This document shows positions 1 through 58,226 of a stretch of DNA of 58,226 nt, piece after piece. The notes below the pieces were generated by a model. That model searched no databases. It was not told the DNA's origin and was given only the letters and a program-made list of their open reading frames with translations. Positions within the stretch are counted from its first letter, which is position 1, and every line of letters starts with the position of its first letter. A program made the position numbers and the translations under genes. Source of the stretch: an uncultured Candidatus Saccharibacteria bacterium (GTDB taxonomy: Bacteria > Patescibacteriota > Minisyncoccia > 2-02-FULL-40-12 > IGHO2-12-FULL-4); contig CAZOKW010000002.1 of the NCBI GenBank assembly GCA_964580765.1, positions 1 to 58,226 on the forward strand. The letters are read 5' to 3'.

Positions 1-13
1 CAAGTAAGAAAAT

Positions 14-1429
14 ATGGCAGCCAAACTGGAAAACATTGTTTTTTATATTTTAATCGTTGCCATCCCTTTTCAGATCAGGGTTATTTTAAAAATGTGGGGG
101 GAGAGTTTTAATGAATGGAACTCCGCTTATTTGTACGGTACGGATATTTTAGTTCTAACCCTTTTTGCTTTTTGGCTACTAAGACGAATAACTTATCGAG
201 GGCGCAGGGGAACACTTTTTGCGTCGCATGGAAGGTTCCGCAACGATGGCCATAACGGCTTCGATGGCCCGTTGCGGAATCCCTGTAGCACCGCCGAGAC
301 AAAAAGTATGTTCACCGGAGCCCCTAATTTATTTTTGCTTGTTTTTTTAGGCATCACCGCCCTTTCTTTGGCTGTAGCGGATAATTTGGCGCTTGGTTTA
401 TATCGTTTTATTAAAATTTTAGAATTGGCCGGACTGTATTTTTATGTCCAAGCATATCTGGGTAGAACTATTAGCATCAGAGGATCATTTTTAGCCGTTA
501 TCGTCTCCGGATTTTTTCAAAGCATAATCGCGATTGGCCAATCTTTATTTCAGCACAACTTGGGTTTAAAATGGCTGGGAGAGTCAGTTTTAAGAACCAA
601 TTTTAGCGGGGTGGCCGTAGTGGCTACGGAGGGAGAAAAGTTTTTGCGGGCTTATGGTACTACCCCGCACCCCAATGTTTTAGCGGCCTGGCTTTGGCTG
701 GCTATTTTCGCCTTTTATTTTTTATTTTTATACCGTAGCCAAAAATCAACTCGAGATTATTTTTTATTAATAATTTATCCCATCTTGCTTTGGGGCCTAT
801 TTTCTACTTTTTCCAGAGTAGCCATTGGTTTATGGGTAGCGGGCGTGTTTATCCGACTACTGGCTATTTTGTTTAAAAGAAAAAAATACAATCTTGGGCA
901 GGATTTTAAAAAGAAGCTGCGGCAACTGACGGTCGTAACTACGGCGACGGTGGTTCTGTTTGGTTTTTTTCATTGGCCTCAGGTGCGATCACGGCTGTTT
1001 GTTTCTCCTCAAGATCAAGCGGTCAGCCAAAGAATTTTTTATGCTAAAACAGCGGGGGAGATGATCTTAAAGAAACCATGGTTGGGAGTCGGTCTGGGAC
1101 AGTATGTTAACGCCATGTCAGCTTCGTTCAAAAATTATCCGGATTATTTTTATCAGCCGGTGCACAATATTTACCTTCTGATTGCCAATGAGGCCGGTTT
1201 TTTGGGACTGGCCGCTTTTCTCGGCTGGCTGGCTGTTTTAATTGTTGAATATTGGCGAAGAACCAAATTTCAAGAACTTTACCACTTTTCTTTTTTTATT
1301 GTTTTTACATCTATTTTGATGATGGGGTTATTTGATCATTTTCTTTGGACTCTTCAGCAGGGTCAGCTTATTTTTTGGCTGACCTTGGGACTAATCTTTG
1401 CTTTCGGAAAATCATTAGAAGTAGTATAA
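14..1429 (+). CDS. O-antigen ligase / Wzy_C-family polytopic membrane protein carrying an in-frame repeat-element insertion
   Basis: 471-aa ORF with many hydrophobic spans. 'QPVHNIYLLIANEAGFLGL' resembles the HN.yL...E.G..G signature of Wzy_C/WaaL-type ligases. Residues ~62-104 are encoded by repeat element 197-324. Confidence 0.7.
   Translation: MAAKLENIVFYILIVAIPFQIRVILKMWGESFNEWNSAYLYGTDILVLTLFAFWLLRRITYRGRRGTLFASHGRFRNDGHNGFDGPLRNPCSTAETKSMFTGAPNLFLLVFLGITALSLAVADNLALGLYRFIKILELAGLYFYVQAYLGRTISIRGSFLAVIVSGFFQSIIAIGQSLFQHNLGLKWLGESVLRTNFSGVAVVATEGEKFLRAYGTTPHPNVLAAWLWLAIFAFYFLFLYRSQKSTRDYFLLIIYPILLWGLFSTFSRVAIGLWVAGVFIRLLAILFKRKKYNLGQDFKKKLRQLTVVTTATVVLFGFFHWPQVRSRLFVSPQDQAVSQRIFYAKTAGEMILKKPWLGVGLGQYVNAMSASFKNYPDYFYQPVHNIYLLIANEAGFLGLAAFLGWLAVLIVEYWRRTKFQELYHFSFFIVFTSILMMGLFDHFLWTLQQGQLIFWLTLGLIFAFGKSLEVV
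197..324. repeat. Family-1 palindromic element, long (nested) form, in-frame inside the ligase CDS
   Basis: Near-identical reverse-complement copy at 26009-26136. Its termini match the short form at 3737-3805 and 22139-22204. Confidence 0.85.
1214..1395 (+). repeat. 182-bp direct repeat, copy 1 (3' end of the ligase gene)
   Basis: By my reading identical to 3515-3696, at a constant offset of 2301 bp. Confidence 0.9.
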
Positions 1430-1438
1430 TCGTCCAGT

Positions 1439-3340
1439 ATGGAAAATCCTAAATTTCTCAAAGAAAAATACAATCTTCACAATACTCCGGAAGTAGATTC
1501 GGCGGCCAAAAGAACTGGAGAAAAGGTGCCTCAAAATCCGGAGAAGCGGATTCAAAATTATCTTGACCGGCTGGAACGCTTAGCTCTTGACCCTGACAAA
1601 GAACAAAAAAGAAAAATGTTAGGAGACGAATCGCGTCCTCGCGGTCTGATGCTCTTGCGGGAAATGGTGATGAATAAATATGTGCGCTCCCATAAAGAAA
1701 AAATGGCCGAGGGAGCGGCTAGAGTGGAAGAGCGTGCGGCCAGAGAACTTGGCATTGATGTTCATTATGGAGAGCAGGAACTGGCCCAAAGAGGAGAAAT
1801 CGCTGTTGAAGATTTGGAAAAATCCCTAGATAACTGGATTTTATATCTTTCCGATGCCAACGAACCATATCCTGTTTGGTTTAGGTATTATGTTTTCCGC
1901 AATATCCTTGATTTGGGTGATTATGACAAAGATAAGGGAGAATTCACCAAGCGTTCCGAAGGAACTATTCGTCTTTTCCCTGAAATAGATCGTGGTGCTT
2001 TAGCTTATGTCCAAGATATCATTGAATCTTCTAAAGATTCTGCCACTCTTGAGCGCTTAAGAAATGCGCAAGAAACAGCGGGTACGCCCAAAGATCAACT
2101 TGTCACCAAAGAAAAAGCTGCGAACTTTGCCAAACTCTCTTTTGCTAAACAATATGTCGAAGGAATCAAGCAAGCGGGAGAGATTACTCCGGAAATGAGA
2201 GAAGAAGTTAAAGGTAAATGGGTAAAATATCAAAAAGGAACCGACCCCACTGCTCTATGGGCATCTCTCCAAAACAAAGGCACGGCTTGGTGCACTAAGG
2301 GTTTCGCCACGGCCGAAACACAACTCAAGGGCGGAGATTTTTATGTTTATTACACTTATGACAAACAAGGTAAGCCAGCCATCCCTCGCATTGCCATTAG
2401 AATGCAGGAAGACAGTATTGCGGAAGTCCGCGGAGTGGCTGACAATGTACAGAATCTTGAGGGAAAAATGGTTGATATTGCCGGAGCGAAGATGAAGGAA
2501 CTGCCCGGAGCGGAAAGATATCGCAAAATATCGGCGGACATGAAATATTTAACCTTGGTAGAAAAGAAAGCAAAAACGGGCCAACAACTAAATAAAGATG
2601 ACTTAACTTTTCTTTACGAAATCAATTCTTCCATTGAAGGTTTTGGTTATCAAACAGATCCTAGAATTGCTGAATTAAGAGCGAAAAGAAACCCGGAAGA
2701 AGACATGTTTGTTGTCCTGGATTGTTCTAAAGAACAAGTGGCGCACACCGCATCGGAAATCACTGAAAGCACTAAGGCCTATTTGGGACCGCTTGAGCCG
2801 GGAATTTTTGATGCTATCCAGCAACATGGGATTGAACAGGTCTTCACTTCTTTTCCGGAAGGCAAAATAAGAAAATTTGAGGCGGTTATCGGTGGGCAAA
2901 CATCCAAAGAATTGCAGAAGGAGCTGAAAGAAAAGAAAATTAACCTCACTAACTATTCCACAGATACGCTTAACAGTAAAGAATTTACTACTCTTAAAAA
3001 TCCGGAACAAATTGACCTAGTCTGTTTGAAAGTAAGAGATCTAGGATTTAAAAACGGAGCCACTACTGATGAAATTTATAGTAAAGCAAAAAAATTGGGT
3101 TTAGAACTTTGTCCAGCCGAAGTCGGTCCACACCTAAGGATTCAATATTTGGACCAACCCTTAGGAGAATGGCTTTGGATTGCCATGAAACAAATTACTG
3201 ACCGTGTCGGCTACCCGGATATCTTCGACTTGGGACGCAGCGAGGACGGTCTGTGGTTGAGCGACAATTGGGCGCGTCCGGGCGGCAGGTGGCATGCAGA
3301 GTATGAGTTTGTCTTCTCCTTTCGCAAGTTAAAATCTTAA
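1439..3340 (+). CDS. hypothetical 633-aa soluble protein with no domain I can name
   Basis: Long uninterrupted ORF, ATG 10 nt after the ligase stop, charged and helical N-terminus. It is the only gene between the two 182-bp direct repeats. Confidence 0.7.
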   Translation: MENPKFLKEKYNLHNTPEVDSAAKRTGEKVPQNPEKRIQNYLDRLERLALDPDKEQKRKMLGDESRPRGLMLLREMVMNKYVRSHKEKMAEGAARVEERAARELGIDVHYGEQELAQRGEIAVEDLEKSLDNWILYLSDANEPYPVWFRYYVFRNILDLGDYDKDKGEFTKRSEGTIRLFPEIDRGALAYVQDIIESSKDSATLERLRNAQETAGTPKDQLVTKEKAANFAKLSFAKQYVEGIKQAGEITPEMREEVKGKWVKYQKGTDPTALWASLQNKGTAWCTKGFATAETQLKGGDFYVYYTYDKQGKPAIPRIAIRMQEDSIAEVRGVADNVQNLEGKMVDIAGAKMKELPGAERYRKISADMKYLTLVEKKAKTGQQLNKDDLTFLYEINSSIEGFGYQTDPRIAELRAKRNPEEDMFVVLDCSKEQVAHTASEITESTKAYLGPLEPGIFDAIQQHGIEQVFTSFPEGKIRKFEAVIGGQTSKELQKELKEKKINLTNYSTDTLNSKEFTTLKNPEQIDLVCLKVRDLGFKNGATTDEIYSKAKKLGLELCPAEVGPHLRIQYLDQPLGEWLWIAMKQITDRVGYPDIFDLGRSEDGLWLSDNWARPGGRWHAEYEFVFSFRKLKS

Positions 3341-3505
3341 GTTCTTAAAAATTTTGCAACGGGAAACTTGGTTTCTTAAACTCTTTGACACTTTCTTCAA
3401 AAAATTTGCTACTCTTATACTAGATTGGTTGTATCGAACGGGCATGCCTTTTCGAGACCTTTCCAACAAGTGCAAGTTGAGAGCGTGGGTGGCTAGTGGA
3501 GCGAA

Positions 3506-3727
3506 TTGTTCTCGGCTTTTCTCGGCTGGCTGGCTGTTTTAATTGTTGAATATTGGCGAAGAACCAAATTTCAAGAACTTTACCACTTTTCTTTTTTTAT
3601 TGTTTTTACATCTATTTTGATGATGGGGTTATTTGATCATTTTCTTTGGACTCTTCAGCAGGGTCAGCTTATTTTTTGGCTGACCTTGGGACTAATGTCT
3701 TCTTTTTCCAAAAATCCGTATAAATAG
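3506..3727 (+). pseudogene. orphan duplicated 3' fragment of the O-antigen-ligase gene
   Basis: Encodes the same ~60 C-terminal residues as 1214-1395 (FLGWLAVLIVEYWRRTKFQ...LTLGL). It has no upstream part of the gene and a different tail. Confidence 0.75.
3515..3696 (+). repeat. 182-bp direct repeat, copy 2
   Basis: Identical to 1214-1395. Confidence 0.9.
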
Positions 3728-3736
3728 TACAATCAA

Positions 3737-3805
3737 CCAGAGGCGGAGTGGGGACACTTTTTGCGAGCACCGCCGAGACAAAAAGTATGTCCACCGTAGC
3801 CTCTC
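3737..3805. repeat. Family-1 palindromic element, short form, intergenic
   Basis: CCAGAGGCGGAGTGGGGACACTTTTTG...CAAAAAGTATGTCCACCGTAGCCTCTC forms an imperfect hairpin. It abuts the ATG of the next gene. Confidence 0.85.
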
Positions 3806-4504
3806 ATGTTTTTTAATCGAATTATGGAAAATCTGCTAATTTTCATTCAAAACCACGCGCCGGTTTTAATTGACCACACCTACCGGTTTTTATTTTTGGG
3901 AGGGTTGATCGAGGGAATGAACACGCTGGTTTTGGGGGGATTCATCGCTTCGACCGGGCAGGTTAAATTACATTTACTGATTCCTTTACTGGTCATAGCG
4001 CATACCCTAAATGGTTACGGCTGGTATCTGGTTGGCTATTTGGGAGGAGCCAAAGCGTTGGATAAATGGGGACATAAAAACAAGATCAGTCACCAGGTGA
4101 TAAATAAAATTGAGGACTATTTCAAAAGATATAGCGGAAGAACGATTATGTTTGCCAAGTTCACTTTTTCTCTGGAAATCGCCACCATGATTTTGTGCGG
4201 GTCGCTGAAGTACAACTTGAAAAAGTTTTCCAAATATAATTTTTATGGTTCGGCTGGTTGGGTTTTTATGACCACCTTGGTGGGCTATTTTTTTGGTCAA
4301 AGTTTTAAATTAATTTTTAATGTTCTGAAAAGTTTTACTCTCTTGATGCTTTTTTTGGCCGCGGCGATCATTTTGATTTATATTTTAAAAATTTTGCTTA
4401 AAAAATACTTTGTCAGTTATTTGACCATTCAAGAAAAACTCAAAGAATGGACGGACCGGATCCGCGACGGGTTTGATGATCTGCTGTCTAACGGCAAAGA
4501 TTAG
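3806..4504 (+). CDS. DedA/SNARE-associated family membrane protein
   Basis: 232 aa and multi-TM. Layout and motifs (LIEG...G, GYLGG) look typical of the DedA family. Confidence 0.6.
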   Translation: MFFNRIMENLLIFIQNHAPVLIDHTYRFLFLGGLIEGMNTLVLGGFIASTGQVKLHLLIPLLVIAHTLNGYGWYLVGYLGGAKALDKWGHKNKISHQVINKIEDYFKRYSGRTIMFAKFTFSLEIATMILCGSLKYNLKKFSKYNFYGSAGWVFMTTLVGYFFGQSFKLIFNVLKSFTLLMLFLAAAIILIYILKILLKKYFVSYLTIQEKLKEWTDRIRDGFDDLLSNGKD

Positions 4505-4569
4505 GGAGATAGGCGTTGTGGATAAGTTTTGGAAGTTTATCTCTGATTGTGCTATACTTTTGAGCATAG

Positions 4570-5778
4570 ATGAAGAAATTAAGAAAACTTTATTTTATAG
4601 GGCTTTTTGCTTTACTTTTAGCGCCTTTTACGGTTTTTGCCGCTGACGGCACTCGTTATTTAGTAAAATCCAACAGTCAGTTTTGGAAGAAAACTTTCAA
4701 CGCCAGGCATGATTTTAAAGATGGTTTTACGGCTGATCTCAATGATTGGCAGTTTCGTTTTGGTAAAATTTTGGGAGTGAGTATTGAGCCGGTGGGAATT
4801 CTGCAGGTTTTGCCGGAACAAGAAGTCAAGGAAGTGAAAGCGGTCAAGGGTATGGTTAAAACCCGTCTGTTGCCTAGCGACCAGACCCCCTGGGGGATAG
4901 AAAGTATTTATAATGATGTCAATATTGCTAAAACTTCCGGAGGAGACGGAGTAAAAGTGGCTATAGTAGATACGGGTGTAACTGTCGGTCATCCGGATCT
5001 GAAGGCCCGTATTTCAAAATGCAAGGACTTTACTAATTTGCGTTTTCCAGTCGTTAACGGCAAATGCGAAGACAAAAACGGCCATGGCACCCATGTGGCC
5101 GGAGTTATTTTGGCCGATGGCGGGGCGGACGGGTTGGGAATTTATGGGGTAGCTCCAGCTGCTGTTTTATATGCTTTAAAGGCCTGTTCTCTTAACGGAA
5201 CTTGTTATGCTGATGATGTGGCGGCGGCCATTAAAAATGCCGCTGACGATGGAGCAAATATTATTAATTTAAGTTTAGGGTCTGACCGTCCCTCTGTCTT
5301 GATAGACGAAGCGGTAAATTATGCCGTTTCCAAGGGCGTACTGGTGGTGGCCGCGGCCGGCAATGACGGACCTTATCCGGAAAGTATTGATTATCCGGCA
5401 GCTAAAAGCAATGTGGTGGCCATAGGCGCTTTTGATTCTAACTTTAAAATAGCCGATTGGAGCTCTCGCGGAATAAACAGTCAGACCGTCCCGCTGGTGA
5501 TTGAAGAAAAAGATATGGAACTGGCCGCGCCGGGGGTCAATATTGAATCCACTTGGAATAACGGCGGATATGCGGTGTTGTCCGGTACTTCCATGGCTTC
5601 TCCTTTTGTGGCCGGTTTAGTGGCTAAACTTTGGTCTGATTTTTCTTTAGAACCCGATCCGGCTCAAGCGGTCAGAGAATTTTTGCATAAAATCGTGTTT
5701 GATATTGACTTGCCGGGAGAAGACAATACTTCCGGATTTGGTTTTGCCAGAGTGCCGTTGCCAATACCACAACCTTAA
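4570..5778 (+). CDS. secreted subtilisin-like serine protease (peptidase S8)
   Basis: Signal peptide plus the catalytic triad motifs VAIVDTGV (Asp), HGTHVAG (His) and GTSMASPFVAG (Ser). Confidence 0.9.
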   Translation: MKKLRKLYFIGLFALLLAPFTVFAADGTRYLVKSNSQFWKKTFNARHDFKDGFTADLNDWQFRFGKILGVSIEPVGILQVLPEQEVKEVKAVKGMVKTRLLPSDQTPWGIESIYNDVNIAKTSGGDGVKVAIVDTGVTVGHPDLKARISKCKDFTNLRFPVVNGKCEDKNGHGTHVAGVILADGGADGLGIYGVAPAAVLYALKACSLNGTCYADDVAAAIKNAADDGANIINLSLGSDRPSVLIDEAVNYAVSKGVLVVAAAGNDGPYPESIDYPAAKSNVVAIGAFDSNFKIADWSSRGINSQTVPLVIEEKDMELAAPGVNIESTWNNGGYAVLSGTSMASPFVAGLVAKLWSDFSLEPDPAQAVREFLHKIVFDIDLPGEDNTSGFGFARVPLPIPQP

Positions 5779-5796
5779 AACTGGGACTTTTTCCTC

Positions 5797-6456
5797 ATGG
5801 TTAACCGCGTTATTAAGCGTTTAGTTATTTCTGATTTTATTTTTAATTTTGCTTTTGGTTTGCTGGGCCCGATTTTCGCTATTTTTATTTTAAAAAATGT
5901 GCCTGGCAGTTCTTTGAAGGTCATTGGTTTATCCACGGCTTTCTATTGGATATCCCGCACTCTCACCACTGTGCCATTGTCCCGCTTTATGGACAAAACA
6001 GATGGAGAACGGGACGAATTCTATTTTTCTCTGTTTGGTTCTTTTCTTATCGCCTCCATTCCGCTTTTTTACCTATTGATCAAAGCGCCCTGGCACTTAT
6101 ATCTTATTCAACTTATCTATGGGATAGGTAACTCTATGGCCGTACCGGCTTGGCGGATTTTATTCACCGACCATATTGATAAAGGGAAAACAGGATATGA
6201 GTGGTCTTTGGAGGATGTGGCCATTGGCATCTCCGTCGGCATCAGCGCTTATCTAGGTTCAATTTTGGCGGAAAAATTCGGTTTTAGCGTGGTGTTAATT
6301 CTTTTGTCTTCTTTAGGTTATGTGGCTACTCTTGTTCTCATTCCTTTATATAAAGATGCCAAAACCTTGGCCCAAATTAAACGGGAAAAGCGTCTGCAAA
6401 TTATCTTAGAAAAACGCAAAAACCCTACTCCATTTAAGATTGATGGAGTGAGGTAA
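5797..6456 (+). CDS. half-size (about 6 TM) MFS-like membrane protein
   Basis: 219 aa and hydrophobic, with an MFS-like loop 'SRFMDKTDGERDE'. Weak assignment. Confidence 0.4.
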   Translation: MVNRVIKRLVISDFIFNFAFGLLGPIFAIFILKNVPGSSLKVIGLSTAFYWISRTLTTVPLSRFMDKTDGERDEFYFSLFGSFLIASIPLFYLLIKAPWHLYLIQLIYGIGNSMAVPAWRILFTDHIDKGKTGYEWSLEDVAIGISVGISAYLGSILAEKFGFSVVLILLSSLGYVATLVLIPLYKDAKTLAQIKREKRLQIILEKRKNPTPFKIDGVR

Positions 6457-6485
6457 CAAAAAAAACACTTCTTGAGATTTAAATT

Positions 6486-7658
6486 GTGACTAAAAGAATC
6501 TTACTGGTCGGAGGAGGGAGCGGGGGACATGTTTTTCCTTTGATGGCCGTGGCCGAATCTTTGCAGAAACTGGCCACTCAACAGGGGCGGGGGTTAAAAT
6601 TGACTTTGCTGGGAGAAGGAAAGTTTTTTGAAGAAGCGGCCAGGCAAAGCGGTCTGCCATATAAAAAATTTATGACCGGCAAAATGCGCCGGTATTTCAG
6701 TTTGGCCAATTTGACCGATCTGCCAAAAATGCTCATCGGCCTAGTTCAATCTTTTTGGTATCTTTTTTGGCTGATGCCCGATGCGGTTTTTACCAAGGGA
6801 GGATATGCCTCGGTTCCGCCGGCTATGGCCGCTAAATTTTTCTTTATTCCTCTTTATGTCCACGATTCTGATGCCATCCCCGGAGCGGCCAACCGTTGGC
6901 TGGGTCGTTTGGCCAAAAAAGTTTTCATTTCTTTTGAAATGGCTCGGCAGTATTTCCGGCCCGATAAAACAGAGCTAACCGGCAATCCGATCCGTAATGA
7001 AATTTTAAACGGGGACCGCAATCAAGCTCTGTCTTTTTTTCAATTATCCAATCAACTGCCAACCGTTTTAGTTTTAGGCGGTAGTCAGGGGGCGCAGAAA
7101 ATTAACGATATCGTCGTTCAATCAGCTCTCAAATTGACCGAGAAGTTTCAAATCATTCACCAAACAGGAGATCTAAACTATTCCGCCGTGCAAAAATCCG
7201 TTGAACTTGAACTTGGAAACGGGGTTTCCAAGTCGGAAACCCCGTTTCCAAGTCGCTATCGGGTTTATCCATTTTTGGACTCAACTAATTTGTCTTTGGC
7301 TTATGCCGCCGCTGATGTGGTTGTCTCCCGTTCCGGCGCCAACCTTCTTTCGGAAATTTCCGCTCTGGGCAAACCGGCCGTTGTTATTCCCATCAAAAGA
7401 TCGGCCGCCAATCACCAGTATTACAACGCCGTTGAATTTTCCAAATTTGGCGGAATAATTATTGAGGAAGATAATCTTGTTCCCAGCGTTTTTATCAATC
7501 AAATTGAAAACGCTTACCAAAACCGGGCGGAACTTGGTCAGAAAATAAAAGGTTTTGTTTACCCCGTACGAGATCGCGAGGGCCCACAGCGTGACCCTAG
7601 CTCGTATGGGGCCAATCTTGACGCCGCCGACAAAATCGCTAATTCCCTGCTAAATTAA
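6486..7658 (+). CDS. murG: UDP-GlcNAc:lipid I N-acetylglucosaminyltransferase MurG, with two in-frame palindromic inserts
   Basis: GTG start. N-terminal 'LVGGGSGGHVFPLMAVAE' G-loop, 'LGGSQGA' and a C-terminal 'SRSGANLLSEI' block. Confidence 0.85.
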   Translation: MTKRILLVGGGSGGHVFPLMAVAESLQKLATQQGRGLKLTLLGEGKFFEEAARQSGLPYKKFMTGKMRRYFSLANLTDLPKMLIGLVQSFWYLFWLMPDAVFTKGGYASVPPAMAAKFFFIPLYVHDSDAIPGAANRWLGRLAKKVFISFEMARQYFRPDKTELTGNPIRNEILNGDRNQALSFFQLSNQLPTVLVLGGSQGAQKINDIVVQSALKLTEKFQIIHQTGDLNYSAVQKSVELELGNGVSKSETPFPSRYRVYPFLDSTNLSLAYAAADVVVSRSGANLLSEISALGKPAVVIPIKRSAANHQYYNAVEFSKFGGIIIEEDNLVPSVFINQIENAYQNRAELGQKIKGFVYPVRDREGPQRDPSSYGANLDAADKIANSLLN

Positions 7659-7663
7659 CTAGT

Positions 7664-7692
7664 TTGACTCTGTGCTACTTTTAGTGTATAAT
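7664..7692 (+). promoter_or_regulatory. consensus sigma70-type promoter (TTGACT-17 nt-TATAAT)
   Basis: TTGACT at 7664-7669, a 17-nt spacer and TATAAT at 7687-7692. AAAGGAGG SD at ~7748 before the ATG at 7762. Confidence 0.6.
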
Positions 7693-7761
7693 AATAGAAA
7701 GTAGAATCTGTCCTTTTCCAACATATAACATATACCAAATAGACCAAAAAGGAGGTCCGGA

Positions 7762-9558
7762 ATGAAGCAGTTTCTGAAAAGACTTATCGAGGTTTACCGG
7801 CCCTACCGTTGGGCCATGCTGGGAGTGTTCGCATTCATCGCGCTCTCCCAGGCGATCAACCTCGCCGCGCCGTACCTGCAGGGAAAAGTGATCGACAACC
7901 TCATCAACAAGAGGCCGCTCGATCAAATCTACCTGCTCGTGCTGGCAACGCTCGCGATGTCGGTGCTCCATATCGTAGTGGTGAGCTATCTGCGAGAACT
8001 GTACGAAATCAAGAACATTGATTTCTCGGTTCCGCGGCATGTGAGCCGTACGACCATGGAACGCATGCTCGGATTTTCCATCGGGCAGCACATCAGCGAA
8101 AACTCCGGCATCAAGCAGAGCATCATCAGTCGCGGCCAGCATTCGCTGACAACACTGGCGATGCAATCGCTGTATCAGGTGCTCCCCACGATCGTAGAGG
8201 TCTTCTTCTTGATCGGGGTGCTCCTGTACTTCAGCAAGGTGCTCGGTTCGGTGGCGCTCATCGGTGTCGTCGTCTATACATCGTTCATCATTTTCACCAA
8301 CACGCGTTTCCGTAGCGACTACAAGAAACTAGAGGACATGCAGAACAAGAACTCTAAGTTTCAAGGAGAAGTGCTTCGGAACGTCGAGTTGGTGCTGTCG
8401 AACGGACAAGAGCAGAGAGCGGTTCGGGAATGCGATGAGAGTTTCGGCGAGGTCGCTGACTTCGGCCGAGATATTGCAACCCGTTTCAATCGTTTCGCGG
8501 CAACGCGGAATATGATTGTCGGTCTGGTACGGTTCTCAATTCTGGCGACTGGGGTCTACCTGGTTTACAGAGGCGATTACACGGTCGGGCAGCTCGTGAT
8601 GTTCCTGTCGTGGGCAGGCCAGGCGCTGGGGCAAGTCTCCAACGTCGGCAACCTGCATCGGCAGATCATCCAGCTCTACACGTCGGTACAAAAATACTTC
8701 GACATGCTCGCCATCGAGCCCGACGTGACGGTTCTGCCCAATCCGGTTCGTCCGGACAAGTTCAAGGGCAGGATCGAGTTCAAGAACGTCACGCTCCGCT
8801 ACAAACGGCGCGATGATCCTGACGGCGAAGAGGAGAAGGAAACGACTCCTTCGATCCTTCGGGAAGTTCATCTCGCGCTGAAGAATGTCAGTTTCACTAT
8901 CGAGCCAGGTCAGACAGTGGCATTCGTCGGAGAGTCCGGCGCAGGCAAGACGACTATTGTCCATGCTCTGCTTCGAGCTCAAGACCCCGAAGAAGGCCAG
9001 ATCGTCGTTGATGGCAACGATCTGCGAGTTCTCGACCTGAAGCATTTCCGCGAATCCATCGGGATCGTGGATCAGGAAGTCTCGCTGTTCGACCACACGC
9101 TCCGCTACAACATCACTTATGGGCTGAACGGACGCGGAGCTTCCATCACCGATGCGGACATGGATCGGATTGCCGAGATGTCATGCATCAACCGCTTCTT
9201 CCCGAGGCTGGAGAAAGGATACGATACAATCATCGGGGAACGCGGGATCAAGCTGTCTGGAGGCGAGAAGCAGCGAGTGGGGATTGCCCGAGCGCTCATC
9301 AAGGACCCGGACATCCTGATCTTCGACGAGGCCACGAGCAATCTGGACTCGGAGAATGAAGCGCTGATCCGAGAGTCCATCAAGAAGGCATCGCAAGGAA
9401 GGACAACCATCATCATCGCTCATCGGTTCAGCACGATCCGTCGAGTAGACAAGGTGATCGTGTTCGAAAAGGGTTCGGTAGTCGGTCAGGGAACGCACGA
9501 AGAGCTTGCTCTGAACTGCGAACCCTACCAGCGTCTAATCAGGAACCAGATGATATAA
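7762..9558 (+). CDS. ABC exporter, fused permease and ATPase (MsbA/ABCB-like), GC-rich
   Basis: Walker A 'GESGAGKTT', signature 'LSGGEKQR' and Walker B 'ILIFDEATS', with an N-terminal 6-TM domain. Composition differs strongly from the neighbours. Confidence 0.9.
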   Translation: MKQFLKRLIEVYRPYRWAMLGVFAFIALSQAINLAAPYLQGKVIDNLINKRPLDQIYLLVLATLAMSVLHIVVVSYLRELYEIKNIDFSVPRHVSRTTMERMLGFSIGQHISENSGIKQSIISRGQHSLTTLAMQSLYQVLPTIVEVFFLIGVLLYFSKVLGSVALIGVVVYTSFIIFTNTRFRSDYKKLEDMQNKNSKFQGEVLRNVELVLSNGQEQRAVRECDESFGEVADFGRDIATRFNRFAATRNMIVGLVRFSILATGVYLVYRGDYTVGQLVMFLSWAGQALGQVSNVGNLHRQIIQLYTSVQKYFDMLAIEPDVTVLPNPVRPDKFKGRIEFKNVTLRYKRRDDPDGEEEKETTPSILREVHLALKNVSFTIEPGQTVAFVGESGAGKTTIVHALLRAQDPEEGQIVVDGNDLRVLDLKHFRESIGIVDQEVSLFDHTLRYNITYGLNGRGASITDADMDRIAEMSCINRFFPRLEKGYDTIIGERGIKLSGGEKQRVGIARALIKDPDILIFDEATSNLDSENEALIRESIKKASQGRTTIIIAHRFSTIRRVDKVIVFEKGSVVGQGTHEELALNCEPYQRLIRNQMI

Positions 9559-9650
9559 CCTAAATCGGTCGCAATTTAAAATAAAGGAAACCAAGAGCCT
9601 GACCAGCTCTTTTTTGTTGCGGAAAATAGAAGTTTTGCTATACTTTATCC

Positions 9651-10703
9651 ATGCTTTGGCAAACTTTTGGATTTGAAAATATTAAGAAATACTTTGTCCC
9701 GATTTTGTTTCCGACCGAGTCGGAATTACAAAATCGAGGATCCTCGATTTCAAACATCCCGATTTTAAAAAAAATAGAGGATGATGAAATCGGGAAAAAG
9801 GCGATAGAGCAAGATTCTTTGGAGCATGCTTATCTTTTCAGCGGACAGGAGATGATCGGCAAAAGAACTTTTGCGCTGGAATTAACACAGTATTTGTTGT
9901 GGGAGGTTTCTAGGGGCAAATCAGCTATACCACCCACTCTCGACCCTCGACTGGTCGCTCGGGAGTTTTCGAGTAGGTGTATGGCTGATTTGCCTACTGT
10001 TTCCACTTGGCCTCTGGATAATTTTATTCCCAACCTGTTGTTACTAGAAAACCAGGTTGGTATAGACGAAATTCGTAAACTTAAAAGTTTTTTGAGTTTA
10101 AAGCCGTATGCGGGGCGTTATAAAATTGCCATTATCGATAATGCGCATAAAATGGGAGTAGAAGCGGCCAGCGCCATACTGAAGGTCTTGGAAGAACCAC
10201 CAGCGCATTCTTTGATTATTCTGGTTAGCGCCAACCCGCAGGCCCTTCTCCCGACTATTTATTCTCGTTGCGTGGAAATTAAATTCGCTCCTCACCCACG
10301 GACCGAGCTTTTGAAATATTTAAGTAAATTGGGGCTAAGCGGAGTCCAGGCGGAATTTTTAACCGATTTTTCCAATGGCCGTTTGGGGCTGGCCTACCGG
10401 CTGAAAGAAAAAGACGCTTTTAAAGACATCAAGAAAAATTTAGAGTGTTTTAACCAACTATTGAGGCTAGGCCTCAATGACCGGATGAAATTTGCCGAAA
10501 AAGTTCTAACTGGAGATAATGGTTCGGAACAAGCGGTAGAGTTATTGCTTTATTGGATGTTCTACCTGCGCTCTGATTTTTCAAAAAATTTAAAAATAAA
10601 CCGCGCTAAGGTTTTAAGGAATATTCTGGAAACCAGGCAAATCTTATCCCAACCCCAATTTAACCAGAGGTTGGCCTTGGAAAATTTATTGATTAACTTA
10701 TGA
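9651..10703 (+). CDS. holB: DNA polymerase III delta' subunit (clamp-loader AAA+), with two in-frame repeat inserts
   Basis: 'AYLFSGQEMIGKRTFA', 'KIAIIDNAHKM', 'LKVLEEPP' and 'PTIYSRC' sensor motifs. Confidence 0.8.
   Translation: MLWQTFGFENIKKYFVPILFPTESELQNRGSSISNIPILKKIEDDEIGKKAIEQDSLEHAYLFSGQEMIGKRTFALELTQYLLWEVSRGKSAIPPTLDPRLVAREFSSRCMADLPTVSTWPLDNFIPNLLLLENQVGIDEIRKLKSFLSLKPYAGRYKIAIIDNAHKMGVEAASAILKVLEEPPAHSLIILVSANPQALLPTIYSRCVEIKFAPHPRTELLKYLSKLGLSGVQAEFLTDFSNGRLGLAYRLKEKDAFKDIKKNLECFNQLLRLGLNDRMKFAEKVLTGDNGSEQAVELLLYWMFYLRSDFSKNLKINRAKVLRNILETRQILSQPQFNQRLALENLLINL
9696..9766. repeat. Family-4 palindromic element in-frame in holB
   Basis: Flanked by TCCCGATTTT direct repeats. Contains hairpin TTCCGAC/GTCGGAA and the perfect palindrome AATCGAGGATCCTCGATT. 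A related copy is nested at 13505-13562. Confidence 0.75.
9915..9994. mobile_element. Family-2 80-bp MITE-like element (TIR GGCAAATCAGCYATAC) in-frame in holB
   Basis: A reverse-complement copy at 15084-15163 differs at only a few positions. It has terminal inverted repeats of 16 nt or more. Confidence 0.85.
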
Positions 10704-10705
10704 TT

Positions 10706-10908
10706 GGTGATAGCGAATATTACTTTTTCCGGACGCTCACTTTTTTCCTGCGAAAAAGTTCGCTCATTGTAAGCTGTGGATTCAGAAAAGCAGACTTTTC
10801 TGTCCAGCTCGCCTCTTTTTCCGCATAATTCTGCTGAATAGACTGCAAAAGAGGCTCGCGAGCAACCCACAGCTTACAGTGCCTTCAAAAGTAATATTCG
10901 CTATCACC
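10706..10908 (+). repeat. long-hairpin element, copy A (candidate structured RNA or insertion element)
   Basis: 22/22-bp outer arms (10706-10727 / 10887-10908). The core is shared with copies at 13387, 19948 and 27011. Confidence 0.8.
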
Positions 10909-10917
10909 AAAACAAAA

Positions 10918-11463
10918 ATGGACTTAAATAGCCACAAAAAAGAATTTGATAAAGTCATTGAGCACTTCAAAGGAGAGGCCGGTTCAATTCGCACCGGAAG
11001 GGCCACTTCTTCTTTGGTGGATGAAATTTCAGTAGAGCATTATGGCGGTAAATATCAGATTAAAGAACTGGCTACTATTTCTATTCCCGAACCGAAGACA
11101 ATTTTAATTCAGCCATGGGATAAGAGTGCTAATGATTCTATCATTAAAGCCATCAAAGAAAGTAATTTGGGTCTTAATCCAATTTCTGACGGCCAGGGGG
11201 TTCGTTTGGTGATGCCGGCTTTGACTGAAGAGCGCCGTAAAGAATTTATTAAATTGCTTGGTCAAAAAGCGGAAGACGCCCATATTGCTGTGCGGCGAAT
11301 CCGCGGAGAAATCTGGGATGATGTGCAGGAAAAGGAAAAAAACCATACTGTCAGCGAAAACGAAAAGTTCAAAGCCAAGAACGACCTCCAGAAATTAGTG
11401 GACGAATACAACAAAAAAATCGAGGAAATTCAAAAGAAAAAAGAAGAAGAACTGATGATGTAA
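10918..11463 (+). CDS. frr: ribosome recycling factor
   Basis: 'MDLNSHKKEFDKVIEHFKGE...IRTGRA...LNP...EERRKE' is typical of Frr. The start was moved to the ATG at 10918 because the track's N-terminal extension reads through the repeat arm. Confidence 0.9.
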   Translation: MDLNSHKKEFDKVIEHFKGEAGSIRTGRATSSLVDEISVEHYGGKYQIKELATISIPEPKTILIQPWDKSANDSIIKAIKESNLGLNPISDGQGVRLVMPALTEERRKEFIKLLGQKAEDAHIAVRRIRGEIWDDVQEKEKNHTVSENEKFKAKNDLQKLVDEYNKKIEEIQKKKEEELMM

Positions 11464-11484
11464 TGGGGAGCATGCCACGATACC

Positions 11485-11513
11485 TTGACACCATTAAGAT
11501 ATGGGGCTATAAT
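11485..11513 (+). promoter_or_regulatory. consensus sigma70-type promoter (TTGACA-17 nt-TATAAT)
   Basis: TTGACA at 11485-11490, a 17-nt spacer and TATAAT at 11508-11513. Confidence 0.6.
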
Positions 11514-11571
11514 GTATATTAGACACTAGCTGTCTATGGGCTAGTGAAAAGTCAGAAAAAGGAGATGAATC

Positions 11572-12150
11572 TTGAAAAACTTTTTTGTTCTTTCGATGCT
11601 TTGCGCGGTTTTGTTGGCTGGTTGTCAACGGGAAGTTCCACCGGCCCAGTCCTCGAGCCGGCTCCCCGGCTTTGGCAATTGGAACGCAAATAGCCCCCAA
11701 TCTGCGAATGAAGAAATTCTAGCCATCCAGCCGGACACCACCCGGAAAGAGTTGGTGTACTTTTTCGAGGGGAGTCCTACAGACGAGGTGGCCTACGTCC
11801 ATATGAATATGGAGTTGACCAAAAAAGCCATTGACTCCTCGGAGTTTCAGAGGGGATCTGATTTTGCCAATAACCTTGGCAAAATTAAAGGCGTAGACCA
11901 TGTTTCAATCTACCGGTACAAGATTGTGGTGTTTAAGAGCCCGCTCTTTGAATGGAAGGAAATTGTCCCCCAGGTTGTCGAGACGGTACGCCAGGAACGG
12001 GCGCCGAATGCCAAGGCCGTCGAGCGGAAAATCGACCGCATCTTAGGAATCGAGGACGATCTCCTCGACTTCTACAAGAAATATCTGCCAACTCTACCAA
12101 GGTCGTCGTTTGGCGGGGATCGCATAAGTACAGAAAATCTCGTTTTCTAA
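11572..12150 (+). CDS. lipoprotein of unknown function (GC-rich cassette)
   Basis: TTG start 8 nt after AAGGAG. Signal peptide with lipobox 'LLAGC'. Confidence 0.65.
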   Translation: MKNFFVLSMLCAVLLAGCQREVPPAQSSSRLPGFGNWNANSPQSANEEILAIQPDTTRKELVYFFEGSPTDEVAYVHMNMELTKKAIDSSEFQRGSDFANNLGKIKGVDHVSIYRYKIVVFKSPLFEWKEIVPQVVETVRQERAPNAKAVERKIDRILGIEDDLLDFYKKYLPTLPRSSFGGDRISTENLVF

Positions 12151-12161
12151 ACAAAAACGAG

Positions 12162-12195
12162 ACGCCCCGGCGCGTGACGCACCGGGGCGTTTTTC
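12162..12195 (+). terminator. rho-independent terminator
   Basis: ACGCCCCGG / CCGGGGCGT stem followed by TTTTT. Confidence 0.75.
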
Positions 12196-12197
12196 AT

Positions 12198-12237
12198 TGT
12201 AAGGGCCGCCCTCGTCTAGGCGAGGGCGGCCCTTACA
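12198..12237. other. 17-bp perfect GC-rich hairpin without a T-tract
   Basis: TGTAAGGGCCGCCCTCG / CGAGGGCGGCCCTTACA. Confidence 0.7.
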
Positions 12238-12292
12238 TGTGTCTAATTTGAGTTAACTACAAATTTTTGGTAAGGTTGAAATCTATCTAAAT

Positions 12293-13381
12293 ATGATCAC
12301 AGCGATAATTTTTATAATTATTATCGGAATTTTGGTGTTGGTGCATGAACTCGGCCACTTTATTACGGCCAAAAGAGCGGGGATGAAGGTGGAGGAGTTT
12401 GGGTTCGGATTTCCGCCCCGTCTTTTTGGTATTAAAAAAGGGGAAACGATCTACTCAATTAACTGGATTCCCTTTGGCGGATTTGTAAAAATTTATGGAG
12501 AAAGTGGCGACCCTCCTTCGCATAAAGCTACGGAGGGCAAGGAGGAGGCGGATAGTCCGCGCAGTTTTGCTTCCAAAAAACCAGGGACCAGAGCCAAGGT
12601 CATTGTAGCCGGAGTGGTGATGAATGTCATTCTGGCTTATTTTCTTTTGACGGTTGGGAATGTGATGGGTTTAAGAACGGCTGTTGTGGAAACTGATCAA
12701 AACCCACTGATTCGCGATCGCCGTATTCAAATCATACAGATTGTTCCCAATACTCCGGCGGACGAAGCCAAACTGGAGACATTGGATGAGATTATTGGTT
12801 TTGGAAATGTCGCTGAATTCCAGGAATATATAAACCAAAATAGGGGGAAAAATATTCTGGTGCAAATTAAGCGAGGAGGAGAAATTTTAGAAAAACAAAT
12901 TACCCCAAGAGTTAGTCCGCCTCCCGGCGAGGGGGCGCTGGGTATTTCTTTGGCGGCGACGGGAGTGATTAAATATCCTTGGTATCAGGCGATTTATAAG
13001 GGAGCGGAACAAACGGGGATTTTGTTCATCAATACGGTTTATGGCTACGGAAGCATTATCGGCAAGATTTTCACGACCGGTTCGCCGGGGGCGGATATTT
13101 CCGGTCCGATCGGCATTGCTAAATTTACCGGCCAGGCGGCCAGAATCGGTTTTGCTTATTTACTACAGCTGACTGCTTTGATTTCCATCAATCTGGCGGT
13201 TTTAAATATCATTCCTTTTCCGGCTTTGGATGGGGGTAGATTACTTTTTATTATCATCGAGAAGATTAAGGGTTCTCCCATTCCGCGGCGGGTAGAAAAT
13301 CTGGTTAATTCCATCGGCTTCGCTCTTTTGATTTTACTGATGATTTATGTAACAACTAAAGATATAAGTAGGTTATTTTGA
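12293..13381 (+). CDS. rseP: RIP site-2 metalloprotease (M50, RseP-like) with a PDZ domain
   Basis: 'HELGHF' zinc motif in TM1, a central PDZ-like segment and a C-terminal 'NLLPFPALDGG' motif (here 'NIIPFPALDGG'). Confidence 0.9.
   Translation: MITAIIFIIIIGILVLVHELGHFITAKRAGMKVEEFGFGFPPRLFGIKKGETIYSINWIPFGGFVKIYGESGDPPSHKATEGKEEADSPRSFASKKPGTRAKVIVAGVVMNVILAYFLLTVGNVMGLRTAVVETDQNPLIRDRRIQIIQIVPNTPADEAKLETLDEIIGFGNVAEFQEYINQNRGKNILVQIKRGGEILEKQITPRVSPPPGEGALGISLAATGVIKYPWYQAIYKGAEQTGILFINTVYGYGSIIGKIFTTGSPGADISGPIGIAKFTGQAARIGFAYLLQLTALISINLAVLNIIPFPALDGGRLLFIIIEKIKGSPIPRRVENLVNSIGFALLILLMIYVTTKDISRLF
12509..12547. repeat. Family-6 short GC hairpin insert, in-frame in rseP
   Basis: CCCTCC...GGAGGGCAAGGAGG, encoding 'PPSHKATEGKEE'. 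Relatives at 28286-28317, 46829-46887 and 55747-55778. Confidence 0.7.
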
Positions 13382-13386
13382 GTTTT

Positions 13387-13609
13387 GCAGAATGAAGACC
13401 TTATTGCCTCCTTCGGACGCTCGCTCCACCAGCGTTTCCGCTCGCTCGCGGCGTCTGGGGATTTTGTCTGAAGTAGAAGAATAATTATACTTCATCCAAA
13501 CCGTGTCCCGATTTCCGCTTGCGGAAATCGAGGATCCACGATTCTGTAAACAGAATCGGGACAATCCCCATCCTTAGCGCCTCTGAAGGCAACAAGGTCT
13601 TCATTCTGC
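13387..13609 (+). repeat. long-hairpin element, copy C (with a nested Family-4 element at 13505-13562)
   Basis: 21/22-bp outer arms (13387-13408 / 13588-13609) and the conserved GGACGCT...AGCGCC core. Confidence 0.8.
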
Positions 13610-13835
13610 TTTGAAGCTTAAATTTCCGCAGATCGCCATTTACTTTTTTCAAATATGACCGAGCAGACACAAATAAACGAAGATTTCTGAAATCAAGCCG
13701 GTAATAAAAATTGGGTCCGACTCTTGGAGGGGTACAGAATTTTTGTCGGCTTGATGAAGAAATAGAGTATTATTTACCTGCGAGGGCATCTTGAAAAAAG
13801 TGAGTGGTGGCGAAGGAAAGTTTAAAACCAAACCA

Positions 13836-15068
13836 ATGAAGATTTCCAAGTTATTTAGTAGAACAGAAAGGCAGACGCCGAAAGATGAGACCAGCGCCAA
13901 CGCACAGTTTTTAGAGCGCGGGGGTTTTATTTACAAAAATAACGCCGGGATTTACACCTTTTTGCCCTTGGGTTGGCGGGTGATGGGAAAAATTGCCCAA
14001 ATCATTAGGGAAGAAATGAAGGCCATTGGCGGACAGGAAATATTTATGCCTGCTATGGTAGATAAGCGTTATATGGATGCAACTGGACGCTGGGAGGTGG
14101 AAGTAGCTTTTGAAATTAAGGGGAAAAAAGAAAAAGAAGCCCGCTTTACTTTGGGGTGGACTCACGAGGAAGTTATTACTGAAATTGTTTCTAAATATAT
14201 CAGCTCCTATAAAGACCTGCCTTTTTCCGCTTATCAAATTCAGACCAAATTCCGCGATGAGCCCCGAGCCAAATCCGGTCTGTTGCGGGGGAGAGAATTC
14301 ATGATGAAAGATTTATACAGCTTTCATGCTTCAGAATCCGATATGATGAATTTTTATAATGAAGTGAAAGACGCTTATCATAAAATTTTTGAACGGTGCG
14401 GACTGAAAGCTATCTATACGTTGGCCGCCGGCGGGGTTTTTACCGCCAGTACAACCAACGAATTTCAGGTTCTCTCCCCGGTCGGGGAGGATACGATCTA
14501 TGTTTGTGCCCAGTGTGGATATGCGGAGAATAAAGAAATATCTTCTCTAAAAGATGATTCGTTGTGTCTGAAGTGCGGGGGTAAAGTCAAAGAAGAAAAA
14601 GCTATCGAGGTGGGAAACATTTTCCCTTTGGGCACAAAATACACCGAAGCATTGAATCTACAATACGTCAGTGAGAGAGGAGAGAAAAATTTTGTGGTGA
14701 TGGGTTCTTACGGCATCGGTTTGAGCCGGCTGATGGGCACGGTAGTGGAGGTCCATCATGATGACAAAGGCATTATCTGGCCGGAAAGCATTTCTCCTTT
14801 TAAGGTTCATTTGATAGTTTTGGACCACGAATGGGAAAAAGGCGAACAACTTTACAAAAAACTGTTGGAAAAAGGAGTGGAAGTGCTGTATGATGACCGG
14901 GAAGAAAAAACGGCCGGAGAAAAATTTGCCGATGCCGATTTGTTTGGTTTGCCGATTCGCTTGGTAATTAGCACCAAGACCCTCAAAAGAAAAAGCGTGG
15001 AATTGAAGAGGCGAGAAAATAAGGAAACGGAACTCATCAAATTGACTAACATTGAGAAGCTTTTCTAA
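13836..15068 (+). CDS. proS: prolyl-tRNA synthetase (short form)
   Basis: Class II aaRS motifs ('FRDE.R...GLLRGREF', 'GSYGIG') and a Cys-rich 'CAQCGY...CLKCGG' insert. Start set to the ATG at 13836. Confidence 0.85.
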   Translation: MKISKLFSRTERQTPKDETSANAQFLERGGFIYKNNAGIYTFLPLGWRVMGKIAQIIREEMKAIGGQEIFMPAMVDKRYMDATGRWEVEVAFEIKGKKEKEARFTLGWTHEEVITEIVSKYISSYKDLPFSAYQIQTKFRDEPRAKSGLLRGREFMMKDLYSFHASESDMMNFYNEVKDAYHKIFERCGLKAIYTLAAGGVFTASTTNEFQVLSPVGEDTIYVCAQCGYAENKEISSLKDDSLCLKCGGKVKEEKAIEVGNIFPLGTKYTEALNLQYVSERGEKNFVVMGSYGIGLSRLMGTVVEVHHDDKGIIWPESISPFKVHLIVLDHEWEKGEQLYKKLLEKGVEVLYDDREEKTAGEKFADADLFGLPIRLVISTKTLKRKSVELKRRENKETELIKLTNIEKLF

Positions 15069-15083
15069 TATTTAATATTCTTT

Positions 15084-15163
15084 AGCAAATCAGCCATACA
15101 CCTACTCGAAAACTCCCGAGCGATAAGTCGAGGGTCGAGAGTGGGTGGTATGGCTGATTTGCC
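15084..15163. mobile_element. Family-2 80-bp MITE-like element, intergenic copy
   Basis: Reverse complement of 9915-9994 with only a few substitutions. Confidence 0.85.
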
Positions 15164-15172
15164 AGAGTTGTA

Positions 15173-16222
15173 ATGTTCAATAAATTTTTTGGCATCTTTT
15201 CTAAAGATATCGGTATTGATTTGGGTACAGCCAATACCCTTGTTTATGTCCGTGGCAAAGGCATTGTGATTAATGAGCCGTCGATTGTGGCCATCAACAA
15301 CAAAACCGGCACGATTTTAGCTATTGGTGAAGAGGCGCGCAAAATGGTGGGCCGGACCCCGGGATATATTGTCGTTACTAAACCATTGGTCAATGGCGTT
15401 GTTTCTGATTTTGAGGTGACCGAGCAGATGCTTAAGTATTTTATAGATCGGGTCCACAAAGAAAATTTTTCTCTGGTGCCTCGTCCGCGGGTAGTGATTG
15501 GAGTGCCTTCCGGGGTAACCGAAGTGGAAAAAAGAGCGGTGGAAGATGCCGCTTATAATGCCGGCGCCCGGGAGGTTTACTTAATTGAAGAACCGATGGC
15601 GGCGGCGATTGGCGCCCGTTTGCCCGTACAGGATGCGGCGGCTAATGTGATTATTGATGTCGGCGGCGGTTCTACGGAGATTGCCGTTATTTCCATGGGC
15701 GGGGTGGTGGCTTCGCGTTCTTTGCGCATTGCCGGCAATAAATTTAATGAGGATATTATCCGTTATTTGCGGGAAGAAAGAAATTTTTTGATCGGCGAAG
15801 CCACGGCTGAAAATATAAAAATTCGTCTTGGCTCGGCCTACCCCTTGGAAGAGGAATTAAGCGGGGAAGTTCGTGGACGGGATTTGGTGACCGGTTTACC
15901 CAAAGAAATTACCTTGACCTCCGAAGAAATTAGGCGAGCCATCTCCCGCTCTATCCGTCAGATCTTGGCCGAAATTAAATCCACCATTGAAGAAACTCCA
16001 CCCGAGTTGATTGCTGATTTGCTTAGTCGCAGTGTATTTATTTCCGGCGGGGGAAGTTTGTTGCGGGGATTGGACGAATTGATTTCCCACGAAATTAAAT
16101 TGCCGGTAAAAGTGGTGGATGATCCCTTGACTTCTGTGGCTCGCGGCTGTGGGTTTGTACTGGAGCAGATCGATAAACTCAAAGAAGTATTGGTAGAAAC
16201 TTCTAAAGAGGCCTATCTATAA
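15173..16222 (+). CDS. mreB: rod-shape actin homologue MreB
   Basis: 'IGIDLGTANT', 'DVGGGSTEIAV' and 'GGGSLLRGL' motifs. Confidence 0.95.
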   Translation: MFNKFFGIFSKDIGIDLGTANTLVYVRGKGIVINEPSIVAINNKTGTILAIGEEARKMVGRTPGYIVVTKPLVNGVVSDFEVTEQMLKYFIDRVHKENFSLVPRPRVVIGVPSGVTEVEKRAVEDAAYNAGAREVYLIEEPMAAAIGARLPVQDAAANVIIDVGGGSTEIAVISMGGVVASRSLRIAGNKFNEDIIRYLREERNFLIGEATAENIKIRLGSAYPLEEELSGEVRGRDLVTGLPKEITLTSEEIRRAISRSIRQILAEIKSTIEETPPELIADLLSRSVFISGGGSLLRGLDELISHEIKLPVKVVDDPLTSVARGCGFVLEQIDKLKEVLVETSKEAYL

Positions 16223-16252
16223 CTTCTCCTTCGCATCCAATCCAAACCAATT

Positions 16253-17062
16253 ATGCGGGTTAAATTTTTGAAAAAGTTTATGGCGGGATTGGCGGTCGTT
16301 TTATTGTTGATTTTTTTTAATAACTATTGGAGTAATCAGTTTTTGAAGAGTTCGGTACTGTCTGTTTTTAAAAAACCGATGGGTATCAGCTATTCTTTTT
16401 TAAATCAAACCAAACAGTGGGTGACTTCCTGGTTTAAGACCGGTGAACTGCTGCGGGAGAATACGGTTTTACAGGCGGAAAATCGCCAACTTGTTTCAGC
16501 CAATTTAAAAATAGCCGAATTAGAAAAAGAAAATAACTTTTTAAGGAAAGGATTGGGAGTCGTCAAAAGAAAAAGTTTCCAAGTAGCGGTGGCCAGAGTT
16601 TTCCATCAGCAGTTCAATGGCCAATCCCAAACATCTTTAATTGACATTGGCGACAACGAGAAGATTAAAGTAGGGATGCCGGTAATTTTTGACGGGGAGG
16701 TGCTTTACGGAGTGATTAAAGAAGTTTATCTCACCAGCGCTCTGGTTTATTTGATTACCGATCCCAGAGTGATCTTGAGCGTCAAAATTAAAGATGAGCA
16801 GGCGGAAAGGGCGGAAATTATGGGAAGAAGCCGGGGGGCTTTGGCAGACGGGTTATCATTGGAATTGATAGCCAATCAGGAGGAAATTAAGGTGGGTGAT
16901 TTGGTTATTACCAGTGGTTTAGATGATTTGCCCAGTGCTTTATTGGTGGGGAAAATTAGAACCGTCAAAACGGATCCCGGCGCTATTTTTAAAGAGATCA
17001 ATATTGAGCCGGTCTTTAAGAGTTTATTGGTTGACCGGGTTTTTGTTCTAAAGGTCTTTTGA
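16253..17062 (+). CDS. mreC: rod-shape protein MreC
   Basis: N-terminal TM, a coiled coil ('ENRQLVSANLKIAELEKEN') and beta-rich domains. Position between mreB and mreD. Confidence 0.8.
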   Translation: MRVKFLKKFMAGLAVVLLLIFFNNYWSNQFLKSSVLSVFKKPMGISYSFLNQTKQWVTSWFKTGELLRENTVLQAENRQLVSANLKIAELEKENNFLRKGLGVVKRKSFQVAVARVFHQQFNGQSQTSLIDIGDNEKIKVGMPVIFDGEVLYGVIKEVYLTSALVYLITDPRVILSVKIKDEQAERAEIMGRSRGALADGLSLELIANQEEIKVGDLVITSGLDDLPSALLVGKIRTVKTDPGAIFKEINIEPVFKSLLVDRVFVLKVF

Positions 17063-17565
17063 AAAACAATCTTTATCTTATGAATAATCGTTATTTTGTT
17101 TTAGTTTCCGTCGGAATTTTTTTAACAGAGTATTTTTTTTCAATTATATGGCCGTCTTTGTTGGAGGTTAATCTTTTTTCTATCTGGGTTTTGGCGGTAT
17201 TTTTTTTGAACCGGGGGCAAAAAGTTAATTTGGCCGTTATTTTAACGATAACAATCGGTTTTGATCTTTGGTCGGGCAATTTTTTTGGCGTCTTAACTTT
17301 GTCTTTACTTTTTATGAGTTTGATTATTTTTTTAGTAAAAAAGATTATGTTAATGGAGGGTCGGGGGATGGTTCCGGCGGTTCTTTGGCTAACAGGATTT
17401 TATTACTTATTTCTTTTTTTGAACGCGGCGGTTGGAAGTTTTTATGAAAAGTTCGCTATGCCGGTTTTAAATTTTACCGGATTAATGAAAATAATCATCT
17501 GGGTTATAATGACGGTAATTCTTCATAAGATTTTTTCTAATGAAAAAAGAGTATCGCGTTTCTAA
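17059..17565 (+). CDS. mreD: MreD-like integral membrane protein
   Basis: 168 aa and wholly hydrophobic, located between mreC and PBP2. An alternative ATG start is at 17080. Confidence 0.55.
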   Translation: MKNNLYLMNNRYFVLVSVGIFLTEYFFSIIWPSLLEVNLFSIWVLAVFFLNRGQKVNLAVILTITIGFDLWSGNFFGVLTLSLLFMSLIIFLVKKIMLMEGRGMVPAVLWLTGFYYLFLFLNAAVGSFYEKFAMPVLNFTGLMKIIIWVIMTVILHKIFSNEKRVSRF

Positions 17566-19441
17566 TTATGAAGGTCGCGAGGTATCTCCGGAAGAAACAC
17601 TGGTCGATTCTCTGGGGTCGTCAAAAATCGAAGCGCCGATCAGCCAATCGGTTCCTCGTTTTTCTTTTGCGCTAATCTTATCAGTTTTGGGCGTTTTTCT
17701 TTTTACGGCTTTTCGTTTACAAATTTTACAAGGAGAAAGTTTCCGCCGAATCGCTTTCGGCAACCGTTCAACGGCCTACGAAATTCCTTCCTTGCGCGGA
17801 GATATTTTAGACAGGAACGGGATCGTTTTGGCCGAAAACAAACCGGTTTTTGACCTCATTGCCGTTTCTGCGGATCTGCCAAAAAAGAAGGAAGAGCTGA
17901 ATGCCTTGGCCGTGGAATTAGGGAGTATTTTGATTGAAACACCAGAAAAAATCGCCAAGACCTTGGAAAATAAAAGCATCCAGGAGTCCTTTTTGATCAA
18001 GAAAAATTTAAAAAAAGCCGAAGTGCTAAAAATACAAAATCGTTTCCAGCGCGGGATTTATGTTGTTAGCGGAGCGGAGCGGTTTTATCCCAGTGGCCCA
18101 AAGGTTTCAGCGGTCATTGGTTATGTCGGAAAAGTTAATAAGGAAGATTTACTTGATCGGTATTATGGTTTAAACGACCGGCGTGGTCGGAATGGTCTGG
18201 AAGATAGTTATGAAAAGTATCTGCGGGGAGAGCATGGGCAAGTTTTTTTTGACCGGTCTAATAACCACTACTCGGTCAAGGAGCCCGGTTCCGGTTCAAG
18301 TCTGGTTTTAAATATTGACGCCGGAGTCCAGAAACATCTTTATGATGCTCTTTCCGGTGTTTCGGGGTCGGTCGGGATTAAGGCGGGAGCCGCGGTGGTT
18401 CAAAATCCCAAAACAGGCGAGATTTTGGGTTTAGTTAGTTTGCCTTCATTTGATAATAATCAACTCACCGGAGAATTAAGCCAAGAAGTTTATAAAAAAT
18501 ATTTTCAAAGCAGCGGCCGGCCCACTTTTAATCGGGCCATTTCCGGGCGGTATAATCCGGGCTCTACCATCAAGCCGTTGTTGGCCTTAGCCGGTTTAAA
18601 AGAAGGAGTAATTGATCCGCGAACGACCATTACTGATTTAACCGGGTTTATTACCATAAAAAATATGTATAATCCGGATATTGTCTATACTTACAGGGAT
18701 TGGAAAGTTCAGGGAACAGTTGATTTAAAAAACGCTCTCGCCCAGTCCTCGGATATCTATTTTTACTCGGTCGGCGGAGGATATAATAAGATTAAAGGGC
18801 TGGGATATGTTGTTTTGGAAAAATATTTTCGCCTTTTCCGGATCGATAAAATTTTGGGTATTGATTTACCCGGAGAAGTGTCGGGGTTTGTACCAAGCGA
18901 AGAGTGGAAAATAGAACAATTTGATCAACCCTGGTTTGTCGGCGATACTTACAATGTTTCCATCGGCCAAGGGGATTTACTGACCACTCCTTTGTGGTTA
19001 AGCGCATACGTTTCGGCTATTGCCAATGGCGGCATTTTTTATCAGCCGTTTGTGGTGAAAAAAATTATTGATAAAGACGGAAAAAAAGTGCGGGAATTTT
19101 CCAGCCGGGAATTGGGTCGCTTACCGTTTGATGAAGAAACTTTCAAAATGGTTAAGGAAGGAATGCGTTTGGCGGTGGTCTCCGGTACGGCTAAATTACT
19201 AAATAATTTACCAGTAGAAGTGGCGGCCAAAACCGGCACAGCCGAAGCAGGTGTCAAGGGTTCCGGGTTTAATTCTCTTTTCATTGCCTATGCTCCTTAT
19301 GACAATCCGGAAATTGCCATAGCCATCGCTATTGAGAATATCGGCAAAACCCAAGGACTGGCCATTAAAACAACCCACGATTTTTTAGCCTGGTATTTTG
19401 GTAAAACACTCAATATTGATTATCCACAGGTTACCCCTTGA
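17540..19441 (+). CDS. mrdA: penicillin-binding protein 2 (elongasome transpeptidase)
   Basis: PBP dimerisation domain plus 'STIKP' (SxxK), 'SSD' (SxN-like) and 'KTGTA' motifs. Confidence 0.9.
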   Translation: MKKEYRVSNYEGREVSPEETLVDSLGSSKIEAPISQSVPRFSFALILSVLGVFLFTAFRLQILQGESFRRIAFGNRSTAYEIPSLRGDILDRNGIVLAENKPVFDLIAVSADLPKKKEELNALAVELGSILIETPEKIAKTLENKSIQESFLIKKNLKKAEVLKIQNRFQRGIYVVSGAERFYPSGPKVSAVIGYVGKVNKEDLLDRYYGLNDRRGRNGLEDSYEKYLRGEHGQVFFDRSNNHYSVKEPGSGSSLVLNIDAGVQKHLYDALSGVSGSVGIKAGAAVVQNPKTGEILGLVSLPSFDNNQLTGELSQEVYKKYFQSSGRPTFNRAISGRYNPGSTIKPLLALAGLKEGVIDPRTTITDLTGFITIKNMYNPDIVYTYRDWKVQGTVDLKNALAQSSDIYFYSVGGGYNKIKGLGYVVLEKYFRLFRIDKILGIDLPGEVSGFVPSEEWKIEQFDQPWFVGDTYNVSIGQGDLLTTPLWLSAYVSAIANGGIFYQPFVVKKIIDKDGKKVREFSSRELGRLPFDEETFKMVKEGMRLAVVSGTAKLLNNLPVEVAAKTGTAEAGVKGSGFNSLFIAYAPYDNPEIAIAIAIENIGKTQGLAIKTTHDFLAWYFGKTLNIDYPQVTP

Positions 19442-19484
19442 TTTTTTATTTTATTTGATATATAATTCTCTTTCCATAAATGAT

Positions 19485-19943
19485 ATGAACCAGGGTCAAT
19501 ACTTCAGTCCCGAAGGACTGGAAAAACTAAAAAAAGAGCTGGAAGAGCGCAAATATGTTTTACGCAAAGAGATTGCGACTAAAATAGTTGAGGCCAAAGA
19601 TCTGGGGGACTTGGCGGAAAACGCTGAATTTACCGAGGCCAAAGAAATGCAGGCCTTTAATGAAGGACGGATCGAAGAATTGGATAGTATTTTAAAGCAT
19701 GCTCAATTGATTTTTAAGCCCAGCGGGGGAATAGTGGAAGTGGGCTCAACGGTCAAAGCCAAGTCCCCGATGGGTGAGCATACCTTTACCATTGTCGGCG
19801 CCTCCGAATCCAATCCGGTCCAAGGTTTTATTTCCAATGAGTCACCTCTTGGGCAAGCTTTTATTGGTCAAATCAAAGGAAACGAAATAGAAGTGCGTAC
19901 TCCTAAGGGGTTCGTGAAGTATAAAATTTTGGAAGTGCTCTAG
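19485..19943 (+). CDS. greA: transcription elongation factor GreA
   Basis: 'GDLAENAEFTEAKE' coiled-coil tip and a C-terminal 'ISNESPLGQAFIG' domain. Start set to the ATG at 19485. Confidence 0.9.
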   Translation: MNQGQYFSPEGLEKLKKELEERKYVLRKEIATKIVEAKDLGDLAENAEFTEAKEMQAFNEGRIEELDSILKHAQLIFKPSGGIVEVGSTVKAKSPMGEHTFTIVGASESNPVQGFISNESPLGQAFIGQIKGNEIEVRTPKGFVKYKILEVL

Positions 19944-19947
19944 TTTT

Positions 19948-20183
19948 GAGCTTAGTTAGGGTATATTGCTTTTTCTGGACACTCGTTTCCCCAGCGAGGA
20001 AACTTCGCTCATTGCGGGCTATGGATTCGGAAACCGACCCCGCTCCTCGCTTCAGGGAATAAGAATAAATTCACTAACCAAGGCCAGAAGTACCCATATG
20101 TCATCTTGCTGACCACTTCAGCGAGGAGCTCTGCAATCCACAGCCCGCAGTGCCTACAAAAGCAACATACCCTAACTAAGCTC
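19948..20183 (+). repeat. long-hairpin element, copy B
   Basis: 25/26-bp outer arms (19948-19973 / 20158-20183) and the conserved GGACACT...AGTGCC core. Confidence 0.8.
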
Positions 20184-20268
20184 CCAAGTTGCCCTTGATT
20201 TGACAAAGTTGGAAGTTTTTAGTACTATAACCTGAAAGGGTTTTTGTTGTTTAAAAAGGAGAAAAGCG

Positions 20269-20628
20269 GTGAAAAAGGTTGCCATCTTTCTGTCTTTAAT
20301 TTTTATGGTCTTTTTGCTTCAATCATGTGGATTGGCTAAACCATATGATATTAAAAAAGTGGCTTTGGCCAATTCAAAGTATCTGGTAAAAATTACCGCA
20401 GATATCAACTTACATCTTGACCCAACAATTTATATTTGGGCCGAAGAAGTTATTTATGAGCAAAACGAAAAAAGAGTGCACATTAAAAATGGTTGGTTGG
20501 CTAATGAAGAGTATGCCCACGGAGCCTCCTTTTTTCTCAAAGAAGTTACTTTTCAAATTGTTTTCCCGGTCTCTCTAACTATCGAGGAATTGGCTACCAG
20601 ACAAAAAGTGGAGATCATTAATAAATAG
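20269..20628 (+). CDS. small lipoprotein of unknown function
   Basis: GTG start after AAGGAG. Signal peptide with lipobox 'LLQSCG'. Confidence 0.55.
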   Translation: MKKVAIFLSLIFMVFLLQSCGLAKPYDIKKVALANSKYLVKITADINLHLDPTIYIWAEEVIYEQNEKRVHIKNGWLANEEYAHGASFFLKEVTFQIVFPVSLTIEELATRQKVEIINK

Positions 20629-20642
20629 CCTCAGTATTATTT

Positions 20643-20668
20643 ATCGGCTTAATAGCCGATTTTGTTTT
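20643..20668 (+). terminator. rho-independent terminator
   Basis: ATCGGCT / AGCCGAT stem plus TTTTGTTTT. Nearly the same hairpin recurs at 31735. Confidence 0.7.
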
Positions 20669-20697
20669 GTCTGAAATATTGCTATAATCGAAAATAC

Positions 20698-22134
20698 ATG
20701 TCTTTAGAAGAAATCCGCAAGACAAAAATAGAAAAGCTGGAACTGCTGCGCAAAGCGGGGGTGAATCCTTATCCGGAGAAATCATGGCGCACTCATGAGG
20801 TCAGGCAAGCGCTGGAAAATTTTGATAAATTTTCGGCGGACAAAGACCGAGTGGTTTTGGCTGGTCGGGTAATGGCTTACCGCGAACATGGCGCCTCCTG
20901 TTTTTTGGACCTGGAAGACGCCAGCGGGCGGATTCAGCTTTATTTGAAAAAGGATGTGGTGGGGGACTTTGATTACGATCTATTTTTAAAAACCATTGAT
21001 ATAGGGGATTTCTTGGAGGTCTCCGGTTTTCTGATGAAAACAAAAAAAGAGGAAAGGACTTTGGAAGTGGAAAAATACCGTTTACTGGCCAAAGCCCTCT
21101 TGCCTTTGCCGGAAAAATGGCATGGCTTGCAGGATGTGGAAGAAAGATACCGCAAACGCTACCTGGACTTTATTTTTAATCCGGAGGTCAGAAAAAAAAT
21201 TGCCACCCGCACTTTAATTGTTAAGGAAATAAGGAATTTTTTGGATAGCCATAATTTTCTGGAGGTGGAGACCCCTATTTTGCAAACTTTGGCCGGCGGA
21301 GCCAATGCTCAACCGTTTGAGACCCACCTTAATACTCTTAATCTGAATCTTTTTTTGAGAATTGCTCCGGAGCTTTATCTCAAACGGCTTTTGGTGGGCG
21401 GATTTGAGAAAGTTTATGAGTTTGCCAAAAATTTCCGCAATGAAGGCATGGACCGGGATCACAATCCGGAATTTACCATGTTGGAATTTTACGCGGCTTA
21501 TTGGGATTACGAAAAAATGATGTCATTTTTAGAAAAAATGCTTGAACAGGTGGCCGGTAAAATTTCTCAAATAAACTTCAAAGGCCCTTATCCGAAAATT
21601 TCGTTTAATGATTTGTTCAAAAAATACACCGGTCTGAATTATGACGAAGCCGATGAAGAAACTTTGATCAAGAAAGCCAAAGAACTGGAGATAAAAATCG
21701 AAAAAACCATGACCAAGGGCAATGTGGCCGATGAGATTTACAAAAAAGTGGCCCGGCCTAAAATAATTGAGCCGACTTTTATCATTAATCATCCGGTGGA
21801 AATTTCTCCGCTGTCCAAGAAAATGGAAAAAGATCCGGAACATGTGGCCCGTTTCCAACTGGTGGCGGGAGGAACAGAAATCATGAACGGATTTTCCGAA
21901 TTAAATGACCCGCTGGATCAAAGAGAGCGCCTGGAAGAACAAGAGAAAATCGCTAAAAAAGGCAATAAAGAAGCCCATCGTTTGGACGAGGAATTTATAG
22001 AAGCGCTGGAGTATGGCATGCCCCCGGCCGCCGGAGTAGGTATCGGCATTGACCGCTTAGCCGCCCTTTTGACAGACACCCATTCAATTAGAGAAATCAT
22101 CCTGTTCCCTTTGATGAAACCTAAACAAGAATAA
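20698..22134 (+). CDS. lysS: lysyl-tRNA synthetase, class II
   Basis: OB-fold N-terminus, 'FRNEG' motif 2 and a 'GIGIDRL' motif 3 region. Start set to the ATG at 20698. Confidence 0.95.
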   Translation: MSLEEIRKTKIEKLELLRKAGVNPYPEKSWRTHEVRQALENFDKFSADKDRVVLAGRVMAYREHGASCFLDLEDASGRIQLYLKKDVVGDFDYDLFLKTIDIGDFLEVSGFLMKTKKEERTLEVEKYRLLAKALLPLPEKWHGLQDVEERYRKRYLDFIFNPEVRKKIATRTLIVKEIRNFLDSHNFLEVETPILQTLAGGANAQPFETHLNTLNLNLFLRIAPELYLKRLLVGGFEKVYEFAKNFRNEGMDRDHNPEFTMLEFYAAYWDYEKMMSFLEKMLEQVAGKISQINFKGPYPKISFNDLFKKYTGLNYDEADEETLIKKAKELEIKIEKTMTKGNVADEIYKKVARPKIIEPTFIINHPVEISPLSKKMEKDPEHVARFQLVAGGTEIMNGFSELNDPLDQRERLEEQEKIAKKGNKEAHRLDEEFIEALEYGMPPAAGVGIGIDRLAALLTDTHSIREIILFPLMKPKQE

Positions 22135-22138
22135 TCAG

Positions 22139-22204
22139 CCAGAGGCGGAGTGGGGACACTTTTGTGAGCGCCGTCGAACAAAAGTATGTCCACCGGAGCC
22201 TCTC
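22139..22204. repeat. Family-1 palindromic element, short form, intergenic (lysS|serS)
   Basis: CCAGAGGCGGAGTGGGGACACTTTTG...CAAAAGTATGTCCACCGGAGCCTCTC. Confidence 0.85.
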
Positions 22205-22207
22205 GAG

Positions 22208-23551
22208 ATGATGTTAGACATTAAATTTATTCGTAATAATCCGGAAAAAGTTAAAGAGGCGCTGGAGAAGCGCCATGTTAAAGCCGATGTGGATAAAATT
22301 TTGGTCTTGGATGAACGCCGGAGGAAAATTACCGGTGATTTGGACGAGGCCAGAGCGGGACAAAATAAAAGATCAAAAGGCGGGCCAAAAGAACCGGCGG
22401 AGTTGGCTCGCCTCGCCGAAGCCTCCGGCGTAGCGCGGGAAGAACTGAAAAAACTGAAAGAAAAAATAAAAGTTACGGAAGAAGAATTTAAAACCATTGA
22501 TCAGGATTTTGAATCGGCCATGTATTCTCTGCCGAACATTCCCTTTGAAGAGGTGCCGATAGGAAAAGATGAAAAAGAAAATAAGATCTTAAGAGAAGAA
22601 GGCGGGAAACCAAAATTTGATTTTGAGCCATTGTCGTACATCGAACTAGGCGAAAAATTGGATTGGATTGATACCGAAAGAGCGGCTAAGGTTTCCGGGA
22701 CGCGGTTTGGCTATTTAAAACACGAAGCTCCCCTGTTGGAATTTGCTCTGATTAATTTTACTTTGGCTCGGCTGGCTGATAAAAAATTTGTTGCTAAAGT
22801 GGTTAAGAAAAACAAACTATCAACGACCGTTAAACCATTTATTCCACTCGTTCCGCCGGTGATGATCAAGCCGGAGGCTTTCCGGGCCATGGGCAAATTA
22901 GACCCGGGACAAGAAGAAGAAAGGTATTATTTGCCCAAAGATGAACTTTATTTGATTGGTAGCGCCGAACATACTACGGGGGCGATGCATATGAATGAAA
23001 TTTTACCGGCCGAAAATCTGCCCCATCGCCATATTGCTTTTTCTACCGCCTTCCGGCGGGAAGCCGGTTCGTATGGTAAAGATACTCGCGGACTTTTTAG
23101 AGTGCATCAGTTTGACAAATTGGAGATGTTTTCATTCGTTAAGCCGGAAAATTCTCGCGCTGAACACGATTTGTTTTTGGCCCTACAGGAAGAAATGATG
23201 CGGGAACTGAAAATTCCATACCGGGTCATGCTAATTTGCGCTGGTGATATGGTTTGGACCGATGCCAAGCAATATGATATTGAGTCGTGGTTTCCTTCGC
23301 AGAACGCTTATCGGGAAACCCACTCCACTTCCAACTCCACCGACTTTCAAGCCCGCCGGTTAAAAGTAAGATTTAGGAATAAAGAAAACCAGATGGAATT
23401 GGTCCACACCGTTAACGGTACGGCTTTTGCCATCGGACGGATTATCTTGGCCATCATGGAAAACTATCAGACCAAATCCGGTTCAGTAAAAATTCCTAAG
23501 CCATTGCAAAAATACATGTTGGGGATTAAGGAAGTAATGACTAGAAAATAG
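22208..23551 (+). CDS. serS: seryl-tRNA synthetase, with an in-frame GC hairpin insert in the coiled-coil arm
   Basis: 'MLDIKFIRNN', class II motifs ('FRREAGS', 'TLNGTA'-like 'TVNGTAFAIGR'). Confidence 0.95.
   Translation: MMLDIKFIRNNPEKVKEALEKRHVKADVDKILVLDERRRKITGDLDEARAGQNKRSKGGPKEPAELARLAEASGVAREELKKLKEKIKVTEEEFKTIDQDFESAMYSLPNIPFEEVPIGKDEKENKILREEGGKPKFDFEPLSYIELGEKLDWIDTERAAKVSGTRFGYLKHEAPLLEFALINFTLARLADKKFVAKVVKKNKLSTTVKPFIPLVPPVMIKPEAFRAMGKLDPGQEEERYYLPKDELYLIGSAEHTTGAMHMNEILPAENLPHRHIAFSTAFRREAGSYGKDTRGLFRVHQFDKLEMFSFVKPENSRAEHDLFLALQEEMMRELKIPYRVMLICAGDMVWTDAKQYDIESWFPSQNAYRETHSTSNSTDFQARRLKVRFRNKENQMELVHTVNGTAFAIGRIILAIMENYQTKSGSVKIPKPLQKYMLGIKEVMTRK
22405..22439. repeat. Family-5 GC hairpin insert, in-frame in serS
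   Basis: GGCTCGCCTCGCCGAAGCCTCCGGCGTAGCGCGGG. A near-identical copy is at 47791-47831 in mnmA. Confidence 0.75.
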
Positions 23552-23561
23552 AGATTTCTTA

Positions 23562-24374
23562 ATGGTCAAAACTATTAACCAAGCCTATCAGGAGAAATAT
23601 CAACAAGAAAAAAAGAGGAAAATTTTTAGAAAAGTTTTCCTCTTTTTAGTTTTATTTTTTGGTTTGGCGGGGGGAACGGTTTATGCTCTTTTTTTCTCCA
23701 ATCTTTTTAACATCAGTGAAATAAATATTTCTAACAGCGGTTTTGTAAAAAATCAGGAGATTCGGTCCTTGGTAGACAGCTATCTTTCACAACAGAAACT
23801 ATTCATCCCAAGATTTAATAGTATTTTTCTAGCCAATGCCAGCCAAATTAGCGCCATGATAAACCGGGAATTTCCGGCGGCGGAAAATATTAAAGTGAAA
23901 AAAAGATATTTTCATGCTTTGGAAATATCTTTGGATTATAAAAAAGCCGTCGGAGTCTGGTGTTACAAAACAGCCGATCAGTGTTTTTATTTTGACCGTT
24001 CCGGGGCAATTTTTGATGCCGTGACTGAAACCAGCGGATCCTTGTTGGTCAATATCATGGACGAAAAAGGGAGTTTTGAGAATTTGGGCCAGCCGGCGGC
24101 TGACCCTGCGCTAGTCAATTTAATTTTTGAAACAAAGGATCGACTGGAGAAAATTAAAATAGGGGTCTTTAAATTCGTTGTTCCGGCCGAGGAAGATTTT
24201 CGCCTGGATATCCAAACGGTCGAAGGCTGGAAGATCTATTTGAGTACCAAAGATGATCTGGTGAGACAGTTTAAAAGTTTGGAAGTTTTTCTGGCTCAAA
24301 AAATTACTTCGGAAAAAAGAAGTCAGTTGCAGTACATTGACCTTACCGTTCCCAATAGGGTTTACTACAAGTAA
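23562..24374 (+). CDS. FtsQ/DivIB-like cell-division protein (TM + POTRA)
   Basis: Single N-terminal TM followed by a POTRA-like 'ISEINISNSGFVKNQEI' segment. Confidence 0.55.
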   Translation: MVKTINQAYQEKYQQEKKRKIFRKVFLFLVLFFGLAGGTVYALFFSNLFNISEINISNSGFVKNQEIRSLVDSYLSQQKLFIPRFNSIFLANASQISAMINREFPAAENIKVKKRYFHALEISLDYKKAVGVWCYKTADQCFYFDRSGAIFDAVTETSGSLLVNIMDEKGSFENLGQPAADPALVNLIFETKDRLEKIKIGVFKFVVPAEEDFRLDIQTVEGWKIYLSTKDDLVRQFKSLEVFLAQKITSEKRSQLQYIDLTVPNRVYYK

Positions 24375-24429
24375 AGTTTATGGTATATTCGGGTTAATTT
24401 TTTGAACCTTTAAATTTTTGGAGGATAAT

Positions 24430-24909
24430 TTGCCACGGAAATGGAAAGTCCTGGAGTTGTACGGTTTAGAAACTATGGCCGATTTGGTTTGGTTGCTCTT
24501 ACCGATTTTGGACGGACTAACCGTTGAAGAACAATTTAAAAAACAGTTAATTAATCGGGTGCAAAAGAAACCTCTTTCGGTAATTTATGGCGGGGCGTAT
24601 GTGGAAAAGGATACTCGAGAATGGGTTATCCTTCTAAACACAAAAAACTCTTTTGAACAGCATCTTTTTACTTTGGCTCATGAATTAGCTCATATCTTTG
24701 CTTATGAGAAAAGAAATTGGAGATGGGTGGATGTTTGGCGAACTAAAGGCGAGCAACTAGAGGATTTTTGTGATTTTTTTGCGACCGAGTGGTTGGCGAG
24801 AAATAATAACAGAGAGCAACTTGTACTAATTTTAACGAAACACCTGAATGATAAAGTCATTTATTTTTCTAATCGTCAGGGAAAAGTGTTAAACTATTTT
24901 ATCCGATAA
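24430..24909 (+). CDS. ImmA/IrrE-like zinc metallopeptidase-domain protein
   Basis: 'LAHELAHIF' HExxH motif. The likely start is the TTG at 24430, 6 nt after GGAGG (the track start at 24418 overlaps the SD). Confidence 0.45.
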   Translation: MPRKWKVLELYGLETMADLVWLLLPILDGLTVEEQFKKQLINRVQKKPLSVIYGGAYVEKDTREWVILLNTKNSFEQHLFTLAHELAHIFAYEKRNWRWVDVWRTKGEQLEDFCDFFATEWLARNNNREQLVLILTKHLNDKVIYFSNRQGKVLNYFIR

Positions 24910-26807
24910 ATAAAAATGGAGTGGCCGATGGTGGTAACGGGCTGGTAGGATTTTAGCCAGAGATAGTTGACCGGCTTGAACTGATCAGGCGGTCCTTGAG
25001 AACCCTCCAGGAAAGTGGCGGACACGGCCAGCCAGCCATCGGTTTGATTGCGGGCGCGGAAATCCTCCGCGCTTTTATATTTCTGGGACGACAACTTTTC
25101 GTAAGTATTGCCGAGATAGTAAGACGGTTCAGCCCAGCCGAAATAATCCAGTTCTATTTTGGGTAAATTATTTTTCTCCACCCATTGACTGAAGCGTTTT
25201 AAGTCCTGTCCCCAATCCAAATTGGAATCCACCACATAATTATGCCCGCCGGACGGACCACCCACGGTTTGATTGAAGTAGGTCAGATAAAATGGGTAAG
25301 TTCTTATATTTTCCACTACATACCAAGCCAGCAGGGAAAAAATCAAAAAACTAGGAACAAAAACCAAAGAGCGAGCGGAAGTTTTTTTAAGATGCGCCAA
25401 AATCCGGCTCAATTGTCCACTGACCAGTAAAATGGCAAAAGGATAGGTCGGTAATAAATGCCGGACGCCGATGTTGAGCGTGCTGTTGATGCTAATATAC
25501 CAGTAAATAAAAATCCACAAAATCATGGCGAATTCCGTAAAATGGTTTTTTAAAAAATAATCGCGAGAGCTTGTCTGCCAGTCGGCAGACAAGCGGTGGA
25601 ACGTCCCCACTCCGCCTCTGGTTAATTGTCCAATCACTGTAAAAATCGCAACTAATACCAGTCCCCACCAGGCCAGAGGTTCTTTAATAAAGTAAACTAT
25701 GGGGAAATAATTTCGCCAGCCGAAGCGGGAGACCTCTCCCAGGAAATAAGTGGTGTTCCCGCCGGCCGCTCTCTGATTAACCATCAGTAAACCAAGTCCA
25801 TAGCCGGCCAAAGCTCTAATCCCGGGTTTATCCGAGGCCCAAATCATCGTATTGGCCAAGGGGCGGTTGCCGTAAGATTGCAGAAGATTGACCGTATCGG
25901 CTTTTTGGTGGGCGGAAGGATAACGGTAAGTATGGAAAAAGTAAACCGGCCAGACGACAAGAATTACCCCGACAACAAAAATCAAAATAGTTTTTAGGAT
26001 ATAGCGAAAGGCTCCGGTGAACAAAGTTTTTGTCTCGGCGGTGCTACAGGGATTCCGCAACGGGCCATCGCAGACCTTATGGCCATCGTTGCGGAACCTT
26101 CCATGCGACGCAAAAAGTGTCCCCCTCCGCCTCTGGTCAATTAACCCCCAGACAAGAGCCAAAATTAAAAAGTAAGGCACTAAAAGAAAAGTGGAGAATT
26201 TGGTGAGAAGGGCGATACCGAAAGCGATGCCGGCTAGCCAAAAGTTTTTCCGGGAGTTTTGTTGCAGGTATTTTAAAAAGAAGTAGGTACTGGCCAAAAT
26301 TCCAAACAAGGCCGGAACATCAGTGGTGACAAAACGGGAGTGGGCTAAAATGGTGGGAGAGAAAGAAAAAAGAGCCAGAGCAATCAGTCCACCAGCGTTT
26401 CCATATAATTTCTTACCCCATTTAAAAATCAAAACCGCCGCCAAAACAAAAAACAAGAGCATGGGTAATTTGGCGAAACGAGTGATAAGGTTGGCATCGT
26501 TGCCGGAATTGTAGATTAGATTTCTTCCAAATTCCCACTGGCCATTTACATCACTCTGCCAGAACTTTGTTTCAAAAACAGTTTGTTTCAATTTTAAAAA
26601 GAGCAGAGGGATGGCGGCCAAGTCCTTAGCCAATGGCGGGTGTTCCGGATTTAGCCGCAGTTCTTGTTTAGTCAGATAAGAATAGCCCGCCCCGATGTGG
26701 GGAATTTCGTCCACGACGAGGGAATCATTCCAAACACTGGTTATGGCCAAAACTACTGCCGTGGAAATAATAATTATGGCTAATATTTTTGTTTTCTGGT
26801 CAGACAT
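24894..26807 (-). CDS. GT39 / ArnT-PMT-like undecaprenyl-phosphate-dependent glycosyltransferase, with in-frame repeat inserts
   Basis: About 12 TM. N-terminal 'DEIPHIGAGYSYL...NPEHPPLAKDL' loop typical of GT-C/GT39 enzymes. Start set to the ATG at 26807. Confidence 0.7.
   Translation of the reverse strand: MSDQKTKILAIIIISTAVVLAITSVWNDSLVVDEIPHIGAGYSYLTKQELRLNPEHPPLAKDLAAIPLLFLKLKQTVFETKFWQSDVNGQWEFGRNLIYNSGNDANLITRFAKLPMLLFFVLAAVLIFKWGKKLYGNAGGLIALALFSFSPTILAHSRFVTTDVPALFGILASTYFFLKYLQQNSRKNFWLAGIAFGIALLTKFSTFLLVPYFLILALVWGLIDQRRRGTLFASHGRFRNDGHKVCDGPLRNPCSTAETKTLFTGAFRYILKTILIFVVGVILVVWPVYFFHTYRYPSAHQKADTVNLLQSYGNRPLANTMIWASDKPGIRALAGYGLGLLMVNQRAAGGNTTYFLGEVSRFGWRNYFPIVYFIKEPLAWWGLVLVAIFTVIGQLTRGGVGTFHRLSADWQTSSRDYFLKNHFTEFAMILWIFIYWYISINSTLNIGVRHLLPTYPFAILLVSGQLSRILAHLKKTSARSLVFVPSFLIFSLLAWYVVENIRTYPFYLTYFNQTVGGPSGGHNYVVDSNLDWGQDLKRFSQWVEKNNLPKIELDYFGWAEPSYYLGNTYEKLSSQKYKSAEDFRARNQTDGWLAVSATFLEGSQGPPDQFKPVNYLWLKSYQPVTTIGHSIFIYRIK
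25569..25621. repeat. 26-bp hairpin plus a collapsed Family-1 remnant, in-frame in GT39
   Basis: GCTTGTCTGCC-AGTC-GGCAGACAAGC, followed by the reverse complement of CCAGAGGCGGAGTGGGGAC. Confidence 0.7.
26009..26136. repeat. Family-1 palindromic element, long form, in-frame in GT39
   Basis: Reverse complement of 197-324. Encodes 'RGTLFASHGRFRNDGH..DGPLRNPCSTAETK' in both hosts. Confidence 0.85.
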
Positions 26808-27010
26808 GTTAAGATGGAATGAATTATAGCAAATAAAAATATTAAAGTTAAAAGTTTTATGGCAGAACGGCCGATAGAACCAAAAGAAGGTCTGGAATCT
26901 GTGGAAAAACAACAGCAGGTTGCCGATGATGTAATTGATAATGAATTGCAGAGGATAGAAGACAAGGTAAATCTGGAACAAGCCAGAGAATCTATATAGG
27001 ATAAGTTTAG

Positions 27011-27174
27011 AGAGTCAGTAAATATATCTCTCCTCCGGACGCTTGCGTCCCCAGCGTGTCCGCCATGCTCGCCGTCGTCTGTGGATTTTGTCCGAAGTGA
27101 AGAAATTATACTTCGTCCAAACCATGCAATCCACAGCCGACAGCGCCTCCCAAGAGACATATTTCCTGACTCTT
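27011..27174 (+). repeat. long-hairpin element, copy D (shortest)
   Basis: 19/21-bp outer arms (27011-27031 / 27154-27174) and the conserved GGACGCT...AGCGCC core. Lies between divergent genes. Confidence 0.75.
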
Positions 27175-27212
27175 TTGTTTATATTTATTTAATCGCATGT
27201 TACAATATAGAT

Positions 27213-27581
27213 ATGGAAAATCCGATTTTAGAACAAGAGATTGCCGACATTGAGCAGAAATTGGTAGAAAAGAAAGCGGAGTTGAATAAAGATGAAGTGC
27301 ATATCGTGGTCAAAGAAAAAATTCAGGAAAAAGTTCCGGAGTATCAGTCTGTCGCGCCAGCCACACCTTCACCCACCGCTCAAGCCCCTTCTTATCTTTC
27401 CGATGAATTAAAAGACAAAATCCAAGAACTGGTTAATATTGCTTTCACGCAAAGTATTGAAGAAGCGGTTAAAACGGTTACCAAATTAAACAACCCCGCC
27501 CTGATTGACGCCTTCCACGATGTCTTAGTGGACCAGCTTTATAACACTTTGATTGAGCGGGGGAAATTAAAAAAGATTTAA
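27213..27581 (+). CDS. small acidic helical protein of unknown function
   Basis: 122 aa. Its stop is 2 nt before the GTG of the downstream ATPase, which suggests translational coupling. Confidence 0.55.
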   Translation: MENPILEQEIADIEQKLVEKKAELNKDEVHIVVKEKIQEKVPEYQSVAPATPSPTAQAPSYLSDELKDKIQELVNIAFTQSIEEAVKTVTKLNNPALIDAFHDVLVDQLYNTLIERGKLKKI

Positions 27582-27583
27582 CT

Positions 27584-30013
27584 GTGGAACAACTACTTTT
27601 ACCTTTAGTTTTTCTTATTGTCTTTGGCCTTGTTTTTGCGGCCGGCTTAGTTGTGTTGGGCAGTTTTAAAACAAAAGGACGGATGCAAAGGGCGCTTAAC
27701 ACCACTCTTTTTCTGATTAAAGTGCCGAGGGAGGCCGGCCCTTCGACAGGATCAGGGCAAGCCAGAAGCGAAAAAGAACTGATCGGAGTAGCCGAACAGA
27801 TGATCTCCAGCTTTTCCAATTTTCACTCCAAGGGGTGGAATAAGTTTTTATACGGTGAACCATACATTGCCCTTGAAATTGCCGTGCATCATATCGGTGA
27901 GGAAACACTTTTTTACATTTCCGTTCCCCGATCAAGCGAGGAGATAATTGAAAAGCAATTGTACGGACTTTATCCTCAAGCGGAAATCAGTCGAGTTTTG
28001 GATTATAATATTTTCAATCCGCGCGGCGCTACCGCCGGTACCTATTTAAGTTATTCTGAAAACTCTATTTTACCTTTTAGGACCTATCAAAAAATGGAGG
28101 CCGATCCGATTGGCGGTGTTTTAACGGCTATGTCCAAATTAGAAACAGAAGGAGAAGGAGCGGCTTTGCAGGTCTTAATACGGCCATCCCATGTTAGCGA
28201 GCAAAAAACTTTAGCCGGCAAAGTGGCCAGAGAAATGCAGTCCGGTTACCAATTTAAAGAAGCTCTGCAAAGAGCTAAACATCCTCCCTCCTCCGCCAAG
28301 GCTTCGGAGGGCAAGCCTGCAGAGATGCAACCCAAGGTGGTTACTCCGGCTGACGACGAGATTATCAAAGCCATCACGGCCAAAGCCGGTAAACAAAATT
28401 TTGAAACCAATATCCGTCTTTTGGCTTCGGCTGGTTCCCCAGCCCGCGCGGAACAGCTGTTGCAAGATTTTCAGGGTGCTTTAGCCCAGTTTTCCACCCC
28501 TGATCTCAACGGCTTTAAGACAACGAAATTAACCGGCGCGTCTTTGAATAAGTTGATCTACAATTTTTCTTTCCGTCTTTTTAATGAAAGGCAAAAGATG
28601 GTGATGTCCACCGAAGAGGTGGCTAGTTTATATCATTTTCCTTTGTCCACCACTGCTGCTCCACGGGTTCAATTCCTGAAGTCCAAACCAGCCGAGCCGC
28701 CGGCCAACTTGCCGGAACAGGGAATAATCCTCGGTAAAAATATTTTCCGCGGACAAGAAAAACTGGTGAGAATGACCGACGAAGACCGCCGGCGGCATTT
28801 GTATATTATCGGGCAAACCGGTACCGGAAAATCCGTCTTTATGAAAGCCCTCCTGCGTCAAGACATGGAAAACAACCAAGGGGTCTGCGTGATCGATCCG
28901 CACGGCGAACTGGCCGAATGGGCCCTTTCGGTGGTGCCCAAAGAAAGAGTAGAAGATGTCATTTATTTTAATCCTGGAGATATTGCCAGGCCATTGGGTT
29001 TGAACATGCTGGAAATTGATCCAGCTCATCCGGAACAAAAAACAATGGTGATTGATGAGCTTTTCGGGATTTTTGACAAACTATATGATCTGAAAACCAC
29101 CGGTGGACCGATGTTTGAAAAATATTTTAAAAATTCCGCCCTACTTTTGCTGGACGATTACTCCAATGAAATTCCCGTCTTGGCCGATATTTCCCGCGTG
29201 CTGGTGGAAGATAAATTCCGCGCCGACAAATTAAGCCGGGAAACCAATTCTTTAGTCAAACAGTTCTGGCAGTTGGAAGCGGAAAAAGCGGGTGGGGAAT
29301 CCAGTTTGGCCAACATGGCGCCGTACATTTCTTCCAAGATTACCTCTTTTATCTTTAATGAATTTTTGCGCCCGATTATCAATCAGCCCAAAAGCGCTTT
29401 CAATTTTCGCGAGGTGATGGATCAACGGAAAATTTTGATTGTTAATTTGTCCAAAGGCCGCATTGGCGACATTAACGCCAACCTGCTGGGGATGATTATT
29501 GTCGGCAAACTTTTAATGGCTGCTTTGTCCCGCGCGGATCTGGCCTCTCCGGAATTTCCGGATCTCTATCTTTATATTGACGAGTTTCAGAATTTCACCA
29601 CCGACAGCATCTCCACTATTTTATCCGAAGCTCGCAAGTATCGTTTAGACCTTATTATTGCCCACCAGTTTATCAAACAGCTTAAAGAGAATATCCGTGA
29701 CGCGGTCTTTGGCAATGTGGGCTCCATGGCCGTCTTTCGCATCAGTCCTGATGATGCTGAATTTATGAAAAATAAATTTGAACCGGTATTTTCGACGCAG
29801 GATTTGATGAACATCGACAATCTTAACGCTTATGTTAATCTGCTGACCAATGGCCAAACTACTCGGCCGTTTAATATTAAAATAGACACGGAAAATGTTT
29901 TTGGCGCCGGTTCGGCGGAGACGGCCAAAGCCATTAAAGAAATTTCTTCGTTAAAATTCGGCCGGCCGCGAGAAGAAGTGGAAAAGGAATTACAGAGTAA
30001 ATACAATCAATGA
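27584..30013 (+). CDS. membrane-anchored VirD4/TraG/TraD-like (type IV coupling-protein-like) P-loop ATPase
   Basis: N-terminal TM, Walker A 'GQTGTGKS', Walker B-like 'LYLYIDEFQNF' and 'ARKYRLDLIIAHQ'. Two in-frame repeat inserts at 27726-27768 and 28286-28317. Confidence 0.6.
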   Translation: MEQLLLPLVFLIVFGLVFAAGLVVLGSFKTKGRMQRALNTTLFLIKVPREAGPSTGSGQARSEKELIGVAEQMISSFSNFHSKGWNKFLYGEPYIALEIAVHHIGEETLFYISVPRSSEEIIEKQLYGLYPQAEISRVLDYNIFNPRGATAGTYLSYSENSILPFRTYQKMEADPIGGVLTAMSKLETEGEGAALQVLIRPSHVSEQKTLAGKVAREMQSGYQFKEALQRAKHPPSSAKASEGKPAEMQPKVVTPADDEIIKAITAKAGKQNFETNIRLLASAGSPARAEQLLQDFQGALAQFSTPDLNGFKTTKLTGASLNKLIYNFSFRLFNERQKMVMSTEEVASLYHFPLSTTAAPRVQFLKSKPAEPPANLPEQGIILGKNIFRGQEKLVRMTDEDRRRHLYIIGQTGTGKSVFMKALLRQDMENNQGVCVIDPHGELAEWALSVVPKERVEDVIYFNPGDIARPLGLNMLEIDPAHPEQKTMVIDELFGIFDKLYDLKTTGGPMFEKYFKNSALLLLDDYSNEIPVLADISRVLVEDKFRADKLSRETNSLVKQFWQLEAEKAGGESSLANMAPYISSKITSFIFNEFLRPIINQPKSAFNFREVMDQRKILIVNLSKGRIGDINANLLGMIIVGKLLMAALSRADLASPEFPDLYLYIDEFQNFTTDSISTILSEARKYRLDLIIAHQFIKQLKENIRDAVFGNVGSMAVFRISPDDAEFMKNKFEPVFSTQDLMNIDNLNAYVNLLTNGQTTRPFNIKIDTENVFGAGSAETAKAIKEISSLKFGRPREEVEKELQSKYNQ

Positions 30014-30630
30014 AATTTACTAAAAAAGATTTATGGTTTTCCATTGTAACGGGTATAGGGACGGGCTTGATTGCCTGGCGCATTTTTAATTTTCTAGAGA
30101 TACCAAGATTTCAGCAAATTTCTTTTGTCTGGTTGGCCGGGGTCGTGCCGATAATCTGGATATTGGGAGTTAATTTGGGGTATTTTCTTGGCCGTTGGCT
30201 GAAATTTTTTAACCAATTCGGTAAATTTGTGGCTATCGGTTTTACCAATGCCACCGTGGATTTCGGGATTCTCAATCTCCTGATCTTCGCTACCGGTATA
30301 GCCACCGGCGCTCATTATTCTATTTTTAAAACCGCCTCTTTTCTGGTTGCCTTAATCAATAGTTACCTTTTGAATAAATATTGGGCTTTTGGAGCCGGAC
30401 AAACCAGCCCCCAAGGAGGAGAATTTTTTAAATTTGCCGGCGTAGCGGTAATAGCCGCTTTGCTAAATGTGGGAGTTGCTTCCTATATTGTCAATTTTGT
30501 AAACCCGGTTTTTAGTTTTTCCACCGCCGTCTGGGCCAATATTGGCGCAGCGGCCGGCGGCGCTTCTGCCCTGGTCGTCTCTTTTACCGGGTTCAAACTC
30601 CTGGTATTTAAGGAGCGGGTTGAATTTTAG
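30010..30630 (+). CDS. GtrA-family membrane protein
   Basis: 4 TM, with 'FGKFVAIGFTNATVDFGILNLL' and 'NKYWAF' motifs. ATGA overlap with the upstream gene. Confidence 0.7.
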   Translation: MKFTKKDLWFSIVTGIGTGLIAWRIFNFLEIPRFQQISFVWLAGVVPIIWILGVNLGYFLGRWLKFFNQFGKFVAIGFTNATVDFGILNLLIFATGIATGAHYSIFKTASFLVALINSYLLNKYWAFGAGQTSPQGGEFFKFAGVAVIAALLNVGVASYIVNFVNPVFSFSTAVWANIGAAAGGASALVVSFTGFKLLVFKERVEF

Positions 30631-30703
30631 TTTAGTTGACCTTATATACAAAAAGATTTAAAGTATCCATAAGTCTTTTTTAGTTTTTTAAAAAGGAGAA
30701 GGC

Positions 30704-31498
30704 GTGCGAAAAAGGTTAGTTTATTTGAAGGTATTGATACTGATCTGTATCTCTATGGTGGTCATGGACCCATTTTTTGCTTTTGGACAAACCGTCTCAT
30801 CCTCGGACAAGGCCCCGCAGTGGTGGGCTGATTTGTCTAGCCATGAACAAATGGCTTTGGTAACCACCAGAGCGACAGAGGTAATTAAAAATTTAGATGA
30901 AGCCGTTCCTAAAATCAAAGAGGATTACATAACGCGGGTTCCTTATACAGGATTTGGTTTTAGTTACGAATCAAGCGACAGCGAAAGAATAGACATAAAC
31001 GGTAATTCCATAGTTGGTTTTAGAATCAGGTCGGTTTGGAAAAATTCACCGGCGGAGCAGGCGGGGTTACTCCCGGGTGATTGGCTCATCAACATCAATG
31101 GGTTTCCGGTTTGTGTTGTCTCTGACAACCAAACATGGACGGAATGTTTTCGGTTAGTTTCAATTATTGAAATAGTGCGCGATGTGCCTTTAGGTAGAAC
31201 CGTCCCAATCGAAGTGGAGCGCAACGGTGAGAAAAAAACATTTATGCTGGCCAAAGAACCAGATGTCGGCCAAGATTTTGCTCAATATCTGGCAGATCAC
31301 TTAGAATTCTGGGAGGATTTTTGTGCTATCTTTGGGTCTGCGTTACGGGATGACATAAAGGAAGCAGAAGCCGATCCAAACCCGGAAAAACTTTTCTTTT
31401 TTTTCCAACACTTTCGGATTATCGGTCAAACTTTTACCGAAATTTTCCAGGAAATTAACGCTAAGGAATATTCGTCACAGATTTGGGAGGTCAGATGA
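30704..31498 (+). CDS. secreted PDZ-domain protein
   Basis: GTG start after AAGGAGAAGG, a signal peptide and the PDZ core 'NSPAEQAGLLPGDWLININGFPV'. Confidence 0.65.
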   Translation: MRKRLVYLKVLILICISMVVMDPFFAFGQTVSSSDKAPQWWADLSSHEQMALVTTRATEVIKNLDEAVPKIKEDYITRVPYTGFGFSYESSDSERIDINGNSIVGFRIRSVWKNSPAEQAGLLPGDWLININGFPVCVVSDNQTWTECFRLVSIIEIVRDVPLGRTVPIEVERNGEKKTFMLAKEPDVGQDFAQYLADHLEFWEDFCAIFGSALRDDIKEAEADPNPEKLFFFFQHFRIIGQTFTEIFQEINAKEYSSQIWEVR

Positions 31499-31731
31499 AA
31501 ACTACTCATACTGATAAACTTTCAAAATGGTTGGAAGAAACCGACCCGGAAAAGTGGCACGCCGAAGCTACTAATGTCATGAAGCAACTGAAGGATTTGA
31601 TAGGTCAAGAAGGTACGGAGGAAGCCGCTAATTTAATTTATAACGCCGCGACTTTTATGGAAACAAGGGCGTGTTATTTACTGCTTCAACGACAACAGCG
31701 GAACGGTACTTTTAAAAGGAACAGTTGTTGA
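31495..31731 (+). CDS. small hypothetical protein
   Basis: ATGA start/stop overlap with the PDZ gene, GGGAGG SD, 78 aa. Confidence 0.45.
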   Translation: MKTTHTDKLSKWLEETDPEKWHAEATNVMKQLKDLIGQEGTEEAANLIYNAATFMETRACYLLLQRQQRNGTFKRNSC

Positions 31732-31734
31732 CTT

Positions 31735-31764
31735 AATCGGCTCATAAGCCGATTTTTTGTTTTA
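31735..31764 (+). terminator. rho-independent terminator
   Basis: AATCGGCT / AGCCGATT stem plus TTTTTGTTTT. Confidence 0.7.
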
Positions 31765-31794
31765 ATTAAAATTTGTTAATCTCTAGATAAGATT

Positions 31795-32910
31795 ATGGTT
31801 TTATATCGTAAATATCGTCCTAGAAGTTTTGCGGAGGTGGTGGGGCAAGAGCATGTCGTAGAAACCTTACAAGGCGCTCTTCAAACCGGCCGCTTGGCTC
31901 ATGCCTACCTTTTTACCGGTCCGCGAGGCACCGGTAAGACCTCCTTGGCTCGCATTTTAGCTAAGGCGGTGAACTGCGACCGAGCGATGAGCGAGGGAGT
32001 ACTGAGGCCAACAGGCCGAATGTACGATGCCTGTGCTATCTGCCACTCTTGTAAAGAAGTGGAAGAAGGCCGGGCGATGGATTTAATTGAAATTGACGCC
32101 GCTTCTAATCGAGGCATTGACGATATCCGGGCTTTACGGGAGGGGACCCGTTTTTCCTCCATGAATGCCGGAAAGCATAAAGTTTATATCATTGATGAGT
32201 GCCATCAGCTTTCTAAAGACGCTTCCAACGCGCTTTTGAAGACCCTGGAAGAACCGCCGGCCAAGACCCTTTTTGTTTTGGCCACTACTGAACCGTATAA
32301 GGTTTTGCCGACCATTATTTCCCGAACGCAAAAGTTTGATTTTAAAAAACTGAACACCGAACAAATTCTTTCCAAACTTCAACATATCGCCTTGTCTGAA
32401 AAAATTAAAATAGAAAAAGAGCTTCTACGCTTGTTGGCGAGGCAGGCGGAGGGTTCTTTACGGGATGCCGAAAGCAATTTGGCCAAACTCATCGCTTTCA
32501 AAGGACAAACCATTGACGAAGAAGGGGTCAAAGAAGTGCTGGGCATTATTCCCTTTAATTTTTACCACGATTTTTTCCGGTTGGTGCAGGCCAAAAATAA
32601 AACAGAAGCGCTGGCACTGGTCGGCCGGGTTTACGAATCTGGCCTAGATCTGGATAATTTTACCAAGGGCTTGCTTGATTACGGTCGGCGGGTGCTAGTC
32701 GCCCGGGCCAATCCGGCCGATGCCAATGCTTTCAGCGCCGATTTGGGAGAGGACTCGTCTCAAAAAATTGCCTCTTTAGCCAAAGAAATAGACGGCCAAG
32801 GAATTTTAAAATTAATTTCCGCTCTGATGCGGGCCCAGCAGGAAATTAAAATTTCTCCTATTCCGCAACTGCCTTTGGAGATTGCCGTTTCAGAGTTGAT
32901 AGAAACATAA
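31795..32910 (+). CDS. dnaX: DNA polymerase III gamma/tau subunit (short form)
   Basis: 'YRKYRP..F.EVVGQEHV', 'GPRGTGKTS', 'IIDECHQLS' and 'LKTLEEPP', with a Cys cluster 'CAICHSC'. Confidence 0.9.
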   Translation: MVLYRKYRPRSFAEVVGQEHVVETLQGALQTGRLAHAYLFTGPRGTGKTSLARILAKAVNCDRAMSEGVLRPTGRMYDACAICHSCKEVEEGRAMDLIEIDAASNRGIDDIRALREGTRFSSMNAGKHKVYIIDECHQLSKDASNALLKTLEEPPAKTLFVLATTEPYKVLPTIISRTQKFDFKKLNTEQILSKLQHIALSEKIKIEKELLRLLARQAEGSLRDAESNLAKLIAFKGQTIDEEGVKEVLGIIPFNFYHDFFRLVQAKNKTEALALVGRVYESGLDLDNFTKGLLDYGRRVLVARANPADANAFSADLGEDSSQKIASLAKEIDGQGILKLISALMRAQQEIKISPIPQLPLEIAVSELIET

Positions 32911-32912
32911 TT

Positions 32913-34082
32913 ATGTCCAATATATTTTTACTCGGTCTTACCTCACTTTTCGCCGATTTTTCTTCGGAAATTATTATGCCGCTGATGCCGTTTTTTATTA
33001 AGTCCCTCGGCGGAGCGGGATTGGCTATCGGTTTGATTTCCGGAATAGGCGATGCGGTGGCCGCCATTTTGAAAGTGCTCTCCGGCCGTTTCGCCGATAA
33101 AACGCATAAATTTAAAAAACTGGTTTTCGGCGGTTACGCTTTTTCCGCTTTGGCTAAATTTTTCTTTCCTCTGGCTTCCACTTGGCCGCAAGTTTTAGCC
33201 GCCCGTTCGGTGGAGCGCATCGGCAAGGGCCTGCGCGATGCCCCTCGCGATGCCATTGTTTCCGAATCAGTTGACCATCACCAACGGGGCAGCGGGTTTG
33301 GCCTTCAGCGAGCCATGGACAGTTTGGGCGCCATCCTCGGTTCAGTTACCGTCCTGATTCTTTTCTGGAAATTTGATTACGATTTTCGGGCTATTTTCTT
33401 TTTGGCCGCTTTGATCAGCTTGCTGGCCCTCATTCCCATTCTTTTTGTCCGTGTGCCGGCCACTCTGACTAACTTTAAACCCAAAAGAACCCTCAATTTA
33501 TCCAAACTTAATTTTTCCGCTCCTTTGAAAAAATTTATCGGAGTTTCCACCTTGTTTTATTTGGGAAACTTCAGCTTCATGTTTTTAATTCTCAAAGCCC
33601 AGCAATCTTTCGGCCATCTGGATTTCAAAGACAGCGTGGCTCTTACTTTGCTTTTGTATATTCTATTTAATGTTTTTGACACGGTCTTTTCCCAACCGGC
33701 CGGAAAATTATCCGACTGCATTGGACGGAAGAAAGTCATCCTCATCGGCTACGCGCTTTTAACGACTACTTTTGCTGGTTTTTTCTTGGCCCAATCATTT
33801 TTAGCTCTTCTTTTTATCTTTCCTCTTTATGGCTTATTCAAGGCCTTCATTGATGCTTCGCAAAAATCATTCGTCTCTGATCTGTCAGAAACGGAAAATC
33901 GTTCCACCGCTCTGGGCGCTTTTGAAACTTCTACCGGCCTCGCCCTCATCCCTGGCGGCATCATCGCTGGTCTTCTCTGGAACGCCAATCCAAACTTCAC
34001 CTTCCTCTACGGCCTAGCCGTCACTATTTTAGCTCTCATTTTACTGCAAACAATGATAAAAGAAGTTCGTTCTAAAAATTGA
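32913..34082 (+). CDS. MFS transporter
   Basis: 12 hydrophobic spans and the MFS loop motif 'GRFADKTHKFK'. Confidence 0.7.
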   Translation: MSNIFLLGLTSLFADFSSEIIMPLMPFFIKSLGGAGLAIGLISGIGDAVAAILKVLSGRFADKTHKFKKLVFGGYAFSALAKFFFPLASTWPQVLAARSVERIGKGLRDAPRDAIVSESVDHHQRGSGFGLQRAMDSLGAILGSVTVLILFWKFDYDFRAIFFLAALISLLALIPILFVRVPATLTNFKPKRTLNLSKLNFSAPLKKFIGVSTLFYLGNFSFMFLILKAQQSFGHLDFKDSVALTLLLYILFNVFDTVFSQPAGKLSDCIGRKKVILIGYALLTTTFAGFFLAQSFLALLFIFPLYGLFKAFIDASQKSFVSDLSETENRSTALGAFETSTGLALIPGGIIAGLLWNANPNFTFLYGLAVTILALILLQTMIKEVRSKN

Positions 34083-34131
34083 TTAAAACCCAAATTTTTA
34101 GTATAATTTTTTAAATAATTTAAAGAAATTT

Positions 34132-34205
34132 TGCCGGGTGGTGAAGCGGTATCACGCCTGCCTTTGGAGCAGGAATTCTAGGTCCGACCCCTAGCCCGGC
34201 AGCCA
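34132..34205 (+). tRNA. tRNA-Gln (UUG), CCA encoded
   Basis: Hand-folded cloverleaf. Acceptor TGCCGGG/CCCGGCA (U1-A72), G73, D stem GTGA/TCAC, anticodon arm CCTGC-CTTTGGA-GCAGG and T arm CTAGG-TCCGACC-CCTAG. The T-loop has an atypical C at position 55. TATAAT at 34102. Confidence 0.8.
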
Positions 34206-34311
34206 AGGTTGGAAGTATCGAGAGACCGAGATATGTAATAGCATTAGTGTAGAGTCTAGATATTTATGAAAAAAGTAATAAAAAAGAGGGTTCACACCGG
34301 GGATACCAACA

Positions 34312-34818
34312 ATGACTTTTCAATACAAATGGAAAAATAAAGAGGCGAATTTTGGACCTCCGATAGAAAGCCAGATACTGGGAGGAATGCACCTGGCTTT
34401 TGAAATTATTCTCAAAAAAGATGAAGAATATATTGCTTTGCGAAGACCCAAAGGAATTCCCGAACACGAATTGCCTCCGCGAGCAAAAGATTATCCCGAC
34501 GGTTTGCTTTACTTCTGCCACAATCTCATTCGCTATGGAGAATCAGTCGAGGATTGTGTGCAAAGAATTGTAAAATCACAAGCCGGGGTGGGAGTAAAAG
34601 ATTTTCGGGTGGTTTATATTGATTCATCGGTGCAGGATAAAGATGATTCCTGGGCGATTGTTCCTCATGTGATTGCCGAAGTTGAGGAACTGCCAAAAAT
34701 TACCAACGAACTAACTGAGGTTGTTTTGTTTACTGCGAACTCCATACCAGGTGATTTTGCTTGGTGGAGCAAAGAAGATTTCGAAGAATTTCTAGACGAG
34801 CATATCAGTAGTTTTTAA
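34312..34818 (+). CDS. hypothetical protein, possibly a degenerate Nudix-fold
   Basis: 'GESVEDCVQRIVKSQAGVGV' resembles a Nudix box but lacks the catalytic Glu pair. Confidence 0.3.
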   Translation: MTFQYKWKNKEANFGPPIESQILGGMHLAFEIILKKDEEYIALRRPKGIPEHELPPRAKDYPDGLLYFCHNLIRYGESVEDCVQRIVKSQAGVGVKDFRVVYIDSSVQDKDDSWAIVPHVIAEVEELPKITNELTEVVLFTANSIPGDFAWWSKEDFEEFLDEHISSF

Positions 34819-34858
34819 ATGAAAAATGGCAAAAAATACATAAATTTTTAAAGAAATT

Positions 34859-35314
34859 ATGGAAAACTGCATATTTTGTAAAATAGTAAAAGGCGAAGCC
34901 CCGTGTCATAAAATATGGGAGAATGAAAAACATCTCGCTTTTTTGTCCATTTTTCCCAATACGGAGGGTTTTTCGGTGGTCATTACCAAAGAGCACTATC
35001 CAAGTTATGTCTTTGATTTACCAGAAGAGGTTTTAAGCGGGTTAGTTTTTGCCTCAAAAAAAGTTGCCCAATTGCTAGATTTAAAACTGGAAGATGTGGG
35101 ACGAACCGGGATGATTTTTGAAGGGTTTGGGGTGGACCATTTTCACGCCAAACTTTTTCCCATGCACGGAACCAAATTAAAAGAATGGAGGCCGTTGAAA
35201 TCAAATATAGATAAGTATTTTGAAAAATATGAAGGATATATTTCCTCGCATGATTATAAGAGAGCGGATGATGAGAAACTTAAAGAATTAGCGGAAAAAA
35301 TAAAATCTGAATAA
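34859..35314 (+). CDS. HIT-family nucleotide hydrolase/transferase
   Basis: 'CIFCKIV.GE.P' N-terminus and the histidine-triad region 'VDHFHAKLFP'. Confidence 0.8.
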   Translation: MENCIFCKIVKGEAPCHKIWENEKHLAFLSIFPNTEGFSVVITKEHYPSYVFDLPEEVLSGLVFASKKVAQLLDLKLEDVGRTGMIFEGFGVDHFHAKLFPMHGTKLKEWRPLKSNIDKYFEKYEGYISSHDYKRADDEKLKELAEKIKSE

Positions 35315-36273
35315 TGTTAATCGATAATGTTACCATTAGAATTAAGGCGGGGGATGGGGGAAATGGAGCGGTTGCTTTCAATAAGATTATGATGGCTTTG
35401 GGGCCGGCGGGAGGAAACGGCGGAGGTGGCGGGAGTATTTTTTTTGAAGGGGTGTCCGATCTAAGCGCTTTGTCACAATTTAGGCATAAAAAAGAGGCGG
35501 TGGCCGATAGCGGAGGAAACGGGCGAGGCGGTTTTGTGGATGGACCGGACGGCCAGGATTTAGTTCTTAAAATTCCGGTCGGAACCGTAGCCACTAACTT
35601 GGAAACAGGTGAAATAAAGGAAGTGGTAAAAGTAGGAGAAAGAATCCAGATAGCCAAAGGAGGACGCGGCGGAAAAGGAAACTATAAATTCCGGTCATCT
35701 TTAAATACCAGTCCGACGCAATTTCAGGAGGGAAAGCCGGGGGAAGAATTTAAGATAAAGATAGAACTTAAACTGATCGCTGATGTGGGACTTATCGGTC
35801 TTCCCAATGCCGGAAAATCCAGTTTATTAAATGAACTGACGGAAGCAAAATCAAAAGTGGCCAATTATCCTTTTACTACCCTGGAACCGAATTTGGGTGT
35901 GTACTATGAATTGATTTTGGCCGATATTCCCGGACTGATTGAGGGCGCCTCGGAAGGTAAAGGATTGGGGATTAAATTTCTTCAGCATATTGAGAGAACC
36001 AAAATATTATTTCATCTAATTTCCGCTGAATCGGATGATCCGGCCAGGGACTACAAAATAGTCCGACAGGAATTGGAAAAGTATAACAAGGACTTGGCCA
36101 CAAAACAGGAGTATTTATTTTTAAGTAAATATGATGCAGTTCCCGAAAAAGAATTAAAAGAAAAATTAGCCGTGCTGAAAAAGTTAAACAAAAACACGGT
36201 GACCTTGTCTGTTTATGACGAAGAATCTCTCAAAAAAGTCCGGGGGATATTAAATAAAATCAAAACAGCTTGA
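35314..36273 (+). CDS. obg: GTPase Obg/CgtA
   Basis: Gly-rich Obg fold 'AGDGGNGAVAF...GGNGGGGGS' and G-domain 'GLPNAGKSSLLN', 'DIPGLIEGA'. Confidence 0.9.
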   Translation: MLIDNVTIRIKAGDGGNGAVAFNKIMMALGPAGGNGGGGGSIFFEGVSDLSALSQFRHKKEAVADSGGNGRGGFVDGPDGQDLVLKIPVGTVATNLETGEIKEVVKVGERIQIAKGGRGGKGNYKFRSSLNTSPTQFQEGKPGEEFKIKIELKLIADVGLIGLPNAGKSSLLNELTEAKSKVANYPFTTLEPNLGVYYELILADIPGLIEGASEGKGLGIKFLQHIERTKILFHLISAESDDPARDYKIVRQELEKYNKDLATKQEYLFLSKYDAVPEKELKEKLAVLKKLNKNTVTLSVYDEESLKKVRGILNKIKTA

Positions 36274-36303
36274 AAAAAATGAGGGGAGTTTTACACTAAT
36301 GGT

Positions 36304-37032
36304 ATGCGTTGGAAGATATTGAAAAGAAAGAGAATGTTTGCGCTTTTCAGGAATCTGATCCTGGCTGAAGTATTGGTTTACTCGCTTTTTTTGGGTTTGG
36401 CTTTATCGGCTGATTGGGGAGAATTATACGAAGGTTTCACTTTGTCCAACTATCTTCCGTTGGCCGTTGTGGAATTCTCGCTTTTGGGCTTGGTCCAGTT
36501 AGGATTGATTATTTTGGTTTTTGCCAAATCCCTGCCGGAAGAAAACGACATCAAGAAACTGGCGGAATCCGGCGAGCATGAAAAACTGGAATTTAAAACC
36601 TCTCTGCGCTGGGATGAAAAACGGAATCAAGTGAATCGGGAACTGGAAAAAACCATTATGAAAACAGTGGCCGCTTTTTTAAATTCAGAAGGGGGCCACC
36701 TTTTAATCGGGGTCAATGACCAAGGCCAAGTAGTGGGGCTGGAAAATGATTTAGCTTCTTTGCCCAAACCGGATATGGACGGATTTCAAAATCATTTTAA
36801 TAATCTTTTTAGTCACATGATCGGAGCGGAGTTCAGGCGGTGGGTTAAATTGATTTTTAGCCGCGTTGACGGAAAAATGGTTTGCTGGGCCAAAATCGAG
36901 CCGGGCCATAAACCGGTCTATTTAAAAACAGAGAAGGGCGAGGACTTCTATATCCGTACCGGTAATGTTACCGCTCCTCTTAAAATGAGCGAGGCGGCCG
37001 CCTATATTTCTTCCTGGTGGAAGTTAAAATAA
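36304..37032 (+). CDS. membrane-anchored AlbA_2 (Schlafen-type) domain protein
   Basis: Two or three N-terminal TM spans, then 'GEHEKLEFKTSL...EKTIMKTVAAFLNSEGGHLLIGVNDQG.VVG', the AlbA_2 signature as I recall it. Confidence 0.55.
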   Translation: MRWKILKRKRMFALFRNLILAEVLVYSLFLGLALSADWGELYEGFTLSNYLPLAVVEFSLLGLVQLGLIILVFAKSLPEENDIKKLAESGEHEKLEFKTSLRWDEKRNQVNRELEKTIMKTVAAFLNSEGGHLLIGVNDQGQVVGLENDLASLPKPDMDGFQNHFNNLFSHMIGAEFRRWVKLIFSRVDGKMVCWAKIEPGHKPVYLKTEKGEDFYIRTGNVTAPLKMSEAAAYISSWWKLK

Positions 37033-37038
37033 TTTTTT

Positions 37039-37620
37039 ATGAAAAAAATTTACATTATTCACGGCTGGGATGGCAGTCCTGATGAGCCGATGTTGCAATG
37101 GCTGAAAGTTAATTTGGAAAAAGCAGGATGCCAAGTTACGGTACCAGCCATGCCGGAACCGGATGTTCCGAAAATCGAGGCCTGGCTGGGGAAGTTAAAA
37201 GAAATTATCGAGCCGGATGGCGATGCTATTTTGGTGGGACACAGCATGGGCGGCCAAGCGGTGTTGCGGTATCTGGAAATATTGCCGGAGGGGTTAAAAA
37301 TTGTCGGCGTAGTTTTAATTGCGCCTTGGTTGGAGTTAGATGATGAAACGATCAAAGAAGAAGGGGAGGAAGTAGTTGAAATTGCCCGACCCTGGGTGGA
37401 AACGTCCATCGATTTTGAAAAAGTGAGGTCTCATATCGGCCAAGCCGTAGCCATTTTCTCGGACGATGACCCTTTTGTTCCGCTTAGCAATCGGGACTTA
37501 TTTACCAAAGAACTCAATGCTAAAACTTTTGTCGAACACAACAAGGGCCACTTTAGTCCGGATGACGGAATTACAGAATTACCGATTGCCTTGGAAGAGG
37601 TGTTAAAAATGACTGCCTAA
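37039..37620 (+). CDS. alpha/beta serine hydrolase (YdeN/RBBP9-like)
   Basis: 193 aa, with 'IIHGW.GSP' and the nucleophile elbow 'LVGHSMGG'. Confidence 0.65.
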   Translation: MKKIYIIHGWDGSPDEPMLQWLKVNLEKAGCQVTVPAMPEPDVPKIEAWLGKLKEIIEPDGDAILVGHSMGGQAVLRYLEILPEGLKIVGVVLIAPWLELDDETIKEEGEEVVEIARPWVETSIDFEKVRSHIGQAVAIFSDDDPFVPLSNRDLFTKELNAKTFVEHNKGHFSPDDGITELPIALEEVLKMTA

Positions 37621-38312
37621 AGGCCGAGAGATTTTAAAAAGTCGGCCAGTTCCTGGCCCTTGATGGGACGATAATCGCCCGGAGGTAATTTCCCTAAAGC
37701 GATGTTCATAATTCTGACTCGTTTCAGATCGCGGACTTGCTGAAAAAGCGCTGAGCACATTCTTCTGATTTGGTGTTTTTTGCCCTCGGTCAGGGTAAGG
37801 CGGAACGAGAATTCATCCAGAATTTCCACTTGGCACTTTTTGGTCACATAGCCCTCAATATCTACTCCCGCTTCCATATTCTTCTTAAAACTGGAACGGA
37901 GTTTTTCCGCCGTTTTAACGACATACTCTTTGTCGTGAGAGTACTCCGGATTAAGCAGGCGGTCGGTCACGCGCCCGTCGTTGGTAAAGAGCATCAGTCC
38001 GTGAGAGATCTTGTCCAGCCGGCCCAAAGGAAAGGTACTTTTTTCAGGAGCGCGGATATCTTCGGTAGCAATGCCTCTGGATTTATGATAAGCAAAATAA
38101 AGATATGGTTTTTTATTTTTGTTTTTCAAAACCTCCACTTTGTCATTTTCGGTAACTTTGTCGCCGTGTTGAGCCAGTTTTCCGTTGATAAAAACCCGGC
38201 CCTTTTCCACCAGTTCATCTCCGCCCCGACGGGTAGAATGCTTCTGCCAAGCCAGATACTGATTGATTCGCATAGGAAACGGCGGATTCTTCATAAGGGC
38301 AGAGTATAGCAC
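37617..38312 (-). CDS. RsuA/RluB-family pseudouridine synthase (S4 domain + catalytic domain)
   Basis: 'RINQYLA' S4 start, the catalytic 'GRLDKISHGLMLFTNDG' and 'KKHQIRRM'. The start may be the internal ATG at 38294. Confidence 0.85.
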   Translation of the reverse strand: MLYSALMKNPPFPMRINQYLAWQKHSTRRGGDELVEKGRVFINGKLAQHGDKVTENDKVEVLKNKNKKPYLYFAYHKSRGIATEDIRAPEKSTFPLGRLDKISHGLMLFTNDGRVTDRLLNPEYSHDKEYVVKTAEKLRSSFKKNMEAGVDIEGYVTKKCQVEILDEFSFRLTLTEGKKHQIRRMCSALFQQVRDLKRVRIMNIALGKLPPGDYRPIKGQELADFLKSLGL

Positions 38313-38356
38313 ATCTTTGTTTGATAAAAAATACGATTCGGGTTATTATCTAGCAT

Positions 38357-39031
38357 ATGAAAAGAGAGAGAATTATTCTTTGGATTGCAGTAGTTTTAAT
38401 TCTTGGCGGAACGGTTTTTGCTTTGGCTAAGTTGCCCAAGAAGGAAACCGGCACATCTAATCAGGTAGTTGAGTTGTCGGCTGTTTCAAGTGCTGATTGG
38501 GTGATGGGAAATAAAGAAGCGGCCGTAACGCTGATCGAATACGGCGATTTTCAGTGTCCGGCTTGCGCGGCCTATCATCCGTTGGTAAAAAAGATGCTGG
38601 AAGAAAATGGGCAGAATTTTAAATTTGTTTACCGCCACTTTCCCTTAAAACAGCATGCCCAAGCCAAAGATGCTTCTTATGCCGCAGAAGCCGCCGGCCG
38701 ACAGGGAAAGTTTTGGGAAATGTATGACTTGGTTTACACTCGCCAAAACGATTGGGCCGGAAAAGTTAACGCCAAAGATATTTTCTTGGGATATGCCAAC
38801 TCGCTTGGCCTGAACGCCGAACAATTCAACAAAGACCGTGCTTCATCCGAAGTGAAAGATCGGGTGGAAAAGGATACTCAAGACGGCTTGAGGGCCGGAC
38901 TAAATTCCACCCCCTCGTTCTTTGTGAACGGCAAAAAAATTCAACCTCGCGATTATGATGAATTTCTCAACTTCATTAAACAAGCCGGAGTCAGCCTTAG
39001 TCCGGTCGCCAGCCCATCTGCCACTCCCTAA
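38357..39031 (+). CDS. DsbA-family thiol:disulfide oxidoreductase
   Basis: N-terminal TM/signal, 'CPAC' active site and 'TPSFFVNG' (cis-Pro region). Confidence 0.85.
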   Translation: MKRERIILWIAVVLILGGTVFALAKLPKKETGTSNQVVELSAVSSADWVMGNKEAAVTLIEYGDFQCPACAAYHPLVKKMLEENGQNFKFVYRHFPLKQHAQAKDASYAAEAAGRQGKFWEMYDLVYTRQNDWAGKVNAKDIFLGYANSLGLNAEQFNKDRASSEVKDRVEKDTQDGLRAGLNSTPSFFVNGKKIQPRDYDEFLNFIKQAGVSLSPVASPSATP

Positions 39032-39452
39032 ATGGCTTGTAGCCGCTATTTTAGCAGTTAGTTTTATCGGGTTTTTGGACGCGGCTTATCTTACCGTTCA
39101 GCATTACAACCAAGGAATTATTCCTTGCGTTGTATTTGAAGGTTGCGACCAGGTTCTTTCCAGCCAATACGCCCAAATCGGAGGCCTACCCATTTCTCTC
39201 GTCGGGGCGTTTTATTACTTAATGATATTTATAGCCGGTGTTTTGTTTATTGACACTAAAAACACCAAAGCGCTTTTGGTGCTCGGCTATTTGCCGATAG
39301 CCGGATTTGTTACTTCTCTCGCTCTTGTTTATTTACAGCTTTTTGTTATCAAAGCCATCTGTCTTTACTGCGTGGTTTCGGCCATTTCTTCGACAATTCT
39401 TTTTATTTTAGGATTAAAAGTGTTAAAATTTAGAAGTAAAATTAGTTTATGA
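38955..39452 (+). CDS. VKOR (vitamin K epoxide reductase) family membrane protein
   Basis: 4 TM, loop cysteines 'CVVFEGC' and an active-site 'CLYC'. The only canonical in-frame start overlaps dsbA by 77 nt. Confidence 0.7.
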   Translation: MMNFSTSLNKPESALVRSPAHLPLPKWLVAAILAVSFIGFLDAAYLTVQHYNQGIIPCVVFEGCDQVLSSQYAQIGGLPISLVGAFYYLMIFIAGVLFIDTKNTKALLVLGYLPIAGFVTSLALVYLQLFVIKAICLYCVVSAISSTILFILGLKVLKFRSKISL

Positions 39453-39829
39453 ATATAAATTTAGCGAAATGGGTTTTGAGAATTTCGGTGGCCGGTGAAT
39501 TTATTGGCCATGGTATTTTTGCCATGCAAGGCAAAAAAGATTGGATTGGCTGGTTTTCTAAATTTGGCATTTCTGACACAGGAACAGCTACACAATTGCT
39601 TTTTATTATCGGGCTTATAGATATTGCGTTGGCCGTTCTTATTCTGATTAAACCGGTGCGTCTGGCTCTTTTGTGGATGATACTGTGGGGATTTTGGACC
39701 GCTCTTTTGCGTCCGCTAGTCGGCATGCCTGTCTGGGATTTTGTGGAAAGATGGGCCAACTGGGGTGCTCCGTTAGCTCTGCTTCTTTTGCTCGGCTGGC
39801 CGAAAAACATCCGAGAATGGCTGAAATGA
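39449..39829 (+). CDS. small 4-TM membrane protein (DoxX-like?)
   Basis: 126 aa and hydrophobic. ATGA overlap with the VKOR gene. Confidence 0.35.
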   Translation: MNINLAKWVLRISVAGEFIGHGIFAMQGKKDWIGWFSKFGISDTGTATQLLFIIGLIDIALAVLILIKPVRLALLWMILWGFWTALLRPLVGMPVWDFVERWANWGAPLALLLLLGWPKNIREWLK

Positions 39830-39915
39830 AAATATTCATCAAGAATGGACGGGGTTGTTTTTTAGTGTATAATGTTTGCAAATAAGTTGTTTCTTTAAAA
39901 CGAAGGGGGTTATGT

Positions 39916-40407
39916 ATGATAGAAACGGAAAGAAGGTTTTTGGTTAAAACTTTGCCACCGGACATCAAAGTTGATAAAGCGGAACACATTATGCAGGGTT
40001 ATATTACTCCAATGAAAGATAAAACCCAGGTGCGCTTGAGAAAAATCTTCCACCATCAATATTTTTTGACTATCAAAACAAAAGCCGGTCATGAGATGCA
40101 AAGAATAGAAACGGAAGTGTCGCTGACCCAGTCGCAATTCAATGATCTTTGGCCCACGGTGGACGAAAGATTTATCTTGAAAGTCAGATGCTATATTCGT
40201 TATGATGACCACATTTTGATTATTGATAAATTCGATGGCCATTTGAATGGTTTGATAACGATGGAAGTGGAATTTCCTTCTCTCGAAAAAGCTCTTGCTT
40301 TTACTCCCCCTGATTGGATGGGAAGAGAAATCACTAATGACAAACTCTACGGCAACCGGCGTTTGGCTGAGTTTGGCCTGCCTGAAGAACTAAAAATTAA
40401 AAATTAA
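39916..40407 (+). CDS. CYTH-domain (triphosphate tunnel metalloenzyme) protein
   Basis: N-terminal 'IETERRFLV' (ExExK motif) and later 'MEVEF'. Confidence 0.75.
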   Translation: MIETERRFLVKTLPPDIKVDKAEHIMQGYITPMKDKTQVRLRKIFHHQYFLTIKTKAGHEMQRIETEVSLTQSQFNDLWPTVDERFILKVRCYIRYDDHILIIDKFDGHLNGLITMEVEFPSLEKALAFTPPDWMGREITNDKLYGNRRLAEFGLPEELKIKN

Positions 40408-40427
40408 CCCGCCTTTACGCGGGTTTT
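40406..40427 (+). terminator. rho-independent terminator
   Basis: AACCCGC / GCGGGTT stem plus a T-tract. Confidence 0.65.
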
Positions 40428-40460
40428 ACAAACTTGTAATTTTGTTTTATTATTTAAACT

Positions 40461-41426
40461 ATGATTACAAAAACCATTAAAACAACTCCACGGGATTTTT
40501 TTATGCACCTTCTTGTTTTCGCCGCGCTTTACGCTTCAGTCGTCAGTTTTCTGGCTTTACTTTTTGCTTACATCAATGTGTCTTTTCCGGACCGGCTGGG
40601 CTTTCATGGAGACTCCACCGGTGAGATTATTACTCCTTCTTCCGTCTTAATAATTATTTTCCCTGTTTTAATTTTGGTTTCTTGGATTTTGGGGAAAGAC
40701 CTGGCGCAAAATCCAGGAAAAAGAGAAATGAAATTCAGGAAATGGCTGATTTATTTTACTTTGTTTGTGGCGGCAGTAACCATCATTGTTGATCTGATCA
40801 GTCTGGTTTCCAGTTTTTACAACGGAGAATTGACTACCAGATTTCTATTGAAAATGCTGGCGGTTTTGGCTACGGCGGCAGCGATTTTCTGGTATTATTT
40901 TTGGGATTTAAAGAGAGCGGCAGAGCAGAAAACAAATAAGCCCAAATTGGCCGCTTGGGTCTCTTCTGTGATTGTTTTGGTAGCCATCGCCGCCGGATTC
41001 TTTATTGTCGGCACTCCGGCTCAACAGCGCGCCAAGCGATTTGACCAGCAAAGAATCAGCGATTTACAGAATATCCAAAATCAGTTGATCAATTACTGGA
41101 TACAAAAAGATAGGTTACCGGAAGAATCCGGGGAACTATCCCTGGACCAGTTATCCGGGTTTATTTGGCCGAGAGACCCGGAAACAGAGAAAGAATATGA
41201 ATATACCAAACTGACCGCTTTTTCTTTTAGTATTTGCGCGGTATTTAAAACGGAAAATAAAAACGAGGGCAGCCCTTATTCCGGTTACCGGGAATTTCAA
41301 AAACCAGGATTATTGGCCTCGCCCACGGGAATTATTGACAAGCCATTTTACCGCTGGTCCCACGGCCAGGGATTGGTCTGTTTTGAACGGACCATTGATC
41401 CGGAACTGTACAAAAAGCAACCATAG
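40461..41426 (+). CDS. multi-TM protein with a DUF5671-like N-terminus
   Basis: 'PRDFFMHLLVFAALYASVVSFLALLFAYIN' resembles the DUF5671 start as I recall it from CPR proteins. Confidence 0.45.
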   Translation: MITKTIKTTPRDFFMHLLVFAALYASVVSFLALLFAYINVSFPDRLGFHGDSTGEIITPSSVLIIIFPVLILVSWILGKDLAQNPGKREMKFRKWLIYFTLFVAAVTIIVDLISLVSSFYNGELTTRFLLKMLAVLATAAAIFWYYFWDLKRAAEQKTNKPKLAAWVSSVIVLVAIAAGFFIVGTPAQQRAKRFDQQRISDLQNIQNQLINYWIQKDRLPEESGELSLDQLSGFIWPRDPETEKEYEYTKLTAFSFSICAVFKTENKNEGSPYSGYREFQKPGLLASPTGIIDKPFYRWSHGQGLVCFERTIDPELYKKQP

Positions 41427-41888
41427 ATGTTTATGATTTTCAGAAAAATGAGAGAGGGGATTCGCTCCAAAGCGGGGAACGGACGGCCGTTTGAGCTTTC
41501 GGTGGCTTTAATTTTTCCCATTGCTTTTGCTTTTCTGCTCACTTTTGTCAGTTCGAGAATTTTCAGCCATTTTGCTCCTAATTTTTACCTTTTGGAAGTA
41601 GAACCGGGCTTGCGGGTGCATCATTTTGCCTATGGTTTTTTCATTTTAGCGGCCGCCGCCTATCTGGCTCTTATTCATACCGGGCCCAGAGCTAAGTATC
41701 TGATTGCTTTATTGGTTGGATTCGGACTGGGGTTGGCCTTTGACGAATTCGGCATGTGGTTGAGATTGCGGGATGACGATGTGGCCCGCTGGAATTATGA
41801 CGGGTTTAATATTATCATCGGATTTTTCTTTGTGGTTTTATTTGCCAAGCCGGGCATTAGATTTTTGAAAATGCTCTGGCCGTTTTGA
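41427..41888 (+). CDS. hypothetical integral membrane protein
   Basis: 153 aa with 4 hydrophobic spans. Its start abuts the upstream stop. Confidence 0.5.
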   Translation: MFMIFRKMREGIRSKAGNGRPFELSVALIFPIAFAFLLTFVSSRIFSHFAPNFYLLEVEPGLRVHHFAYGFFILAAAAYLALIHTGPRAKYLIALLVGFGLGLAFDEFGMWLRLRDDDVARWNYDGFNIIIGFFFVVLFAKPGIRFLKMLWPF

Positions 41889-41892
41889 GAAT

Positions 41893-42306
41893 CTATCTCA
41901 AGGGAGTCGGGCATGCTTGGCCGGGCGGGAGCCAGGTGGGAGAAGGGTTGGCACTGAAGGGGATTAGTTTTTGAATAAGATTGCTTAGGTTAGAACCTAG
42001 ATCCAGTTTCTGGTTAGCTGATTTTAGTTCCTGCAAAGCTATTTGGGCGTTGCTAACGGCCGTACTTAGCTTTTGTTTATCGGAGGCCGAAAGACTTTTT
42101 GAATTAAGATTGGAACTAACGGCCGATTCCGTCAAAATTAAACCAAGCTGATCAAGATTTTTTTCCAACTCTCCCAGAATCCTTTTTTCTTTGACCGCCG
42201 GGTTAATTATCTCAATAATTCGTTGTTTGTAGTCCTCTATTTTTTCCCGGTTTAGAAGTACTAAACCGGCTCCGATCAACAAAACAACGCCGATGATTTT
42301 TACCAT
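41893..42306 (-). CDS. hypothetical protein with an N-terminal TM anchor
   Basis: 137 aa, 'MVKIIGVVLLIGAGLVLL' followed by a helical region. Confidence 0.45.
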   Translation of the reverse strand: MVKIIGVVLLIGAGLVLLNREKIEDYKQRIIEIINPAVKEKRILGELEKNLDQLGLILTESAVSSNLNSKSLSASDKQKLSTAVSNAQIALQELKSANQKLDLGSNLSNLIQKLIPFSANPSPTWLPPGQACPTPLR

Positions 42307-42382
42307 ATCTTCATTATAGTGAAATTAGGGCTCTGTGTATAATTCTCTTGAGTATTTATGCTTTTTAAAGGATAATTATGAC

Positions 42383-42826
42383 ATGAAAAAGATTATAGCC
42401 AGTATAGCGGTCGTTTTAATTTTTGTAGCCACTTTGTTTGTTTTAAACAATCGTTCGGGGATGGCTCCGGTGGTTACCAATACTCCAAGACTGACTCCTT
42501 CAACGAGTAAAACTCCCACCCCTACGGCTACACCCGCTTCGGGAGAAATTTTTGAAGTGCTGATCTCTGAAAACGGTCTTTCAAAAAATAATTTGACTAT
42601 CAAAGTAGGGGATGCGATTATGTTCACCAATAACGATACTGTTTTGCATTGGCCGGCTTCCGGTCCTCATCCCACCCACACGCTCTGTCCAGGTTTCGAT
42701 TCTTTGCGGGGGCTAAAACAAGGCGAGACCTATTCTTTCACTTTCAACAAAGCCGCGACTTGTCCGTTCCATGACCACATAAATGCCAATGAGCAATACA
42801 GAGGCACCATCACCGTGACGGAGTAG
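42383..42826 (+). CDS. secreted cupredoxin-like protein
   Basis: Signal/TM, a Thr/Pro linker and potential metal ligands 'HWPASGPHPTH...CPFHDH'. Start set to the ATG at 42383. Confidence 0.45.
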   Translation: MKKIIASIAVVLIFVATLFVLNNRSGMAPVVTNTPRLTPSTSKTPTPTATPASGEIFEVLISENGLSKNNLTIKVGDAIMFTNNDTVLHWPASGPHPTHTLCPGFDSLRGLKQGETYSFTFNKAATCPFHDHINANEQYRGTITVTE

Positions 42827-42866
42827 AATAGATTAACGGCCAGAGGTGGACTCGAGTAATCCTCCA

Positions 42867-44201
42867 ATGAAAAAAAATAAATATATCCTGTTGATTTTGT
42901 TGGCGGGTTTACTATCAATGTTCAACCCGTTTTTTGTTAATGGTGTCACCACCGAAGAATTTCTCCGCTCCAAAAATGCGCAAATCGAGGAATTATCCCG
43001 GCAAATTGAAGAATACCAAAAACAAATCGAAGAAAGACAAAAACAAGGTCGGACTTTGACCGGTGAAGTGGATATTCTCAACAAAAAAATTGCTCAAATC
43101 CAGACAGAAATACGCAGTTTGGCTTTGGCCATTGAAAAAGCCAACGGTGAAATTTCTCAAACAGTTACTCAAATTGATGAGGCTGAAGGCAAAATTACTA
43201 AACATCGTTTTGCTCTGGGCTTGGCTTTAAGATTACTAGATCAAGCCGAGCAAGAAAACTTAATTGAGATTATTTTAAAACACCATAATTTCTCTGATTT
43301 TTTCGGTCATCTTACCCAAATCCAAAATACTCAAGAAAATCTTCGGACGGCTATTATCGGCATCAAGGAGTTGAAAATTGAACTGGAAGAAAAGGAAGAG
43401 AATTTGTATGACCAAAAAAGAGAATTGGAGAACTTAAAAAATATTCAGCAAATTGGCAAAAAGTCGGTAGAACAAGTTAAAACGGAAAAGAATAATCTGC
43501 TTAAAGTAACCAAGGGAGAAGAATCCCGTTTCCAGGACCTGGTCAAGAAATCAAAAACAGACATTGAAAAAATCCGCGCTCAAATTACTTATCTTCAGCA
43601 AAACGGGGTCTCGGCGGAAGATGCCGTTAAATTTGCCCAACTAGCGGCCGTGGCCGTCGGAATTCGGCCGGCTTTTTTACTCGGTCTTTTGGAAACTGAA
43701 TCCCGACTGGGACAAAATGTCGGTACCGGTAATTGGAAAGATGATATGTATGAATGCTATATCCGCCTCGGCACTAAATATTATCCTAACCGCAAAGCCC
43801 ATTATTTAAATCGCGCTGAAACAGAAAAAAACGCCTTTTTTGCGATTATCGGAAAATTAGGACTGAATCCGGATTCTGTAAAAGTGTCCCGGGAACCAAG
43901 CTACGGTTGTGGAGGCGCCATGGGGCCGGCGCAGTTTATTCCTTCCACTTGGTTGGGCTATGAGGCCGAAGTAAGCAGAATCACCGGCCACCATCCGCCT
44001 AGTCCCTGGAATATTGAGGATGCTTTTACCGCTTCGGCCATCAAACTGGCCCGCGCCGGGGCAACTGCTAAAACCAAAATAGGAGAATCGGCGGCCGCCC
44101 GCGCTTATATCAGCGGAAATTCAAAATGCGCCTCCAGCGCCTGTAATTCTTATACTAACGCGGTCTTGCGTAAAGCAGACGAAATTGAGCAGAACCTCTA
44201 G
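42867..44201 (+). CDS. secreted coiled-coil protein with a C-terminal SLT_2/MltB-like lytic transglycosylase domain
   Basis: Signal peptide, a ~230-aa coiled coil, then 'LLGLLETESRLGQN' (catalytic Glu region) and 'GAMGPAQFIPSTW'. Confidence 0.65.
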   Translation: MKKNKYILLILLAGLLSMFNPFFVNGVTTEEFLRSKNAQIEELSRQIEEYQKQIEERQKQGRTLTGEVDILNKKIAQIQTEIRSLALAIEKANGEISQTVTQIDEAEGKITKHRFALGLALRLLDQAEQENLIEIILKHHNFSDFFGHLTQIQNTQENLRTAIIGIKELKIELEEKEENLYDQKRELENLKNIQQIGKKSVEQVKTEKNNLLKVTKGEESRFQDLVKKSKTDIEKIRAQITYLQQNGVSAEDAVKFAQLAAVAVGIRPAFLLGLLETESRLGQNVGTGNWKDDMYECYIRLGTKYYPNRKAHYLNRAETEKNAFFAIIGKLGLNPDSVKVSREPSYGCGGAMGPAQFIPSTWLGYEAEVSRITGHHPPSPWNIEDAFTASAIKLARAGATAKTKIGESAAARAYISGNSKCASSACNSYTNAVLRKADEIEQNL

Positions 44202-44273
44202 TTAAAATTCTCTATTTTGTTTACAATCTAAATAGATGCTTTAAAATTTATTTGGTAAAATAAAAAGGTTACT

Positions 44274-45575
44274 ATGAAAAAAAAGATTTTCCTCTTGTTT
44301 TTTTTGTTAGGCGGAGTGTTTTCTTTTTCTTTGTTTGCCCCAGATCGTCTTTGGGGCAAAAACGCTCTGGTCTCGACTATTACGGTTTCCCGAGCCGAAG
44401 AAGAGCTGCTTCCAGCGGCCATTTCTTGGTTAGATAAAATTAAAGAAGGACAGGAACTTCTCAAAAAATCAGTCCCCTTAAAATATGTGGAAAAAAATAT
44501 TCCCCTCTATAGATCCAAAAAAGTTATCGGATACAGAAAAGAAATACAGCGCCAAGAAATCGCTTTAGCGGTTAAGGACACTGTTACCGGTCTTATTTTT
44601 GAAAAAAGATACTGGCTGGAAACGGAAGATATAAAAAAGGGCAACGCCATCCGTCGCTACTACTTGGAAAATGAAGAAAATCTGCCCCGGTTTATTCCTT
44701 TGGATATCAATGAAGATTTTGCGGTGACAGTCAGGTGGTGGAATAACTTTAATTCCGATTTAAGTATTGTCCAAACCGATTTGCCTCCGGAAGAACAAGA
44801 TCGTTTTGTAGTGGTCGGCAACAAGTTTTTAATGGAAAACAAAAATTTGGCTTACTCCGAAGATCAAACCGGCCAAGAATATTCCGATATTGTCTACACC
44901 CCTTATTCCGAAGCCCTGCATTTTTCGGAATTGACAATATGGGGCAAGTCATTTTTGGAGTCAAATGTGGAAATGGCTTTTGCCCGGCTAAAAGAGCTTG
45001 GGGTCTTGTCACGAGCCTTTTCCGGTCAACTGGCGGCCGATGCTGTTTCTCCTCAATTTGTTAAAAATTTATTTCTGATTGAACAAATCGATCCGCAAAG
45101 AATATTCTTGTCTGAAGACGGGGGACTGAAATTGGCCGAAAGAGTTTTGGTCCGCTTGGGCGCTAATCAAGAAAAAACATTTCGTTATACTTTTTCTAAA
45201 ACTGGAGCGTTGGGACTCGGCCAAATTATGCCGCGCACCTACGCTTCCATTGTCAAGGCATACCCCTTGGCTAAATTAATGAAAGATATTGACATTGGTA
45301 GAGTGGATATTCAAAATGGCATCATGGCCTCGATTTTAACCTTGGATGACCATTTGTCGACAGTTTTCAACAAAATGAATAAGGCGGCCAGAGCAAAATT
45401 TGAAGCAAAACTCTCCACCAATCCTGATTTTATCAACGAAGTGCGAGCGGCAGTTTATAACGGCGGGCCCGGCAAATATCGTCCGGCCACCGCCACCATC
45501 AGCTTACAAGTCAGAGAAACGGTGGATTTTGTCAGAAAATATAAAATGGTTAGAGATTTAAAACTGTTCCAATGA
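44274..45575 (+). CDS. secreted protein with a C-terminal SLT-like transglycosylase motif
   Basis: Signal peptide and 'GALGLGQIMPRTY'. I could not identify the catalytic Glu. Confidence 0.45.
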   Translation: MKKKIFLLFFLLGGVFSFSLFAPDRLWGKNALVSTITVSRAEEELLPAAISWLDKIKEGQELLKKSVPLKYVEKNIPLYRSKKVIGYRKEIQRQEIALAVKDTVTGLIFEKRYWLETEDIKKGNAIRRYYLENEENLPRFIPLDINEDFAVTVRWWNNFNSDLSIVQTDLPPEEQDRFVVVGNKFLMENKNLAYSEDQTGQEYSDIVYTPYSEALHFSELTIWGKSFLESNVEMAFARLKELGVLSRAFSGQLAADAVSPQFVKNLFLIEQIDPQRIFLSEDGGLKLAERVLVRLGANQEKTFRYTFSKTGALGLGQIMPRTYASIVKAYPLAKLMKDIDIGRVDIQNGIMASILTLDDHLSTVFNKMNKAARAKFEAKLSTNPDFINEVRAAVYNGGPGKYRPATATISLQVRETVDFVRKYKMVRDLKLFQ

Positions 45576-45614
45576 GCAGTTTTTTCTTTAGTTAAAAGTG
45601 GGTGAATATAGTTG

Positions 45615-45640
45615 TTATTATCGTGCGGTCGCATAATAAT
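45615..45640. promoter_or_regulatory. imperfect palindrome TTATTATCGTGCGGTCGCATAATAAT (candidate operator)
   Basis: Lies 7 nt upstream of the PaaX-like start. A second copy is at 46189-46213. Confidence 0.5.
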
Positions 45641-45646
45641 AAAAAT

Positions 45647-46180
45647 ATGGGAAACAAAAAAGATAAGTTTGTTGAAACATTAACTGCTATCATAATCGAA
45701 TTGCCTAAATTTTTAATGACCGCTTTTAGCCGCGATTCTTTTAGCAATAAATACCTGCGCCTAATGGGAAATAATCCCAAAATGATTTATAACGGATTTA
45801 AGAACCTTGAATACCGAAAACTGGTAAGCTCAAAGGACGGTAATCTTTGGTTTACCAAGAAGGGAAGAGAGTGGGTTAGATTGCGCAAATACAAAAGTTT
45901 GAAAATTAAAAACCAAAAGTGGGATGGTAAGTGGAGAATAGTTATTTTTGATGTACCGGAAAATCTAAGAAGCAAAAGAAATCAGCTTCAGCGTAAATTT
46001 AAATTACTGGGTCTTTATATGCTTCAGAAAAGTGTTTTTGTTTGCCCTTATCCCTGCGAAGAAGAGTTGGACTATGTGGCTGATTATTTGACTCTCAATC
46101 CTTATATTGACATTCTTCTGGCTAATTCGGTGGGCTATAAAGAGAAGGAGATAAGCAAGTATTATAATTTAAAAAAGTAG
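45647..46180 (+). CDS. PaaX-like transcriptional regulator (wHTH + PaaX-type domain)
   Basis: 'KWDGKWRIVIFDVPENLRSKRNQLQRKFKLLGLYMLQKSVFVCP' matches the PaaX pattern W.G.W..v.F.iPE..R..R..L...L...G. Start set to the ATG at 45647. Confidence 0.6.
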   Translation: MGNKKDKFVETLTAIIIELPKFLMTAFSRDSFSNKYLRLMGNNPKMIYNGFKNLEYRKLVSSKDGNLWFTKKGREWVRLRKYKSLKIKNQKWDGKWRIVIFDVPENLRSKRNQLQRKFKLLGLYMLQKSVFVCPYPCEEELDYVADYLTLNPYIDILLANSVGYKEKEISKYYNLKK

Positions 46181-46188
46181 CTATTTCA

Positions 46189-46213
46189 TTATTGTGCGGT
46201 CGCACGATAATAA
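46189..46213. promoter_or_regulatory. second copy of the TTATT(A)..GTGCGGTCGCA..ATAATAA palindrome
   Basis: Followed, as the first copy is, by AAAATATG. Here that opens only a 9-codon ORF. Confidence 0.5.
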
Positions 46214-46278
46214 AATATGCAGTGGCAACAAAAAGGACTCGGCTGATTTGATTTCCCAGCAAGTCCTGAAAAAAGTTT

Positions 46279-46298
46279 GGCCCCGCAGATGCGGGGCC
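46279..46298. terminator. bidirectional terminator hairpin between convergent genes
   Basis: GGCCCCGC-AGAT-GCGGGGCC, flanked by an A-tract and a T-rich stretch. Confidence 0.65.
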
Positions 46299-46302
46299 TT
46301 GG

Positions 46303-46596
46303 CTAGTTACTTGATTTCGAACCTCGAATATTGTCGATAATCCAAGAAGTTTCTTGATTGATTTTTTTTGCTTCGACGATTTCCTTTCGGATTACCAACA
46401 TGATATCCGGGAAAGCCGCCTCGATCTGGTCAAGTACCTGCTCAATTAACTCATCTCGCTCGTTAATTGAAAGATGCCTGAATCCTTGAGGTTCAAGAAT
46501 CCCGCCAATCACCTCTTGAATAGCTACCTCGAGCTTGTCTCTAAGAGCAAACTCGAACAGCTTTGCTTCCAGCGAAACTGACTCTTTCGTACTCAT
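46303..46596 (-). CDS. small acidic hypothetical protein
   Basis: 97 aa, with AGGAGGTAAAATG as SD and start at 46596. Confidence 0.5.
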   Translation of the reverse strand: MSTKESVSLEAKLFEFALRDKLEVAIQEVIGGILEPQGFRHLSINERDELIEQVLDQIEAAFPDIMLVIRKEIVEAKKINQETSWIIDNIRGSKSSN

Positions 46597-46697
46597 TTTA
46601 CCTCCTAAGGTACTACTCAAAGTTGAACACCATAATTATAACACAATCAATGCACTATTTGCAAGTTCGACGGGAAATGCTACAATTTCAAGGTAAA

Positions 46698-47957
46698 ATG
46701 AGGCAAAACATTGCAAAATCTAAGTCCAAAGTTTTCGTCGCGATGTCAGGGGGAGTGGATTCTTCGGTAGCGGCGGCGTTACTGAAAAAGCAGGGTTATG
46801 AAGTAACGGGGGTGTTTTTTAAACCCTGGGCCCCCTTCGCTGAAGCTTCCTCCTTCGGTAAACCTTCGGAGGACAAGTCGGGGGGCCACAATAGCCCGGT
46901 CTTTTACTGTGATTGGCAACAGGATAGACGCGATGCCATGGCCGTGGCAGAGGTCTTGGGAATTCCGTTTAAGACCTGGGACTTTTCTAAAGAATACAAA
47001 AACAAAGTGGGGGATTATATGATTAAGTCATACCGTCAAGGAAGTACGCCTAATCCTGATGTGATGTGTAATAAAGAAATTAAGTTTGGTTTATTTTTAA
47101 AAAAAGCCCTGAAAGAAGGGGCGGATTTTATCGCTGCCGGACATTATGTCCGGCGGGAGCCGGAATTTCCAGTTATTGAAAATTCATTGAAAACTAAAAA
47201 TTGTAAATTGAAAATTGCTAAAGATAAGAACAAAGACCAATCATACTTTCTCTGGACATTGACCCAAGAACAATTAAAACACTGCTTGTTTCCTATCGGA
47301 AATTATCTCAAGCCGGAAGTTCGTAAACTGGCTAAAAAATTCGGGTTGCCGAATTTTGATAAAAAAGACAGCCAAGGGGTCTGCTTTATCGGCCAGTTAA
47401 ACATGAAGGAGTTTTTGAAAAATTATATTCCGAGCAAACTTGGCAAAGTTATTCTCCAAGAGGCTCCGGGGAACAAAGTTTTTTTTGACGGCGCAAAAAA
47501 AACTGTTCCCACTGCGCCTCTGGCTAATTTACACTCTACAGATAAAGTTATTGGAGCACACGACGGAGCGGCTTATTATACCATTGGCCAGCGGCATGGG
47601 TTAAATATCGGAATTGGAAACGGCCCTTATTATGTTTCCGGCAAGGACTTAAAGAAGAATCTGGTTTTTGTGACCAAAAACGAAAAAACAATAGGCAAAA
47701 AAGAAATTATAATTAAGAATATAAATTGGATTAACCGAACCGGCCCAAAAAATATTTCTGTTAAAGCCCGTTATCGCGCTCCAGCCGTACCGGCTCGCCT
47801 CGCCGAAGCCGGCTCCGGCGGAGCGCGGGCCAAAATTGTAGTCAACGGCTCTATGATAAAAATTAGGACTGCCAAGCCGATTCGGGCAGTTACCCCCGGC
47901 CAATCGGTAGTTTTTTATCGCAACCAAGAAATGCTCGGCGGCGGGATTATAGAATGA
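46698..47957 (+). CDS. mnmA: tRNA 2-thiouridine(34) synthase MnmA, with two in-frame GC hairpin inserts
   Basis: PP-loop 'VAMSGGVDSSVAA', 'NPDVMCN', 'DQSYFL' and 'DSQGVCFIG'. Start set to the ATG at 46698. Confidence 0.9.
   Translation: MRQNIAKSKSKVFVAMSGGVDSSVAAALLKKQGYEVTGVFFKPWAPFAEASSFGKPSEDKSGGHNSPVFYCDWQQDRRDAMAVAEVLGIPFKTWDFSKEYKNKVGDYMIKSYRQGSTPNPDVMCNKEIKFGLFLKKALKEGADFIAAGHYVRREPEFPVIENSLKTKNCKLKIAKDKNKDQSYFLWTLTQEQLKHCLFPIGNYLKPEVRKLAKKFGLPNFDKKDSQGVCFIGQLNMKEFLKNYIPSKLGKVILQEAPGNKVFFDGAKKTVPTAPLANLHSTDKVIGAHDGAAYYTIGQRHGLNIGIGNGPYYVSGKDLKKNLVFVTKNEKTIGKKEIIIKNINWINRTGPKNISVKARYRAPAVPARLAEAGSGGARAKIVVNGSMIKIRTAKPIRAVTPGQSVVFYRNQEMLGGGIIE
46829..46887. repeat. Family-6 compound GC hairpin insert, in-frame in mnmA
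   Basis: GGCCCCC...GGGGGCC outer stem encoding 'APFAEASSFGKPSEDKSGG'. Shares GAAGCTTC/CTTCGGAGG modules with 55747-55778, 12509-12547 and 28286-28317. Confidence 0.7.
47791..47831. repeat. Family-5 GC hairpin insert, in-frame in mnmA
   Basis: CGGCTCGCCTCGCCGAAGCCGGCTCCGGCGGAGCGCGGGCC, matching 22405-22439. Confidence 0.75.
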
Positions 47958-47969
47958 GGTTTTTTCTTT

Positions 47970-47998
47970 TTGACGAAAAGCAGGCAATCTGCTATGAT
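47970..47998 (+). promoter_or_regulatory. sigma70-type promoter (TTGACG-17 nt-TATGAT) upstream of rny
   Basis: Spacing and hexamers read directly from the sequence. Confidence 0.5.
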
Positions 47999-48070
47999 GA
48001 AAAAGTAACTAATTTTAATATCTAAGCAATTAGATCTCATAGATGATTTTCTTGCTTCCGACAACAATTT

Positions 48071-49603
48071 ATGACTTTCGAAACAACGTCCATTATTTTG
48101 GCGGTTTTAGCGTTAGCGGCCGGACTCGGCTTGGGCTACTTTATCCGTCGTCTAATAACCGATAGTCGTATCCGTTCGGCCGAAAATAAGGCGCAAAACA
48201 TCCTTAACGAGGCCAAGTCCAAATCCCAGGATTTACTCCTGGAAGCCAAAAACAAGTCGCTGAATATTCTTGAGGAATCCAAGAAAGAGGGCCAGGAAAG
48301 GCATGCCCAGCTTTTGCGTATCGAAAAAATACTGGAAAAGAAAGAATTTGAACTGGAGGATAAATCCAAAGAAATTGACCTTGATAAACAGATCTTAAAA
48401 ACCAAGATAGAAGAAACGGAAAAATCCAAACAGGAAATTCAGGAAAAATTAAAAACCCAGATTACGGAATTGGAAAAGATTTCCGGACTAAACCGGGAAG
48501 AAGCGTTGTCTATGATGGCCCAAAAGATCGAGGTGGAATATCAGGATGAACTTTATGCTAAAGTCAAAAAGCTGGAGGAGGGTAACAAAGAAACAATCGA
48601 AAAAAAGGCCAGAGAAATTATGACCATGGCCATCCAGCGCTATGCCGGTTCTCATATTTCAGATATTACCACCACCGTGGTCAGCTTGCCTTCCGATGAG
48701 TTGAAAGGCAAAATCATCGGAAAAGAGGGAAGAAATATCAAAACCATAGAACGGTTGACCGGAGTAGATGTGATTATAGACGACACCCCGGAAACATTGA
48801 TTTTGTCCAGTTTTGATCCGGTGCGCCGTCATACCGCCAAGCTGGTTTTGGACAAACTAATCGCCGACGGACGCATTCATCCGGCCAAAATTGAGGAATT
48901 TGTGGAAAAAGCCAAAACAGAAATCAATGAGAAAATTAAAGAGGCGGGGGAAGCGGCTTTGTTTGAAACCGGCATCGGTCCGGTTGATCCAAAATTGACT
49001 TTTTTGTTGGGACGGCTGGCTTTTCGGACCAGTTTTGGCCAGAATGTTTTAATTCATTCCACCGAAATGACTCATGTGGCGGGAATGATGGCGCAAGAGC
49101 TGGGAGCTGATGTGACCATTGCTAAAAAGGGCGCCCTTTTTCATGACATCGGCAAAGCGGTTGATCATGAGGTGCAAGGTACTCATGTGGAAATTGGCCG
49201 GAAAATTCTGGCTAAATTTAATATGGATGAAAGAGTTATTTTGGCCATGCAATCGCACCATGAAGAATATCCTTATACCACTTTGGAATCCCGCATCGTG
49301 CAAGCGGCGGACGCTATTTCAGCCGCCCGCCCCGGCGCTCGCCGAGACACGGTGGAAATTTATTTGAAACGATTGGAAGATCTGGAAAGAATCGCCAGTT
49401 CCTTTGAAGGCGTGGAAAAATCGTATGCCATCCAGGCTGGCAGAGAATTAAGGATTTTCGTCACTCCAGTCAAAATAGATGACTTAACCGCCATAAAAAT
49501 GGCTAAAGATATCGCCAAAAGAATCGAAGAAGAGATGCGTTATCCGGGAGAAATTAAGGTTAATGTGATACGGGAAACTAGAGCGATAGAATACGCCAGA
49601 TAA
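48071..49603 (+). CDS. rny: ribonuclease Y
   Basis: N-terminal TM, a coiled coil, KH domain 'GKIIGKEGRNIK' and HD domain 'LFHDIGK'. Confidence 0.95.
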   Translation: MTFETTSIILAVLALAAGLGLGYFIRRLITDSRIRSAENKAQNILNEAKSKSQDLLLEAKNKSLNILEESKKEGQERHAQLLRIEKILEKKEFELEDKSKEIDLDKQILKTKIEETEKSKQEIQEKLKTQITELEKISGLNREEALSMMAQKIEVEYQDELYAKVKKLEEGNKETIEKKAREIMTMAIQRYAGSHISDITTTVVSLPSDELKGKIIGKEGRNIKTIERLTGVDVIIDDTPETLILSSFDPVRRHTAKLVLDKLIADGRIHPAKIEEFVEKAKTEINEKIKEAGEAALFETGIGPVDPKLTFLLGRLAFRTSFGQNVLIHSTEMTHVAGMMAQELGADVTIAKKGALFHDIGKAVDHEVQGTHVEIGRKILAKFNMDERVILAMQSHHEEYPYTTLESRIVQAADAISAARPGARRDTVEIYLKRLEDLERIASSFEGVEKSYAIQAGRELRIFVTPVKIDDLTAIKMAKDIAKRIEEEMRYPGEIKVNVIRETRAIEYAR

Positions 49604-49749
49604 GCAACTGTGCACATTTTACTTGCATAATTGTGCCAATAGTGTATGATTAGGATAAGTTTTGTAAGTTCAGCAGTGGAATTTCCGACTACTGCGAACC
49701 AAAAAAAGGTCGATAATCGGAAACTTAGCATTAAATTTTATTGAATTAT

Positions 49750-50025
49750 ATGGTTAAAAAAACTCAATTAGCGCAAACTTTGGGTGAAAAATTCAGTGTG
49801 TCCAAGAAACAAGCCGCCGAATGGCTTGATGCCATTTTTGATGAAATCGCCAAAGTGATCAAGACCGGAGACAAAGTGAACATTGCCGGATTCGGTATTT
49901 TCAGAGTAGCCGACCGGAAAGCGCGTGAAGGACGAAATCCGAAAACCGGAGAAACTGTGCACATCAAGGCCTCCAAAGCTCCTAAATTCCGCGCCAGCAA
50001 GGTCTTAAAAGAAGCAGTGCAGTAA
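49750..50025 (+). CDS. hup: HU/IHF-family nucleoid protein
   Basis: 'GFGIF.V..R.AR.GRNPKTGE.V.I' arm motif, 91 aa. Confidence 0.9.
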   Translation: MVKKTQLAQTLGEKFSVSKKQAAEWLDAIFDEIAKVIKTGDKVNIAGFGIFRVADRKAREGRNPKTGETVHIKASKAPKFRASKVLKEAVQ

Positions 50026-50094
50026 ATTATTTTGGATCCGCCCCGTCATCCGACGGGGCGTCCAGTCGAATGACTGGACGAAATACTAATTCTA

Positions 50095-50127
50095 AATCAA
50101 CCCCGTCATCCGACGGGGTTGATTTTT
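50095..50127 (+). terminator. rho-independent terminator
   Basis: ATCAACCCCGTC-ATCC-GACGGGGTTGAT plus TTTTT. Its CCCCGTCATCCGACGGGG core is duplicated at 50040-50057. Confidence 0.8.
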
Positions 50128-50189
50128 ATTTAAATTAGCATCAAAATTATTTTAATACTGATTCTTTGAAAACTAAGGAATAAAAATTT

Positions 50190-51344
50190 ATGAAAGTCGC
50201 TCTGATTGCCTCCAGCGGATTTAAAAGAATGGCTCCGCATTTTGGAGCGTTCCAGGCCTATTTTGAAGCGGAGAAAGCCGGTCAAGTTCCGCATCCGTAT
50301 TTTATTACCGGCACCTCGGCCGGGGCTATCGCTTCAGCCAGATGTCTGCCGTGGACAGAAAAAAATTTTCAGGAAGCCATCCAGGCGGTAATCAATCTAA
50401 AAAAATCCGATATCTACAGTATCTGGCATCTCACCGAATTATGCGGAGCCCTCACTTTAGGGGAGTCATTTCTAAATTTTATTCCCATTCTCCAGCATGA
50501 TTTTTTAAGAACGAGTCGCGGACAAATCTTAATTGAATCTGGTCGGACCGGAATTTCCTTACTGACTAAACTTGGCTTCTTTTATGAACTGCTCAAACAG
50601 CCGTCTATTTTTTCCAGCGAACCGCTCCGCCGGCTTTTGAAAAGACAGTTTGATTTTGAGGGCATCTGGAATTCCAACATCAAGCTGGAAATTCCAGCCG
50701 CCGACTTAAAAACCGCTCAAATGGTCTACTTTACTAATTATCTGCCGGAGCATCGCAACCATCACCAACGAGATGACCTGCTAGTAGACGCCGTCAGAGG
50801 TTCGGCCAGTACCGCTTTTCTTCCCGCTATTTCTATGGGTAACCGTCTTTTGGACGATGCCGCCATTTTGAATAATCTACCTATTGATCGGGCGATCAAG
50901 GCCGGCTGTGATACTATTTTTGTCATTATGCATATGCCTTATTTGGAAAAAATAATGATAAAAAACAACAGAATGACTTGGGTCGAAGAATTAAACCGGG
51001 CCATGGATATCGCTATCGGCCACAATACGAAATTGACTCTGCAATGGCATAATGGAATCAACAATGATTTGGAGATTATTGAGACACTGGAAAAAATAAT
51101 TGAAAAAATGTGGGATAATCCAAAGAAAACAGCAGAGCAGTTTTGTCAGATACGGGCATTAAAAGAAAAGATCAGCAAGCTTACTTCCTACGGCCAGACC
51201 AAAACCAAAATCATTCCCGTGCTTTGTGACGAACCATTACCTAGCATGACTTTCAGCCAGTTTAAGCCGGAATTTCTCCGCCAGGGAGTGGCGCTCGGAT
51301 ATCAAGCCATGAAAAATACTATCGCCGAAAACCCTCTTTTTTAA
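50190..51344 (+). CDS. patatin-like phospholipase with a ~130-aa uncharacterised C-terminal extension
   Basis: Nucleophile elbow 'GTSAGAI' (GxSxG) and the 'LDDAAILNNLP' (D-G/A) dyad motif. Confidence 0.75.
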   Translation: MKVALIASSGFKRMAPHFGAFQAYFEAEKAGQVPHPYFITGTSAGAIASARCLPWTEKNFQEAIQAVINLKKSDIYSIWHLTELCGALTLGESFLNFIPILQHDFLRTSRGQILIESGRTGISLLTKLGFFYELLKQPSIFSSEPLRRLLKRQFDFEGIWNSNIKLEIPAADLKTAQMVYFTNYLPEHRNHHQRDDLLVDAVRGSASTAFLPAISMGNRLLDDAAILNNLPIDRAIKAGCDTIFVIMHMPYLEKIMIKNNRMTWVEELNRAMDIAIGHNTKLTLQWHNGINNDLEIIETLEKIIEKMWDNPKKTAEQFCQIRALKEKISKLTSYGQTKTKIIPVLCDEPLPSMTFSQFKPEFLRQGVALGYQAMKNTIAENPLF

Positions 51345-51367
51345 ACCCCAAAACCGAAGGGGTTTTT
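51343..51367 (+). terminator. rho-independent terminator after the patatin gene
   Basis: AAACCCC / GGGGTTT stem plus a T-tract. Confidence 0.6.
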
Positions 51368-51405
51368 AACTTGCCCTTATCTTCAAAGCAGAGTAGATTG
51401 ATGAT

Positions 51406-52635
51406 ATGAAACTTCTGATTATTATCATTCTTGCCGCCGTCATGGCCCTGACGGGTTTTTGGATGTTTGAAAACAAGCAAACCGTTCTGCCGGTTCTGGC
51501 CGATCAGACCTATATTATTACTCCTCTGGAGAATGAGGTATTTCTTAAAAATCCTGGAGAAAATGATTTTGAGAAAATTGAGTCCACCCGAGAAATATTT
51601 GAAAAAAGTGAAATTAAGACCTCCTCCACCGGCCGGGCGCTTCTTTTGTACCCCAATGGAAGTATGGCCACTATTGATAAAAATTCGCATCTGGTAATCG
51701 CTATACTGAAGGCCAAAGGGAACCAATCGCGATTAGATTTAATCTTGGGCGGTGTGCTGGCGCGTCTTAAAAATATAGTCGGGTCTGATGACTTTTACGA
51801 AGTCAAAACTGGAAACTCGGTCGCCGCCGTCCGGGGCACGATTTTGGGAGTTCGTTTTAGTGAGTCAATCACCTCTGTTCTTGTTCTAGAAAATCAAGCG
51901 GAGATTACCCCGCTTGATCCAAAAACCGGCCAACCAATTAAGGAGGCAGGAATTTCCCTTAAAGAAGGGGAGAAGACGACTATTGATTCGGCTAATTTAC
52001 CTTCAGCTGAAAAACCAATGCAAGCTCAAGCACTGGAAAAAATTGATTTGGAAGATGACTTCATACGTAAAAACATGGATGAAGAAATGCTCAAGAAACC
52101 GGCGGTGCGCGCCATATTTGAAAAATCCAAAGTAAAAATACCCTCCGTTTCCCACAGGCCCCGTTTTGAAGATCTCCTAAAAGAAATTAAGTTAAACCCG
52201 GAACCTCAAGAACAAACGGCAGAAACTCCAAAACCAACTCCGATTCCGACTCCGATTCCGACTCCAACTCCGACCTTAACACCCAAGATTAATCTGCCGA
52301 CAGCCACCCCACGACCTTTGCCAACAGAGACCAGTAAACCGACCGGCTCTTCAGAAGCAATCTCTGCGCCGACCCCCATACCGCCACTTTTAGAATCAGT
52401 GGTGCCCCGTCTCGTTTCCTCCGGCCAGAAAACTGATGTCATTATTAACGGCCAGCGTCTCAAAGGAGTCAAACGAGTATTGCTAAATGACTTCCCGGTC
52501 TCCTTTTTCGCTCTCGACGAATTAAGCATTTTTGCGACCGTTCCGGCTGATTTCTCGACAGGCGTATATGGCATCACCGTAGTTTTAAGTTCCGGAGAAG
52601 AACTTAAATTAGCAGATATTTTAACCATCAAATGA
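51406..52635 (+). CDS. FecR-like domain protein with a Pro/Thr linker and a C-terminal IPT/TIG-like domain
   Basis: N-terminal TM, FecR-like 'SSTGRALLLYPNGSMATIDKNSHL...AAVRGTILGV', a 'PKPTPIPTPIPTPTPT' linker and a beta-rich C-terminus. Confidence 0.5.
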   Translation: MKLLIIIILAAVMALTGFWMFENKQTVLPVLADQTYIITPLENEVFLKNPGENDFEKIESTREIFEKSEIKTSSTGRALLLYPNGSMATIDKNSHLVIAILKAKGNQSRLDLILGGVLARLKNIVGSDDFYEVKTGNSVAAVRGTILGVRFSESITSVLVLENQAEITPLDPKTGQPIKEAGISLKEGEKTTIDSANLPSAEKPMQAQALEKIDLEDDFIRKNMDEEMLKKPAVRAIFEKSKVKIPSVSHRPRFEDLLKEIKLNPEPQEQTAETPKPTPIPTPIPTPTPTLTPKINLPTATPRPLPTETSKPTGSSEAISAPTPIPPLLESVVPRLVSSGQKTDVIINGQRLKGVKRVLLNDFPVSFFALDELSIFATVPADFSTGVYGITVVLSSGEELKLADILTIK

Positions 52636-54356
52636 AGCGAGAATCCCGCTCTAAATTTTGGTTGATGGGGGGGAGCGTTTCCGGGCTCCTTCTTTTATTT
52701 CTCTGGCAAGGACTTTTTTCTGCTCCGCGAGAAAAATTAATTGACCTTCTTTTTACTAAACAAGAAAACACCGGTCAAATTGTCATCGTCGCCATTGATG
52801 AACCGAGCCTTAACGCTTTGGGACAATGGCCCTGGCCCCGCGCTGTCTTTGCCAATTTAATCAATCAATTGCAGTCGGCTAAGGTTATCGGGATTGATGT
52901 TAATTTTAAAGAGCCCTCTCGTTTGGGCCAAGCCGATGACTTCGCTTTAGAGCAAACTCTTAAAAACTCTAAGCCACCAGTGGTACTGACTAGTGAGATT
53001 CTTGACTTTGAGCAAACAATCGTGGCCTACCCTTTGGATCGTTTTCGCCAAGCCAGCCTGACCGGTTTTGCCAATGTGAGCACTGACCAGGATGCGGTGG
53101 TGAGGCGGTTTACGCCGAAAATATGTTGTGAAAAGAAAGAAAATTCTTTCGCCTGGGCCTTGGCTGAAAATTATAAAAAAGATTTTCTCTCTTTGCCCTC
53201 CGAAAATCGTCCTCGTATTAACTACTTCGGCTCCGCTGAAACATTTTCATTTTTTTCAGCTATCGATATTTTAGAGAGCCGGATTCCGCCGGATTTTTTT
53301 AAAAACAAAGCAGTGCTCATCGGCGCCACCGCCAACGATTTGCAGGACTTTCACCAAACGCCATTTGGCCGGATTAGCGGAGTGGAAGTACAGGCCAATA
53401 TTCTGGCCACTATCCTCGATGGAAAATATTTCACTTCCAGTTCTCTCCTGACTATTATTTCTATAGTTATTTTGAGTTTGGCCGCTGTTTTCTTAAGTTG
53501 GCGTCTCAAACAGTTTTGGAAACTTTTGGGAGCCATGCTGGGAGTAATCATTTTGTATAATCTGACCGTTTTTTTAAGCTTTGACCGCCGGTTTATTCTT
53601 GATTTGTTTTATCCCAATCTGGCCATCATCATCAGCGCGGTGATGGCAGTGGCCTGGCAATATGTGGCCACTTCCAAAGATAAAAAGTTTATTCAAGAGT
53701 CATTCGGCCGCTATTTAGCGCCGGAAATTATTGAAGAACTGATGAATGATCCAACCCGCCTCAAACTGGGCGGCCAGCGTAAAACAGTCAGTATCCTTTT
53801 TTCTGATATCAGGGGATTCACTTCGCTTTCGGAAAAACTGGAGCCGGAAAAGCTGACGCATATTCTCACCCGTTATTTGTCTGTGATGTCCGAGGTCATT
53901 ATGGAAACCCGAGGAATAATTGATAAATACATCGGAGACGCCATCATGGCTTTTTGGGGAGCGCCGCTTAGTGATTCTGCGCATGCCGCTCATGCTTTAC
54001 AGGCCGCCTTAAAAATGAGCGCGGCTTTAAAAGATTTGAATAAAGAATTTGAAAGAGATGGCTTGCCGCAGTTAGCCATAGGAATTGGCATCAACTCCGG
54101 AGAAGTCATTGTGGGAAATATGGGTTCGGAAAAAAGGTTTGATTATACAGTCATTGGAGATGCCGTCAATCTGGCTTCGCGTTTGGAGGGGTTAAATAAA
54201 ACCTACGGAACGGAAATCATTATCAGCGAAGCCACCAAAAATCTATTAAATCCGCAAGCAATCCAAGAAATGGGAGTAGATTTTAAAAAACTGGACATGG
54301 TGCAAGTTAAGGGCAAAGAAGAGGCCGTGGTAATCTACACGCCGGTTGCTGATTGA
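52632..54356 (+). CDS. CHASE2-sensor class III adenylate/guanylate cyclase
   Basis: Extracytoplasmic CHASE2-like region, 3 TM, and the cyclase core 'VSILFSDIRGFTSLSE...KYIGDAIMAFWGAP...IGINSGEVIVGNMGS...YTVIGDAVNLASRLE'. ATGA overlap with the FecR-like gene. Confidence 0.9.
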   Translation: MKRESRSKFWLMGGSVSGLLLLFLWQGLFSAPREKLIDLLFTKQENTGQIVIVAIDEPSLNALGQWPWPRAVFANLINQLQSAKVIGIDVNFKEPSRLGQADDFALEQTLKNSKPPVVLTSEILDFEQTIVAYPLDRFRQASLTGFANVSTDQDAVVRRFTPKICCEKKENSFAWALAENYKKDFLSLPSENRPRINYFGSAETFSFFSAIDILESRIPPDFFKNKAVLIGATANDLQDFHQTPFGRISGVEVQANILATILDGKYFTSSSLLTIISIVILSLAAVFLSWRLKQFWKLLGAMLGVIILYNLTVFLSFDRRFILDLFYPNLAIIISAVMAVAWQYVATSKDKKFIQESFGRYLAPEIIEELMNDPTRLKLGGQRKTVSILFSDIRGFTSLSEKLEPEKLTHILTRYLSVMSEVIMETRGIIDKYIGDAIMAFWGAPLSDSAHAAHALQAALKMSAALKDLNKEFERDGLPQLAIGIGINSGEVIVGNMGSEKRFDYTVIGDAVNLASRLEGLNKTYGTEIIISEATKNLLNPQAIQEMGVDFKKLDMVQVKGKEEAVVIYTPVAD

Positions 54357-54408
54357 TTTTAAAAAGACAACTTGCTATGATTATATTGAGACTTAAAGGA
54401 GGACAGAC

Positions 54409-54615
54409 GTGGAAGTTTCAAGGGTCAGAGAGTTGTTCATTGCGATGGTAGCGATTGGTGTTGGGATGCTGGTAGCATTTTATTTTTTATTACCAGTACC
54501 GGTATCTATAGAAGAACTTTGGCAAAATCTGCCGTTAAGAACATTTTTTTTGCTTTGCGCGCTTGGCGTGTCATATCTTATTGGTTCTTTTTTAAATCGT
54601 ATGATTCCTAATTGA
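54409..54615 (+). CDS. small two-TM membrane protein
   Basis: GTG start after AAAGGAGG, 68 aa. Confidence 0.4.
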   Translation: MEVSRVRELFIAMVAIGVGMLVAFYFLLPVPVSIEELWQNLPLRTFFLLCALGVSYLIGSFLNRMIPN

Positions 54616-54772
54616 ACTAGTTTCATTGATAGTTTGCCTCGTAAACAGAAAGCTCTACGCTTCATCTGGTACGAGGTTTTATTTTGGCAGTCAGCCACTG
54701 ACTTATTTTATACTCCAAGGTTTATCAGCAGAGGCGACTAAAATCAATTAAAAAAATCCGTGGTGCGGATTG

Positions 54773-55372
54773 TTAATAGACTATTCGGACTTTGGTAGAA
54801 CTAGTGGTGAAATGCATAGTTTCAAATCCATCAATTGATATTGCAACCTTTGCATATACCTCCATATCTGGCTTTATTTCAGGTTGTAAGAACCAATATA
54901 ATATATTTTTATCAAGGGCTGTTCTTAATTGTCCAGTATATTCTACTTTTCTTGCAAGCAATATCTCTAAACCGTCTATATGTTGTCGAGAATTGTTTTT
55001 ATTATCACTATTGTCATTTAGGTAAAAAAATCCCTCAAAACCACCAATGGCATGAAGGCCTGGTTCATAAATTATAATATCAGCCTTTATTTTGTGTGCA
55101 AGCTCGTAAAAGTTCTCGGCTTCGGAAATATTTTTTATCTTAATCGGAACTATGACGAGAGGATAAATCTTTTGATCCCTATCCGCCAGAACAGACTCTC
55201 TTAAGGTTGTCGCAAGAACTGGCATATAATCAAAGAATATTGATAAATTGCCCACCTCAATTTCCACACCTCTTAATGCTTTTTTCTCATTATAAACATC
55301 TTGCTGGGCAGATGCCTTTAAAGAGAATAGCAAGGCAAACATTACTACTAAGATGACGGCATTTTTTCTCAA
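54773..55372 (-). CDS. secreted hypothetical protein (AT-rich gene)
   Basis: Signal peptide 'MRKNAVILVVMFALLFSLKASA'. The hairpin AATCCG/CGGATT plus a T-tract (minus strand) at 54749-54771 acts as its terminator. Confidence 0.55.
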   Translation of the reverse strand: MRKNAVILVVMFALLFSLKASAQQDVYNEKKALRGVEIEVGNLSIFFDYMPVLATTLRESVLADRDQKIYPLVIVPIKIKNISEAENFYELAHKIKADIIIYEPGLHAIGGFEGFFYLNDNSDNKNNSRQHIDGLEILLARKVEYTGQLRTALDKNILYWFLQPEIKPDMEVYAKVAISIDGFETMHFTTSSTKVRIVY

Positions 55373-55519
55373 AGTAGACCACCTTAAATGTTTAAAGTTC
55401 TAGCAAGAACTATATCAAGATTACGACAAAAAAACAAGCACATTCTAACCTTTTTATTTTGGAGCGGGCCGTCTGTCCTTTGGACAAAACGAGCCTCGCT
55501 CAAATTGCAAAGCAATTTG

Positions 55520-55590
55520 AGCGGGTAAGGGGAATCGAACCCCTATGTCCTGCTTGGAAGGCAGGCGTACGACCATTGTACTATACCCGC
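55520..55590 (-). tRNA. tRNA-Gly (UCC), CCA not encoded
   Basis: Hand-folded: GCGGGTA-TA-GTAC-AATGGTC-GTAC-G-CCTGC-CTTCCAA-GCAGG-ACAT-AGGGG-TTCGATT-CCCCT-TACCCGC-T. Confidence 0.9.
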
Positions 55591-55659
55591 AATTTGTGAG
55601 CCCATCTTAACTTATTTTATCCTCTTTTTCAATTTTATATTTTTGTTATAATAAACTTT

Positions 55660-56709
55660 ATGGATAATAAAAAACTTCGTATTGCTATAAACGGATTTGG
55701 CCGGATCGGCCGGATATTTTTCAGGCAGGCCTTTGCTTCGCCCTCCGAAGCTTCAGCGAAGGAGGGAACTCCGGAAATTGAGGTGGTGGCCATCAATGAT
55801 CTCGGCTCGGCCGAAAATTTAGCATACTTGCTGAAATACGACACGGTTTATGGCCAGTTTGATAAAACCGTAGAAAGCAAGGATAAAGCTATGGTGGTGG
55901 ACGGCCGGGAAATACAAGTCCTCCAGGAAACCGAACCAGTCAAATTACCCTGGAAAAAAATGGAAATAGATGTAGTCGTTGAATCTACCGGAGTATTTGA
56001 AACAAAAGAAAAAGCTAGCGGACACTTGGAAGCGGGCGCTAAGCGAGTAGTAATCACTGCTCCCGCCAAAGACGAAGTTACCCCGACGGCCACTCCCAAT
56101 GTGGGTATGCAAACCTTGGCCGATGACTTGGTTACCTCCAACGCTTCTTGCACTACCAACGCTGTCAATCCGGTCGCCGCTGTTATGCAGAACAGCGTGG
56201 GAGTTAGAAAAGCTCTGTTGGTTACCGTTCACGGCTACACCGCTACGCAAGGTCTGGTAGACGGCCCGGACAAAAAAGGTGACTTCCGCCGGGCTCGCGC
56301 CGCCGCCCAAAATATTGTGCCCTCTACCACCGGAGCGGCCGAAGCCACTACCAAAGTGCTCACCGAACTTAAAAATAAATTTGATGGCATAGCCATTCGC
56401 GTACCGGTTATTTCCGGCTCGCTAATTGACTTTACTTTTCTGGCCGGACGGCCCACTTCTGTCAACGAGATAAATGAGATTTTTAAAAAAGCCGCTCAAG
56501 CCAAAGAATGGGAGGGGATTTTGACCGTTACCGAAGAACCGATTGTTTCCAGCGACATTCTCGGTAATCCCCACGGAGCCATTGTAGACCTTGCCCTAAC
56601 CAAAGTGGTGGATAACGATTTAGTAAAAGTTTTTGCCTGGTATGATAATGAGTGGGGTTATGGCGCCATGCTTCTCAAACATGTCTTGGCAGTAGGACAA
56701 CTATTGTAA
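55660..56709 (+). CDS. gap: glyceraldehyde-3-phosphate dehydrogenase, with an in-frame hairpin insert after the NAD-binding loop
   Basis: 'INGFGRIGR', 'SNASCTTN' active site and 'WYDNEWGY'. Confidence 0.95.
   Translation: MDNKKLRIAINGFGRIGRIFFRQAFASPSEASAKEGTPEIEVVAINDLGSAENLAYLLKYDTVYGQFDKTVESKDKAMVVDGREIQVLQETEPVKLPWKKMEIDVVVESTGVFETKEKASGHLEAGAKRVVITAPAKDEVTPTATPNVGMQTLADDLVTSNASCTTNAVNPVAAVMQNSVGVRKALLVTVHGYTATQGLVDGPDKKGDFRRARAAAQNIVPSTTGAAEATTKVLTELKNKFDGIAIRVPVISGSLIDFTFLAGRPTSVNEINEIFKKAAQAKEWEGILTVTEEPIVSSDILGNPHGAIVDLALTKVVDNDLVKVFAWYDNEWGYGAMLLKHVLAVGQLL
55747..55778. repeat. Family-6 GC hairpin insert, in-frame in gap
   Basis: CCCTCC-GAAGCTTC-AGCGAA-GGAGGG, encoding 'ASPSEASAKEG'. 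Confidence 0.7.
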
Positions 56710-56740
56710 GTTTAGAGTTGTGAGGGAAAAAATAAAAAAA

Positions 56741-56765
56741 GCGGTTGAATAAACCGCTTTTTTTA
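56741..56765 (+). terminator. rho-independent terminator after gap
   Basis: GCGGTT-GAATA-AACCGC plus TTTTTTTT. Confidence 0.8.
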
Positions 56766-56776
56766 TTACCAAAATG

Positions 56777-56785
56777 TGGTATAAT
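56777..56785 (+). promoter_or_regulatory. extended -10 element TGgTATAAT upstream of the tRNA-Pro locus
   Basis: Same TGnTAnAAT form as upstream of tRNA-Arg (58082-58090), lysS, holB, gap and mnmA. Confidence 0.5.
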
Positions 56786-56850
56786 AAGCGAAAGTCGCCT
56801 CTGCAACCTGACGGGTTTCACCCGCTGAAGGTCGCTACGGCGACCGAAAG

Positions 56851-57057
56851 CGGGCTGGCGTATGATGGTGGTACGACTGCTTTGGGGTTGGGAAAAATTG
56901 TCGGGGCGGAGCGTAGTATACCGGTAGTACACCTGCTTTGGGAGCAGATAGACCGAGTTCGATTCTCGGCGCTCCGACAATTTTTCTCAACGGGAATGCT
57001 GGGGGCATTCCCGGGCGCGAAGCGAGTTAGACTGGGTTCGATTCCCAGCAGCCCGAC
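56851..57057 (+). pseudogene. split/decayed tRNA-Pro-like gene interrupted in its anticodon loop by a 133-nt insert
   Basis: The 5' half is CGGGCTG-GC-GTAT-GATGGTG-GTAC-G-ACTGC-TTTGGGG (56851-56887). The 3' half is GCGAGT-TAGA-CTGGG-TTCGATT-CCCAG-CAGCCCG-A (57021-57057). The acceptor strands are perfectly complementary, and the anticodon stem needs a bulge. Confidence 0.6.
56907..56977 (+). tRNA. tRNA-Pro (UGG), CCA not encoded
   Basis: Hand-folded: CGGAGCG-TA-GTAT-ACCGGTA-GTAC-A-CCTGC-TTTGGGA-GCAGA-TAGA-CCGAG-TTCGATT-CTCGG-CGCTCCG-A. Has C1-G72 and A73 as in bacterial tRNA-Pro. There is one C.A mismatch at 27:43. Confidence 0.85.
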
Positions 57058-57211
57058 AAGCGAAGCGCAGGCGGGATGCGCAGTTGAGTTGCGAAGGCGA
57101 CGAAATGCCAAAGCCAGTAGGCGTGGTGCCCGACAAGCGAAGCGCAGGCGGGATGCGCAGTTGAGTCGCGAAGGCGACGAAATGCCAAAGCCAGTAGGCG
57201 TGGTGCCCGAC
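57052..57211 (+). repeat. two 77-bp tandem units plus a 6-bp third start (CCCGAC)
   Basis: 57052-57128 and 57129-57205 differ at one position (57090 T vs 57167 C). Each unit begins with the 3' end of the tRNA-like acceptor. Confidence 0.9.
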
Positions 57212-57215
57212 CAGA

Positions 57216-57242
57216 ATACAAAAGGGCCACCTGGTGGCCCCC
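57216..57242 (-). terminator. rho-independent terminator of the minus-strand GDPD gene
   Basis: GGGCCACC/GGTGGCCC hairpin followed, on the minus strand, by TTTTGTATT. Confidence 0.7.
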
Positions 57243-57253
57243 TGAAGGGAATA

Positions 57254-58012
57254 CTAAACGGAAACGGACTGCGAAGCCGATTTTTGCCCGAGACCCATCC
57301 AAGATAGCGCTTCGGCTTTGTCGGTAAACACACCGTCCACTCCCAGCGCGAGACAGTTGAACATGCTCTCCCGGTCATTGACCAGATACACCCTCACGGC
57401 AAAGCCGTGATGATATTTCAGATAGTCAACCAGTTCTCTGGTCGTTTTTCGACACGGAAAATGAATCCCTTCCACGCCAAAGCGTTTGAAACAATTCAAT
57501 TTTTTCCGGTCAACAGAGTGGAGCGGAAACTGCAAGTTGTCGGTCAGCCATGCCATTTCCATTTGCGGAAATTCTTTCTTCACCACAATCAGCTCGCTCT
57601 CCTCAAAAGAGGAAACGATAAGATTTTTCAGACCAGTCACTTCTTTCAAAAGATTGGCTAATATCTTGCCAGACCCTTTTTCTTTCAGTTCAACATTGAT
57701 CCCAATATGAGGCAGGAAATCATCCAACACCAGTTTTAGAGAGGGGATGCTCTGACTCCGCACAAAATGCATCGTTCCTTCAGTGCAAATTCCATTAGCC
57801 ACCAGGTTTTCAAAAAGATGTTCGCGGAATTTTATTCGCCGACCAGCATGATTAATCTCCGGATCGTGGTGAACGACTAGGTGGCCATCTTTGGTCAGAC
57901 GAGCATCCAGTTCCAGCATAGAAAAACCCATATTTACCGCCCGAGTGAAGGCGGTGAGAGTGTTTTCTTCAAATTTCCCTTGGTGAGCTCCGCGATGAGC
58001 GATAATCTGCAT
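57254..58012 (-). CDS. glycerophosphodiester phosphodiesterase (GDPD family)
   Basis: 'IIAHRGA', 'ELDARLTKDGHLVVHHD' and 'INVELK'. Confidence 0.85.
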   Translation of the reverse strand: MQIIAHRGAHQGKFEENTLTAFTRAVNMGFSMLELDARLTKDGHLVVHHDPEINHAGRRIKFREHLFENLVANGICTEGTMHFVRSQSIPSLKLVLDDFLPHIGINVELKEKGSGKILANLLKEVTGLKNLIVSSFEESELIVVKKEFPQMEMAWLTDNLQFPLHSVDRKKLNCFKRFGVEGIHFPCRKTTRELVDYLKYHHGFAVRVYLVNDRESMFNCLALGVDGVFTDKAEALSWMGLGQKSASQSVSV

Positions 58013-58110
58013 TCTGTCTCTCCTTTTGTGAAGTTTCTTACAAAGTTTAGAGTATCAGATATTTGGTTTACTGGCAAGATATGGTAAAATTCAATAACTT
58101 AATGAATTAT

Positions 58111-58185
58111 GCCCCTATAGTTCAATGGACAGAACGAGGGACTTCTAATCCCTAAATCCAAGTTCGACTCTTGGTGGGGGCACCA
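58111..58185 (+). tRNA. tRNA-Arg (UCU), CCA encoded
   Basis: Hand-folded: GCCCCTA-TA-GTTC-AATGGACA-GAAC-G-AGGGA-CTTCTAA-TCCCT-AAAT-CCAAG-TTCGACT-CTTGG-TGGGGGC-A-CCA. Confidence 0.9.
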
Positions 58186-58226
58186 AAATCTGACTTTCAG
58201 AAAATTGACCGACTTTTTCGTTGGCG

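Follow-up and report, generated by a model that had tools for sequence, protein, structure and literature searches.

An apparently undescribed and probably mobile family of foldback elements at gene junctions of Yanofskybacteria-related Patescibacteria

The window, that is, the whole stretch of 58,226 nucleotides that was analysed, contains four long hairpins designated copies A, C, B, and D in their order along the sequence (Table 1), a density of four copies of one family within 58 kb. Copy A fills the entire spacer between holB and frr, copy B occupies approximately 73% of its spacer, and copy C takes up about half of the rseP–proS spacer, the remainder of which is another hairpin element; the sequence-only reading, according to which three copies filled essentially whole spacers, is thus accurate for copy A and overstated for copies B and C. 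With regard to the host, the best named relatives of the delta' protein (DNA polymerase III) encoded in the window were found in Candidatus Yanofskybacteria and other Patescibacteria MAGs, and a protein identical to it, with the same neighbouring genes, was found on an NCBI MAG contig in GCA_007376105.1.

All four loci, with their common core and their shared + orientation in the window, read as previously described, and the core strings quoted from them, as well as the swap of three consecutive pairs from TAA/TTA in copy A to CGG/CCG in copy B, are present in the sequence. An inverted-repeat search revealed that the arms of copies A, B, and C are the three longest inverted repeats of the whole window, and the nearly perfect pairing of the arms within each copy was confirmed (Table 1). 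RNA folding of the four loci gave z-scores of -11.5, -9.4, -8.6, and -8.4, with none of 200 dinucleotide shuffles being equally stable. A covariance-model search, which had been suggested as a check, recovered the same loci: with a model from the copies of other genomes, the matches in the window were exactly these four and nothing else.

Table 1. Positions of the four family copies and of other features discussed in the text, in window coordinates
Feature	Position	Strand	Description
holB	9651-10703		350 aa (~280-300 aa in relatives); two in-frame, stop-free insertions
Insertion in holB	9696-9794		+33 aa; GTCCCGATTT...AAATCGAGGATCC in common with the mini-element nested in copy C
80-bp palindromic element in holB	9915-9994		Arms GGCAAATCAGCTATAC/GTATGGCTGATTTGCC
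Spurious ORF call within copy A	10562-10870	-	102-aa "protein"; no Pfam hit
Copy A	10704-10910	+	Long type; 24-bp perfect arms (24/24 paired), 10704-10727 and 10887-10910; covariance model 195.5 bits
Copy C	13387-13609	+	Short type, without apical P6 domain; arms 23 nt at 96%; 57.7 bits; 4 nt past the rseP stop codon
Mini-element nested in copy C	13506-13561	+	56-nt dumbbell
Rod-like hairpin element	13631-13812		~180 nt; MFE -68 kcal/mol; arms CCATTTACTTTTTTCAA/TTGAAAAAAGTGAGTGG; rest of the rseP–proS spacer
Second copy of the 80-bp element	15085-15162		proS–mreB spacer; orientation opposite to the holB copy; 96% identical as reverse complement
Copy B	19948-20183	+	Long type; arms 26 bp, 25/26 paired (26 nt at 96%); 110.6 bits; 4 nt past the greA stop codon
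Copy D	27009-27175	+	Short type; arms ~19/21 paired; between divergently transcribed genes; 65.1 bits
Counterpart of the L007 430-nt spacer	41424-41429		TAGATG
Inverted repeat around tRNA-Pro	56887-56991		Acceptor stem plus ~13-15 bp (GGGAAAAATTGT / ACAATTTTTCTC)
tRNA-Pro gene	56907-56978		No CCA encoded

Each copy forms one long imperfect hairpin with a conserved asymmetric core and variable ends, a typical long-type copy measuring approximately 200-230 nt. The outer stem P1 (15-28 bp) drifts in sequence, with a conserved inner end (GCTTTT/AAAAGC), and encloses an internal loop (TCC/TNC) followed by GG...CC. The asymmetric core begins with GCTTTTTCC-GGACGCTCG and comprises, on the 5' side only, ACGCTCG, a side hairpin of 6-8 bp with the invariant loop (T)CCAGCG(A), and then TCGCTC; it continues with the core stem CTRTGGATT/AATCCACAG (YRGKCTRTGGATT/AATCCACAGMYYR in a typical long-type copy) and with a small hairpin that is often expanded with ...ATTATACT... 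In the long type, ACCAGC and an apical stem of 12-15 bp ending in TCTTATTC-loop-GAATGGGC are also present, whereas the short type (copies C and D of the window, L011, L034, L037, and others) has no apical domain and is a derivative of the family; internally deleted copies of approximately 100 nt exist as well. The apical domain of copies A and B is degenerate or rearranged relative to the family consensus, with that of copy B being rearranged in comparison with its orthologs in L006 and L055:8421-8646, which explains why the first reading captured the core only in part. The string AGTATAAT, located on the - strand in expanded P5 loops, was considered as an outward promoter and set aside, as visual inspection showed no -35 partner and the string is missing from many copies. 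The arms do not form an intrinsic terminator, in that no T run follows the arms of the four window copies on either strand and a terminator scan around a canonical copy in L030 revealed no site formed by the outer arms of the element.

Comparison of the copies strongly supports a shared fold. On an unguided MAFFT alignment, RNAalifold predicted 72 pairs, 42 of which had compensatory changes. In the 77-sequence alignment, which was fitted to the covariance model and with which the independent MAFFT alignment agrees, 93.7% of the cells pair compared with 71.9% after column shuffling, none of 500 shuffles reached any of the observed measures, and sliding the partners by 1-3 columns reduced pairing to 39-47%. 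Furthermore, 66 of the 72 pairs vary on both sides in this alignment, in line with the earlier view that the fold, which may equally be read as a DNA palindrome, is maintained by compensatory change. One particular example offered for that view, the covariation of GGACGCT:AGYGCC, fails in the wider family, in which the 5' G is invariant and its 3' partner is mostly A (AGAGCC).

The scope of the family is larger than first reported, since a pattern scan and the covariance model together uncovered approximately 70 copies beyond the four in the window. The exact-pattern scan covered one genome per species and returned 39 loci, about 25 of which were true copies with a matching 3' core and arms, all in six CPR MAGs, while the other 14 or so (in Hymenobacter, Polyangiales, and others) were without the 3' core and correspond in number to the chance expectation. 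In metagenomes, the same pattern occurred at 46 loci, mostly from groundwater. The covariance model, built from 18 copies and run across the fetched loci (numbered with the prefix L), gave 86 matches, of which 77 were distinct and all were ≤270 nt. In the scans made, copies were confined to groundwater metagenomes and to a small number of Patescibacteria MAGs related to Yanofskybacteria; the pattern scan found none in viral contigs, and a canonical copy had no match among phage and plasmid records. Searches against Rfam gave no match in the window at the gathering threshold and no credible match for copy A or a canonical copy at E values up to 10, the models of riboswitches, ribozymes, 6S, Y RNA, retrons, omega RNA, and others all being without a match. 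In addition, a literature search of limited reach returned no description of such elements in Patescibacteria, which does not in itself prove novelty.

The outer arms, which had been regarded as copy-specific, are so only superficially. When right-justified on GCTTTT, the arms of about 60 copies align across all genomes to one consensus, (R)AGYTTGGYGAATATTGCTTTT, with a middle section of 8-10 bp that is hypervariable but compensated and with the outermost ~6 nt loosely conserved; at the termini only a loose RAGYTT...AARCTY is common, and some lineages start with GCCG... or TTACCC... Recent within-genome duplicates at unrelated loci (L009/L017; L008/L025/L033) have the same arms, different flanks, and no target duplication, indicating that the arms travel with the element. 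The outer arms are thus homologous, fast-diverging, and compensated, and they are inherited by recent duplicates. A guide-like origin, with arms derived from or complementary to the flanks, was rejected, as the arms scored 6.2 against their own flanks and 5.9 against the flanks of other copies, and the two outliers in this comparison were explained by boundary errors or local duplication; the arms are therefore neither target-derived nor target-guiding.

Empty sites were available for two insertions. At the site of copy A, the holB–frr junction is an ATGA overlap or a 4-nt spacer in two relatives, whose delta' proteins are 72% and 55% identical to that of the window, and a 430-nt spacer in L007, which holds one long and one short copy, has TAGATG as its counterpart in the window. 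As both empty sites measure 0-4 nt and neither contains the simple hairpin that the sequence-only reading had envisaged there, the whole hairpin, arms included, represents the inserted unit. The flanks of 64 unique copies showed no consistent direct repeat that would indicate a target-site duplication (two apparent 7-bp direct repeats, in L030 and L032, are isolated cases), and no consistent flank motif was detected, including any left-flank motif common to the copies. Copies land in tiny spacers, usually a few nucleotides from a stop codon: 23 of 28 co-oriented copies have a 5' end positioned between -19 and +9 nt relative to the upstream stop codon, which overlaps with about ten copies. No family copy was found inside a real ORF, all being located between genes. 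The notion that only the 5' end abuts gene ends was discarded, as the 3' end also abuts the stop codons of inward-reading genes (gaps of ≤40 nt counted).

The uniform orientation noted earlier is an effect of the window, as copies occur in both orientations across the family. Relative to the flanking genes, 26 long-type copies are co-oriented and 10 opposed, compared with two and six of the short type, these counts including some orthologs and thus not being independent. Altogether, 16 of the 44 copies between co-directional genes are antisense, the short-type copies mostly so, and a further 13 copies sit between divergent or convergent genes. In several cases a given spacer is occupied by different copies that point in opposite directions (L032/L036, L064/L088, L015/L058, and copy D/L005, where the L005 copy is of the long type), and because the arms of the paired copies differ, simple inversion was rejected as the cause. 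These cases show repeated colonisation, while the loci, having been fetched around copies, provide no hot-spot frequency. Moreover, all four adjacent pairs of a long and a short copy (L007, L031, L034, and L056) are arranged tail-to-tail.

Hairpins of other kinds also occupy orthologous spacers. The ortholog of the copy C site in L003 contains an unrelated hairpin (12925-13010; a 15-bp stem around a 42-nt interior), and an unrelated long hairpin is present in L024 (3369-3514) at the ortholog of the short-type site L015:1609-1782. An interpretation of the L003 hairpin as a remnant of copy C reduced to its arms was rejected, as the similarity was insignificant (11/20 ungapped by eye, and no alignment by MAFFT). 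Different hairpin families thus seem to have repeatedly colonised the operon junctions of this clade.

Orthologous copies revealed how the element changes in place. The ortholog of copy C (L055:1934-2102, 169 nt) is without the 56-nt nested insertion, and between the two copies, the flanks of which are 81-84% identical, three arm positions have changed on both sides, including one from A:T to C:G, and several core motifs have decayed. Copy B differs from L055 and L006 by multi-base compensated differences and by an extension of approximately 9-12 nt on both arms, and L023 and L081 (flank 86% identical) differ by four compensated transitions and a swapped small hairpin. In another pair, L012 and L036, the element is identical at 205 of 208 positions (98.6%), compared with 83-86% for the coding flanks and 76% for the downstream spacer. 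Just downstream of the latter pair (L012:1520-1660 and L036:3070-3210), an intrinsic terminator (AAAAAGCCTT...AGGCTTTTTT), which is conserved, and a sigma-70-type promoter close to the consensus (TTGACA-17-TATAAT) were observed; insertion of the element took place at the end of the spacer next to the stop codon and left the signals of the next gene intact.

The type of pairing bears on whether the fold is kept as RNA or as DNA. Functional structured RNAs are usually rich in G.U pairs. Among 4,271 informative cells of the family, Watson-Crick pairs account for 92%, G.U pairs on the + strand for 1.5%, A.C pairs (corresponding to G.U on the - strand) for 2.7%, and other mismatches for 3.7%, and selection specifically at the RNA level, which the sequence-only reading had entertained, consequently finds no support in the G.U frequency. 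Transversion swaps are frequent, with GC, CG, AU, and UA within one column, and one-sided intermediates are almost absent. Previous studies have reported multi-base compensations and symmetric indels as footprints of template switching during replication (PMC8794818, PMC8604942), and the pairing pattern of the family resembles that expected of a DNA palindrome corrected in this way. Near-pure Watson-Crick pairing together with the occurrence of both orientations thus does not support RNA-specific selection. In addition, the + strand has three near-invariant U.G positions, which, together with the asymmetric core, show that the reading of one strand, as RNA or as single-stranded DNA (ssDNA), depends in some way on its sequence.

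Among known elements, the nearest analogue is the group of REPIN/REP-BIME elements. A REPIN system includes a single-copy RAYT gene that is usually flanked by REPINs, and BIMEs cluster side by side in mixed orientations. Clustering of a BIME-like kind is seen here in the four long-short tail-to-tail pairs and in a rod element located 3' of three copies. REPINs and BIMEs have a cognate RAYT (TnpA-REP, a Y1 HUH transposase). A scan for HUH/Y1 motifs (HUH...Y) in 590 kb of related loci, which represent each genome in part, yielded no candidate. REPINs form hairpins, are non-autonomous, commonly show compensatory changes, and have been proposed to be moved by RAYTs as single-stranded hairpins (PMC3116915). 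The present family shares with them the hairpin-forming inverted doublet with compensatory change, the non-autonomous, intergenic, and multi-copy character, the single-strand hairpin unit, and vertical persistence within a lineage. It differs in that the ends of REPINs (REP 16-mers) are conserved and the spacer is variable, whereas here the ends are variable and the asymmetric centre is conserved, and in its size of 165-250 nt with side hairpins compared with about 70-110 nt.

Other small palindromic elements offer partial parallels. As had been noted from the four copies, the family does not follow the conventional MITE pattern of fixed terminal repeats: the termini differ among copies, and neither the identical terminal inverted repeats nor the fixed-length target-site duplication of classical MITEs was found. 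The IS200/IS605 derivatives (PATEs) and attC sites are recognised as a folded single strand and not by terminal repeats, IS200/IS605 elements leaving no target duplication and attC sites conserving structure with free sequence. Nevertheless, IS200/IS605 elements have two subterminal hairpins and a fixed flanking tetra- or pentanucleotide, unlike the single global hairpin without flank motif described here, and attC sites differ from the family in conserving outer R boxes and in sitting in cassette arrays. Co-transcribed copies of the Correia/NEMIS and ERIC elements form duplexes; in Neisseria (Correia/NEMIS) these are substrates of RNase III, and in Yersinia an RNase E site is influenced by ERIC (PMC10969869). 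These elements are similar to the present family in size range, foldback shape, and location in transcribed spacers at gene ends, but carry conserved terminal inverted repeats and target-site duplications, whereas this family has neither and its ~6 terminal nucleotides are weakly conserved. The Rickettsia palindromic elements (RPEs), which sit in frame within Rickettsia genes (PMC10969869), are comparable in that several small palindromic families occupy a reduced genome with an obscure mobilisation mechanism; unlike RPEs, the present family is only intergenic, never in frame, and has no sequence relationship to them, and the RPE-like in-frame habit is found in two other families of the window, inside holB.

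Taken together, the four hairpins are apparently copies of an undescribed foldback mobile element of 165-250 bp, and the family is probably a non-autonomous, REPIN/MITE-like one restricted to a small clade of Yanofskybacteria-related Patescibacteria. Under this interpretation, the element would be moved in trans while folded in single-stranded form, with ssDNA as the likeliest substrate, in a manner akin to REPIN/RAYT or IS200/IS605 systems, in which the structure and a few unpaired bases are read and not the terminal sequence, and the conserved unpaired core would serve as the recognition surface. Template switching within the hairpin during replication may keep the stems complementary, with selection against non-folding copies probably also acting, and the long duplex RNA of transcribed copies would be a by-product and not a selected property. 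Transcription of the copies and cutting by RNase III, both raised by the sequence-only reading, are plausible. As regards a mobiliser, no gene for a transposase or reverse transcriptase was present in the window, ten proteins encoded beside copies were housekeeping enzymes (UvrD, NDK, UDG, endonuclease IV-like, PolX, NeuB, and similar), and no long version that could represent an autonomous parent was present among the 86 model matches.

Three features, namely the 26:10 orientation bias, the 98.6% identical ortholog pair, and the three U.G positions, fit strand-specific or host selection better than purely selfish DNA. It is conceivable, if unlikely, that the family is a multiplied functional structured RNA that is selected at the RNA level, with a host-selected role for some copies, acting in cis between cistrons as a site of processing by RNase III or RNase Y, as a determinant of mRNA stability, or as a hairpin by which the insertion is looped out and stop and start codons are held close together, or else constituting a gene for a small RNA that has a stalk for processing. 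Such an RNA would account for the asymmetric core with its invariant unpaired motifs and covarying stems, for the predominantly co-oriented long type and the starts close to upstream stop codons, for the conservation of the L012/L036 element beyond that of its flanks, and for arms that stay paired in place while core motifs decay (copy C and L055), as well as for the conserved U.G positions on the + strand. Nevertheless, G.U pairs are no commoner than A.C or other mismatches, more than a third of the copies between co-directional genes and most short-type copies are antisense, divergent and convergent gene pairs have copies between them as well, presence varies among close relatives, the same spacer may hold different copies in opposite orientation, the short type persists without the whole apical conserved domain, and Rfam offers no match.

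Two further explanations were considered. The proposal that hairpins already present at the individual loci (terminators or older palindromes) received the conserved core at their centre, the arms being host sequence, has become extremely improbable, because the empty sites of copy A and of the L007 cluster contain no hairpin, the arms align across copies and genomes and are the same in recent duplicates at unrelated loci, and the L003 hairpin has no convincing homology to the arms of copy C; what had favoured it were the differing arms in the window, the different long hairpins in some orthologous spacers (rseP–proS in L003; L024), and the occurrence of nested insertion, as exemplified by the mini-element inside copy C. 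A retroelement-like mobile RNA, the hairpin transcript of which would be reverse-transcribed and re-integrated and would need its fold for recognition by the reverse transcriptase, is very improbable: structure-dependent conservation of the core, the absence of target duplication and terminal repeats, and the orientation bias of the long type are consistent with it, yet no reverse transcriptase is encoded in the window or by the neighbouring genes, neither poly-A nor a branch or priming motif was recognised, no Rfam retron or group II intron model matched, and pairing statistics that are Watson-Crick-only do not point towards RNA.

A more speculative, and rather unlikely, version of mobility is a replicator specified by structure, in which a novel CPR enzyme would recognise the folded asymmetric core in single-stranded form, be it ssDNA or RNA, with cutting and joining taking place at the base of a stem that may have any sequence and differ in length. 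Such structure-specified cutting and joining would explain the missing terminal repeats, target duplications, and flank motifs, and the same or related machinery might also move the adjoining, nested, and in-frame rod or dumbbell elements. If true, this would represent a mode of transposition without a described counterpart.

In addition to the family copies, other hairpin elements were detected in the window (Table 1). The two insertions in holB resemble Rickettsia RPEs, here in an essential replication gene. The 80-bp element, which also occurs in related genomes with 90-94% identity (L076:4403-4482, L011:2895-2974, and L088:6406-6484), represents a family of its own, which is MITE-like in that its 15-bp terminal repeats are conserved. 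The rod-like element of the rseP–proS spacer, the proS-proximal segment, had no Rfam match and was also found in L055 (2136-2294), L070 (9245-9407), and L058 (3367-3520); it lies just 3' of a family copy in three different loci in the same relative orientation, which suggests composite units or insertion next to existing elements. Moreover, the tRNA-Pro gene sits within an inverted repeat by which its acceptor stem is lengthened, and the stem of the precursor would be unusually long for a tRNA.

The family also has practical consequences for annotation and assembly. Its copies create spurious ORF calls, and besides the call within copy A, an apparent 46-aa ORF was called on the related NCBI contig at approximately the position of copy D (~27000-27180; inferred from the neighbouring genes, unaligned). 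Furthermore, its repeats break MAG assemblies, and contig ends often cut copies (L004, L005, L006, L015, L034, L040, L042, L047, L067, L068, L073, L074, L082, and L084).

With approximately 70 copies and both orthologous and empty sites, the family provides a clean natural data set on hairpin stems in which pairing has been preserved almost exclusively by replacement of one Watson-Crick pair with another, both among copies and in place at orthologous sites, and it illustrates that covariation alone is no proof of RNA function, since template switching can yield the same pattern. The mobilising enzyme, if found, may be a new structure-reading recombinase. For the organisms themselves, the findings mean that, tiny and tightly packed as CPR genomes are, those of this lineage nevertheless carry several hairpin families at operon junctions, inside one another, and even within the essential gene holB.

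Follow-up and report, generated by a model that had tools for sequence, protein, structure and literature searches.

A clamped tRNA-Pro gene nested in the anticodon loop of a second tRNA-Pro gene in a Patescibacteria genome

Self-splicing group I introns sit in the anticodon loops of bacterial tRNA-Leu(UAA), tRNA-fMet, tRNA-Arg and tRNA-Ile, and integrase-mediated islands and prophages use tRNA genes as targets, bringing with them a copy of the tRNA segment that they displace. To our knowledge, interrupted bacterial tRNA genes are known only as hosts of the former or targets of the latter. The protein-spliced tRNA introns of archaea and eukaryotes have their canonical site between positions 37 and 38, are mobile among tRNA genes in the Thermoproteales, and carry a bulge-helix-bulge at the exon-intron junctions (two 3-nt bulges with a 4-bp helix between them). 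The halves of split or permuted tRNA genes, known from Nanoarchaeum equitans, Caldivirga (tri-split) and Cyanidioschyzon merolae, are joined to a working tRNA by the archaeal/eukaryal splicing machinery. In rRNA, processing stalks and intervening sequences have leader/trailer helices that are cut by RNase III, and the rRNA genes of the candidate phyla radiation (CPR) are known for unusual insertions.

Here we describe a locus in a 58,226-nt stretch of DNA (the window; 58 kb of genome covered) from a lineage of the Patescibacteria (CPR), in which one tRNA-Pro gene lies within another. The literature searched contained no account of nested tRNA genes in bacteria, in agreement with a preliminary description of this DNA that had sensed the arrangement to be undescribed.

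Architecture of the nested locus

An intact tRNA-Pro(UGG) gene (56907-56977) is enclosed by a 134-nt insert (56887-57020) that divides a second tRNA-Pro(UGG) into two halves (56851-56886 and 57021-57057), the break falling between tRNA positions 37 and 38. The nested tRNA-Pro is confirmed as an observation: the central claim of the preliminary description, that a helix-clamped intact tRNA-Pro lies within the anticodon loop of a second one, holds, and every element that it listed was found where it had been placed. The features of the locus are collected in Table 1.

Table 1. Features of the nested tRNA-Pro locus and its flanks (window coordinates).
Feature	Position	Strand	Basis or remarks
Hairpin terminator after GAPDH	56731-56767		AAAAAAAGCGG..CCGCTTTTTTT, readable from both strands
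Extended -10 element TGgTATAAT, putative promoter of the resident tRNA-Pro	56777-56785	+	Sequence and relatives
GC-rich 65-nt leader with hairpins	56786-56850	+	Sequence, fold and relatives
Outer tRNA-Pro(UGG), 5' part	56851-56886	+	tRNA positions 1-37: acceptor strand, D arm, anticodon-stem strand, loop TTTGGG
Clamp left arm	56887-56900, within 56887-56906	+	GTTGGGAAAAATTG
Decoy after left arm	56901-56908	+	TCGGGGCG, overlaps nt 1-2 of the inner tRNA; fold prediction
Inner complete tRNA-Pro(UGG), CGGAGCG family	56907-56977	+	ARAGORN and Rfam
Clamp right arm	56978-56991	+	CAATTTTTCTCAAC, reverse complement of the left arm
Extra hairpin within the insert	56992-57012	+	GGGAATGC(T)-GGG-(G)GCATTCCC
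Insert tail	57013-57020	+	GGGCGCGA
Outer tRNA-Pro, 3' part	57021-57057	+	Positions 38-73 plus one base; extra G57024 bulges from the anticodon stem
77-nt unit, 2.1 copies	57051-57211	+	Each begins GCCCGAC, which is the outer tRNA end
GDPD terminator (convergent gene), where the non-coding locus ends	57221-57243	-	GDPD at 57254-58012, minus strand

The minimum free energy fold of positions 56790-57060 shows the nesting (-126.2 kcal/mol, z = -6.1, none of 200 shuffles as low), and the acceptor, D and T stems of the outer gene form with pair probabilities of at least 0.95. In L082 and L083, two further assemblies from this organism, the sequence ends ~46 nt past the GAPDH stop, immediately ahead of the locus, as it might with a metagenome assembly chimera. 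However, an independent assembly (ENA ERZ27284378, L081) is identical across the nest, its sole difference in 801 nt being position 57185, which argues that the nest is not an assembly artefact; neither the complementarity of the clamp arms nor the z-score of the fold is what a chimera would give, and the same architecture was found with unrelated sequences in other projects, making a chimera hardly credible. A spurious ORF of 177 aa that spans the locus, used as a stand-in for a DNA search, had no homolog among 5.8 billion proteins, and the locus was therefore taken as non-coding.

The inner gene was called by ARAGORN as tRNA-Pro(tgg) at 56907-56978 and matched Rfam RF00005 with 56.8 bits (gathering score 29). 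The determinants recognized by ProRS and TrmD in tRNA-Pro are G35, G36, A73, C1:G72 and G37, and all of them can be read from its sequence; it has a single C27-A43 mismatch, flagged by Infernal, and does not encode CCA. Its family, with acceptor CGGAGCG, differs from that of the resident tRNA-Pro, to which it is ~66% identical when counted by eye from the alignment rather than computed. Stand-alone tRNA-Pro genes of the CGGAGCG family were found in seven other metagenomic contigs (L105, L107, L109, L110, L113, L116 and L117).

The flanking helix of the inner gene, put at 9-13 bp in the preliminary description, is present but longer, with 56887-56900 pairing with 56978-56991 over 14 bp including one G-U. 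The further hairpin of that description was likewise recovered. The decoy that follows the left arm is able to form 8 bp with the 3' acceptor strand of the inner tRNA (56970-56977), in competition with the inner acceptor stem, and the energy model favours the decoy-paired precursor over pairing of the true 5' strand by 8.8 kcal/mol, so easy processing of the inner tRNA is not guaranteed. At the other end of the insert, CGAAGC (57018-57023) pairs with GCTTTG of the outer gene (56879-56884), yielding a longer outer anticodon stem. The motif (A/C)GCGAAGCG is confined to the insert tail and the beginnings of the 77-nt units.

The terminator-plus-promoter block at 56731-56785 is kept in the relatives L100 and L129. 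Its promoter ortholog in L129 reads CCAAAATGTGTTATAAT, and L100 has, at the equivalent relative position, a matching terminator/A-rich block followed by TGGTAAAGT. A -35/-10 scan did not call the TGgTATAAT promoter, which has no -35 element. Where the relatives have an AT-rich leader of ~20 nt, the window has the 65-nt GC-rich leader, whose hairpins are CGGGT-TTC-ACCCG at 56812-56824 and a CCCGC..GCGGG stem around GGTCGC-TACG-GCGACC. On the downstream side, CCAGAATAC follows only the last 77-nt copy and resembles the native 3' end and trailer of L103 (CCCCGACCAGAAAAT), whereas the trailers of other relatives differ; the 77-nt units show no similarity to the structured DNA downstream of the relatives' tRNA-Pro genes.

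The outer gene and its counterparts in relatives

The gene order tRNA-Gly (minus strand), GAPDH and tRNA-Pro(UGG), followed by GDPD (minus strand) and tRNA-Arg(UCU), is common to the window and the relatives L085-L102. All of these relatives, whose GAPDH is 80-82% identical to that of the window, carry at the equivalent place an intact tRNA-Pro with acceptor CGGGCTG that is almost identical to the outer gene; the copies in L085 and L102 nearly match the joined outer halves. Synteny and the intact copy in every relative examined thus mark the outer gene as the ancestral resident. By this comparison it is, as far as sequence can tell, the resident ortholog, a point that is new with respect to the preliminary description. 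These closer relatives came from the protein index. Among the GTDB GAPDH relatives, 10 of 80 loci were scanned (including L001-L005; 46-70% identity), and none of the 10 had a tRNA in the GAPDH locus. A suspected continuation of the end of L089 (..GGCGCGAAGC) into an orphan 3' half, as at an att-like site, was refuted by L097.

The outer 5' part is identical to the intact gene of L102 at 34 of 36 positions, differing at 2, and the 3' part, from AGTTAGA on, matches L085 and L102 at 32 of 33 positions. The joined halves differ from the relatives' intact tRNA-Pro at only ~4-5 positions plus one inserted G, which excludes a chance origin. The outer acceptor stem is a perfect 7 bp (CGGGCUG/CAGCCCG), and the D and T arms are present. 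ARAGORN in intron mode, a check named in the preliminary description, missed the outer gene, and in default mode it found no gene in the joined halves (56887-57020 removed); a tRNA-Pro(tgg) was called only when G57024 was deleted as well. The extra G57024 alone keeps the joined halves from a tRNA call, and the outer gene is on this ground considered disabled. It can hardly be described as decayed, the term used before; it is a resident gene with one disabling extra base. The preliminary description had also envisaged that covariance models might match the inner tRNA only and that relatives might carry unrelated sequence here: the former is what we found, but the relatives have an intact, near-identical tRNA-Pro instead.

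At four-fold degenerate sites, the window and its relatives, as well as L103 and L118 (see below), are 43-49% identical, that is, near saturation, and despite this the outer pieces are ~93-97% identical to the intact orthologs. The outer pieces would accordingly be either very young or still under constraint.

We also compared the locus with known element types. An Rfam E-value scan retrieved only the inner tRNA, along with sub-threshold sRNA matches due to the terminator. For a group I intron, also named as a check in the preliminary description, there was no Rfam Intron_gpI match up to E 10 in 56650-57350; there is no core, and the insert measures 134 nt (71 nt of it tRNA) versus the ~200 nt or more required. 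A bulge-helix-bulge intron was rejected on the fold model, in which the window junction is predicted as ACU/AGU, a 1-nt bulge and then 6 bp of unbroken helix; the motif is absent from the predicted junctions of L114 and L103 as well. An integrase island does not fit a non-coding insert of 134 nt between GAPDH and GDPD in which the anticodon loop is not duplicated, and the 7-nt GCCCGAC repeats are part of the 77-nt units, which are a separate feature. A tmRNA was rejected (none by ARAGORN; Rfam tmRNA 12.5 bits versus 47), with no other family near threshold, and so were integron attC-like cores (GTTRRRY/RYYYAAC), whose order and complementarity do not fit. No target-site duplication was found around the nest, and no insertion mechanism or transposase either. 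Searches with blastn of a phage collection returned generic tRNA similarity alone, scans of viral contigs with the inner tRNA gave nothing relevant, and those with the outer 5' half and with a two-D-arm nest signature gave only chance or coding-repeat matches. An initial search of metagenomes for outer 5' halves that lack a following A38 gave 0 matches.

Nests in other uncultured bacteria

Two contigs from other uncultured bacteria, L114 and L103, have a tRNA-Pro with a leader/trailer clamp inside the anticodon loop of another tRNA-Pro. We defined a nest as a complete clamped tRNA with an orphan 5' acceptor strand upstream, a T arm and complementary 3' acceptor strand downstream, and an intact outer ortholog in relatives. 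The window, L103 and L114 answer to this definition, with outer orthologs shown for the window and L103; for L114 there is just the similar stand-alone gene of L117. A scan for shells around 97 tRNAs in 727 kb yielded exactly these three nests, and their leader/trailer duplexes reach -21 to -39 kcal/mol versus a median of -8.5. The comparison with known RNA families returned tRNA alone for L103, L114 and L106 (see below). Judged by eye from ORF translations, the neighbours of L103 look like NUDIX, RRM and RNase HII, whereas in L114 they resemble a CCA-adding enzyme and a membrane protein; no recombinase or nuclease common to the nest neighbourhoods was seen among these translations. Roughly 20 contigs have CCA-enzyme genes at least 90% identical to that of L114.

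Removal of the insert leaves a 7-nt loop in all three nests (window TTTGGG^A, L114 CTTG^GGT, L103 TTC^GGGT), and in L103 it gives exactly the loop of its relative. The restored loop in three independent nests disfavours the decayed tandem array offered in the preliminary description. It is also not expected of deletions, as would be needed if the nest were no foreign cassette but the scar of a local rearrangement of tRNA-Pro copies, through tandem duplication, slippage, quasi-palindrome template switching and deletions. Such a history would account for the abundant partial tRNA-end repeats (GCCCGAC three times at 77-nt spacing), the acceptor-like CGGGT/ACCCG of the window leader, the CCCCG(C)ACCAGA in the L103 module that resembles its own 3' end plus trailer, the short direct repeats at the junctions (TTTGGG/GTTGGG and GCGA/AGCGA) and the variable DNA downstream of tRNA-Pro among relatives. 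However, the inner gene comes from a different tRNA-Pro family that is native elsewhere and only one tRNA-Pro occupies the locus in the relatives examined, and we consider a local rearrangement very improbable.

The three outer genes differ in their state. That of L114 is, after excision, a perfect tRNA-Pro(UGG). That of L103, an ortholog of the intact tRNA-Pro(CGG) in L118, is visibly more broken: it has lost G18 and C31 and is not called as a tRNA even after excision, and its five insertions all lie at single-stranded positions of the cloverleaf. L114, the window (one extra base) and L103 would thus form an apparent age series. The inner tRNA of L114 reads CGG where the outer one was UGG, which counts against a simple functional replacement. 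It would rather suit a new bacterial tRNA intron, in which the insert is removed from the RNA, perhaps by RNase P and RNase Z cutting out the embedded tRNA with trimming of the clamp, and the exons are religated so that one transcript gives two tRNAs: the CGG tRNA cannot replace the L114 outer gene, the break in the window is at the classical intron site, excision leaves a proper loop each time, and, as known from spliced pre-tRNAs, the end of the insert is paired to the anticodon loop. Nevertheless, the junctions lack bulge-helix-bulge geometry, no group I or other ribozyme family was detected, the window outer gene keeps its bulged extra G, the L103 outer gene does not become a tRNA, and we know of no bacterial enzyme for precise clamp removal. 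The intron-like arrangement proposed in the preliminary description is therefore not supported, in spite of the perfect L114 outer gene, and we regard it as quite improbable.

A fourth locus, L106, seemingly holds a tRNA-Gly in a tRNA-Gly-like shell whose outer T arm is absent. Between the strains L104 and L106 this shell differs at 4 of 102 positions (3.9%) versus ~25% at four-fold sites, the changes including one compensatory pair and one wobble-preserving change in a hairpin, a pattern suggestive of either a selected shell or a tract of recent recombination. Selection would be expected if the shell were a tRNA-shaped scaffold, with the composite precursor controlling how the inner tRNA folds, how stable it is or when it is released, or having a role of its own (e.g., as a substrate of RNase P, the CCA enzyme or ProRS). 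This would agree with the high identity of the outer pieces to their orthologs despite saturated synonymous sites, with the confinement of the L103 insertions to loops and junctions, by which the cloverleaf helices survive, and with the similarly built leader module that precedes the outer tRNA in both the window and L103, and the decoy pairing of the window could serve as a lock. On the other hand, the shell is absent in relatives at 80-85% protein identity and its forms vary greatly, as the losses in L106 and L103 show, while the low divergence could stem from a recent insertion or recombination tract, the selection test resting on one strain pair. We consider a selected scaffold unlikely.

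Proposed in-place replacement and comparison with known systems

With a probability that we put at roughly 0.55, the locus would represent the in-place replacement of a resident tRNA gene by a clamped tRNA cassette, the old halves remaining as a still-folding shell. The first option of the preliminary description, a tRNA-carrying hairpin element that inserted into an older tRNA-Pro and replaced it, is the best fit to the synteny, the clean insertion and the disabling G. A 134-nt cassette with a tRNA-Pro(UGG) of a different family would have split the resident gene between positions 37 and 38, and the resident extended -10 promoter would transcribe the whole unit. The outer halves would still pair through the acceptor, D and T stems, and the insert end with the outer anticodon loop, creating a long arm with the inner cloverleaf at its tip. 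The inner tRNA would be the working gene, its 5' end freed by RNase P and its 3' end by RNase Z or exonucleases, followed by CCA addition, and the outer gene a young shell that, owing to the insert and the bulged G57024, would no longer yield a normal tRNA. The host would tolerate the insertion since the incoming tRNA has the same amino-acid identity as the gene that it interrupts. More speculatively, the leader/trailer symmetry may come from template switching of the snap-back type, with the acceptor stem as nucleation site.

Sequence comparison shows the same event, independently, in other Patescibacteria tRNA-Pro genes, and the process is thus a recurring one. Tentatively, and with clearly less confidence, these loci could belong to an unrecognised class of Patescibacteria tRNA-in-tRNA units, in which clamped cassettes enter the loops of tRNA genes for the same amino acid by way of a non-autonomous mobile element or structure-guided copying, the shells are selected or even spliced, and the composite RNA itself acts in processing or regulation.

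In either case, whole tRNAs have interrupted bacterial tRNA genes on at least three independent occasions, with inner and outer gene each time belonging to one amino-acid family. As a relic, the shell would attest to a new route of tRNA gene turnover, a horizontal in-place replacement in which the invader brings the function that it destroys; were the shell under selection or spliced, the nest would amount to a novel RNA processing architecture in the CPR. The outer genes are invisible to tRNA finders and thus an annotation trap, and the nest architecture gives a search pattern for genome-wide surveys.

Among the described systems, archaeal and eukaryal introns share with the nests an anticodon-loop insertion site (37/38 for the window), the pairing of the insert end with the loop and the 7-nt loop after excision, and L103 resembles them in having several insertions in one tRNA. 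The nests differ in their bacterial host, for which we know of no splicing endonuclease, in the lack of a predicted bulge-helix-bulge, in the whole tRNA inside the insert and in the disabling base of the window outer gene. Group I introns likewise interrupt bacterial tRNA genes in the anticodon loop, but the 134-nt insert is too short, has no core and is more than half tRNA. As with integrase islands, the target is a tRNA gene including its anticodon loop and the incoming DNA supplies the need for a working tRNA; the nest, however, has no integrase, no att duplication of the loop and an insert of only 134 nt, which, instead of a 3' segment that matches the target, provides a complete tRNA of its own and leaves both old halves in place. 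Split and permuted tRNA genes also have separated halves brought together by a GC-rich complementary helix beside the break, whereas the halves of the nest flank another tRNA in one transcript, with no joining indicated. Finally, rRNA stalks similarly bracket a mature RNA with a long leader/trailer helix in a larger structured precursor, but such stalks are known for rRNA, while the nest, in which RNase III would be a candidate for cleavage, is a tRNA inside a tRNA.

Layout and predicted fold of the locus

ARAGORN and Rfam found a single tRNA at the locus, the inner gene of the table, which lies within an insert between two matching tRNA-like halves. The minimum free energy (MFE) fold of 56790-57060 (z-score −6.1 in 200 shuffles) is nested: an outer acceptor stem of 7 bp with D and T arms encloses a long arm, in which the outer anticodon stem runs into a leader/trailer helix of 14-22 bp and on to the inner cloverleaf arms. 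The nest is identical in an independent assembly from the same organism (L081), with a sole difference in 801 nt at 57185. The inner tRNA calls, the fold and the second assembly thus bear out the nested tRNA-Pro of the preliminary description; the clamp helix it reported is present in the fold but is longer than the 9-13 bp claimed.

Features of the nested tRNA-Pro locus
Feature	Position	Strand	Remark
GAPDH	55660-56709	+	upstream border of the region
Hairpin terminator	56731-56767
Extended −10 element TGgTATAAT	56777-56785
GC-rich leader with hairpins	56786-56850		65 nt
Outer tRNA-like 5' half	56851-56886
Insert	56887-57020		134 nt
Inner tRNA-Pro(UGG)	56907-56977		within insert; ARAGORN and Rfam, 56.8 bits
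Additional hairpin	56992-57012		MFE fold
Outer tRNA 3' half	57021-57057		matches 5' half
77-nt unit, 2.1 copies	57051-57211
GDPD gene, convergent	57254-58012	−	downstream border of the region

The GC-rich leader module stands where relatives have an AT-rich leader. It also precedes the outer tRNA of another nest, L103 (reverse strand, oriented coordinates 5706-5749), in the same order: an acceptor-like strand and its complement are separated by 3 nt and followed, after 5 nt, by a UNCG-capped hairpin, from which a further 4-5 nt lead to the tRNA 5' end. The module also permits other pairings, and these overlap with the outer acceptor strand. Contigs from two further assemblies of the same organism, L082 (NCBI VMFO01000001.1) and L083 (Logan), end ~46 nt past the GAPDH stop, just before the nest; the locus is either hard to assemble or heterogeneous in the population.

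The resident gene, its insert and the flanking DNA

The host belongs to the Patescibacteria (candidate phyla radiation, CPR). The closest GAPDH proteins in an index of 5.8 billion proteins are 79-82% identical, and no relative above 82% was present in the collections searched. Contigs of these relatives share the order tRNA-Gly(−)/GAPDH/tRNA-Pro(UGG), and in several of them GDPD(−) and tRNA-Arg(UCU) come next. Comparison of the locus, as the preliminary description had proposed, showed an intact, orthologous tRNA-Pro at this place in every GAPDH relative with the shared gene order. In L085-L088 and L100-L102 it reads CGGGCTGGCGTATGA(G/T)GGTGGTACGACT(G/T)GTTTGGGACCAGTTAGACTGGGTTCGACTCCCAGCAGCCCGA, from which the joined outer halves differ by one D-loop base, one T-loop base, a 31:39 pair changed from G:C to C:G and an extra G (57024). 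The terminator-plus-promoter block is orthologous in L100 and in L129, the nearest GAPDH relative, whose contig stops right after the promoter; past the conserved promoter, the leader of L129 consists of four copies of a TCATAAT repeat (1716-1740), at which the contig ends. Shared gene order, intact genes in relatives and the orthologous promoter block identify the outer gene as ancestral and the 134 nt as an insertion between G37 and A38.

ARAGORN in default mode called no tRNA from the joined outer halves and a tRNA-Pro(UGG) once G57024 was deleted. Its intron mode, suggested earlier as a check, missed the outer gene, which was not recovered as an intron-bearing tRNA. Rfam covariance models, likewise among the checks suggested, scored the inner tRNA only; at E values up to 10 the locus had no match to a group I intron, a ribozyme, tmRNA or any large structured RNA, and the other nests contained tRNAs and no further RNA family. 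The predicted exon-insert junctions are continuous helices with 1-2-nt bulges, as opposed to bulge-helix-bulge motifs. The insert does not code for protein, and a gene-caller ORF across the locus has no homolog.

The inner tRNA (acceptor CGGAGCG/CGCTCCG) is complete and has the proline identity elements, with CCA not encoded; by a hand count from the alignment, as opposed to a computed figure, it is ~66% identical to the resident tRNA. Its D-arm pattern, used to scan metagenomes, retrieved 15 loci, seven of which (L105, L107, L109, L110, L113, L116 and L117) hold a stand-alone tRNA-Pro(UGG or CGG) with the same acceptor stem and without the leader/trailer helix. Scans of viral contigs gave no match to the inner tRNA.

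The 3' side of tRNA-Pro is a hot spot for variable DNA. GCCCGAC, which ends the outer tRNA, also opens each 77-nt unit, and the array looks like a 70-nt insertion plus a 7-nt duplication of the tRNA end, later tandemly duplicated; the one SNP between the two assemblies lies in this region. CCAGAATAC follows the last copy only and resembles the native 3' end and trailer of L103, unlike the trailers of other relatives. The motif (A/C)GCGAAGCG marks the 3' junction of the insert (57016-57024) and the start of each unit (57059-57067 and 57136-57144); the copy at 57016 has one mismatch (CGCGAAGCG), so the exact 9-mer occurs in the 58-kb window at 57059 and 57136 only. GCGAAGC is known as a classic mini-hairpin of very high stability. 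Among the relatives, L089, L090 and L097-L099 encode a GAPDH identical or near-identical to that of L091, yet diverge from it completely directly past the tRNA-Pro 3' end ..CAGCCCGAC; L091 has a second CCGACCAA ~60 nt downstream, and L097 and L099 differ by a ~130-nt indel in a GC-rich structured stretch. A conserved element of ~105 nt without Rfam match lies downstream of intact tRNA-Pro in L095 (~4308-4411) and L086 (~5880-5990), in opposite orientations and with compensatory changes in one hairpin; it adjoins NYN and small resolvase genes in L095, and a large serine recombinase lies upstream in L086. This structured element is possibly invertible or mobile. L086 also carries a LOOT RNA (RF03000) at 524-640 (−), with 73.5 bits against a gathering score of 46.4.

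Nests at other loci

Further nests were present within the same 15 loci. In L114, which has ~20 close relatives, a CGGAGCG-type tRNA-Pro(UGG) is split at CTTG^GGT by a 114-nt insert carrying a tRNA-Pro(CGG) of the CGGGGCA type with the clamp CCCGCCAAAATTTTT/AAAAATTTAGGCGGG. Its joined outer halves are called as tRNA-Pro(UGG) by ARAGORN, and since the inner tRNA reads CGG and the outer gene UGG, the former cannot replace the latter. In L103, the loop TTC^GGGT of a tRNA-Pro(CGG) is occupied by a second tRNA-Pro(CGG), of the CGGAGCG type and clamped over 17 bp. The 3' half of the outer gene shows no difference from the gene in L118, a NUDIX-syntenic relative; the gene at this place is intact in both L118 and L119. 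Four additional hairpins are inserted in the L103 outer gene, at 7/8-10, in the D-loop, at 25/26 and at 43/44; the gene has also lost G18 and C31 and gives no tRNA when joined. In the strain pair L104/L106, a clamped tRNA-Gly(CCC) lies in a shell with acceptor strands GCGGGAT/ATCCCGC and partial 5'-end repeats, without an outer T arm.

A blind scan of 97 tRNAs in 727 kb sought an orphan T arm together with a 3' acceptor strand whose complement lies upstream, and recovered exactly three nests: that of the window and those of L103 and L114. In leader/trailer duplex energy, these three lie at the extreme of the distribution. Each trailer consists of a short linker and then the leader sequence in reverse complement, and the GC-rich outer end of every clamp is similar to the NGGG anticodon region and its complement; clamp sequences are unrelated from nest to nest. 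Inner and outer amino-acid identities agree in all cases, and anticodons agree in the window and L103 and differ in L114. No integrase, loop duplication or target duplication was found at the nest, and the genes adjoining the nests, judged by eye from ORF translations as opposed to a domain search, have none in common. L112 (reverse strand) may hold another nest cut by the contig end: its tRNA-Leu(UAG) (oriented 58-138) has a 10-bp leader/trailer clamp, GACGCC../..GGCGTC, and an orphan T-arm-like GGGTTCGAATCC ~70 nt downstream.

Proposed in-place replacement and its alternatives

We favour, at a probability of about 0.55, replacement of the resident gene in place, with the outer halves left as a relic. 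The insert and one base disable the outer gene, and the resident promoter is retained. The whole unit would be one transcript, and for its precursor a compact, nested structure is predicted. Its clamp, possibly a site for RNase III, would insulate the inner cloverleaf from the outer halves, which would form a shell. The inner tRNA would be freed by RNase P and by processing at the 3' end and would then receive CCA, as none is encoded. L114, with its perfect outer gene, the window, with one extra base, and L103, where the outer gene is broken, can be read as an age series of one recurring process, tolerated because the cassette would supply a tRNA of the same family. Speculatively, the leader/trailer symmetry could stem from snap-back template switching with nucleation at the acceptor stem, and this would explain why each clamp is unique.

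Several observations lead us to keep two other readings beside replacement. The energy model favours, by 8.8 kcal/mol, a precursor with a leader decoy UCGGGGCG paired to the inner 3' acceptor strand. Outer pieces are ~93-97% identical to intact orthologs, whereas four-fold degenerate sites of nest carriers and relatives are near saturation (43-49% identical), so either the insertions are very recent or the shells are constrained. The L104 and L106 shells differ at 4 of 102 positions, against ~25% at four-fold sites, and a single hairpin holds all of the differences (a compensatory pair, a wobble-preserving change and a disruptive one); selection on the shell would explain this low divergence, as would a recent recombination tract. 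All five insertions of L103 are in single-stranded cloverleaf positions, and L114 pairs CGG with UGG. A shell selected as a scaffold nevertheless seems unlikely to us, and an insert that is an intron more improbable still.

The nested arrangement is real, recurrent and apparently undescribed: in line with the impression given in the preliminary description, literature searches gave no account of one tRNA gene lying within another in bacteria. The chance that it constitutes a new class of tRNA cassette or composite RNA in the CPR is substantial. It is best filed as a new variant akin to disrupted or targeted tRNA genes, and the nearest published material is that on archaeal split or intron-bearing tRNAs and on CPR rRNA introns.
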